DNA of 60,283 nt, filler included, from Bipalium vagum (Eukaryota): assembly GCA_037834085.1 (NCBI GenBank). It is 3 parts of 3 records of this genome, joined end to end, with 100 filler letters (N's around TTAATTAATTAA, not from the genome) between each part and the next. Parts side by side here need not be neighbours in the genome. Positions count along the whole stretch, not along the records: positions 1 to 17,623 come from JBBMKC010058319.1; 2 more parts are not named here. The stretch is one strand, 5' to 3'. Each line of letters begins with the position of its first letter. Positions within the stretch are counted from its first letter, which is position 1. Shown piece by piece: positions 1-60,283 of this stretch. The notes beneath the pieces were generated by a model, which was given only the letters and a program-made list of their open reading frames with translations, made no database searches and had not been told where the DNA came from. The position numbers were made by a program, and so were the translations under genes.

Positions 1-446
1 AAACCAAGATGAAGATGTTTTACCTTGCCCAATTCATTCTCTGCTTCAAAGATAAAGAATTTAACACAACAAAAACTACACCTTTGAGTGTAGTTTTTGT
101 TTTATTTTTAATCTTTTATATTTTAAGGCAAAACTTTCAATCCCAGACGTTTAATAAACTTGCTTGATTAATGAAAAGTTAAAATATTGATTAATTGGAG
201 TTATCAAAGGCACTTGATTAAAATTAACAAAACAAAGATTTTTTTTTTATTAATTTTCGTAATCGTTGAGTGTTCCATGTGAAAAATTAAAATTTTTGAA
301 AAATATTTATTTGAAAGTTACCAAAAGTGATAAATAATTGTGAACATCGATATATACATGAAATAAAAATATAAACAGATACAATATGACAGCGTAATCG
401 ATTTGACAATAGAGAGGTTTGGTTTCTTAACTTTGAAATAACTTAC

Positions 447-3400
447 CCGATAGACTAGCCACCTCAGCAATAAGAAATGAACAGTAACTCATCAGGAAGA
501 ATAAAGACGTTTCAAGCAAAGGATAATCTCGTAAATATGTGAATTTCGTAACAATAGCTGTCGAGATCCCAACAACGCATCCGATGGACAAAGCTCCCAG
601 AAATACTGTAAGAAACGTTCTGATTGCCAGGAGAATTTCCATTGGGTTGAAATCACCATTTGTGACAATTCCGTACTTTTCCACAGAACTGAGAATGAAA
701 ACAGAACAGTCAATAAATACACCAACAATTCGAAAAAAATCATTTATAAACATTACTTTGCCAAAACTATGGCCACTGCATCATTAAGAACGCTTTCACC
801 AAACACCAATGCATAAATGTCCACTTCAATATTGAGGTCATTGAAGATCGCCAGAACCGTTACTAAAATTTCAAAATTTTACATTGACTTTCCTAATGGA
901 CATTCAAAAAACAGATTTCACAAAAGATTCAAAGGTCATAAATAAATATTTAATCAACACTAAATTTAATCATTACTGTTTGAAGTGTATCGAAAATTCT
1001 GAAAAGGTCAATAAATGTAATAAAATCTCAAGATCAATATTCTCGGAAACGTTTGATTAACGTGAAAATTTCCGTAATGCAACATACAAATTTCGAAACA
1101 CAATCTATAAAAGAATTTCCTACTCATAGTGTGATATAGTGAGGTTCGGGCAATCGGGTTTTGCTCAGAATTACGCGATATCAGTATTAGCCGAATTATG
1201 ATAATATTGATTAAATATTATTCAAATATTTTTTGAAAATTTATTCAATAAAATTCAAAAGTATACCGAAGTATGATGTAATTTTTAATTGGTTTGAAGA
1301 ATTAATATTTTCCCTTTCCACCTCAATCAATACATCATTATTTTTAAAATATCCCTCTAACATATTCGATATGATGTAGAAAGGTTGATATAGTTTTAAA
1401 TGCTGTCAAAAGCTCCTCATTTGATATTTTGTTTCTTTAGGCTTTGTTCATTGACATCATCATTACTTATTGTTGATGCAAGACTTTCAATATATTTTAT
1501 AATTTCATATTTACTTTCGAAACAGCAATAAATAATAATATTATTTGAAAAAAAAGAAAAAGTTAGTATTACTAGGTTTCGAAGTGTTACTGATATCTCA
1601 TAAGTTTTTAGTCACATTCTATTTTATTTCATTTTATTAAAATATTTATGTGATATTTAACCACTTAATTTAATTTTCTAATGTGATGTAATAATAAAAT
1701 CGATTTTAACAAGGTTCAAAATCTTCTCATTGATCATAAGATCGAATATGATTGTACTACTTTGCAATTTTTTTTCAAAAGGACTGTCTTGTTTAATATT
1801 GCAAAGGTGTTTATTTTTGTGAAGTTTTTAGCAGCTAAGGATTATAATTATTGATTCCTCTTATCTATTCCAACTGTGGACAAATAAATCTCTTTTGAGT
1901 AAAGTATGGCTCGACCTTATTTCAGAAAACTTTAATTGATACTTTTCAAATTAACTATGTAATTATTTGGGGTTTATTTGAAAAAATACAAAATTTATTG
2001 TGAAATAAAAATAAATAAAAAAATTATAAATAAAATTTATAACCGGAAAACATTTAAAAATATTATTAAAAAGTGAAATGTCAAGAAAAAATTAATAAAT
2101 CGCCAAACAGATGTAAAATGAGAGTAGTGTACAGCATGCAACACTGTGAAAGATTGTCTATTTTCCAATTGGTAAATGAAAATTTTTGCCTAATTAAATC
2201 TGTTCTCTAAAAGATTGCCTTCCCTGTGACTTCCAATATTAAAGACAACAAAGTCTCTTTATTATCAAAGTGTTACATAACCTAGAAACCTAAGCATCAT
2301 TTCCGTTTTCAGCAATTATACACGGAGAAATATATTTATCAATGTCATTTTAGTAATTAATACATGTAATAAGAAGAAAAACACGAAAGACGCTCTCTCC
2401 TTTGCATTTAATTGAGTAAATTTAAAATTCTTGGAAAATATTTAATATTTTTCAGGGTATTCTCAATGAGCTAACTTAACATTCGTTAGAACCTTTTGCA
2501 GCGTTAAATAAATCGAAAATGCTTTATACAACTGGTTCTTAGACCAGCGTGTAAAAGGTAATGTTAATACAGTTATATTCATGACTTGTCATTTTTAATA
2601 ATAAGATAAGACCAAAACAATACATACATTCATATAGTCAACCTTCATTAATCCAAAAAAAATTATTTCGTCAATTTTTGAAAGTTTCCAGATAAATTTG
2701 ATTCATTAATCCAACACTTTAGGATTTGCAATCGAAAAGCTCTTTTTTGAATTAAATTTTTAAAGAATTTCTAAAATTTTCGGATTAATGCTGTTTAAAT
2801 ATTAAGCTTGTTTACAATTAAATTTACTTAAATTAAATATACATATGGCTAGTAAAAGAAATTACAATTCATCAAAAGGAAAAAAATGTGTACAATAAAG
2901 GAGTCAAAGAAATATGTCGCTGAGTGAATTGTCTCAAATTATCAGAAGAGAATTAAACCTGGACCTAAAAATAGGTTATCAGAAATTTTGAAAATTTTGG
3001 CGATCATACAAATAACAAATTTATTCATTATCCGAATTAATTCACAATCCGAAAGAAAATCGATTTCTAATTTTTCAGATTAATGAGGTTTGACAGTTTA
3101 TTAAATAAGATTCCCGCATTTAAGATAATTTGGTTCAATTATTCGCTTAAAAGCACAATTTGCAAACGGAAATTTTTTCAAAAAATATATTTAGAAAAGT
3201 TTCCACAAGAGAATAATTACTGTATAAAATTTGTCATAGAACTGAATAATCAAGTTTATAAAATCCGCCAAAGTTAATAATTTAAATATGGATAACGGAC
3301 ATTTTGTAATGTAAATTAATTTCTATTGGAATATTAATTATAAAATTAATCAATTTATTTTTAATTGAAAAATATATATTTGAAGAATACGATTCTTATT

Positions 3401-6400
3401 CATATTATCAACGTGGCCGACATTCTTTGGAAATAGAAAAAACAATGGAAAGCAACTTATTTCTAACACCAACTGGTAAAAGTAAAACTGTTGTGTTTTA
3501 TTTTATAGTATAAAGAACTGTACCTGGGTCCGTTGCAGATATAAACGATCCAAAGAGTAAACAATCTCCAAACCCGATCAACTTTGAAATCACCGGAATA
3601 GTTCGAGACAGACCGTAGCACAGACCTCTATTACAAACAGCAATTTAAACTTCGTATTTGCTTAATGACGAAGAATTTTCAGTAAGAATAATCATTGCTA
3701 TTTTTTTTATTTTTATTATGAGTAAGTCATCATTAAAATAATAAAAAAATTTATTAACCCACATTATGTCTGGATATTTTATATTTAATATGGATAAAAA
3801 CCTAGGATTTTCAGAAAGAAAAGTAAAGAAAAATTAAAAAAATACGGAACAAGTGAAAAAATAATAAATGACACTCAATTCAATTCAAATAATAAATAGA
3901 AATTAAAATAGAAAATTTAACGGAGAATAATTTCCAAATCGTCTTGAATTAACAAAAAAGCAATTTATTAGCGCGATAAAAAAATGTCTAAAATTTGTAA
4001 TATATTAGGTTAGTGAGTAAAAACGTCATAACTCAATGGAAAATAAACTTTATTAATCAAAATAATTTTCATGCGAGTCAATATATTTCTGCCAACCAGT
4101 GATGAGTTTTATGCCTATGGAATATAAGTCTTTTTTCCTAGAGGCAACAAACTCATCAAAGGTCATTTCAGCATCGGATCGGATTTCGAAGCACTTATTG
4201 ACCAAGAAATTATCTAGAGCCTTAAAGAAATGGAAATCTGGTGGTGAGAGGTCTGGCGAATATGTGGAGTGAGTCAAAATCTCGTAACCCAAATTGTTTA
4301 TTTTTCCTCAATGTTGTTTGTGCGACGTGTGGGCGTGCGTTGTCATGCAACAGAATTGGACCTTTTCTATTGATCAGTTTAGGACAGATGAAACGTTTCG
4401 GAGTTTCATTTCTATCCAACCATTGTGCCGATCATCGCCAATTGTCCAAGAGAATCCATTTCTCGTCACACGTCACGATTAGATTGAGAAAAAAGCAGAG
4501 AAGATGCCACTTCGAAACGATGTTTTTTGTTTTTCGCTCAGGTCATGTGGCATTTACTAATTCATCTTTTACACCTTTCCAATCTTGTCTAAGTGACGAA
4601 GTACTGTTGCATGATATACCACAAGTTCCGCTCCGATTTCCCTTGTGGATTTTGATGAATCAGCTTCGATTATCTTCTTTAATTTATCATTGTCAACTTT
4701 ACGAAAACGACCGTGACCATCCTAATCTTCAAGGGTATCATCTCCCTGACGAAACCGTTTAAACCAACGTTGCACCATACGCTGATTGACAGTTGCCTAA
4801 TAATATTGTTACTGGATATAAATATTATAAGAATTAACTTTATTTGTTGAAATACAATCACTCGTGCTTAATGGTCTTCAACTGTAAGAGACCATTTTGA
4901 TATCAGACCGTATCTTTAAATCCAAAAAATTTAGCAAGTGATATTTCATTATCATTGAGATTCAGAAATTTCATTACTTTCATAAACGTAAACACTCCTC
5001 GAATTACAAGGAAATCTGGTGGCACTAGATCGGCAATGATATATTGAATGTTATAGGATTTAATTACTTAGATTTTTCATTATTGTTTTAGTTAAAATAG
5101 ACGTAGGTGGTCTCGTATTATTTTGATGAATAACTATTTCGATTGATTAATGATGGATATCGTTAACGCATACACACATATATCCTATCGTTTTTTTGGC
5201 AATATAGATTTATAAACTTGGAAGGAATTATAATTACTTGAAGATATATTGATAAAACAAATCATAAGTTCTACAAAAACCATAACAATGTTTTTTAACG
5301 ACCTCTTTATGGGACTTGTTTTATCTAAACTTATTCATCTGGCATATATATGGATTGTTGTAATATATCCACTTTTTGTTTCATGCCACAATTCTTTTTA
5401 GGAAACGAATACCATTAGGATTTTGTAAAAGTTGAATACAGATATTCAATCACATATTTGCATGTTGGGAGTCTTATTAATCATACCGAAATTATACAAA
5501 TGACTTCACAGGTTTTCTTCTATAAAGAATATTTTTGTACTTTATTGCTTTCTAAAAGCAAATATGGTTTACCAAAAAGTGACTTATCCTCCATGTCAAA
5601 ATCAAAACTTCGAATTTTTTGAATCATTCATATACATCACTTTTTCTTAACATTGTTTTATTGGTTTTCAAAAGTTTTTGAATAGTTTCAGGCGCAGTAT
5701 GACAGTAATAATTCTCGAATCATATTTTTCATGAAAAATAAAATTATCTAAAATAATAAGATATCAATGATTTTAATTGAACAAATTTGAATTGAAAAGA
5801 GGAGTTTAAAACAAAAGTTTATTTCTGCTAGAAAACAGCATAGGTATACTATGCAAAATTCTGGAAACTTGTCGATCACCCTAATTATTCATAAAATAGA
5901 ATATTTCTTCTATTATAGGGTATTTCAATTCTATAATCTCATAATTTTAAATCTATATTCCCATTACTATATGTTTATATTTATATACGAGGTGTATAAC
6001 ATTTTTGTACTATATTATTAAAATATTGATACCTTATTCATAGGGTATTTAGATTACAAAAAATAAGAAAAGAAATAAAACCATTACCAAAGAAATCTTT
6101 GATCAAATAAAAGACATATTCCAAAACTCATCTTTTCATAGGTCTCCCGAAATCAAGCAAATTCTTATAGCCAAAGGAATAGTTCATAAATATTTAACCC
6201 CGTATTTGCCGCAACTCAATCCAATTGAGGAATTCTTTTCGTTTATAAAACCAAAATACCAGACTATAAGAAATCAGGATGCTTTCTTCAGAGTGAAAGA
6301 ATCTATTGATATGGTTATAGATAACAACAATGACTACAGTGATCAAATATTAGGGTTTTATAGACATGAGAGAATGGTTGAATTTGGCAAGAAAAAATCC

Positions 6401-9400
6401 GTTCCTATAAGATTTTATAAACAACGTGTTATATATGTTATGTTCTTATATGGCTTTTACATTTAATCTGTAGTATAGCTGAAGATTTTATTAGTACTTT
6501 TTATTTTCAAATGATGGTAATATAGATTTGAAAACATGGGAGTATGAATTTGAATTCATGAGAATATAAAATTGAAATTATGAGATTATGGAATTGAAAT
6601 TGAAAAAATTAAAATAAATGGAAATCGATGTTATTTAATAATCATTATAATCTATAAGATTTATATTCTCGATTTTTATGTTTGACGAAAAAAAATTAAT
6701 TTTTAAATAATAAATTAAATTAATTCAGATTTTATAAAATATTGATTATTTTTTGTAAAGAAAATAGAACTTATCCGGGAAGAATAATAACTCATTGGAT
6801 TTATAAATTTAGGAACAAATATTTTCAATAACAAATAGACTTATTTTAATCACGAGAGAAATAGTAAATAAATATGGACACAAGAGATAACGATTATTTC
6901 TATTTATAGTTATTTTTCAACTATTTCTTAAATAAATAATTTAATTTGATAACCGGTGCAAAAATAAGTTTTTAATAGCCTGTTAATTTATTCCAGAAAA
7001 ATTTAACAGATTTTGTTATGACTGTTATTGATCAGAATTCTCAATGAATCATCGAAATATTTTGGTCAAAGTAAAAACAATAGAAAAGTTGTTATTTTAT
7101 TGTTCTTTTCTCTTTTAAGAATTTTCTTTTTCGTTATACTTGGTTTATCTTTAAAAAATATATAACCCGATATACAAAAAATTAAGAGAAAAATTATTTC
7201 TTTGATCTTTTTAGTCAGCCTTCAAATTTCAAAAATCAATGGAAAACCTTATTAAATGCATGCTTATGTTGTTTTCTTATAACTTAAAAATTCTAAAAAT
7301 AAAATCATAAAATTTACCAAGCTATTAAAGATAATAGTTTTAAATTATTAATAATTATGATAATTAAAACAAACAAATAATACAACAGGCTAGACAATAG
7401 ACTATATACAATAAGTTAAAAAATAAAAAGATACAGTTAAATTCAAAATTGATGCTGTTAAAGACTCTCACACCGGGAATCTGATAGAGTAATATAGGGA
7501 ATAGAAGCTGGACCTACGATTTGTTCGTAAATTTTCTCTAATAACGTTAAAAGCCTCCCAACGTTGGATTGACCTATTTCTCAATAAGTTTGACCTTAGA
7601 ATTAGGTGATCAATATTGGCTGATGGTAAGTGCGTTCCTATTGGATGATTATTTTTAGATTTTAATTTTAATGTTTACATTTTCAGTTAATGTTTATTGT
7701 TTAGATTGATTAATTTTAAATGTTTTAATTTTCATTTAGATTTTTTTCATAGACTTTTTAAAATGAAAACAATGAAATTCAACACAAAAGTAGAGGGGCT
7801 TCCACAGATTGATTTTGTATTTCTGAACACAATAATCAATATTTCACAGTTAAAGTGTTATAAAAATACATACCGGATTAATTTGTAATATATAATATAA
7901 AATAATATAATAAAATGATATAATATATAATAAAATAGTTCTAAAATAAACTGATTTGTTAAAGGATTTCAAAAAAATTTAAACTTTGTCATGGAAATCA
8001 TTCGTTGAAATAATTTTATTTCAACAGCATTAAAAGGAACTTCTAAGTCGATATAATATTTTTAAAGAAGAATTAGAAGAAAATATGGGTCGCAAGTAGT
8101 GTCTTTTCTTATCTTTTATAAAATGAGGTAAAAGTTGCTATTCAGTTTGATCACAGAAACAACCTGGTACTTTTTTCTAACTGAAACATAAGAAGAGCAA
8201 TGAACGAATTTATAATCAAAAATATTTTTTAATTAAAAAACAAATTAAGAAAACGATAAATAGGTATGACACGTAAGGAAAGTGATTGAAGGTAATAAAA
8301 CAAGATTTGGAAGATGTCGCTCAATTTTTACATTGTCGACATCAAAAATGCAAATTTTGAACAAATAATATTTCAATTCAAAGCGAACTACATCTTTATC
8401 AATAAAAAGCAATTTATTAGCACGATCAAAAAATTTCTAAAATTTGTAATATATTAGGTTGGTGCAAAAATAATGTCGTTTTACAGCTATAAAAGTAAAA
8501 ACGTCATAACTCAATGGAAAATAAACTAAATAAAATAAAATAATTTCCATGAGATTTTTATCGGTTTTCAATAAATGACCACGTTATCTAGGGGTATAAT
8601 ATTAAAATAAATGGCGCTTGTAGTACTATTTTTTTTAAAGTTCGGTTATTTTTGGAATGGAAGGTGTATATTTGTTTAATAACCAATATAAAATATTAGG
8701 TTGTAACATATGAGGTGTCCCTATTTAAAACTAATTTTTCTAAGCAACATATTTTCAGTAATAATTGATGAAAATTAAAGTTTGATATATAGATTAAAAG
8801 GTTAGAAATTTCATTATTATAATAATATCACTTGTTTAAATAATAACATATATTTAAAAATATTTAGCGGTCAATATGAATAACATAATACCGACGGATT
8901 TAAGAACCATTTATTTTTATGAATGGAAATTGAAGCACAAAATATCCGAAGTGTCAGGATCATAAATTCGGCGTTTGGGTTGCATGCTACAAACAAAAAA
9001 CCATTGTACGTTGGTACAAAAAATTCAATTCTAATTATTATAGTCAAGAAATCGCAGATCGTGGAAGGCCAGTCACCACTGTTGATGATGGTGATCTGAA
9101 GACAAAAGTAGAAGAAAATCCACATCAGACTGTGCGAGACCCAGCCAGAGTGTTTTGCGTAACCACAATGATAATTTCTCGTCATTTGAAATAAATAAGA
9201 AAAGTAAAAAAGCTCAACAAATGGGTCCAGCATTCGTTGAACAATTTCCAAAAATTTCAACGTAAGGAGATTTCCAATTCCCTGCTGATCCGCAATGATA
9301 TGTGCCCATTTTCGCATCGCATTGTTATTTGTCATGAAAGTGAGTACTATATAATAATCAACGCCGATCAGCTCAATGGTTAAATGTCGATGAACCTCCT

Positions 9401-12365
9401 CGTCACATGCAGAAATCCGATTTACACCAAAAGAAAATAATGATCAATTGAGGTCTATGGGTGGAGTAATACATTATTCATTTCTAGATCCAGGTGAGAC
9501 CATAACAGCCGATAAATACTGTACAGAACTTGAAGAAATGCACCGAAGAATAATTATCAAACATCCTGCAATGACTGAAAGACATGATGTTATATTGCTC
9601 CACGACAAGGTCAGGCCACATGTTTCCAGGGTAACGTTAAATAAGCTCAAGGATTTGAAACCTTGCCGCATCCAGCTTTATCTGAAGACTTGACTCTAAC
9701 TAAAATTATCACCTGTTCAAACATTTATATCATTTTTTCTTAAATAAACCTTTCACCAAACGTGAAGGTGTCCAGAATGCCTTATTCGATTTCTTGGATT
9801 CCAAGGACACAAGGTTTTACGAAAGTGGAATAAGAAATTTGGTAATGCGATAGAAAAAGTGTGTCATTCTGACGAACCTTATTTTGATTAATAAAAACTT
9901 TTCTTGTGTCTCAATCGTTTAAAATATTTTAACCAAATGGGACATTTAATATGTTATAACCTGATAGTTAAATTAACAAGTGCGACTCGATAACCAATAT
10001 AATATGAAAATTTTTAAAATTATTGATTATCTAAAATTGAAATTTTATAAGTAAATAAAACAAGAATTTAGATTTAGTACTATTCTAAAACAAAATTCAA
10101 TTTTTAAATAATTTTATAAATAAATAAATAATAAACATAATAATATTATATTATTGAATTATTATTTTATTTAAAATTTTATTATTATTATTTTTTTATT
10201 ATTCCTGATCGCTGACTTCAGTCAATTTGAAGTTCAAAATAAAAACTTAAATAATAACAAACATTGCTAATATTACCCGATTGTCAATGATGAAAGAATA
10301 GTACCAAGAAATGCATAAGAGGCAATAGCACCGAGATTTTCAAAAAAGTGTTTCTGTAAAAGAAAATAAATAAACAATTATTATCCAGTTAAGAATAAAA
10401 TTATTTTAAAATTGGCCCTTTCTTTAGTAATATAATGAAATCATTGTTTAAATAGAATAAAAAATGAAATGAGTGAAAAATTATTTTTAAAAGTAATATA
10501 AGAACGAAAAACAAATGAGAAATAGTAAAATTGACAGAAAGAAAGAATTATTAGGAAAGAAAAGAGAAGAAAAAAATGATAATTTATGAAAAAAATAATT
10601 ATAAGAAAAATGTAAAGAATAAAAAAGAAATAAAAAAGAAACAAGGAAAATAAAACTTACAGCAACCTAATAAGGAATAAATTCTTAATCTCCTGAATTT
10701 TTTTTACGAAAAAATATTTATTCAAAATAAAATTATATAATCATTTGCATTAGCAAATCGTCGTAGATTTTCTCGAGCATCATAGGAAATATTTTTATAA
10801 GTATCATATATTCCTCTGTTGGGTTGTTTTAATCCAATCTTTTCGGAAATCTGTGAAAGTAAATTGGTCATTGAGTTTGTTTCCATTCTCTATTGTTTCC
10901 ATTCTTTCATGTAATGAGGACCCATCAGGATATCCATTTCCAGTTTGCTTCTCTTTATTTGTCATTTTGTTAATTTATAATTACTATGATTAATTAAACA
11001 AATAATTCTATTTTTCCTTTTTAAACTTCAATTTTAATATTTTTTTAAAAAATATTAATTAATAATTCAGAGTTTCTAGGTTCTTGGTGCACGTATGGCT
11101 GTAAAGATACATTTCCTCAACTCACATTTAGACTACTTTCATGATAACTGTGGTGGCATGAGCGAAGAACAAGAACAGCGATTTCATCAATAAAATCAAA
11201 TAAAGTCATTTCACATTCATCAACAGAGATTACATCCAACAAGAAAGAACAATAGTATCATTTTAAATGAATTTTCACTGATTCTTGTACTATTAAAAAA
11301 TTCGAAAACAAATATAATGAATACAAAATATATCCTCTTTACAAAAAGAAAAATATTATCACTACTAAATGCTTTTTTTCAAAATCGCGACGATCATAAC
11401 GTCGAAATTTCCTTTAAAATCAATTTTATCGATTGTTAGTTAAATATTATAAAAAAACGATTTCTGAATCATTTAATTTAATCAAGTCCTTTCATTGTTA
11501 CACAAAAAATCTCTAAAATCGATCAAACCAATAGTTTATCAAACTTGTGATAAAATATTAAAATTAATAAACATTTATAGACTATATTTAAATTAAAAAA
11601 ATATTTTTAAACATCATTAATTTGAAATTAATTAAAATTTTGAAAATCAATAAATAAAAATGATCAACATTAAGAATCAATAAATATTCGATGCGCAGCT
11701 TCGTGAGGAAATAATCAACGAGAGAAAGAGACGAAGAACAAAGCCTACCTTTTTCATATTGTATCCAGCACAAAATATGATGGGCGGCAATAACAAATTG
11801 AAGAATATCTCCACATCGAACGTGGCCTGAAACGGTGGATTTCGTTGAGAGACGATCAATGAGAGTAAATGCAATCGATACTTTTCTGTTAAAATCTTTC
11901 GAGTCTTTGTTTTCGGAAGTGAGAATGTGTCGGTACTTGTATGAATAAAAGAAAGACCTGTTTTCCATCTTGTTTGGATTCTCGAAAGTCATCCGCAACG
12001 TGATATCATCAGGCGGTAGTTGGTAGGCACAATTCCTATCCGGGATCATTTGAAATTGAGTAGTAACGTTTGTGTTATCAGATGGCAAATTGTAAAATAT
12101 TGCACCTAATATCAAGCCTGAAAATCGAAGGAATAAAATAAAGATTCAAATCGAAAATTTCTAAATCACCGTATACTAATGATAAACCAGTCTCATGAAC
12201 GAATCTCAGTCGTTTGTGTTTAAAAATCCAAATCGTTATAACCGATAGGATCAATAAAATCGAATATGACAATAAAATAAGGCAATCGTTCTTGTGATCT
12301 TGCAATAATTTCGTTTCTCGTTGAAGTTCAAATTCTTTTTCGGCTTTAATTTGACAATAACCCAT
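447..12365 (-). CDS. Endosomal-type Na+/H+ exchanger (SLC9A6/7/9 family), 5' seven exons; gene continues beyond the left edge
   Basis: Exons 12365-12170, 12117-11882, 11826-11749, 10353-10277, 3627-3524, 862-757, 688-447 all have GT-AG borders and consistent phases (1039 nt). The joined protein has NHE6/7/9 hallmarks: [114 protein letters not shown]. In-frame TGA lies 9 codons upstream of the ATG. Confidence 0.95.
2635..3096. mobile_element. Non-autonomous MITE, pogo/Tigger-like
   Basis: Imperfect ~25-bp TIRs (tagtcaaccttcattaatcc at 2635; cagattaatgaggtttgacag ending 3096), TA on the left flank, repeated internal ttcattaatcc/cggattaatg motifs, no coding capacity. Confidence 0.6.
4005..4800 (-). 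mobile_element. Degenerate mariner (DD34D) transposon
   Basis: Minus strand reads [66 protein letters not shown] with stops and frameshifts; partly deleted TIR ttaggttagtg at 4005 after TA. Confidence 0.92.
4940..5885 (-). mobile_element. Second, older mariner remnant
   Basis: Minus-strand remnants DLVPPDF (about 5010-5030) and IVA*NKKWIY (about 5365-5393, a degenerate IVTGDEKWIY); boundaries approximate. Confidence 0.65.
5923..6600 (+). mobile_element. Tc1/IS630-like (DD34E) internally deleted element
   Basis: Transposase C-terminal remnant [39 protein letters not shown] (PYSPxLNPIE motif); inverted repeats tttcaattctataatctcataatt (about 5925-5948) and aattatgagattatggaattgaaa (about 6576-6599). 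Confidence 0.75.
7360..7640 (-). mobile_element. Probable 3' end of a non-LTR retrotransposon (CR1/L2-like)
   Basis: Minus strand reads [13 protein letters not shown]...SIRFPV-x-ESL, resembling the RTxRRxxFFSxRVxxxWNSL terminus of LINE ORF2, followed by a T-rich tail; decayed. Confidence 0.4.
8404..8551 (+). repeat. Direct duplicate of 3955-4073 containing a mariner TIR plus its outside flank
   Basis: aaaaagcaatttattagc.cgat.aaaaaat.tctaaaatttgtaatatattaggtt.gtg...agtaaaaacgtcataactcaatggaaaataaact occurs at both sites; this copy keeps the full TIR ttaggttggtgcaaaaataatgtcgtttt. Confidence 0.9.
8696..9964 (+). mobile_element. Full-length (1269 bp) inactive mariner element with both TIRs and TA TSD
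   Basis: TA|ttaggttgtaacatatgaggtgtccctattt ... aaatgggacatttaatatgttataacctga|TA. Transposase starts near 8923 (MEIEAQNIR) with remnants [39 protein letters not shown] and ends YFD* near 9891; multiple frameshifts. Confidence 0.93.
11068..11193 (+). mobile_element. Chapaev(3)-like (CMC superfamily) transposase fragment in NHE intron 3
   Basis: Translates [40 protein letters not shown], matching the LGCxMSxKIHFLHSHLDFFPxNxGxxSDEQGERFHQ motif I recall for Chapaev3-type transposases. Confidence 0.75.
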
Positions 12366-13023
12366 GATTTGATTTTTATTTGAAATTAATCAAGAACGCG
12401 TCTTAAATAATGTATCTAAACAAATTGGCGATAATTTATAAATAAACCTGTATTAATAGATTTATCACAACAATTTTCCGATTTATTTTTCGTTCTGTGA
12501 CGGGCATTATTTTTAAAAAGATTTATTTTAAGTATTGTCGAATTTAAAGTAAAAATAAAAAAGGAACATAAATTAAATTTCAATAATAATTTTGATAACA
12601 AAAATTACACTAAATGTGAATAAAACACACTAAAAATCTGTCAAAATAAAAAATTAGAAAAATCAACAAAATTATAATAAATTTTAAAGCGAACCAGTAA
12701 AAATATTTTACCATAAACCTGTTAAAATATAATAATCGTGAATCAGTCAAGGTTTTTACTAAATCTTGTAAAAGGTAATTCAATAACATAGAACGAAAAT
12801 GCCGTACGCTAGTTTATATTATGGACTGAGATTATACGTGGTACTCAAGTATTATTTAAAATCTAACTCAAAAAGTTAGAGGTATGCTAGTCAAGAAATC
12901 AACATTTCAATTATTATTATTATATATGTATGGCATTTTTGAAAAGCCGAAATATCACTGGTAAATAAAGGTGTATATAAGTTATATAATGCTTATAAAA
13001 TTTTATTACAAAATAGTTATATA

Positions 13024-14093
13024 TGTTGGGTTTACACAAGACACCCCCGGGAAAAGATAACCAAGAAAAATGATTAAAAGGGTATAGATGTTAAGATTAT
13101 TAATAATATTATTAATAATTAAAATTAATTAACACTTGAAAAACAATTAAAAATTTACAGATATTTTTAGGTTGAACATACTTAGAAAATACAACAACCA
13201 TCCAAAAGTAATTTTTATTTTTAAAGAAGTCCACAAGAGGGAATTTATAAATATTAATGGTCATCAGGAAATAATTTTTAGGGAATTCTAGAGTTTTGAT
13301 AAAATTTTGAGAATTTTAAGATTAATTTTGAGATTATTTCAAGAATAATCTCCAGATGAAGATCAGTTTCAGAAAAGTATATAAGAAGAGATTCTCGCAT
13401 AATTTCACCCCTTCAGAGAATGTGCGAAATATTGTACTACGACAGAATATTGTGCTACGAGAGAAGAATCTACGACAGAATATTGTACTATGAAAGAAGA
13501 ATCTACGGCAAAGATTTGTGTTACGAGATCTACGACAGAAGATTTTTGCTACGACTATTAGCAGGAGATATTGGTCGCACGGAGGAAAATAATACCTTCA
13601 AGTATTTTAATAATTGCCGTACTTGGACTATGCTTAAATTCCCCATCAGCAGGTTATCGGTGAGGAACCGTTAGGGCTCAGACGATGGCTCGGGAGTTTT
13701 AGCGGAAAATATACTGTTTTTGTCTTATCTTATTATTTTATTTTAAGTAAACATTAATATTGATTAAAATAGTGTATAAATAATATTTTGTTTTAATTAG
13801 ACTTTGAATTAAACAATATATTTTAATTACTGTTTGATATTAAAAGTACTTATTATTCTTTTAATTAATTTGATTTTATTGTTGTTCGATTATATTTTAT
13901 TTTTCAGAAGTTGCTTGATTGTGAAACATTTCAGACATTAATTGTGATCCCAGACTTTTGATTATCCTTCTGTATTTTTGTGAAGTTCAGTGATTGTGTG
14001 ATATAAATACAATTGTTGCTTTACTGACTGTTATTATTTGCACCACCTAAGAGTTGGAGTCAGGTCTAGATTTGGTACACTAAATAGTGAACA
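13024..14093 (+). mobile_element. Solo LTR (1070 bp), probably Gypsy-type
   Basis: Termini TGTT...AACA flanked on both sides by TATA (13020-13023 and 14094-14097); internal TATA-like gtatataag near 13377 followed by a tandem-repeat block; no adjacent internal retroelement sequence. A TATA match is weak evidence in AT-rich DNA. Confidence 0.7.
13432..13556 (+). repeat. Tandem repeat inside the solo LTR: 33-bp higher-order unit (18+15 nt, ctacga core), about 3.5 copies
   Basis: ctacgacagaatattgtg-ctacgagagaagaat / ctacgacagaatattgta-ctatgaaagaagaat / ctacggcaaagatttgtg-ttacgagat / ctacgacagaagatttttg-ctacga. Confidence 0.85.
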
Positions 14094-17077
14094 TATAACA
14101 CATAAAAACGGTTAATTTATTTCATGTTATAAATGTGGAGATTGTGCCAAGATGCCGTTAGACGAAGAGCATCAAGGAAAAAAGTATTATTCAGATAAAA
14201 AACTTTTGACTTAATTTCATGTTGACTCAGACAACTTCGTTTTTCAATTTGAATTTTAATTTGCACATTGCTTAATATTTAAATATTTTATGTGATTTTA
14301 TCTACTGATCAAATAATTCTGCTTATTTTATGTAAGTTCTTCGGCGGTTGAATATAAATAAAACTGACATTAGAATTTTCATAATAAATAAAATAAAACA
14401 AAGCAAATAAATAAATTGTAAGTAAAAATATTTGGTAATCTGGGCTCATAAAATATTTAGAAATATGTTAAAAGTAATAAAAGATTTCAATAAAGGGTTT
14501 ATTGGGTCAGAAAAGTATGATGAAATAGTATGAGCATATAGTTATCAAGATAGGTTGATATAAGATGATGTTTTGTTCGGGTATTACGTAGTCGACTACT
14601 GATGGAGAAATAAATGTAGATGCCGAATTAGTTAAAATTAAAAATAGAGTGATACCTATTTCTCTGTAATTTTACAGTAAGCGTTAATGCAACTGTTGTG
14701 TTAAGTAGAAGCCAGGAAATGATAAGAACTAATCGATTCAAGTAACCAATATTTTTTACTTCTTGAGTTTTGATTTTTGTTTGAAGTTTCACTGATGTAG
14801 TTGGTTGAAAAATAGATTTTATCAAAGAAAGTCTTCACTTATCTTCAACGTGAAAGAATATTCTTTTCTTTAATTAATTTTTATTCAGTTTGTAACTAGT
14901 ATACATTTTGGTTTTATTAAATCATTTTAGTTATTTTGCAGATTTTTATTAGTCATGTGCACAGTATAATCATTTAAATCTTTTGGAGTCAGATTCTAAC
15001 TTGTATTGCAACTGAATAGGATAGTTACTCGTCTATCGATTAGTGTTTATCTTGATATGTAAATCAGCTGTAAGAACAAAATATAATAGGGATCCAATTT
15101 AATTGAGATAACTTTATATTGGAAAACTTAAACGTTTTATTTTAATAAAATCAATTTACATTTATATGAAATTCTTTATTAAAATGTATGTTATATTTGT
15201 TTGAATAATACTATTTATGCATCACATAATAATTTAATATTTCTTGTTGAAATCCTTATTGCAAAAAAGAATTACAAATACTCACATCAGGCACTGATTG
15301 TTGTATGACTATAATCATGTTGAAGACTCACACTTGACCTGTCCACCTGGCGTAATATTTGAGCTAATTTGAAACTCTTGTTGGTATTCTTGACTCACAT
15401 TATTTACCATATTTTCAAAGCTATCTTAAGAAGACATCTAAAATATTTCAAAATATGCTTTAAACATACCCTATTAGAAAACTTTCACATTACACTAATT
15501 TATCACTAAACGATTTATAATTTATTATTTAACCTATTATATAGTCCTTTTCAAATTTATTGATCCTTTTACATTCTGCTTTATATTTTATAAAATAACT
15601 AAGAAAAAAAATTAAGTCTTAAACTTAAATAATTAATCAACTTTCATAAAACAATCAAAAATCAAATTAAAAAAGTCTACAAGATTTTAATTTTTATTTA
15701 ACAAATCCTTGATAAATGATGCCAAATCAATGGCCAAATTTATTGGACAAAAGTGTCTTACTGAAACAAATATATTAAAACGAACAATTTTGAAGAACTA
15801 CCAATACGCATATTTAATTATTCTTTTGGTTCAATTTTACATTAAGAGCTATGTCCGTAATATTGTCATATAATTCTGAAACCATGTCCAATTTAGTTTC
15901 ATTTACAATTTCAACACATTTTTGAATTTTAACACACTAGTTATTTTTAGTAAAGAAGGCTTTCGTTTCATATACTAAATCTTTCAAATATTTAAAAATA
16001 TTTTCTATTCTTGACATGTCGGGACTATGAGGTGACCAATTATGGACCAATATACAGCTATTTCATCGGTTCCCATCTTCTCGTGAATTTTTGGCGAATT
16101 CAAAAAATTCTGATTCTAAAATTAGGGCGTAAAATATAATAATGCTTATTTTAAAACATAACCAAGTCTATTTTTGATTCAAATTTTCGCTGGCCATTTT
16201 TATATTTTTTAAACAATATATGCTTTTATATGTATTTATGCATATATTTATTAATTTATTATTTAATTTTAGTATTATTTACAGGGTTATGCAGAAATAT
16301 ATAGAAAAATTTTCAGAAATATATAATGGAAATGTACACTAAATAAATTATTGTCTCGCCAAGGTTTTTCTATAAAAAATAGTATGTTGCAAAAATAATC
16401 ACTTAAGACCAATTGAATTAAAATTAATGAATTAACATAATTAATTAATTACAAATTAATTAATTAAAACTTAATTTGTTGGTTTGGTTTTAATTTTAAA
16501 TTAAATTAAATTAAATTAGTTTGTTTTAATGTGAAAGAAAATAATAAAAGACAGTAAAAAGTACATTTTCAAGTTTCTTTAGAAATATTAACTCAGATTT
16601 TATATATAATATTTTAATATTATGTTTAACATATAAAATATAAACATATTTAAACAAACAATTAACACCAAACCCTTTATAGTCTATTTCTAGATAAATA
16701 GAAGTCTCTTTTTTGGCAAGAATGGCTAAATCTCAGTAAGACCAAATTCTTTTGATAATATATAAATATATAATGATAATAATAATTTTTTTATTATTAT
16801 TATAATGATATTTCTGAGTGACAGAACAACGCATTTTAGTGGATTTGGAAAGTTTTCAATTAATTTAGTCATTTAAAGCCAAAAATCAAATATAACATTA
16901 AAAATAGATTATGCAGTGAATGTGTTGATTGTCCCAATTGTCACTGGATGCTATTGTAGAAAATTGAGAGAAAAGTGATATAAATATTTCACAGAAGGAT
17001 CGGAAATTTGTCATATTAAATAATAATTTTGATAAATAATTATTGGTCTCTCAAACTGAAATCGAAAGGAAATAGAA

Positions 17078-17623
17078 ATGAGACTGGTATTCATTTCCTT
17101 GTTAATAGGGTACGCTTTCGGATTGTCGGGTAAGTCTTTTAATTCATTTCATGTAATCAAGTTGCTGCCTTATTTCCATGTTCACAGATATTATCTTATC
17201 TACCAGGAGAACAACAAATGCTGCTAATCAATATCCGAAATACACTCATCCTAAGGCTGTCGATGGAAATAGCAACGGAAATATGGAACTAGGTTTTTGA
17301 AAGTTTTTACAAAATTATTAAAAGAAAAAGTTTTGTAGGACATTGCTTTCATAGTGGAGAGGTGAATGCTGAAAAATGGTGGCTCGTTGTCCTGGACGTG
17401 GTTTCCGTGATCAGTAAGATTGAAATCTATGGAAGAACTGATTCTTGCCGTATGTTTTCAATGTTGATCGGTAATAAAAATGAATTTTAGAATGGAGAAA
17501 CAGCAAAATGACACTTCATGCCAGCATTGACAATGCAATTACCTTTTCCCCAAGTTCTAAGAAATTCTACAAGATACATTATTATCAAGGTCCACCAACA
17601 TCTCAGAATCAAATCATTTATAT
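17078..17623 (+). CDS. Secreted F-type lectin (fucolectin/FTP domain), 3' end lost in the assembly gap
   Basis: Exons 17078-17129, 17188-17292, 17339-17449, 17491->17623 with GT-AG introns of 58, 46 and 41 nt, all phase 1. Protein: MRLVFISLLIGYAFGLS (signal-like) DIILSTRRTTNAANQYPKYTHPKAVDGNSNGNMELGHCFHSGEVNAEKWWLVVLDVVSVISKIEIYGRTDSCQWRNSKMTLHASIDNAITFSPSSKKFYKIHYYQGPPTSQNQIIY. Contains AVDGN (Ca-site motif), CFH, WW-x-V-x-L and H-x27-R-x-D-x4-R. Confidence 0.88.
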
Positions 17624-17723
17624 NNNNNNNNNNNNNNNNNNNNNNNNNNNNNNNNNNNNNNNNNNNNTTAATTAATTAANNNNNNNNNNNNNNNNNNNNN
17701 NNNNNNNNNNNNNNNNNNNNNNN
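17624..17723. other. Artificial assembly spacer (44 N + TTAATTAATTAA + 44 N)
   Basis: Exactly 100 bp; the central 12-mer is palindromic and places TAA stops in all six frames; identical to 43688-43787. Confidence 0.95.
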
Positions 17724-19665
17724 ATAATAATATATTATAATAAATATCGAGAAAAGTCCTCCATCATTTCTTAAAATAATAAAAATGTCTCAAAATTCTT
17801 TAATTAAAGAAGTTCTCAATATTAAATAATAAATATCTTTTACTTTCAAAAATGTTGATAATGAACAGGAGATTTTAAAAAAGTGAAAATTGTAAAGCAA
17901 AATTATAATATTCCGCCCTTTACTGTTCAAAATATTTATTGGCTAGGTCTTATTTTGTCTAGAAATCAATAAAAGTTGTTTTAGAAAATTTTTATTTAAA
18001 ATATCTGGAATAAAAATTCAAGTATAATGTACTGGAAAACGTATGTCGATATTGCAGCGGAAAGAAAATATAAAAAAGGAAAAAAATAAAAAATAGATTG
18101 TGCCTATTGTTAGGAATTTTAATACGGATTTTTAACTGTACTTGCTCACTGAACTCTGAATAAAAAACTTAAAGTACACTTTTAGACAATGTTACTTTAT
18201 TTGATCATACAACAGTCGAAAGAAATGAGCCTTAGAAGTGTCAATGAACCTTTTAATGGGACACTGATCACACTAAAGCATAAAATCCACGGACTCAAAC
18301 AATATGAATAAATTTTACGAAAACTAACAGTTTGTAAATGAAATGAATCGAATCGAATAAAATGAGATTAACAATTCGATTGTGCTCACAATGAGTTCAC
18401 TTCAGCTAGGGCTTATTGACAATCTACGGAGCACCTCACAGTTATTCTTTATATTTTAAGCAGGCGGTTGATCTGACTGCAATTTCATGGGCACAAAAAG
18501 ATTTCCATGGAGAATACCACACTTATGTAAATCAATTTAATGATGCTTGAAAGAGTATGTCCCCGCTGTGTTGTAATTGCAAATTTATTTTCCAGTAATC
18601 ATAATAATTGTCAAAGCATCACTTAAACGTTATATAAGAACATTAACAAATTATTATTATAAAGATTATTGTGACAGCAAAACATCAAGAAAGTTCCTTT
18701 TTTAATATCAGTAAAAAATTAGTAAACTTTAAAGAAACTCAATAGCTCAGTGTTTCTGATATTGGGGAAACTCGACTGATTTCGTATTTCGGTATATATA
18801 TACAATTCCTGGCGACACGGCAACCAGTCTCTAAACCAGGGAGAGTGCCAAGAACAACCAGTGATTATTAAATTAGTTGGAAGATTTATTACCATTTTCA
18901 ACTCCTTTTTCTTTTGTTTAACATTCTTTATTTACTGTTGATATATTTGGTGCTTATCAGTGTATCAGTGTGATTTCGACATTGATTTGATTTATTACTT
19001 TATTATTTTATTATAATAATAATATTTTATTATTATCAGATTTTCATCACATACCCTGAAGACCAGTGCAAAAATCTCACCAAAAAATCCAGTAGATAAT
19101 AATTAAAAAAATAAACTCTCAAACAGCTGAGACTTAGCCACGAATAAGTGCGTCTCCAATTATTTATAAAATAATAATCCACAATAAAAATACACTTAAA
19201 AATTTTTTGTTAACACTCAAAATGTGTTTAAATTTCAATGGAGCAAAACTAAAAATAAATAAAATAACAATTTTTCAATGGTAACAGTGTCCAAAATAAA
19301 TATTACTTATACTGATAAAAGGTCTTTCAAGAGCGTTACCTCTACCAAAACTCAACATTTCTCAGACTCCGGCACCGAAATGAAATCAGAGGAATGTCAG
19401 TAGACATAATTAAAAATTGAAAATTGATAGAAAATGTGAAGGTTTTATTAAAATATCAATAATTACAGCTGTGACAGCCAGCACCAAATTAGGTCTAATG
19501 ATGCTGAACTCAAATGATAAAGGTCTTACACCAGGTCAAATATATCTGCGGCCATCGATTTTTAGTGACTAAAAACTCAAAAGAAAAACCGAAATATATA
19601 TCGATTTATTTAATGAAGAAATCAGAAATTCCGTAAGAAAATGAAAAAATTAAGATTTAACTTAG

Positions 19666-22600
19666 TTATAAATTTAAGTTTTTTAGCATTTTATCAAATT
19701 CTCGGAAAGTTGATTGGGTAAAATTGGCTTTTGATACTGTAGACCTTGGCTTTGGGAAGGTTGGTGGTGGAGACTTTTTCTGAGAGTTTATAGACTCAGA
19801 TCGAACCACATTCGGAATTTTATTTTGAGAATTGGATTCAACATCCTCTTCGCTTAGAACCGGTGTGGTACGGATTGGTGGTTTAGGAAACTGGCGATAT
19901 TTGAAAAATGTTGATTCAGAGAGCGTATAGTTGGTAGGGGACGATTTTGGCGGAATCGGTAATGTGTTAAAGGTTGGCGAGATACTTGTCGATGATCTTG
20001 AGCTGCTAGTGAATTGCAACGCCGAATAATCCTGGCAAACAAAAAATAAAATAATATTATTGAAACTAATAAAAAAAGTTTGATGAGCAGAAGAGCAACG
20101 AATGTATAATAAATGTATGGTTTCTTTTAATATCATTTATTATTTAAAGTAATATCAACGTCAGTAACAATTACGACAAATGCTTTAATGACAATTTCTC
20201 ATCTTACTAATTATTGTATAATGATAATAATAAATGCTTATTGTACACCTGGATTATATTCTTTTATATAAATGACCTTTATCACTAGTAGTAGAAATAC
20301 AGAATTACGTACATTAATCGATTGTTTAACTGAATCTTATTAAAATATAAACCACAAAAATACATTTTTAAAGTTCCTTAATTTTGTAAATAAAAGTTTA
20401 TTTATAAATGATCTTTTTTTGAGTTAAATAAAATTCATAAAAAAATTCTTGATACATAGCTTAGCAAATTATATTATTTTATTACATTATAAATATATTT
20501 AATTTTTATTTAATAATTAATTAAATTAAAATAGTAGATCAAATTAATTGTTTTATTAATATTTATTAAATTTCAATAATAATATAAAAATAAATTTCTT
20601 TTTCCTTTTCTTCTTCTTCTTCTTCTTCTAATAATAATAATACCACTATTATTATTATTATTATTATAAAATTAATAATAATTATACAAATTTATCAATA
20701 ATAACATATTTCTAAAAATAAAAATAGTGTGAAATTCTTAATTTTAATGAAAATTTTATCACCAGAAAGAAATAAATAAATCAGAAAATATCAAATTAAA
20801 GGGAAATTGAGCTAAGTAAATACAGGCTTTGATATCGTTCAAATAAACATTTTTTTGCTTGAGAATATCACATTTTCCAATTATTTTATTGGCGATTTCA
20901 CAGTCTGCAATTGCACCTTGGAAAGTATTAGCTCTGTATGTGCAGAAATATATTACAATTATACTTTTAATTTTATTATAATAAATAAAATAAATCTTTG
21001 TAAAAGAATTAATAATTTATAAATTTTCTTGCTAAAAATTAAGGTCATTGAAAATTAAAATCTTTTCTACGTAAAGGTAACCTTTTCCATATTAGTAAAA
21101 AAAATTATACTAAAAATAGAAATATGTAATTATGTTTTCGGAAATTTCTAAATCTTTTGTGACTGAGACGTTGCTAGTAAAAATTGTATATTTTGTAATT
21201 GTGTTGTTAGTCAAGTCAATAACGACATGATGGATATGGGAACGGGTATCAATGTTTCAAAAAATGAGACATGAACTGAAAATGATGAAGTCCAGATCAA
21301 TCAACTGTTGACATATGATCGCGAATGCCAAAAATGAAAACCAAACCATTTTGTTTATCGAAATTACCGAAACGTCATTTAATACGGCTACCTATAAATA
21401 AAAAAGATGTTTATCACAAAACGCTCGAGGCATTTTAATTCCTCGAGACGGTATATTGTCCAATGTTTACACTAAATATCATTAACAATGTAATTCAAAG
21501 CCCAAAAGGTTCAGCGTAGTAAGTGATATGATAAGTGGTATCGAACGATGCACACATTTCAGATGAAATTTTTTATAATAAGTTTAATAATTGTTATTGT
21601 TTTGTCCATTTTCCAATCGTTTTTTCGGTTTCATTGAATTGTTCATTCTCCGTTGTCTCTGTCCTCATTATTCCGTATTTGTTTTAAATGTCTTATAAAC
21701 ATCGAATAATTGTTATTGTAAAACGTACTAAACCCATTGGGTTATTTAACACCATTCGAGGACAACATCGGTAATTGGGCAAAAAATAAGGGTTGTTTTA
21801 TTTGCAAGTTAAACAAAATTAATGTTTTCACAGGAACTGGCAATAATTCTGGTCTTTCGAGAATTTGTTTAAATTATTTTTAGTTGAAATAGAAAAACAA
21901 AAGAAATTATTGGAAATAATAAAGTCAATTTTTAAATATTATAAGAACATATGAGTATTTGATTAAAATTGTAACGTGCAATGAAAATACTCTCCTACTG
22001 ACTATCATTTTTTTATCCCTTTTCTCACTTTGTGCAAGAGAAAATCCTCCATAACTGCAATGATTTACAGAATGCACTCCTTGAGTTTATTGATTCTCGA
22101 TTACCGGACTTATACATCGGTTAAAAAGTGCAATTATTTTCTTAACAATATCATACAGTATAATCATTATTAACTTTTCAAATAATGCAGACAACATTTT
22201 GTGATCAATGCTTATCCAGAAAAAATATATTCAAGTAGTATAAATTTTTCGGAGAAGGTCGTGAATCCATAAAAGATGAAGCTCGTTCTGGTTGTACATG
22301 AAAATCGATAGCAAAAGGAAATGTAAGAACTGTTAAGGACAAAGTTATGACAAATCGTCATTTCACAGTAAAAGAGCTTGCAGATGATGTAGGCAAATTC
22401 ATAGGTTCAGTGGATGTTGTTTTAAGTGATGTATTGGGCCTACAACGTTTATCAACTAAGGTGGTACCAAAATCATTGGATTTTTTTGCAAAAACAGCAT
22501 TGTGTAGATGTTGCTAAAGAGATGCTGGAGCAAGTAGAAAATAATCCAACATTCATCAACATTATTATTATTGTTGACCAGACACGGGTTTACCAGTTTA

Positions 22601-25600
22601 ATATTCTGACAAAACAACAGTCTAGTGAATAGCGAACTCCGGATGAACCAAGACCTAAAAGAATTCGACAAACGTAATAAAAAATCAGGACGCTGTTAAT
22701 AGTTTTTATGAATTATCGTGGTGTAGTTCATCTTGAATTTTTTGCAGAAAGTTGTACCTTAAATAAAGATTATTATTTACAAGTTATGCGTCATTTACGT
22801 GATGCGATTCGTCAAAAAAGACCAGGTTTGTGAGCAGACAATTCATGGTTTTTATACGACGACAACTCCGCTTCTCATGATGCAATTATTATTCATGGGT
22901 TTTTATCTAAAATGTTATTATGCATTTCACTTTAGGACTTTTTTCTGTTCAATTGAGTAAAGTAACCACTTCGAGAAACCAGATTTGATTCGGTTGAATC
23001 AATAAAACAAAAATCAAAAGATGAACTTATAAACATTCCGAAGTGATTTTTGAAAAGTGCTTTCTGAATTGGATTTAACGTTGGTGCATGTGGATACTGA
23101 CATGAAGGTACTGTGAAGGAAACAAAATACATTGAGATGATTAAATAAATAATGTTTCATTATGACAGTCACATTTCTTTTTGAGCATAGTAATAGTATA
23201 TAATATTTTAAAATGTTTAAGAGTGATTTGGTAAACAGTATTAAGGGTTTTATGACCAAAATATCGATGGAAAATCTAACACTGATTCAGTATAAATAGA
23301 CAAAATATGAAATTTTTGAACCACCTATAAACAGGGGTTTTCAATATTACCTGATCAATAAATGTCAATTTAAAAGATCTTAGTAATTTTATGATATCCT
23401 TCCACAAAGATTTATAGAAAATAATTAAATGTACATTTTTCTGGCCGTTTATTTTTGTCAACAACTTTTTCCGAAACTTTCCAAATTACTCTCGCATTAT
23501 AAAATTAACTGAAATCAATTATTTTTTTAAAAAATGTTTAAATATAAACTTCTAAAGATAAAAGTGAATATAAAAAAATTTTGTACTCACAAATAAACTT
23601 GATGGTCTTGAATCTTTATCGGATATTATCGAGGAATGAATTGAGTCAGATGATGTACAGTTAACCAATTCATGCTGGGGACTGTTGGGTACACCCGGCT
23701 TGATGACAGAACCATTAGATGGTAAAATACTTGTTTCTTCACAAACTTCATTTTCATCTACAACAGGAAGAGGATCGTTTCCAATTTTTGAGCAAAAAGC
23801 TTTTTTAAAAAATTCCGTCTCTGTAATATCATGATTGCTTTCGGAATTTATATTTATCTGTTCTTTTTTATCTTCCTCCTTTATCAAAGAATACAATTCA
23901 TTGGAAAAGATCTCAATGTCCTCATTAGTGCTTTTTGATGAACACTCCCCATTTTCTGTAGGTGTCTCTGCAATCAGAGCATCTATTTTAGAAATTATTT
24001 CTGGTGAAATATAATTATTTAGTTGATTCTCTGAATATAGATCTTCATTTTCCTTCACTGTAATATCCGAAGATGAATCAATATTAATAATACTTTGGAG
24101 GGTTAGTTCCTTTTCATAATATATTGTATTGACTACACCCTGGTCACAGGCTGTTTCTTTTATGTTTTCTTGTTTTTCTTCGTCATTAATATGAGTTTTA
24201 ACCAACGGTATAGTTTCAGAAGTGATTTTGTTCAAAACTTTATTGCTTTCTTTATCATTCAGAAAATCATCAGCATCCAGACTTCGACTGAAAAAGCTGC
24301 CACCAATATCAGAATTTCTTACCAAAGGATTTTTTTTGGGAAATTTCATTAGATTATGTGAATTTATTTCGGGACTTTTTTGACAAGTTGGCTTAAGAGT
24401 ACCATACAATTTTGGTTCAACGTCAAATGACATTTCTGATACCGATGACTTACTTAAAGTCATACATGAATTATTTATAAATCTTTCTCCTAGTTTCATT
24501 TGCCGTGTGTTATTTTTCAGTTTTTCAGCAATCAGAATCGCGTCTTTCACAGAAAATATGAAACTTCCATTTCCAGTAGTGCAATTCCTTCCGGCTTCGA
24601 TTCTCAAAAATTTTTCTTTAGCTCCAAACCTAGATTCAGAAAGATTAGGAACCTTTAGGAAATTTTGGAAAATTTTATGTATTATATATCTGAGCGCACA
24701 ATAATAAAAATCTCTCAACAAATTCAGTTCAAATGAGTAAAGTTGGAAATCGCAAAATTTTATTGGGCAAATAAATGAACGAATTAAAAGACGATTAGGA
24801 ATTATCGATTTCACAAAGATACATTCAACAGAATAAAGAGAATATGCCAACATGAAACATGTTTGATATTACTTTAAAAATATTGATAACACAAAATATA
24901 ATAAATTATTATTTTATTTTAAATCTTTACAGAAAATATTCTGTTTTACAGTTAAATTAAAATAATTATTGAATTAACTTTTTCTGGGACTTTTACACTT
25001 GTTTTAATGATTTAATTACAAATTTATTGATTAAATAAAACACAATTTTTTATTAAAATTTAAAAATTATTTTCCGTAGAGATTTAAAAGGAATATTATG
25101 TTAATACTAACGATTTTATATTATAATCAATATACTTTCAATAGTGCGAGAAAATCTAGATTGTTCCTTTTTAAAATTAATAAGAAATTAATAATAAATA
25201 CTATTGTAAATAAAACAATTTAAACAAAACATTTTTTGTAACATGAAAATCCAAATAAAAAAATTTAACTATTTCATTTAATTAAATGATTTCTTATGGC
25301 AGCCTTTTATTTTGATAGATGAGAACAGCGTTATTCATCAATTAGTAATTCTTTTAATGATTGAAAATGAATAACAAATGGCATTTGAAACAAGAAAAGA
25401 AGTTGACTTGACTTCATAGGTATTTTTATTGTCTTTTAAACCATACCAGCAATCGATTGATAAACGTTTGAGTGTAGACATTAAGCAAAAATAAATAATT
25501 TTTTATTAAATTAATAAACAAAATAAATATATAATCATTAGGTGGAATTAAAATTATGGAATAATTATTTTTTATAAGTAATTATAATTATTGATTGATT

Positions 25601-28600
25601 TTTAACAAATCCGGATGCTTTTAAATGATAAAATTATTCTAGAATTATATAAATATTTTCGTATTACAAACGTCCCATAAAAAACTATGATAAGTAATCA
25701 ATATCAATGGCGTTGGTATGTTCATTAACCTTGTTATGTTATTATTACCTCGTTTAGACTATATCATTACAAACTTTTTATTTTATAGGATTTCATAAAT
25801 ATTTTTCATGAATTTTATTATTATTACTAATTTTTTTACTGTCTTATAATATATACAATATAATATATATAATATATACAAATGTGTTTATCTTATTTCA
25901 TTAATGTGAATATTTAGAGAAATTGAAGAATTTTTATAATGTGCGCTTATTATTTAAAATTAAATAAACTTAGATCACTTTATATTATAAATTTTTATTT
26001 TATAAAATGTTATTTTATAAAAATTTATGTTTGTAATAAAAAGGAAAATATAATAATTTATTGGATAAACAGTTTTGCTTAAATAACACCAAATAGTTGT
26101 TTTAAAAAAATAAATATTATACAAAAAATATCTCATCTTGATATTGCTGTTAATAATGACAGTAAAATCATTTAATGATTAATTGGAATCCATGAGCAGT
26201 GTGTAATAAGTAATAGAGTAACTGGATAATCTCAATCACAATAATATATCATAAGTAATAGACAGTAACATTATTATAAAATAATTGAATATTTAAGGAA
26301 AGGTTTTTAATAATTATTTAATAAATTTTGTTAATATCTTAATTTTTTTAATAAATTACTATTATCATTATCATTATTATTATTTTATTATTATTATTAA
26401 TTTGATTAATTGTATGGTGAATGTAGTATAAAAATGTTATTTTTTTTTCTGAAGATCAATATAATTAATTAATTTTATATATTAATAATATATCTATAAA
26501 TCTATTCCATTAAGCCAATAAATTTCATAACAGAAAAGAATCCCGATGTGTTAACTTAATATTATTAATATTTGAGATTTCTGAGAAATTAGGTAAAATT
26601 AATATAGGTAATTTAGAATCTCTATAGATTTTGTGAAGTGAAACTAATATTCTCTCTAAACAGAATTATGATAAAAGAACATTCAGGTATCTTAAATCGT
26701 ACGCGATTGTTTTCGTAGATATAACAAAAGTTCAATAATAAAAGATTATCCGAACTGATATAAAAATCATTATTATAATTCTTATTTTTTTATTTTTGTA
26801 CAGGCACCTTCTGAAGAATTATTTTTAATGGATACCAAATAAAATTTTTAAATTATGGTGAGAAGATTAAAAAATAAATGTGTCCTTCATCGACAATAAT
26901 TCAACATAATTTCAATGAGAAAGTCTATAAGTCATTAATAAGAATTATTATCATTATTTCTCTTTTATTATTATGTAAAAAACACAATACTTATAACAAA
27001 ATTAATAATAAAACTGCTGAAAAACTAATCATAATAATAGAACAATAAAATTTACATTGATTTATGAAAATTTGATTTTTATTAGACACTTTTTATATGA
27101 ATTTTCACATACTCTATTTATCTTGTATTAATCAAGTTAATTAAGAATTGATGGCCTTAATCTTAAAAAAGTACGTAAAATAATCAATATCTGTATAGAC
27201 TAAGTGAATTATATTAATAAAAAATATAAATACAGAATAAAAGTTTACCTTCGAATTGAGGAGTATGGAAATGAATGGATAATTTCTCTAGTGGAAACAT
27301 GTAATAGTTCCAATGAGTCCAGACCTAGTTTTAGAATATAATTTCCCGTAATATTTAATTTCATAGAATCTGATGTTTGTTCAACAGTGACCAAATGAAA
27401 TTCATCTAAATTAAAAAGAAAAGATAATAATAATATTGATTATTATTATTATTATCATTATTATTATTATATTATAATATTATAAAAGTAGTAAATAAAT
27501 TTCATTTTTGCAATTTAGATGTTTAGTTTTGAATTCATTTGACTTTGATTTTAAATGATTATTATTAAGGAGATGCTAGGAGACTTTTTGCTAAAATTGA
27601 AAAAACACTTGAAAAACCAAACATTCTTTAGCTAATAAAACATGAAGTTATGATAAAGATCTTCAAGAATGGCTCTTTGTGTATCATGTTCTTTCTGTAT
27701 GACATTGTTTTAGCCTCCTGTCAAGTTCTGACAGGTCGACATGTTCTTTAGTAGATCCGGGAAATCCTAACTGATGACAGTTTCAATCAATACTGTTATA
27801 TTTTGTCTTTGCTCTTGTCAGTCATTTAATTGTTATTGATTCATTCGATTTAATTTGATTTTAATTTTCAGTTTTCATTTACACTTTTATCTATTTATTC
27901 ATTTTTGGTTGGCTGTAATTAGACAATTGAAGATATTTAAGGAACCTCTATAATATATTTGGTATCAGCAGTTAAGGAATGTATCCGACTTATATAAAGA
28001 CATTTTTACTTTTCTGGTGACTCTCAAAATTACTCTTACAACAAAGCTATCAAAATAAGAATGATAAATCAAAGATAGACAAATTAGCAATGGTATTACA
28101 GGTCTGGAATAAACATGGTGGACAAGAAGATTAGAAACTATTTTTTATTAAATGTGATTGTAAATATATTATAAAATACCATCAAAGGTATCAAAATGAG
28201 GCCGAAAACTGAAATTTTTTCATTCGTAGAAAAAATTAACATGCGTTATATTGTGGTAAATTTGAGACATCACTAAAATATTAAGAAATGTTACCAAACT
28301 CATACTTGATAATTTTAGTTTTTAGAATACTTACAATATGTTAGTTTTGTTAGTAGGATCCCAATAAAACATTTGATTTAGAATTAGGTTAGAGTTAGTT
28401 TTACTTAAAATCAAAAATAATCACTGTTTGTTTTTATCACATCACCTTTATCCAAAAACACATCACATATTTAGACAATAGAAAATAGTTTGGTTGGTAC
28501 AAAGATGGATTTATTTATTAAAAGAATTTGTTTATTATTTTGAAAAGAATATCAAGGAATATCATCAGCAGATCAACGATTAAAACAAATTATTCAAAAT

Positions 28601-30820
28601 ATTGGTGTTGATTCATGAAGAGTTTACGAAGTGCCATGAATCACTTAACATTGTAAAATCAGTACTGAAGTTGATATAATATTTATCAAAAAATCAATTC
28701 AATGAAAAATGTAGTATAAATTGGAACAACGGAATTATAGTTTATTTATCAAATGTAGATTTTGTTATTATCTAAGGTACTTTTATCAAGCCAAAAAAGA
28801 TTTTATTAAAAAATCTTAATTTTCCAATAATTTTTATAAGTGTATAAAAATAATCTACTTCGGTATCGATCAGTTTAATAAATCCATAATTTATAATTCA
28901 ATTGATTTTCTTAATAAAAATATAAAGTATATATTTCTCATTGCATTAACGATCACCATCTGACAAAAATATTTATTTTTTGAATATTATTAATTTAATT
29001 TATGGAGTTGCCATTTTGCTTTGTTTATATTCTCGTGTATCTTTCTTTTTGGTTTTTGGAATATTTATTATATATATATGTATATATCATTGTGTACTTT
29101 TTTAAAATCAAAGTATCAAAATTCTCTAGACAGAAATCATTTTTTATTCTTTTATTGATGTACAAAAATCCTGTCATAATTTATAATATTTTTGGTTGTT
29201 ACAGTAACTGATAAAATCTATTGAAATTGGTTTGAATAATAGAAATGCCGATTTTGATCTTCTCTAGAGGCGGCTTTTTCAAGTGAACCAGAAATCTACC
29301 GGTAAATTTGCACTAGGTTTGCTAACTAAGGGTTCAAATCAACTGGATAGTGATTTGACCAAAAGTCTATCATATATTATTTCATATAAAAATTTCTGTA
29401 ATCCTGCTTGATTGACAACAATAAAGAGAATTTTTCTAAGATATTTAAGTAGACGATGGAGACTAAATTGTTTATGATAATCCTTAAGGCTGTAAATATT
29501 TCTTAGATCCAGGACAACTGCTAATAATAGCTTACAAATCGGATATTTGTCTGGGATATGTTACCCTGTATATTATATATGTATGTGGGATCATAAAGAA
29601 TAATAATAATTTAAGAATAAACTCTTGACCAGGTGTTTTAAAGTTCACTTAGAAAAATATCGTGTGATCAGATTGAAAAAATCCTCGTCATCCCGCTATT
29701 CTCCATCAGAACACCCTTTACATAAATATATTTATTTAAATATTAAGACGTTTATGATGATTTCTGGAATCTTCATTTTTTAACGAAGATCAAAATTAAC
29801 AGAGAATGTTTCGGTTAATAATTAAAATTATTTATATAATTTTTCTGATAAAAATTGATTTTAAAAATGGAAATCGTTAATTCAAAGATTTTTTACATCA
29901 TTGACAGTAACAGTATTTTCAGTTAGGTAAACAAATAGCAATATCGATGATGTTTCCATCAGTAAATAATAATTTTAATAAATAAATAAATCTTCAATTG
30001 CTCTGTTATTATGTCATAAAAGATAAACTTTTTTTATCAAATAAATGATTTTAAAGGACACAGAAACGGTTTCTGCAACTTAAATCTATCACAACAACGT
30101 ACAAGTTGAAGATCGCGTTTTAATGAGGAATTTAATTGATTCAATAAAAGCTTAAAAACAAATCTCACGCTGAGAACTGGATTCATAGGCATCGTTGTCA
30201 TCCAAAGCAATGTAATCGTCTAATGCGGGAGATGAATTGGCTTTTCCCTGATTATTAATTGTAAAGGTCGGTGGTAATGGCGAGCTTTTTGCGTCAATAG
30301 ATGAATCAGTTTTCGGCAGATTGCTCGTTTTCCTAATACATTCCGTTAAGACATCACACCATTGAATTACTGTCTCATAAATGTCTGGGATTAAATACAA
30401 CTTTTTTTGTCTTAAAAACGCAGAAGGTACAAGTTTTATCGCAAATTTATGATAACCCTGAAATTTGACAGATTTGATTTCACATGATTGAAACAAATTA
30501 AGATTGAGGAGAACATCAATTCGATTATTATTCTGAAGTTTAGAGTGATATAATTGTGACATTGTTGTATTTCCATTGGTTTTATATTCAGAAATTTGAT
30601 TTTGCAGAATGTTTTCCACATTTCCTGATTGTAAATGGAAATACTTGATGTTTGTGTGGTTTAATAATTCTGCATCACAAGAAATCCAATCGTTCTGAAA
30701 ATTTCAGGTTAATATATTAGTTTGTGTATTGTAAAAATAAATATATCAGGTATTAAAAACTAGAATTCTCACCTTAGCGTTCTTAATATAATTAGATTTA
30801 ATAAAAAATTTAGTTTTCAT
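19666..30820 (-). CDS. DOK/IRS-like docking protein: N-terminal PH domain, IRS-type PTB domain, Tyr/Pro-rich tail (about 711 aa)
   Basis: Exons 30820-30773, 30694-30169, 27405-27249, 24629-23591, 20031-19666; GT-AG, in phase, 2136 nt. PH-like region ends in the ETVIQWCDVL helix. PTB: FHLVTVEQTSDSMKLNITGNYILKLGLDSLELLHVSTREIIHSFPYSSIRRFGAKEKFLRIEAGRNCTTGNGSFIF, matching the DOK PY..LRRYG....FEAGR.C..G.G.F.F pattern. Tail has DYSALQF, PIPPK and PPPTFPKPR. Confidence 0.88.
20608..20668. repeat. Compound microsatellite (TTC)n-(TAA)n-(TTA)n
   Basis: ttcttcttcttcttcttcttc followed by taataataataa and ttattattattattattatta. Confidence 0.8.
21985..22120 (+). mobile_element. Mariner C-terminal fragment
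   Basis: LSPTDYHFF..SHFVQEKILHNCNDLQNALLEFIDSRLPDLY. Confidence 0.7.
22200..23200 (+). mobile_element. Degenerate mariner in DOK-like intron 4
   Basis: FSEGRESIKDEARSG, VKDKVMTNRHFTVKELADDVG, STKVVPKSLDFLQKQ, IIIVDQTRVYQF, GVVHLEF, RDAIRQKRPGL*ADNSWFLYDDNSASH; TIR-like end near 23168-23200. Confidence 0.88.
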
Positions 30821-31739
30821 TTCAAATTAAATCATCACAAAAAATACTTTAAATATAATGACATCTTAAAACAAAGAAATTAATTAATAAATAGTTAAAA
30901 ATGTCATTTGTTCCATATACAATTTTTAAATTTTACTCTTATCAAGCTTATTTATTTCAGAAGTTTTACCGAATATTTATTCAGAAAAATTATTTTAAAT
31001 TCTAAGTTAAACACTTCCTAAGAAAATATTTAAAATTACAATATTGTTAAATTACATTTCAAAGATTTTTTATATTATTAGTAATAATTATTATTAATAT
31101 TACACGAAATTACATAGAATAATATTATGTAATATATGAAAACAATTTGTGAAAAATGTTCATTTTTGCCAAAGGTATATGATTTTTCTGTAAAATTTTG
31201 GTCTTTATTTTTGTCTTTTAATTTGTGAATATGAAGTGGAAATTAAGTTTTATGAATAATATTTCATTAATAACCGAGATTGAAAATCAAATAATGTCGT
31301 AAACATGATTGGCTTATAGTTAAATAAAAATACACAATAGTTAAACGTTTTGGGACTCAATTCAAAATATTGGGGTTGCACCACAATCCTTCGGCAAAGA
31401 TGTATATTATCTAATTTTTTGTATATTATTTATATTTATAATGCAGAATTTAAGGATTAAGTAAATTCTTTTTTACAAATAAGTATAATAAGAGTTTTGC
31501 ATGTTTTACAAAATAAAAATTTAATGATTAATCTGGTCACCTCAAACTCAGTCTATCAATCAATCAATCGAAATAATATCAGATGAGCATTTTTTTATAA
31601 AATTATACTTTGAGTAAGATAAAGTTTATTTTATTCATTTTATTTTTAATACATTCTTAAATTTAAGATTTTTTTCATTAATTTAAAATCATTGCCTAAG
31701 CATTAAAATACATTATACATTATATCGTCCCATTCTTCC

Positions 31740-32150
31740 ATTGGATATGAATTGTCAAGGTTATTTAGTTGGGGAATGGAGATAAGATCACAAAGAGATG
31801 GTATACAAATACCTGTTTGTCTCAACTCTTAGCACCAATTTCTGAGAGCCGGCTAAAGTATGGTGTAAAAGAGATAATTCTGCATCATGATGAAAAGGCT
31901 TATCCTCATAAATCTTCACTAACGACCGAATATTTGAATGGTATCGAAGTTGAGTTGCTTCACGACATTTCTTATATTCCAGACTTATCTCCCCGTGATT
32001 TCTGGCTCATCAAAAACCTATAAAACATTTAAATTTTCGAAAGCTTGTGACAAGAAGAGTTGGAAACAGATCTTTGACAGCATCACTTTTGATGACTGAC
32101 TAGAGGTCAATCACAAATGTCAGAATCGGTTGAGCCGGTGTATTGTATTT
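31740..32150 (+). mobile_element. Mariner catalytic-domain fragment
   Basis: KITKRWYTNTCLSQL...IILHHDEKAYPHKSSLTTEYL...SYIPDLSPRDFWL. Confidence 0.85.
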
Positions 32151-33597
32151 TTGGGAGATTAATTTTAAAGATTTTGTAAAAAAATTAAATAAATTTTTTG
32201 TCTTCTTACCTATGCTAAATACCTTTCAATTATACTTATATAATAATATAAATAATTCTTTGAATTAGAATAGGATCCTAACAGCTGTTGGGGCAACTCT
32301 TATCTAGCTCACCTGATTTACGCTGCGGTTGCTGTTGGCCTATCTCACCCTCTAACAAAAACACAAAAAACTACTCGAAAAATATATTCAATAAAATGAG
32401 GGAAAGACCCTTTTTTAATTACACAAGCAAACTGCAACAATCAGCAGTCACACTAAATCAACAAACTGTTCAAGCAATCTTAACAAAAACAACAAACACT
32501 CTCTAATTAAAAACCTGTGCCAGGGAAAATCTTGGTCAGCAAAATAAAATTACCAATAAAACCATACCTTTTTTATTAGGCAATTTTCTGAGTGAAAAAT
32601 AATGACTTTTCGTTTTAGCGACTCTGATTGGCCAGTTAAGCTGTCAATCATGATGTACAATCTAAATTTAATTATTACTAAAAATAAAAAAAATCTAAAA
32701 AATTTGAAAATTATAATTTAAAAAAAACATGTTACTGATTAAAAATCAGTAGTTGATTCTAAAATAATATTTAAAATTAATTTTAAAAAATTTAATTAAT
32801 TAATTCTAAATTAATAATTAAAATACTTAAGTTTAAATTAGCCAGCGTATTAAATAAATTTTATTTTTCGCCAAAATTTTATTTATAGAAGCTTATAGGA
32901 TGTGAGTCGAACCTCAACACATGAAATTATAATCATATAGAAAATTATAGTCAGAAAAAAGAAAAAAATTATTCAAAAAAGAAGACCCAAAACAAATGAA
33001 TAAAATTTAATTTAAATATGAATATTCCAGTATACATATTAAAATGAATCAAATTCTTAAGGACACTAATTTTGGGATTTTTTTTATTAACAATTTCAGT
33101 TTTTAATCATTCCGAATTCAATCTTTCATTTCCAAATTTGATGTTGCTTCAATGGTAAATTCGTTGGTGTTATAAATATTCATTTTGTGAAATTGGTTGC
33201 AAAAAATCCCTGAAAAATTCTACTATAATAATATCAATGGGACGACAGAGAGAATTTTCGCTTCAAGACATCAACATAATGATACCAATTTTATTATTTC
33301 GTTGACTTATTTTAGACTAAACCTATTAATTTTTAAGATCATTTTTTTGGCCGATATGAACAATTGAAGCGCTCTATGATCCATTAGTGGGAATGAAAAA
33401 CTGACTACTGAAGAACGAAGAGAGTCAACTTCTTAGATAATTAATTAACTAAGGCGAATACATTCAGGCTGAGCTAAATAACTAAAAACCCCTTGTTTCT
33501 CCATCAACTAACATAATATGCGAGTATTCATTGGCTAACGGAAAAATTCTGACTCATGTATAATGGAGCTGCCGAGTCTTCGAAGTCAGATGTGAAA

Positions 33598-33634
33598 GTC
33601 AGTCGAGATTTAGTCGAGATTCAGTCGAGATTCA
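33598..33634 (+). repeat. Short tandem repeat (agtcgagatt[c/t]) x3 within a probable LTR-like fragment
   Basis: gtcagtcgagatttagtcgagattcagtcgagattcag. Confidence 0.6.
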
Positions 33635-33779
33635 GAATTAAGATAGAAAAAACATATTAGTGTAAAATAAATTATGAATCGAAATTGTAATGAAATTGTG
33701 AATTGTGGTGAACTTTTAAATTGAAGTAAACATTGAATCAAATTTTGGGATAAATTGATCAAACTTCAAAGTAGAATTG

Positions 33780-35191
33780 GACGGTTTACGAACAAAAATT
33801 TTTGAAAATTTTTTGACAATTTTGTCTCGGTTTACAAACATGCTTCGATTTACGAACATCAAAATATAAAATAACAAAAATGTAGATATTTTAAATTTTT
33901 AGTGTTTAAATAAACCATTTTAATGTAGACTATTTTCAAACATATCACATAAATTTAAATAAACACGGGTTATATTTATTGTACTTAATAGTTAATCTTA
34001 ATAATTTAATGCATGGTTTATCTTAATAGTTTAATTAATGGTTTATTATATTATTTGTGATGATGTTTTGGTACTCAGAAAACCCACGAGTTTTTAAAAA
34101 GAAAAATGTGGTTAAGTGTGTGGTTTGAAATCAAATATTAAAGCTTGGATGACAAAGATTTTTTATGGATTTGCAGATAAATAATTTACCAATCAAGTGT
34201 CTTCTCATCATGGATAATTCTCCTTCACATCCTCGTAATATTGAAGATAATTCGATGGATTAACTTGACTTCATAAAAGTCATGTATCTTCCGCCTAATA
34301 CAACTCCTTCGACTCAGCCTATGGATCAAGATTACAAATTTTAAGAAATTGTACATGAAAGAATTATTTTCAAAATGTTTTTAAATTACCAATGATATTG
34401 ACTTAACTCTAAGAGAATTTTGGAAGGAACATTTTAATATTCTACACTACATAAATTTTATTGATAAAGCATGGATTGGTGTTACTTGTTGTACCTTGAA
34501 CAAAGCGTTGAAAAAAAATTTGCCAGATTGTTTGATAGAAATATATGTTGGACCTACTGAAGCCAAGTCCAAAGTTGATGCAGTAAAGGATATTGTAACA
34601 AAGGCCTAAAACATGAGTTTAGAAGTAAAAAATGCTGATATAGAGGAGATAATATTAGACTCAGATAAGAAGTATACCACAGAAGACCTTCAAATGTTTT
34701 TGTGTGAGAAGCAGGGAGTGTTTGAAAAGGACCTGCTATCTGAGGATGAACAAGAAGAATATATCACAAGTGCCACCATCAAAGATATTTGCGATAAGTT
34801 TACCGAAGTACGTAAATTTGTTGAGAAGTACCATCCAAACAAATTTGATGTAAATCGAGTAATCAATATTATGAATGGTAATGAAATATCATATTTTAAA
34901 GAGATTGTCAAAAGAAGGAAAATACAGACTACTCTCCATACATTTTTGACGAAAATCTCAGGAGAAAAAAGAACCAAGAGACAAAGAAAAACCACAGTTG
35001 AAATTAATGTTGAAATAGAGTATAATATGCTTGACCTAAATAGGAATGTTTCTTTTCAAAAACTGTGTTTTATTAAAATATAAGCATTATGATATTTTTT
35101 ACACCTTAAATTCAAAATAAATTTATAGTTAAACCTCGGTTTACGAACACAATCCTTGAACGGATTAAGTTCGTAAACCTAGGTATCACTG
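33780..35191 (+). mobile_element. pogo/Tigger-like DNA transposon, degenerate
   Basis: DDE_1-type remnants KAWMTK, LPIKCLLIMDNSPSHP, VMYLPPNTTPSTQPMDQ; Tigger-like C-terminal ORF 34613-35083 (EKYHPNK...KRRKIQTTLHTF); repeated ggtttacgaac subterminal motifs at both ends; right terminus ...gtatcactg|TA. Confidence 0.88.
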
Positions 35192-36642
35192 TAATAAAAT
35201 TATTTAGTATGTGTAAGAAGAATAGACTTTCAAAAATGATGTGCGATGGTGATATTGCTGAATACGCATTTGTATTGGCCGAGTGATTTTGAAATTGCTC
35301 AGTTTCACAAATGCTATGAGAGTTTTTGTTGTAAGATTTATTTTTGTGTTATAATGAATGCGAACAAAGGGAATACTGTGCATCAATAATTGTCCTAAGG
35401 TCCAAAGTGGGTTTCTTAATTTACGATCACAACAGTCCAAGAAGATTTTCTAGGGATCTAGGGTGAAGTCACCAAAAGTAAATTTTTGTTATTTGTTAAA
35501 GTTTCTTTCCTTGTTTTCATTTTGTTTTTGTTGAGAAAAATGGATTTATTGTTGTCATATTTATTTTTAACATTATTATCGTTGTAAGAGTAGCTTAAGG
35601 GATTGTATTAGACTTATGCGATTATTAGCAAATATAAACATTGTGAGATGCATTATCAATAAAGATTTTAGACTGAAATGTAATTTGATTTCAAGGGATT
35701 GTATGGGTCAACCAAGTTAGATTTGAAGTGAAATTTTAACGAGTTTTGGTATTATAAATAATATAAATATGAAAAATAACATTTTTAATTAGTACCAAAA
35801 CTTTTCTTCTTTTATAATGTTTTCATATTTTACAGTTTCTGTATTTAACCCTACAATGGTTTTTACGAACAGGTCTTGGACAACTGAGGATGCTTAGATC
35901 AATTATGGCCCATACAAAAGGTACACATTTTTGCCCAATAATGATATTTTAATTTGAGAAATAAATACATTTTTCTTATCATTGATAATTGAGAGCTTTG
36001 TATTGAGTTAATATTTTAGTTGAATATTGATTGTTCTTCTCATGTCAATTGGCAATTTAACTACGTTATATATCACATTTTTTATATCATTTAGATATTT
36101 GGTTATCACTGAAAAATAAGAAAATGGTGTAAAATGAAATGAGCGGTGGAAATGGACAAAATTTAGAAAGCTAGACAAAACCATCTCTTATAAATATTTA
36201 ATATATATCAGTTTATATTCGAGAGAAATAGGTCACCATTACATTTAAAAATAGCTGCCATCTTATTATCCTAAAGTTCTTAATTATGAATGAGTCATAT
36301 TTAAATTCAAAAACAGAAAAAAACAAATACGAAACAAAGAAATTTTAAATTGATTATTTTTAATTAAAACAGGCGAAGATATTTTCAAAAAAAAAGTACC
36401 AATTTTAAATGGTTTAATTAATAAAATAAATAAATGATAAAAAATGCAAAAAGTGTATTTTTAAAATAAAATTTGAGGATTTCTCAAAATCAAATAACAA
36501 TACGCACACATGCACCGATACACACTCAACTACACACATACGTGCGCGGAAACATACAATCACTATTTTGCTGTGCAAAGAAAGTTTAGTGCTGATAAGA
36601 GCAGAACTTTCATTCAGTTTTTGTTTCATTCATTCGAATACA

Positions 36643-39600
36643 ATGTACATGGAGGAACCAAAATTTGTAAGTGATAAAGAACTATTTTTCGATTTCAAAT
36701 TGATTTTCCATCAGTTAAATTTGAAAGATATATGGAATTCGATAACTGAGAAAGATAAGATCCGTCGCCAATCTGAAGACAAGTCGCTCATTGCGAAAGA
36801 CTCGATGAAAGACCTTTTGTCCAATGTGATAATGTTTGATAAAGGTTCTTTTTGTATATTTTTATTTTTGCTAAATTGTTGACTGGATTTTTGTTTTTAA
36901 GATGGCCAAATGCAGAAACTGAACAATGAATTGTTCTTGAACAACAATGTACACCAAGATGATGAAATTCTGTTGAATTTTACTTCCCCATATAACTGGG
37001 ACTCGAAACTGGAAACAGGAACGTTGTCACTATCCAAAATGAACAACAACAACAGGCAAAACTCTTTTAGTTCGTACAGTGGTGACGAATTTACTTGTTC
37101 CAAATCCGAAACTCCGCTTCCCGATAACCGATTCAATTTTGATCATTATTCCAATGACTTGCTCTCGCCTAATTTTCAAGATGGCGTCAATGATAAAATC
37201 TTGAACACCATTTTGGATAATCTTATGGAAGCATCGAATCAAAAGGATTTCTTTTCAAAAACCAATGTTATCAATGTTATCAATAGTTTATTGAAAAAGA
37301 AATTAACAAAACAACAGTATCAAAAGATTCAAAACGTCGTTTTAACGATTCATGGAAACTGTAATAATTATTACACAGGTAGCCATTTTTCTGACTGAAG
37401 ATTGGGGGGCACAGGAACTTTTTTTAGATATCAACAGATACTTTTAAAACATATTTTCAATGATATTGATATTTAAGTTGTTAAATCACATCTCCCCAAT
37501 TATTTATTTATAAAGTCTTGAAATAAAATAAAAATTACCTATACAAAAAATAACGTTTAAAATTTTGCCAATTACAGATCCCTTACAAGGATTCTACAAC
37601 CAGGAATTGTTAATGATGTTGTTAAAGAATCAACCGGCAGCTTATTTTCGCAAAGAAAGAGTTGTAGAGCCACTAGTTAACAGAACAGAGCAAGTGAAAC
37701 CGTTTGATCAATGCAATTCGAGCCATATTTCCTTGAAAGATGAAATTGCAAAACTCTCGATTTCGTACAGAAATATGATCGGAGTTTTGGAAAGTGATAT
37801 TGAAAAAGCTGCCGCCCTGTATCGCACTTCAGCAAGTAAGTTGTGATAAAGATTTTTGTAAATTCATCTCGTTTTTGAAGTGTGTACATTAATACAAATT
37901 ACAATTATTTAAACCTGTTGAGTCTTTTTAGTGAGCATTTAAGATTCATTCAGTCATACTTTGTATTTTTTCATATTTTGCTAGTGGTTCCACTGACTAA
38001 GTATTTTTATACATTTAAGCTGCTATGGCACAGAAAAACGAAGCAGCATACGAATGGTCAGGAAAATTACCTACAACAACCTACAAGTTGTGTCAGTATT
38101 CACGAAAAGTGTTCTTAGGTGGAGTTCCTTGGGATAGTAGTGAAAGTGACCTTGTTTCCGCTTTTATCAAGTTTGGATATTTATCTGTCATGTTTCCTCA
38201 AAAAGATCTTAATGTATCAATAAGACACTCGGTTTCATCAAATAGTTTGAAAGGTTTTCATTTTTTATTAACTTTTTCAATTTCAGTTCCATTAACAGGC
38301 TATTGTTATATAATATTTGAAACAGAAGATTCTGTAAATCGATTACTAAGTCATTGTGTGAAAAATGAAACAAATAATGGTGACTTTTACAAAATATCTA
38401 GTCCGAAATTTCGATCAAAAGATGTACAAGTTATTCCGTGGATGATTCAGGATAGTCAGTACTGCAGACAAGGATGTCAAAAACCAGATTCAAAGAAAAC
38501 GGTCTTCGTCGGTGCCTTGCATGGAATGATGACCGCATTTGGCTTAGCTAGTGTTATGAATGAGTTATTCGATAATGTTATATTCACGGCCTTAGATACA
38601 GACAAATATAAATATCCAATAGGTATGAATACTATTATATATTTTTAAAAATAATCACATGCTACTAGGTTCTGGTAGGGTGACCTTTTCAAGTCAAAAG
38701 AGCTATATGAGGGCTGTAACTGCTAATTTTATTCATATCAAAACTGCAAAATTTAGTAAAACGGTAAGTTAGGATAATTGATAACAATTGATGTGTTACT
38801 ATTTATATAAGGTGTATATAAAGTAAATATCCGATTTTAAAATGTTATATCGTAAATTCATTTAATCGAAGATGACACAAAAAATTAATATTTTTGACTG
38901 ATAATTATTACAGAATGATTGAGAAGGAGATAAGTAAAAACTATTCTGTTCAACTTTTAAAGAATTTATTAATAATAATAATTATTATTATTTTTTCCAT
39001 AAATTATAAAAGTCGATTATTAACTCCATATACCTAATAAAATATAAAAATATTTATAATCGTTGAGATCTACTAAACCTACCGTATAACTACCAAAAGA
39101 TAATTAAACCTTCAAAATGACTTAACTGAAATTAGTTGATAAATTGCACATAGGTGATTTTTACTGATTTTTCAAGTCAATCTCGTAGTTTTTTAGATAA
39201 TAACCCCAGAAACAAATCCTGGTGAAATTATGATGCAGTTATCGTAGATCGCTTAATAAAAATATTTCGGTTGAAATTTGATTTAACTGTTGCATTTATA
39301 AGTTTTCATAATTCTGAAAATCTGGACAGTTTTGTGCTCAATGGAGGCACTTTCCTGCGACCTAGCAAGATCGATAACATATCATGAAATAGCGCCATCA
39401 ATTCTGTGATGTTTGATACTTTTGTCAAAAGATTTGGATTAAGGTCAAACTGTGTTCTCATAGAGTCGTTACTGGCTTTCAGATTAGCGCCACCAGCCAC
39501 TTGATCACTTGCGTCGATTCGTGTGGTAGCTTGGTAAATGTGGTTCGGCTAACATCTGCTGGTCTTCAAAAAATCGTCCAAAGATGCGCAAAAGAACTAA

Positions 39601-41297
39601 AATAGATCAAATATTTCTTTTATACTTCTCAAGTCTCTCCTTTCTTCAAAATAATAATTATCACTTAACTATCAAACAAATTTTACCTAAATGATTTGAA
39701 GTAATCAGACTTCTAATTAATAAGCGAATCAAAAATAATAATAATTATACTAAAACGTAATTGAATAAAAATATTTCCTATTATTGGTATGTATAATTTA
39801 AGAATTACTGTCACAAATTTTACTTTTAATTTTTCATTTCTTGATTTAAAATTTATTTTTATTCGGTTCTCATTTTAAATATTAAATTCTTATTCTGGAT
39901 AATGCCTCATAGATTTCACAATGGTTTTTGAGAAGAATTATTTTACTTTGTTTCTGCTCTGAACTTAATAATTTTAAACTTTAGAAATTTTATATGTTGA
40001 ATATTATGATTATTATTATTTTTATTGTTAAAATACAAGGTCTGGAAAAGTGACGAGTCCCTGTGAAACTGACATTTTTCTAAGAAAGTTCAAATTAAGA
40101 TCAAGAATTTTTGCCTTAGTAACCAATCTTGTTTTATGAAGACATTGATTGTTCACTTGATGACAAGAGGATCATACAGTTTTAATATCCTTCTAATGAC
40201 TATTTTATCTGCTTCCTCTTCAATAATAGGTTAGGTTTTAAGACTTTGGTTTTATTGGATAAACTCTTATTCGGACACCAACAAAGAAATAAATTTCCTT
40301 CCAATCAATTTTATATTAAAATGTCTTCTATAATCTTGCTCAAAAAAGGAATACCTAAATCCCATCAATTGAAGGTTCCATACTTGTAAAATCACAGACT
40401 TCGGTATTTTTTTTAATTTTGGAGAACTACTTCAGTTTTTTAAGACCATCTTATTTTCCATTTAAATTTTTGTAATTGATTTCTAATTCATGAACCTAAG
40501 TCAATTTTAGGTTTTAACAAGATGATTTTCAAAGGATTAGAAGAAAAAGATTTTATTTCGAGATTTTAAAACATAAAACAATAAAAAGAGTGAAATGAAA
40601 ATAATAAATTGATTTTCATGATAATTTAACCAATAATTTTTAATTATAGTAAGAAATGTTTTAATCTCTAAAAACGGTATATGTGAAGTACATATAATAT
40701 CACTTTTTATGAATGCTTTCCTAAAATTACTAAAAAAAACCATTATGATTTAATTTTAATGGAAAGGTAGTTATTGGAAAATCATATTTTCAATCATACT
40801 ACTACTAATAATAATAAGGTCTTGGAGGTTTTTAGAGATGAAGGCACAATCAACTCAGGTTGTACTAAATTGATTAATTAAATGTGATAATTACAAATCT
40901 GGACAGCTCAAGAATTAAAAACTACTTAATTTGGAAAATTAAATTTCGATCTTTCAACCGAATATTTTGTGTCAACAAATATGTTACTTATTTATAATCA
41001 TTGCCTTTTTTGTATTTAGAAGTCAGCTGAAATGTACAATATTATGTTTCGAAACTTAATTTATAATAACTAATTATATTTTGTTTTCTCAATTTTTAGA
41101 TCCAAATAGACCCATATTTAGAGGATTCAGTGTGTAACAATTGTCTTCAATCTCCAGGAATCTACTTTTGTCGATCCTTCGAATGTTTTCGATATTTTTG
41201 CTCGACGTGCTGGCAGGTCTGGCATAATCGTTGTGAAACTCTTTTTAATCATAAACCTCTAAGACGAACATTTAAGCCAATATTTGACTTGCAATGA
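36643..41297 (+). CDS. CPEB1: Cytoplasmic polyadenylation element-binding protein, CPEB1/Orb subfamily (about 579 aa)
   Basis: Exons 36643-36666, 36715-36844, 36902-37378, 37578-37835, 38020-38253, 38299-38622, 38669-38763, 41100-41297 (1740 nt, GT-AG, in phase). Motifs: [12 protein letters not shown]...EWSGKLP, RRM1 [13 protein letters not shown]...[19 protein letters not shown]2 [11 protein letters not shown]...[16 protein letters not shown], and ZZ zinc finger [15 protein letters not shown]...[21 protein letters not shown]...HKPL. Confidence 0.96.
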
Positions 41298-41629
41298 AAA
41301 GTGCTTTGAAACTTTCAATTGAATTGAGACTTCAAGTTCCATTTTACGTTCACTTTTATTAGTGATATTATCCAATATTATTGTTCAACCAATTGTTTTA
41401 AATTCAACTTTTAATTATTTTATTGATATGTTTCATCGGATTGAGTTCCATTTTGAACTTTTGCTTGGTTTCTAGTTTTTATGATACTGATTAAATTTGA
41501 TTTTTACAAAATATTTTTAATGGTAATGCATAAATGTTTGCAATTATGATTTTGTACTCACGTCTTTATGAAGCATAACATTTGCAAAATAAATATTGGA
41601 AATGGAATTGGTTTGATTTTCAAAATAAA
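41298..41629 (+). promoter_or_regulatory. Putative CPEB1 3' UTR with CPE-like motifs and poly(A) hexamers
   Basis: ttttaat at 41409 and 41515, tttttat at 41476; AATAAA at 41588 and 41624. These motifs are common by chance in AT-rich DNA. Confidence 0.4.
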
Positions 41630-42394
41630 GATCAATGAAGGTTTTTCTTTAAATGTGTAAGAAAGAATTTCAAAATGAACTCGGTTTAGAATTTTCAATT
41701 GATTATCAATTATTAATCCGTATGAACTTTGAATCAAAACATTCGAGATCTACCGAATGTGATTAGATTGTAGATCTCTAATCTTTTATTTTCCAAACAC
41801 CTTGGTTTTGTTTCATATTTGGGGACACAGATAAGTCTTACATTTCTAGGTCAATTTAGGTATCTTATCGTCTTCAGAAAATAGATAATGATTGGCTTGA
41901 CATTCTTAGAGATAAACAGGTGGCTTAGCTGTTTGTAAATATTTAAAGTTTCAAAAAAGAAATTGAAAATAAAATTGAGATCTTATATTGATGTGACAAT
42001 ATATAACAATAATAATATAAATTCAGAAAAGTAATAAGTAATAATAATAATATAATAAATAAAGAGAATCTAATAATATAATAATAAAAAAGAAGAAAAG
42101 AATTTCAACTGACTGTTTTTTAAAATTTAAGATTAATAAATACTGTTTAATAAAAATATAATATAAATAGATAAAATATTTTAAAAATATGTACAAATTT
42201 AAAAACTTTTGAGGTTTTCGAAATATAATTTTTTAAATCAAATTAAGTTAAATTGATGTTATCTGAAATTTTAACTATTATTATTTATTATTATTATTAT
42301 AAATATTATTATTAAAGTTCTTAAATTAAAAAATTTTTTTACAGAAGGTTATTTGAGCTGTACACTTATTTTTCGTTGTTCTTATATTATTTTT

Positions 42395-42900
42395 TTAATA
42401 TTGGTATATAAACACTATTTTTCATCGCCAGTTATGATCAATCTCAGAAATGGATGATATTGTTGAAGAGATAAACGATATCGAGCAAGTAATGAAGCCC
42501 ACATATTGATTAAATTAACCTTCTTCGATTGGTTCAAATCATGTGGTATCCATGCAACAAGTTTTTGCACCTTTCCTATAGTGCTTTCCCATAGTGTCAA
42601 GATGATTCAGCATAGCTTTCGTCTTGGGAAATTATGGCGTCCTTTGTTTCGGATCATCCTTCAGAAGTAATTCCAAACATCTTTGTTTAAAGGCAGATGG
42701 TCTCCTTGCTTTTTGTTCATTCATGTTGAAATTTCAATTTTTGAATTTTTGAAGACTATTTTCGGTGGCTCTTTCGGAAATGAATCCTTTCCCGTATACC
42801 CTACATATATTTCAACCCCTTTGTGAGACTTTGAAATCCCCTATTAAATTCATGTGAAAGTAATATGTTCGGTTTTATCTACTTAGCACAATTTTTCAAA
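42395..42900 (-). mobile_element. Mariner N-terminal half
   Basis: IGKVQKLVAWIPHDLNQSKK...PFLRLIITGDEK*CLY (WVPHEL and ITGDEKW motifs). Confidence 0.88.
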
Positions 42901-43560
42901 CTATGTTAAAGAAGACTTATTTGGAAAGTAGAATAAAAAGCTTACTTTAGAAAGAGCAAATAATATCCTTTAAAATAAATCAATAAAAATGGATCAATAT
43001 ATATTATAATTATATATGAATTTAGTTTTAATTACACGATATGATATTTCACGATTACCAAATATGTTCATTGTTATTAATAATCTAATATTGTTAGAAA
43101 TCTTTTAAAATTTATAATTTTGAAATAAAATATCTTTAAGGTTTGTCAAACTTCATTACAAGATATTCATGTTAATAAAATTTATTCAGGTATTTTTTAA
43201 TGAGTGATTATAAAGAATATATTTAGTGAATTTTAAGTTATTTATTTATTACTTGGTCTACAAATGGTCTTCTGGTCTAGCTGTTCTTTCCTAGCTGTTT
43301 TCCAGACTTCTTTACATCCTCTCAATATCTCTATGATTACTGGTCTGATTTGTAAAAGGAAACTTTCCATACCCACTTTTTCTTTCAGTTCTAAGGACAC
43401 TTGAATTTCCGAAATAAATTCTTCAGCTTTAAGTTCATTTTCTCTGGCCTCGATCACAAGAGCTCTGACGGTACTGAGTAGTTCTATGGTTTGCTCCTTT
43501 GATGGTTGCTTCCTTTTACCTTATTGGGAATCGTTTCCACCTCCGTGAACCACTTCAGGC

Positions 43561-43687
43561 TCTCAAACTTGGACAGAAGCATGCAGTACAGCCTTCTTAG
43601 AGATGAAACTGGTGCTAAGTTACCCAGACATACGAAGAGAATTTATTCTAGATACGGACGCCAGCTTTGATACGATTGGAGCAGTGC
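43561..43687 (+). mobile_element. Gypsy/Ty3 pol fragment (RT-RNase H junction) running into the gap
   Basis: SQTWTEACSTAFLEMKLVLSYPDIRREFILDTDASFDTIGAV: the WT..C..AF..K...YPD...FILDTDAS...IGAVL motif. Confidence 0.88.
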
Positions 43688-43787
43688 NNNNNNNNNNNNN
43701 NNNNNNNNNNNNNNNNNNNNNNNNNNNNNNNTTAATTAATTAANNNNNNNNNNNNNNNNNNNNNNNNNNNNNNNNNNNNNNNNNNNN
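43688..43787. other. Artificial assembly spacer (44 N + TTAATTAATTAA + 44 N)
   Basis: Identical architecture to 17624-17723. Confidence 0.95.
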
Positions 43788-45449
43788 ATAAAAATAAAAT
43801 GACTATGCTACATAGATTTACCTTTTCAAGAGCTTTAAAATGATATATAATATTGCGCCAAAAAGTATAGTAATAATGAAGCAGTAAAACAATTTCAATT
43901 TATTAAAAAAACGCTAATAACTTTTGACTCAACCTGGTATTATTTTTATTTCATAATAATTTTTATTATAATAGACTTATTTACACTATTTATTAAAAAA
44001 AAACTTTACTAAAATTTTAAAATTTAATTTATTATTAATTACTCTTTTTTCTACTTCATTATAATGTCTTAATTCATATTTCCTAGAAGAGCTGTAGAAT
44101 TAATTCTAATAAAATATTGAAAAAGTTTCCAATCCATACTTCCGTATTAAAGGTTTAAGAAATATATTTACTAGGAATAGTTCTTTTCGTGTTTCTTCAA
44201 ATAAATGAAATTTTGTAGTTTTAAAGATTAAGTAAACAAATTTTTAAAAATATATGTGGTATTTATTACCGCAAAAGTTATTCCTTACATGATATTGATT
44301 ATGTTTTTTTGTTTACCTTAAAAATATATATATTTTAAACAGTTCACTTTTTCAGTTTTATAGTTTAAATTTAATTTATTATTATGTTAAAAAATAATTA
44401 TTTAATTTGGCTTCTTTGTCCCTTATTTTTATCTGTACAATTATTTTTAAAAAGATATTTAAAATATTTCTGAACATTATTAAAATATTAATTAAAAAAA
44501 ATATTTATTTTTTATTAATATTTAGTTAAATATTAACTAAAATCTTCTGCTCTCATTTACTTAATGACTTCAATTTATCTTAAAACAATAAAAGTTGGTT
44601 CGATAAGCGGATAATATAAATAGAAGAAATATAAAACATCCGATCAGAGTTTATTAATAGATAATGAATCAATGTCAGTTTTATTTCGATTCAACTGCAG
44701 TTTTCAAAAGTTCTCAACAAATTTTCTTTTTAACAATTCACAGAAGGTGTAAACCACACCTTCTAAAGAAATGGTAAAGGCATAATTCGATGTTCCTTTT
44801 ATTCAACCCAACATACAATAATTTTCAAAGGTGAAGAGATCAAACAGTCTTGACTTGTAAGATTTACCATGGAATGCATAAATAATCGGTGATGTCATTA
44901 AAATTTATTTTAATTTCTTAAATAAAATTTTCTTCAATTCATTAAAAATTTACCAAGATCTTTTCAGTATATTTTAGATTATTTTGTATCCCCCTGAAAA
45001 AAACCTTACTTCCACATTGATGGTCATTAACAAAAGAATAGTCTGAGAAATATTTTATGATGATTGAATCTCATTCATATGTTGTTGAAAGATTCAGAAT
45101 AATGTTGCGGTTTTAAATGTTTTAGTCACCAGTTTATGTTGTTGAATGACTTTTTTGATACATCTCCATAAAGGACACATACAAATATGAATTTTTAATA
45201 ATTAAATAATGTATTTTATATTGTACTTTATCAGAAAATACCAATTTTGATTTCATTGATGTTTCTGAATTAGGAATGCATGATTGTTTTGAAAATTTCG
45301 TGAAATGAAGTACAAGGACAATTTGTATAACCAAGATATCACATTTATCGTAGAACTACATTATTAATATTAATAAATTTAGTTTTAAGTCTTTGTTTTT
45401 CTTCATCGATTAAAATTAACTAGTTTTATTTATGACATTTTTGAAAATG

Positions 45450-46290
45450 TACAAATATAAATCCAAGCAGTGATCAAATATTTGGTAAAAATATTCAACT
45501 ATCCAAATCCACCAAACAATGATAAAAAGATGATGCCCACAATTTACGACGGTCCATAAATGGGCTGCGGAGTTTTGATAGAGTCGTACAAGCATAGAAG
45601 ATGATCCCCGTTTTGATCTCCAAAAATCTTATAGTCCTCCGGAAGTCGTGTAAGAAATACCTGAAGCGGTTCTCCATGATCATCGATTGAAAGTATCAGA
45701 TATAGATAACAGAATCGACATATCAATCGAACGAGTAAATTTTAATTTTCATAATGAATCAGACATGAAAAAATTAACGGTGCTGCATTTTCTTACAGCT
45801 GAACACAAATAACTAAGAATAAACCTTTATCAAGATTGTTTAGCACTTTTTCAGAAGAATAAAACAGATTTTATGCGATTTTTTTTACTACACAACAGAA
45901 AGCAGTGGAAACACAGGAACTCTACGCCTCCAAAGAAAGCAATGACCTTTAAATGTGCCGGTAAGGTTAGGGCATCAATATTTTGGGATACCATAGGAAT
46001 TATTATGATTGATTTTTCCAAACAGGTGAAACAATCAATTGATACCCTCATTATTGAAAAAATTATTTTTCATCAAGATAATGCACGTCCACATATGGCA
46101 TTAATTACAATGGCAAAACTCAATGAATTAAAATATGAACTTCCTCAACATCCCAATATTCACCCGATTTGGCTACCTCTGACTTTCACCTGTTCCCAAA
46201 ATTGAAATTTTTCTTGGTGGAAAGCGCATTTTCACAACAAATAAGGTTCATGAAACAGTAAATCATTATGTTGAAAAATGATGTGATTTT
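45450..46290 (+). mobile_element. Degenerate mariner
   Basis: FTTVHKWAAEF..SRTSIEDDPR, HRLKVSDI, QWKHRNSTPPKK, AGKVRASIFWDTIGIIMIDF, FHQDNARPHMA, SPDLATSDFHLFPKLK. Confidence 0.9.
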
Positions 46291-47389
46291 TTTTTCAAAC
46301 TGCCCTCACATGTTTCCATTTCACCTTTCTTAAATCTCTTCTTGTTGATATTGCTAAATTTAAATGAGCCATCAGCAATACCATTTTGACTCGTACCTCA
46401 TTATATTAACATATTAAAACAATTAAACGCTTACATTACATTTCAGAAATTCCATTTTTATATAAAACAAGTTTGGTTGCAAAACATTTACTTAATTTTT
46501 TTAGTTGTTTAAAAATCTGTTTACTTACTAAATACTCTGTTCCTAATTTTATATTTAATAATTTAAAACTATGTTTGTAAGGATAAGAAACAGAATATTC
46601 AATTGATTAAAACATTCTCATATGAATATTTTGTAACATTTTATGGAGTCACTCATGTTCTGAAATGTTTCGTTGTACATCAATTTTAAATATTAAAACT
46701 TTTACTGAAATCTGTGATATTTTAGTATTAAGTATTCATCGAAATATTTCTCATCTGATCCCATAACGAATTAATTAATGAAATAAATATTCTCATATTT
46801 TTTAATGGAGCGACTCACTCTATTAGTCAGAGAATATTTTCTTTCGAAGAACTTTTAAGGTTTCATTTTAGATTTTACAACTTCGTATTCAGCACTTACT
46901 TTTTCCATTACACAGGATAGGAATAAAAATAAATATTTTTATATGAACCAAACAATATATTTTATTTTTTAAAATAAACCATTTTTTTATTTTTAAAATT
47001 AAATTCACATTTTTTTAAATTTAAATTTTATTAATATTTATATTTACACTTGAAATTTCAAAAATCCTAAATAAAATGATTCTTTTTCCTTTTTGATTTT
47101 ATTCTACTGTCCTTTGATTTGTTTAAACTTAAATTTTATTAGAGGGACTTTCGCAGTGACTTTTAGATAATTTCACCCAATACTTCTAAAATAAATATAT
47201 TATAAATGTTTTATTATTCTCATTTTGATTAACAATCCTCGAAGTGTATAATTTATTTGTAATTAATAACATTGACTAAAAAAGGTTTTTCATTATACAT
47301 TTTTTGCGATTAAGTGCATAAATATATTAATAGAATATATATTTTAATATATTAATATAATATAGTTATTATGGATAGCATATGGGGAC

Positions 47390-48150
47390 AAAACAATTTC
47401 CGTTTTAAAAATAAATAAAGCAAAATGATACCATTACACCGGGTGGGATGTTTAGAATGTTTAACCAACTTCCAGCATTCTTGCATTTTTATGGGACTCA
47501 GAGTATTGAAAAATTGATTGATATTTTCTTTGACCTATGGAAAGTTTTCAAATTTTGTGTTTCGGAGATAAGTTTCGAAATTTCTGAATATGAAGCTATC
47601 TAGTAGATTGAGATCAACCAGGTCGCTTTGATAATCTAATGTCACATTGTGGAAGAAGAATGAAGTTTGCCAAGATATATACGAAGGAGAATTATCGTCC
47701 ATCCACCAATTTTTGTCTGACCTATTCAGAAATTGAAATTATATAACGAATTTTTGACAAATTTCATGTATCCGTCAGCGTTGATACATTGACCATATTC
47801 CAGTAATTCAAAGTGAATTGCGTCATGAAAGTTGCGCACCATACTCAGATGACACATTTTCGACATTATTTCTTCGTGTAACCATTAGATGTAAAGAGTC
47901 ACCCGATCCATCCAAGCATACCCACTTCCTCTTATTATTGAAATGAGGATAAATATCCAAGTAAACTCATTTCTCGTACGTTACATAAACATTTTTACTG
48001 AGTTCTGTTTTGATAGACTTCAAAAATTATCTTAGACAGGCTGGTGCGATTTTTTGTGTATATTTGTAAATGGTACCCATTTGCTTGTAACTGATTTAAA
48101 ATCCTAATGGTCATAAGTGCTGCAAAAACAGAAAATATTTACGGTATGTA
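47390..48150 (-). mobile_element. Degenerate mariner
   Basis: Minus strand reads DAIHFELLEYGQCINADGY plus further transposase-like remnants; heavily mutated, boundaries approximate. Confidence 0.7.
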
Positions 48151-50959
48151 GAGCTGGTACTTTATCAAAACAAACTTGCTAAAATTGATTAGCTAAATTT
48201 GATTTAAATGACATCTCCATCTCAATCGCTCAGTGGACATTGATTCAATTAACCTCGAAGCTATCACTAAGTAAAATCTAACACTATTATTGATTATTCT
48301 ACACTATTAAAAAATAGTAACAATACTGAATATGCAACCAGAGAAAAAAATGAGAATATTGGAATATTTTTTTAGATCCAACGTTTAGGTATCACATAGA
48401 TTAACATAGTTTAAATCATCAATTCTTTAAAAAGTTGATTACTAATGATAAAATCGGTCGCCTACATCAATGTTGTCCACAAAAGATTATGATATAGGAC
48501 TGATTCAAGAGATCTAGAAATTAATGAAATACATACAAATCGTTCAAACTATTTAAATTAAAAGGGTATTAAATGTTAAAACAACAATATATCACTGAAT
48601 TCTCAGAGCATATTATTTACTTTCGGGTGGCTTGTGTTAATTCTCTAAACTTGGTATCTATAACTATTAGATTCGATAGATGCAAAATTTCTTGAACAGG
48701 AAAAATCCATTGATAAAGAGTCAATTAGAATTCATTTCAACTCTTTTACGAGTTAACTCGTGAACAAGAAACACGAGGGAAATGGTGCCTGTTGCAGATT
48801 TTCCTCGAAAGAGGTGGCTTTTCATAAATAAAATTTTGTTTGTTTCATATTCACACAATAATAGTCAGTATAAGATTTTCCCACTTATTTCTCAACACAA
48901 TAATTTAATTTTAATTTAATTAATTTAAACAACGTGTCAACAATATTGGTAATCTACATAAAAATATATTTTGCCAAAATATAATGTTATATTTTATTAT
49001 TTTAACCATGAGTACTTATCACAATAAATTACATGAATTACGGTGAATTAAAGTAAAAGGTTTTTGTAGATTTTATACTCCTAAACCTTTCCCTAGAACT
49101 TTGGAAAAAAAGAAATGATAAGGAGAGCTCCAAAGAGAATGAATTTATACCAGGTTTTTTCTTAATGTGTTAAAGATAAGCTAATTTTGTTGACGAAGAC
49201 TATGTTAATAATATAAACAAAAACATATATGATGAAGAGAATCAAATCAAAATTGAGATATTGAGCTAATTCCACACTCATTAAGCAATAATACGAAAAT
49301 TTTTTTGCTCATATCAATTTGCTTCAAAGGAAAAAATATCACAAGATTTTTCTTGCAATTGTATTAAAAAATAAATTTTAATTATCAATTTACATGAAAA
49401 TAACAAAAAAATTTTTTACAAAGGGAAAACAACTAATTAATCCTTGGGAAAATAATGAGTTTTATTAATTTATTTTTCGCAAAGAAAGAGATCGTATAAA
49501 ATATTCAATCTCTGAATGGAATTAAATAAAAATATTAGAATAAAAATAATTGACGATAATGTCCTCTTTTTTAATATTGGTCCATATGATCTCTTATTTG
49601 ACGATCTTTATTGTAATTGAGCTTGATCGAACTTGTACATATTCCATGTCGCATATCTAAAACTGTTATATTATAAATCAATCGAAGGCCTGGTCCATAC
49701 ATAATTTCATTTTTATTTTCACAATATACAACAAACGTTTTTAATCGTATTTTTATGACTTTTACTAATGGTTTACTTTGAACTGGTTATTCATTTCCAC
49801 TCTGTGGTTTGTGCAGGAAATCTACGTAAATGTATTTTAATAATATCTTTTCTGGTATTTATACAATTTTAATATCCAACTTGAAACATAATCAAGAAGT
49901 TTCAAATAACTGGAGCGTTGTTCTAAATAGATTAATATTTCAACCTTGCCAAGATTTGTTAAATGATGATTTTCTGTTAGCATATAAATCATCTTATGGT
50001 TATTTGTTTCTGACGGCCTTCCGCAACACAGACCGTACTGATAACCACATTCAGGTATCACATCATCTCCATATGTGCTGAATTTTTATCCTTTTGGTCA
50101 GAAAATAATAAAATATGTATGTAATATAACTTGTTACTTTTTTGAGAGATAACCAAATCACAGCTGCAGACTTCCCTTGGCTTCATTTTCTAAGGCTTGA
50201 TTCACATTTACAAAAAATATTTTAAAAAGATATTTCACTACATTATTATTTTAGAAAAATGTTTTACCGTCAGCCCGGAACCCAGGACCTAAATTTAACT
50301 CTCGACTCATTGGAGGTTTGCTGACAGTAGACTAAAAGAAATATTTGATATAAAAATAAAATCATGACAGAAATGTCAATTATTAAGATTGTCAGGATCT
50401 GATAATTTAAAACGATCTTTTATTTTTCTAATCGAGATTAAATCATTGAAAAAAAACAAACTTTTCCAACAGTCCAATATAATATAAAATAACTTTATTT
50501 CCAAATTATTGAAAATATTAAATAAAAATATTTCCAAAAAATTAATATTTTACAATTCACAGAATAATTTTGAAAATCTGGCATCACTTCAATTTTAAAG
50601 GATGAATAAAATATAATTCGTCAAATTTTCTGAAAATACTCGACAATAATTTATTAAAATATTTAAAGAAATAATATTTTCAAAAAATCACCGTTTATTA
50701 ATTCACAAAATTTGGAAATTAGGATAAATTCTGAGTTTTAAGGTTTATTTGTATGAAAATATTAGCAAGATTATTTGTTCTCGGGTTGTCAAGCCTGAAA
50801 TTTGTAGTTAATAATGGTGTCAACTTTTATAGTTGATATTGGTTTAATATTTTACCATTCATTTTTTGTATTGTTAATTTAGATATTTTTTCTGCATAAT
50901 GTAATCTTTGTAAACTGAAAAAAATATTAATCAATTTTATCTAAACTGGAAATTTCTGA

Positions 50960-51600
50960 AGGGCGCATCATTATGAATTAATAAAGGGCGTCCTGTGCAA
51001 AGGAGAAATGGTGGGGAAAACTATGGAAATTCCTGAAGATTTTAATAATGTGGAAGATACCAAGGAAGTGGGAGCTGTGGCTGAAGGAAGAAATTTTTTA
51101 TAACAGAGCGAGTAATGAATGGAAGAGCAAGTATAACAGTGGGAATGCAAAAACAAAGATTCGAATGCTCATTAGATACAGGAGCTTGAGTCATTGTGAT
51201 GAGTATGAAAAATTTGAATAAACTTAAATACGTCAAAGTAGTAAGAAGCAGTGACAGGTTAAGGTGTGGGAACTATAGCCAACTGGGAATAGTTGGAAAA
51301 TGCTCACTTCTGATGACAATAGGAAACCAGGCAAAACTGGAGAAATTTACAGTAGTAGAGAAAATCTCCGGTTTGATGGGGAGAATAAATCTCCAGTATT
51401 TATTTTGATTTAGATTAATTAAAGAAAACTCCGAACAGACTAAAACTAAAGTAAAGGATAGAGAAGATTCATATGTGTGTATTATTAAAGGGCAGCTTGG
51501 CAATGAAGTCAAGGAGGAAGAGTATCTTAAGAGGGCAGTAGAACTAACAGAAGCGACAAGCAAACGGCGATTGGTGCATATTGTAAAAGAGAATGAAGAT
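50960..51600 (+). mobile_element. Gypsy/Ty3 gag-protease fragment
   Basis: ITVGMQKQRFECSLDTGA*VIVMS...RLRCGNYSQLGIVGKCSLLMTIGNQAKLEKFTVVEKISGLMG: retropepsin LDTGA active-site motif followed by an in-frame stop. Confidence 0.82.
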
Positions 51601-51814
51601 GTTTTCATTTATTTTTAAATATATTAACTTAGGTTCGGCTAAAAAAAATTTATCAAAAGTATTTTAAAATTTATGAATAAACCTTGAACGTAAAAAATGC
51701 ATAATTTATTTATTAAATAATTTTTTTGTTTAAATAATGCTTTTTTCAAATTCATAAACAAACATGAATTAAAACAGCTCAGAGCAACCGATAAAGCAGC
51801 TTTAGTGACACTTA

Positions 51815-52780
51815 TACATATGGGGTGAAACATAGTGAATTAAGAGCAATCTATAATATCAAACAGCCAACTGTGTCAAAAATAGTCAAAGATACAAAAT
51901 ATGAAAATATATGTTCAGGATCAGTGTCCTAAGAGAAAACTGTCCGATAAAGATATTGCTGTATTGGTGTCCAAAACTATTAAAAATTTTTAAATTAAGA
52001 ATATCGATAAATGAGTGGGCTTTTCGAAGATATTTGTCGGATGCCAGTCTTCTTGGAAGAGCTATTATCTCTAAATCAAAGGTATCAAAGAATAATATCA
52101 AAATAAAAAATAAACTCTTTAAACAGTAGATATTGTTTGATAAAAATATTTGGAATAAAAACACATGGTCAGATGAGGGCAAAATTAATTTTTATGGATC
52201 AGACGGAAAAAATGTTGTGCGATCTCCCAAACAAAGGAAACAAAAATATGCAAATCTAGCCTACCGTAAGGTATGGAAGTAAAAATTTTATGGTTTGGAA
52301 ATACTTATCGGGTAAAGATATTGGAAGACTGCAAATTATTATAGGTATCATGGGGAGGATATCATACAAAAATATTTTAAAGTTAACGCAATTCCCAAAT
52401 TATATGGGATTGATAGATTTTTCAGGAATGACCTTCCCAGTCACCAGATTTGAGCCACATAGAACGTATATATGCATTTTTAAAACGTAAAATAGTTGTA
52501 AGAGACCCAAAAAGAATCAAAGAGTTGAAAGCTGCTATTATGGAAGAATGGGAAAAAATACCAATTGTATATTGTAAAAAGTGTTCAAAAGAGCAAATGA
52601 GGTATATCGAGCTAAATTTCGTCACATATCCTTTTAAATATAAATTTTGTTCAATGTAAATCTCAGGCGTTATAATATTTAATAAAAATATTCGTTTTCG
52701 TCACTTAATATATCTTTATTTTATTTTAATTGCTTAAAAATTGGGATTTAAAAAATTCAATTTTGATGTCCACACCCTAT
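51815..52780 (+). mobile_element. Tc1-like (DD34E) transposon, degenerate
   Basis: WSDEGKINFYGSDG, PTVRYGSKNFMVW, SQSPDLSHIERIYAFLKRKI...ELKAAIMEEWEKIP; inverted-repeat-like atggggtgaaacat (about 51820) and atgtccacaccctat (about 52766). Confidence 0.88.
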
Positions 52781-53159
52781 TTGGTTTTTATGTTTAAATT
52801 GTTTATAAATATTTCTTTTTTAAGCAAAAAATTTAAACTTTTGTTAGAAAAAGTATTATTAAATAATATCTGCATTTTAAACCTCTGTTTACTTTTAAAT
52901 TACGTCAGATACTAAAGCATTTTCTCTGATCCTCCATGTCAGGATTTTTGTCAGGATTTCAACTTTTGTCGGTGCACAGATTATTGAATCATTGTTGACG
53001 AAATCCAATGTCTTTCTCATAAGTATAAATGTTGTTGTGACCGTGCTGCGAAGATCACCCATAAAATAAATGAAGCAGTAAAAGTGTGCAGCGTGCTAAA
53101 TTAGTTCAAAACATTTATTAATTAAGATGAAATGCTGGAAAGTGATAAAAGTCTTTGAT

Positions 53160-53345
53160 TTTTTTACAGCTGATAATGATAAAGTAAAGATCTTGGTCGA
53201 TGCAGATTAACGTACAACCCCGGACCTTACCTAAAAGCTAAGAATCAGTCATCCAAAAATTCTATACCATCTCCAACAACTTGGGAAAATATCAAAGCTT
53301 GGCAAATGGCTGCCTCATGAATTGAACGATTCTCAGAAAAGTGGT
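53160..53345 (+). mobile_element. Mariner N-terminal fragment
   Basis: HLQQLGKISKLGKWLPHELNDSQK (WVPHEL motif). Confidence 0.8.
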
Positions 53346-53899
53346 TTCCATTTATTATTTATTTATTTAAGAATTTCTGAGTCTTATTATAAATCATAGC
53401 TAGTTTTCTGTCTTAGTTATCAGAAAAACGTTCTTTATCTTCTGTAAAAGTAAATCAATTAACTTTTTTTGTTTTCCTTATGGTTAATGCTAATCTTTAT
53501 TTGGATTTATTATTTTTTATTAACAATTAATTTATAAAATTCATATGACTGTTAAGAAAAGCCTTTTCACTTACTTTATTTGCTTTAAATGCTTATTAGT
53601 CGATTTCAGATGCAATTAATGAGAATAAATATTATTTATTTTTCTTTAATTAATACAGACTTAAATCACTCATTAATTACATTACATTAAGTGCTTTGAT
53701 CACTCGGAATAGCATCAATAATAGTTCCAAAAAAGTATTAATAATTCGTATTTTATTTCATTCAACAATATTTTGTACCTTAAAAAAATATAGAAATTTT
53801 TTGTACTTTTATAAATCTGACCTTTGAAAAATCAATTTTAAACCTAATACTGGGTTTATCAATTTTATATTACAATAACTGTACTGTAATATTTGATTA

Positions 53900-54410
53900 A
53901 CCGCCTAGAACCACTAAAGCTGATTGTTTTGCAACCGAACGAAAAAATCACCAGGAATAATTATCAACTAGATTTGATGCTTTTTATCCGAGCATTAAAG
54001 AATGAATGACTAAATTACATGGACAAGCATGATAAAGTCATTTTGGTCGGCAGCCTGTTTAATACTACAAAACCATTAAATGGGAAGTTATAGAACACCC
54101 GGTGTATTTTTCAGACATTGCTTCTACGGATAACCACCAAAATCAGTTTGATATCGAATAGTCTTGCTGATTATCATTTTCATTTGTACATCAACACCAG
54201 GAAACTAGTTCGAATCTTGGATCTTCTCAAAAATCAACGATTTCTTTCATAGCGGAACTCGTACCTATCTGAAAAGTGGGAGTATGTGGTGTTAGGCGGT
54301 TCGAGCAATAACTTTGTGCTTATTTTATTGTAATAAATATTATTTATTTTAGTTATTTCTTCATAATTATTTCTGAAAACATTTCCGAACATTAATTCAC
54401 ACACCTGATC
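53900..54410 (+). mobile_element. Mariner C-terminal fragment
   Basis: KWEVIEHPVYFSDIASTDNH (degenerate HPPYSPDLAPSDYH), LSEKWEYVV; TIR-like end ...ttcacacacctga near 54408. Confidence 0.75.
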
Positions 54411-55303
54411 AATGATTCTACATGTCAACACAGAATATAATAATTAATATTTAATTGGTTATTTCATATTAAATATTACATGAATATTATTTTATATATA
54501 ATATAAAGAAGTGATAAAAAAGGGGTAATAAAATGATAATTTTATTTTCACTATTGTCTACCCTGCAGTATCAATTTACCACATGGATTATTTTCGAAGT
54601 GATTGATTTATTATACAACATTCTAAATTAAAAACTTAAAATATCAATTTTTTACCAAATAGTTTTATGATAATACTAATATTATTAATATTAAATTCAT
54701 TAATAATATTTCTTCTATTCGTTGGTTATCAGCTTAGTTTAAGAACTATAGAGGAGGTGAAGTCTGTAAGTTAAAAAAATCATTCCAAACTTCAATCCTT
54801 ATAAATCTAAGAAATAAATGTGTAACAGGAATAAATTATATTCTTTCATAATTGAAAACTTTGCTAATCAGCCTCACAGCTTATCTCGCTCGACAATGTA
54901 GTACTAGACCAAAGCAAAAATTAATAAGGTGAAGTAGCATGGAAACTAGAAATTGGGCTCTATCTATAGGGCATTCTCATCATCATTATCCAAACGATGA
55001 CCAAATTAACTAAGCAAAAAAAAATAATAATAAAATTCTTCGGGAAATTAATTCATACCAATTAATCATATTGAAGAAACAATGTAAAATTCAGGTATAC
55101 AGACCACTGTAAATAAATAAATGAACTCTAAGATAAATTAATTTGATTATTAATAGAAAAAGGAAGATTTCACTTTAATAAAGAGTCAGATGAAGGGTTT
55201 CAGGATAGTCGTAAGAAACATGATAAAAAAATATAAAAGCTAAAAATTATGGTATTGTTAGATACAAAAGTTTGTGGACCTAAAAAGTTTTATATGTTTA
55301 AAT

Positions 55304-55800
55304 ACAGTCGAAGATCTATTTAACAACTACCTTTAGGACCAAGCTTAGGTGTCGTTACATCGAAATTTTCACATTTCTTTCCAAAAATAAACAATGTTCT
55401 TCAATTATTTAATTAACTTTTTTATTCCCTGATTAATCTTGAGAATTATTGAATTTCAAGCAAAAAAATTCTGAGCCACTAATTATTTTCTCGAAACGTA
55501 ACTAGAATTAGTTAAGCGCAAATTTCCTTTGCCCTTTCATGAGTAAGTTGCCCAGTAACTGGTAGATCTTCGTATTTAAATTGTTTCATTGTTTTTCGTT
55601 TATGATCAATACCATTTTCAATGAGACTCATTATTGTATCTTTGGATTTGATGATTCCAATAATAGTTGTTCTTGGACTTCAGATCCTTTTGCAAGTTCA
55701 GAGTACTGTTGTTAGTTTTGAAAACAATAATTTCCCCTTTCACTAAAATTCAACTGAAGTCGTTTTGATTTTGAAGGTTCTTGTTGACTAACATTTGATA
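55304..55800 (-). mobile_element. pogo/Tigger-like remnant (CENP-B-type HTH region)
   Basis: TA|cagtcgaagatctatttaacaac terminus at 55304; minus-strand remnant DLPVTGQL..E.A resembling the CENP-B-type HTH. Confidence 0.55.
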
Positions 55801-55989
55801 CTCCAAAGAAAGATGAAATGCTATTGTATGAAGAGCAAATTTCAATAATTTGATACATATTATTAATTAAAGCTGATCATTATATTTTTGAAAATAATAT
55901 ATTTAAACAATTTCCTTGTTTTGAAGTAATTTTCTAGGGATTCAAATTGCAAAAATCTTAATTTCCAAGTATCGTTATAATAACGAAAG

Positions 55990-56240
55990 ATAAGATATAA
56001 AAATGGGTCGTTAAATATAAGTTTAATTATACATATGTTTGGGCAATCGAAGTATTGGGTAGTATAAAAGTGGAAACGAGGAACAAAGACCAGCAAATAT
56101 ATGAAGGTCCATTTCAAATCAAAAGAAAGATACATGGAAGGCGGTATTTGATAGAACACGCAGATGGAAGAATTCTAGAGAGGAACCTTGAGAAGTTAAA
56201 AAAATTATTGAGAGGGGGGATATAAGGAGTGATTCGAACA
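55990..56240 (+). mobile_element. Gypsy integrase 3' end with polypurine tract
   Basis: SKYEGPFQIKRKIHGRRYLIEHADGRILERNLEKLKKLLRGG (GPF/Y module) ending in PPT gagagggggga at about 56210-56220. Confidence 0.78.
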
Positions 56241-57902
56241 ATTAGTTTGTTTAATTTTTAAAAAATAAGAATCTCATGCCTAAATTAACAATTATTAAAT
56301 GTTTTTAATTTAAAATTTTTAAAAATTATAATGTTACGGTTTTTATAAAATATTTAAACAAATATTTAAAATAAATGTTAGTAAATTTTAAAAAGGTAAA
56401 TCATTTAATTTAAAAAAAAGGTGAAGTCCAAGTTTGAAAAGTTTGCTTGAGTAATCGGATTTAATGAAATATATTATCATTGCTTTGATTTTGAATTATT
56501 ACTTAAAATGACTTCACAAGAATATAACTAGAGTAATTTATATCTTGGGTTTTTTTAATTTATGGATTTTTTTATATAACCTTTACAGGTTTGTGTTAGA
56601 GGTAGAATGTAGTTTTTAAGAAAAGAAAACTGAGAAAAGAATTTATAATAAAATAGTGAAAAATAAAGTTTGCTTCATAAACTCATGAAGGTCACCAATA
56701 ATCCATAAAGAAAGACGAGTTATGAGTTTGATACAAAATCTGAAGTACAAAGAACGAGAACCAAAAATACTTCAAAGTGACTCAAAGTTTGCTGAACTAT
56801 TCTTTTTATTAGCTCAATGTTGTGTTTGCTGTATTTCTTCCTTAGCAGGTATTAGTTACCAAAATATATGATCTTAATATTATAAAAAATATCTTTTGAT
56901 ACTGGTTAACATTATTGCAGAACACCCTTTTTATTTTGGGTCAATATAAATACATTTTTGATCCAAAACAGGAATGGATCAATACAATTGTCTTCTCTAG
57001 CAGAAATTGACATTTAGTGAAAAAGACGTTATCTCATTTAGGTCATTTGAAGGGGTTATATTGAATATGAAAGGTTTGCAGAAAGATAATGGTCCCTGTG
57101 ATTTATTGACGAAATTATTATTTTGTTAATTTAAGTTAATTATTCCTTTCCAATTTGTCCGTGATGTGAGTGCGACCACGTATATTTTGATGTTGATATT
57201 TTGATATAGCTATAAAATATGTTAAAAATGTCCAAAAATTAAAGCTACAAATTATTCAAAGATAAAAAATAAAAAATAAGAGAATTAAATGGTAATTTAA
57301 TTAATTTATCTTTTTGGTTTGAAGCAATCAGATGAAAATATTCTATTTTTATTTTATTTATCTTCTATTTTTGACAAAAAAAATAAATTGAGTCTGTAAA
57401 AAAATTGATTTTATAATGAATTTTAAGCAGGAAAATGGGTTATAGATTATTTAGTCACATTTATTTCATAATTATAACATGTTCATATCTCAATAAAACA
57501 AATGAATAAGATCAATATTAATGGATTTTATCCAAGACATTTAATAAAGCCCATTTTAAAATAAGATAAAATTGCAAAAAAGTGACCTTATAATATTCAG
57601 CAAATTCAGAAAATAGTATAACAATGTCCTTCAGTCTTTGGTGACATGGTATTTGTTGTGGAGAGAATGGAGAAAAAATCGACTGTCTTGTAAATGCAGG
57701 AAGTCATTATGTTTAACTGTACCGTGAGAAATCCTGGAAATGCTAAAAAAATTATTAAAATTTTTTCATTTAAAGACATTTGCGGAAAATTCAGAAAATT
57801 ATCCCTAAAAATTTCAAATATTTTGACAGGCATGGTTACATGAACGGCAACATAGCAGTAGCTGCACTGCATAAATATGTCCTTTCTCATAAATTATATA
57901 TA

Positions 57903-57945
57903 ATTATTATATTATTATATTATTATATTATTATATTATTATATT
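57903..57945. repeat. (ATTAT)n pentanucleotide microsatellite
   Basis: attatattatattatattatattatattatat run. Confidence 0.8.
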
Positions 57946-58767
57946 TAATTTTTGTATAACATTATTAGGAACTGTAGAATATTAGCGCATAATATATATA
58001 ATATAAAATAAAATGAAAAAATATTTTTTTTTATTTGCTCTATCAATTGACCCTTTGGCTGCTTCAAAAATATTTTTATACAAAATGACTTTACTTTTTA
58101 TTTCATTACAGCTTTGATTCTTTTATCAACGAAAAACCTTTCCAAAAGATCTTTTATTTTATAAAAATATTTATTTGTAAAAAATGTAATTGTAGAACAC
58201 TTGATGAAATATATTAAGAAATATCCTTGAAATAATGGTCCTCATTAACTCAATTATAATCTGTTCTGAAATTATAAAATAAGGATTTAAGCAGTGACTG
58301 TCCTTATCCCTTCAATACCGGCTTGATTCTCAACGCCAAATTCAGAGTCGAATATCTCTTAATTTTAACGTCATTTTTATGAACGTCTTTATCTTAGCTG
58401 AACCCAGGCTCTCTGTAATTACGAATTTACTTAATTATTTTTGTTAAATGTTAAATTAAGAAGTTTCAATTCTAGTTTAACCTATTCTTTTCACTGTAGT
58501 AGTTTTTCTTCGTTATTTTTTAAAATTATTTTTATGGATTTATCGGGTAATAAATTTCAATATATTTTTGAAGGGTACTGTTTATTAGGAATGAACAGAA
58601 TTTTTAAAAATGAAGAGAAAGATGCAAAGTGCTATGATTAATTTCCTTATATAATGAATATAAATCTTTGCAATTGACTTTGTGTGTGTTATGTGAAAGA
58701 AAACGTATTGAAATGCCGTACCTCCTTGGCTGAAAATGATGATTTTCCATTATTAATAATTATAAAA

Positions 58768-59910
58768 TGCCGTCCATCTCTTGGGCCACCATATAAAAAT
58801 GGACATAAAAGCAGATTATAGTTTAAATTAGACGTTTTATGATTTGAACTACTTTAATTTAGAACAAGGATAGCGTTTTCATAAATTTTGATGTTAAAAT
58901 TAAGTTTTAAGTAAAATCTATATCTACATTTTTCTAATGGTTAAATAATATATTTTTTTAATTTTAGAATTATTTTGTTAAAAATGGCTAAGATATCAAT
59001 AGATATTAGGAAACTGAATGTTAAAAATTGAAAGAGGGCTTGTCTCAGAGGAAACTTTTAAATGAACTCAATATTTCAAGAAATGCTGTTCAACATCTTA
59101 TAGGAAAGCTGCAACATCATGAAACATTGAAAAACTTAAGTAAAAATGTCCGTAAGCCGAAAAATACACAAAAATCAGAAAAATCACTTATTTGGATGTC
59201 AAAGCAAAATCCCCAGAAAACATCAAATGATCCTTTCATCGATTGGAAATCAAGCCAAACTTCCTCATTTGGTACAATGAAGTGCATTCTGAGAAAGTAT
59301 TGCTTGTTTTGACGAATTGCAGTGAAAAAACCATATTTAAATGAGATACTTATCAAGAACAGCTTAAAGCGGTGCAGAGATTATAGCGAACTGCTTCCTT
59401 CTTTTTGGAATGAGATGATTTTTACTGATGAAAGCCGGATAGAACTGTTCTTTAAAAGAAGAGATTACGTCGCAGACCGGAAGAATCCAGGTTTAATCCA
59501 AAATATATCACGAAAACTGGTGAATTTAAAGGAAAGAGTTTGATGGTTTGAGGCGAAAATAAGAAGATGGTACTAGAGTACTCAAAAAGTGTAGGGTAGA
59601 ATTCTGATGTCTACCAGTATGTATTGAAGAAAGGGTTGTTGCCAATAAATGAGGCACAGAATATATTTTTTGGAAAAGTCCAAGTTATGCGTACTGAGTG
59701 ATTAGCCGGCTATATCGCCAGATCTGAATATAATTAATCCATTGTTGGCTAATCTGAAAACCAGGGTGGCTATGGTTGGCCGACAAATATTAAGGCCCTG
59801 TGGAATAATTCGGAGGAGCAACATCTAAGACAAAAAACCTTAATGAAAGCATTATGAAAGAAGGATATAAGAGGTAATAAAAAGTAAAGGTATGAATAGA
59901 AGTTACTAAT
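58768..59910 (+). mobile_element. Tc1-like transposon, degenerate
   Basis: MAKISIDIRKL...EGLSQRKL...ISRNAVQ (paired-like HTH), RKPKNTQKSEKSLI, KKPYL, MIFTDESRIELF, SPDLNII; left TIR-like tgccgtccatctcttgggccacc. Confidence 0.88.
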
Positions 59911-60283
59911 TTCGAGTACCATAATTGTTCATGAGATTAACTGTTTATTAAAATGTGTTTGCTCATTTGAAATATAAATAAAAGATGTTTTACTGATGCT
60001 TTAATCTTATATTAAAAAATACGTAAAAATTGATGTATTGAAAAAATTGATTTTTCTACATTTACAAAAACAATGGTTTGGAAATTTTTGATTGGAAACA
60101 TGTATTTAAACATATTCTCTCATATAGTTAAATAAAGACTGAATCAAAGTACTTCTAGTATTATATATCTATCATTTTATGGAAATAATAGGATTTCTAT
60201 TCTTAAGTAGTCATTTGAAAATAAGAATTTAAAGTCGAAGCAATAATAATATATTTCATTAAATCCAATTAATCAAACAAACT

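Follow-up and report, generated by a model that had tools for sequence, protein, structure and literature searches.

The window, by which is meant the whole stretch of 60,283 nucleotides of Bipalium vagum DNA that was analysed, consists of three parts with a GC content of 27%, and its positions 1-17623 represent the entire contig G000:C58319. At the end of this contig, on the forward strand, lies a gene whose product belongs, by its sequence motifs, to the family of F-type lectins (FTLs) and has a known domain architecture. Four of its exons fall in the window and two beyond it:

17078-17129, + strand: exon 1, the ATG and a 17-codon hydrophobic leader, a predicted signal peptide
17130-17187, + strand: intron 1, 58 nt, GTAAGT..CAG, phase 1
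17188-17292, + strand: exon 2, with the first strand, the CDR1 and CDR2 loops of the pocket, and the cation motif AVDGN
17293-17338, + strand: intron 2, 46 nt, GT..TAG, phase 1
17339-17449, + strand: exon 3, Cys55, His57, the WWLVVLD strand, Arg85-x-Asp87 and Ser-Cys; matches PF22633 with E 0.04, below the cut-off
17450-17490, + strand: intron 3, 41 nt, GTATGT..TAG, phase 1; interrupts the R-x-D-x4-R motif
17491-17623, + strand: exon 4, Arg92 and the central strands; 16 further bases lie on contig C23834 (L003)
17624-17723, no strand: filler N's between parts, an artificial joint and no gap in the genome
Beyond the window, on C23834: intron 4, 48 nt, phase 0
Beyond the window: exon 5, the C-E-F-E-V strand, which closes the lectin domain
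Beyond the window: intron 5, 48 nt, phase 1
Beyond the window, on C245510 or C222944: exon 6, the PAN module and the stop

The four exons, the phase-1 GT-AG introns of 58, 46 and 41 nt and the open joined frame described in the first-pass annotation were all borne out. Its statement that the gene ends in a gap was mistaken, since the N's that begin at 17624 are filler and the rest of the gene is carried by contigs that overlap: one end of C23834 matches exactly the final 77 bases of the window's contig, and its opposite end has an exact 77-base overlap with both C245510 and C222944, which are 95% identical in exon 6 and one or the other of which would supply the 3' end of the window copy. The spliced frame is open across the exons, and the full model has six exons and 235 amino acids. 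The C-terminal strand that had been predicted is present in exon 5, and the further domain suspected past 17623 takes the form of a probable PAN/apple module in exon 6. A gene that ends after exon 5, with a Cys-containing tail and a stop, was considered and rejected, because the apparent Cys codon consists of a T and the GT donor of intron 5 and because in the paralogs the next exon encodes PAN.

The exon-intron model is beyond what chance would produce, because intron positions and phases are the same in 75 intact models of paralogous genes, all of which have the same arrangement of five exons behind the signal exon. It is supported also by the public protein P0004, which reads through introns 3 and 4 at the same sites, and by the match of the family profile to eel agglutinin that is described below. 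Median intron lengths in the first-round models were 43-49 nt. The hydrophobic 17-residue leader occupies a separate exon that is kept across the paralogs (exon 1 was found in 93 models, in 71 of which it has 17 codons).

The following features were also observed in the window:

427-780 and 11588-12389, - strand: sodium/hydrogen exchanger exons, upstream of the lectin gene and on the opposite strand (PF00999 match for 427-777, remaining exons judged from the ORF list)
23552-24868, - strand: a long exon, weakly matched by an IRS-type PTB domain (E 8.9e-5)
38019-38648, + strand: an RRM_7 domain, CPEB-like, with one match in the genome
6053-6466, 9394-9693 and 45813-46205: DDE transposase remnants (DDE_3, Transposase_1)

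The lectin domain and the PAN module

The fucose motif of the FTL family, as defined in PMC5712786 together with the chemistry of the triad and the immune roles of these lectins, is complete in the window gene, where it is formed by His57, Arg85, Asp87 and Arg92 with the spacing H-x27-R-T-D-x4-R; for the His-to-Arg distance PMC5712786 gives 24 and PMC5297725 gives 26. The cation motif h-h-D-G-x is present as AVDGN, and Cys158 and Glu159, which are additional ligands, are found as well. These motifs, together with Ser-Cys and VVL, are as the first-pass annotation had reported them, and its identification of an F-type lectin, probably secreted, with an intact triad is upheld.

The correspondence with the features of eel agglutinin (AAA) was established from the motifs and a partial alignment to the 1k12 structure. 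On this mapping the vicinal Cys82-Cys83 pair, the Cys108-Cys124 disulfide and the Asp64-Arg131 pair of AAA are absent, and Val stands at the Asp64 column. Cysteines occur in the window gene only at positions 55, 89, 158, 201, 205, 211 and 222, so that the substitution of Ser-Cys for Cys-Cys gives a total of seven and leaves one unpaired. Loss of the vicinal pair is no bar to membership of the family, since the same loss is reported in other FTLs (PMC5712786). At the calcium-ligand position equivalent to Ser49 the window gene has His, alone among the 75 models, 69 of which have Ser; replacements of this Ser are described as frequent in FTLs (PMC5712786).

Exons of the window gene taken singly score under the Pfam cut-offs, and 15 of 16 exon-3 peptides match PF22633 below the cut-off. 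A family profile (A2) constructed from 13 natural frames matches eel agglutinin 1k12 with E 9.5e-6, and matches also the pneumococcal fucose modules, the lectin domain of lectinolysin and FBP32. When the spliced lectin part is compared with a canonical FTL domain, the score is 107, while 500 shuffled sequences reach 55 at most. The fold was modelled on a paralog frame covering exons 3-5 with the introns read through, which gave a pLDDT of 71 and fell in the jelly-roll galactose-binding class with a TM-score of about 0.5. The first structural row for this model is SUN2, with 2j22 and 3cqo within the top three, and SUN domains and other jelly rolls score like F-type lectins.

Exon 6 probably encodes a small PAN/apple domain, for which sugar binding is putative. 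All 90 aligned peptides from exon 6, a set preselected for at least four cysteines, share an invariant four-cysteine core, C-x3-C-x5-C-xn-C, and 60 of the 90 match the PAN_1 profile at E<=0.01 (best E 7.8e-7). The window gene's own exon 6 matches with E 0.0016 and 18.7 bits, the cut-off being 21.4. For the exon 6 model (pLDDT 82.6) the top six structural rows are all apple/PAN domains, at Z of only 4.2-5.5, and a second structure search also returned apple/PAN domains, at E>0.8.

A large family and its divergence

The window gene is not a lone hidden gene but belongs to a set of over 100 similar genes in the Bipalium vagum genome. Genome matches numbered at least 106 of 140 candidates for exon 3 and at least 116 of 133 for exon 5, and at least 99 of 127 and at least 88 of 116 for two exon 6 queries. 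Most, though not all, of the loci with exon 3 and exon 5 matches were taken to build, by script, 152 models or fragments, from which the analysis set of 75 intact exon 2-6 models (68 with exon 1) was drawn, the misbuilt L029 and L084 being left out. The family proteins have a median length of 238 amino acids and a pI of 8.7. Inflation of the count by the nuclear genome of a second animal or by general haplotype doubling was considered and rejected on a single test, in which one CPEB exon gave one match. Paralogs, possibly in tandem, had been anticipated, and they exist, some of them adjacent on one contig: G000:C2364, C68890, C222834, C245430, C213600 and C22593 carry 2-3 FTL-PAN copies each, in both orientations and 2-9 kb apart.

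Two further observations were made in the course of the genome survey. The first concerns the donor of intron 4, which is GC in 27 of 96 modelled copies (for example L119, L122, L057, L076, L082 and L091), in 23 of them in the unusual form GCACT or GCATT. For most, no in-frame GT is available instead, and 25 of the 27 would disrupt the frame if left unspliced; this pattern suggests that weak GC-AG donors are used at intron 4 across the clade. The second is that the assembly holds three distinct intact COX1 genes, L060, L061 and L062 (on G000:C253947, C246471 and C253320), in addition to many broken COX1 copies. L060 requires AAA to be read as Asn and ATA as Ile at conserved sites, that is, translation table 9, a code common to flatworms and echinoderms; L061 is of similar type though clearly divergent, and L062 is of a different type, perhaps from prey or contamination. 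Taken with this code, the low GC content and very short introns point to a planarian-type flatworm as the likely source.

Retention of the binding residues is uneven across the family. Cys55, Cys158 and Glu159 are retained in all 75 models and the Asp of the cation motif in 73, while the strict fucose triad is found in 21 of 75, the window gene included, and is missing from 54. The triad is concentrated in the VVLD-type group to which the window gene belongs (18/27, as against 3/48 elsewhere). Val at the VVL column occurs in 24 of the 75 models, VVL being a trait of the clade, and Ser-Cys is shared with the sister copy described below and with L016; the earlier proposal that VVL and Ser-Cys signal a shifted specificity of this one gene is therefore not upheld. 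Stop codons are present in some paralogs (5 of 106 exon 3 matches).

The sister of the window copy lies on C190804, which also joins C23834 and bears an 88% identical copy whose upstream DNA is unrelated to that of the window copy. The window copy and C190804 are two recent paralogs which have been collapsed by the assembly into one middle piece, C23834. Contig depth in run X1 fits this collapse, being 14.5-22 on the pieces specific to the window copy and 48 on the shared piece. X1 consists of contigs of unknown kind, perhaps the source of this very DNA; no splice joints were seen in it, which counts neither for nor against expression. That the two are alleles was considered and rejected, as their flanks cease to align some 60 bases upstream and some 180 bases beyond the stop. 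From exon 2 to exon 3 they differ by 15-30%; in intron 3 and exon 4, where the two were assembled independently as far as 17623, the difference is 0-1%. That they are identical from intron 4 to intron 5 is so by construction, C23834 having been used in both models. Between the two copies pN is 0.044 and pS 0.144, which indicates constraint after duplication.

The family as a whole is under purifying selection, and this constraint is the best indirect evidence that the genes are spliced and expressed. Over sister pairs (16 of 25 pairs, those with pS below 0.35) dN/dS is 0.27 for the lectin framework, 0.46 for PAN and 1.11 for CDR1, a gap-rich loop whose boundaries, like those of the other loops, were drawn by hand from the description of AAA. 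When CDR1-4 are pooled over the same pairs the value is 0.57 (bootstrap 0.44-0.74), and in a codon model of all 75 the estimate is 0.48 over CDR1-4 and 0.27 elsewhere. The pocket loops are relaxed or diversifying, and relaxed constraint explains them as well as positive selection does; positive selection across the loops is not shown, the dN/dS of CDR1-4 being below 1 in both the sister pairs and the codon model.

The PHI test for recombination is significant in 7 of 7 subclades, with p up to 0.014, which suggests gene conversion among the copies, though chimeras made in assembling collapsed copies could account for part of these signals. A systematic exchange of the segment that encodes the loops was considered as well and is not supported, since the divergence of intron 2 does not exceed that of the remaining introns (Wilcoxon p 0.94 over 16 pairs).

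The same genome holds a second expansion of F-type lectins. A search with PF22633, in which 150 of 228 candidates were scored, returned at least 110 places, and about 100 of these lie on contigs other than those of the FTL-PAN family (G000:C184952, C10351, C21518, C134343, C211062 and others; L149-L174). In a sample of 22 domains extracted from 26 loci each domain is one uninterrupted frame, often with 2-4 in tandem, and the second Cys pair is retained; the strict fucose triad occurs in 0 of the 22. In a sampled FastTree with 45 public domains the FTL-PAN family and the second family form separate clades which are sisters (support 0.81).

Functional interpretation

The reading favoured here, to which a probability of roughly 0.62 is assigned, is that the window holds part of a gene with six exons, itself among over 100 paralogs, for a predicted secreted FTL-PAN protein of 235 residues which would bind terminal fucose, and that the family constitutes a repertoire of glycan-binding proteins. 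The protein would be exported by means of its leader, and its jelly-roll domain would be clamped by a Cys55-Cys158 bridge and by the cation site, with the axial 4-OH of fucose held by His57, Arg85 and Arg92. The fast-changing loops on the pocket side may set the fucosylated glycans preferred by each copy, and the PAN module may offer a second binding surface or a surface for self-association, so as to allow cross-linking. By analogy with other such families, the whole would serve as a germline-encoded set of glycan-binding proteins on the body surface or in mucus or gut, possibly for defence against microbes or for the handling of prey, renewed through duplication and through exchange of sequence between copies, with the canonical fucose site altered in most of them. 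Evidence against this reading is that the window copy departs from AAA at several stabilising positions, namely the calcium Ser, the salt-bridge Asp and the disulfides.

A more ambitious extension of this interpretation is offered tentatively, and is thought doubtful as it stands. It holds that the animal has more than 200 F-type domains in two sister expansions, and that in the FTL-PAN family a conserved scaffold would be homogenised by gene conversion while the pocket loops diversify, so as to give an anticipatory recognition of glycans in mucus, in which the many members that lack the triad would read sugars other than fucose. If this were true, the germline repertoire of more than 200 F-type domains would exceed the amphioxus set.

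The family might instead have a structural or adhesive part in mucus or in the extracellular matrix, its members acting as cross-linkers of glycans in gliding, in adhesion or in the building of capsules, and not as receptors for pathogens. Small, basic, predicted secreted two-domain proteins of the size and pI given above would suit such a role, as would the absence of the strict triad from the majority of models, and parallels can be drawn, by name only, with the 'Fucolectin-4' of the planarian matrisome (bioRxiv 10.1101/2020.09.11.293936) and with the acoel fucolectin-6 (PMC8097308). The clustering of variation in the loops of the sugar pocket is better fitted by diversified recognition, and the structural role is on balance considered unlikely.

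It is more improbable that the window copy is a recent duplicate which is silent or has lost the binding of fucose or calcium. The near-identical sister with its unrelated flanks, the His that the window copy alone has at the calcium-site Ser and the stops in some paralogs are all compatible with such a fate, but the frame, every splice site and the triad are intact, and the ratio of pN to pS against the sister indicates that the copy has been constrained since the duplication. Least probable of the alternatives is a reproductive role in gamete recognition or as egg-capsule proteins, for although the oyster bindins are F-type lectins diversified through positive selection and recombination (PMC5712786), and signals of recombination are found in the Bipalium family as well, bindin diversity comes from one single-copy gene with tandem domains (PMC5712786), whereas Bipalium has more than 100 separate single-domain genes under purifying selection overall.

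The single gene is itself ordinary, since F-type lectins are known from planarians and the FTL-PAN combination from molluscs and cnidarians; what is notable is the large and diversified family, which is likely a repertoire for sugar recognition. With more than 100 intact-looking, constrained copies whose pocket loops vary and about 100 domains of the second family, it would rank among the largest FTL repertoires described, and its small exons, which individually score below the Pfam cut-offs, conceal the FTL-PAN family from scans based on ORFs. Should they prove to be expressed in mucus or gut, the genes would be candidates for the recognition of microbes or prey in a flatworm, an animal without adaptive immunity, and the family would amount to a natural library of lectin variants.

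Relatives and known systems

In a library of 1.84 billion representatives, the best 150 matches include five short close relatives, P0004, P0005, P0015, P0039 and P0052, which are singletons from public assemblies with the intron positions preserved. These public 'proteins' appear to be ORF calls that read through the introns of genes of the same family elsewhere; P0005 carries a PAN tail. Word-based homolog searches returned no relatives or the query alone, and no named orthologue. In the ESM Atlas, P0005 adjoins two clusters that combine FTL with PAN_1, a mollusc cluster labelled 'fucolectin-like' (211 members, 253 aa, feature score 0.95 for P0005) and a cnidarian F5/8-NedA-PAN cluster (68 members, 230 aa, feature score 0.92), so the FTL-PAN architecture is not new. 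The likeness of these proteins to the Bipalium family consists in the same size and Pfam pair, and the Bipalium family is set apart by the absence of the second FTL disulfide and by its position as a clade of its own when compared with the 45 sampled public domains.

Published accounts of F-type lectins place planaria among their holders, and PAN domains are not mentioned in the available text of that source (PMC5712786), nor are planaria or flatworms in that of PMC12221842. Nematodes have proteins which combine a C-type lectin with PAN (PMC5297725), rotifer species have 0-3 secreted FTLs each (PMC8878817), and 42 F5/8 proteins are reported from a mussel (PMC5549309). Closer to Bipalium, a 'Fucolectin-4' of Schmidtea belongs to the experimental planarian matrisome (bioRxiv 10.1101/2020.09.11.293936), a table row for Schmidtea reads 'fucolectin' (PMC4969599), and fucolectin-6 is a marker of acoel epithelial cells (PMC8097308). 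Expansions of planarian lectins and lectins of planarian mucus are described in bioRxiv 10.1101/2025.01.09.632098 and PMC13034038, the main text of which does not name F-type lectins; the Bipalium FTL families may be among the land-planarian lectin expansions of the former. In the literature surveyed, no description of an FTL or FTL-PAN expansion in flatworms was found.

The best structural matches for exon 6 are the apple/PAN lectins Sarcocystis SML-2, Eimeria MIC5 and Toxoplasma MIC4, from which it differs in having the four-Cys core only, and these matches are weak, with Z up to 5.5. The lectin domain is most directly compared with eel agglutinin (1k12) and striped bass FBP32 (3cqo), with which it has in common the hhDGx motif, the His..Arg-x-Asp-x4-Arg triad and the disulfide pair that runs from the first Cys to the C-E (Cys50-Cys146 and Glu147 in AAA); a jelly-roll fold like theirs is suggested by the paralog model. 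The His-Arg spacing is one residue longer than that of AAA (27 as against 26 in the 1k12 alignment), the vicinal and second disulfides are missing, and His replaces Ser49 and Val replaces Asp64. The C-terminal PAN module and the presence of more than 100 gene copies further distinguish the Bipalium gene from both fish lectins. In the scale of their diversification the families resemble the amphioxus FTL expansion, whose more than 70 FTL clusters are called extraordinary in PMC5712786, and the oyster bindins, which are likewise large and diversified FTL repertoires; the Bipalium families differ from these in the fixed two-domain layout that is maintained in more than 100 genes and in the accompanying second family of about 100 domains.
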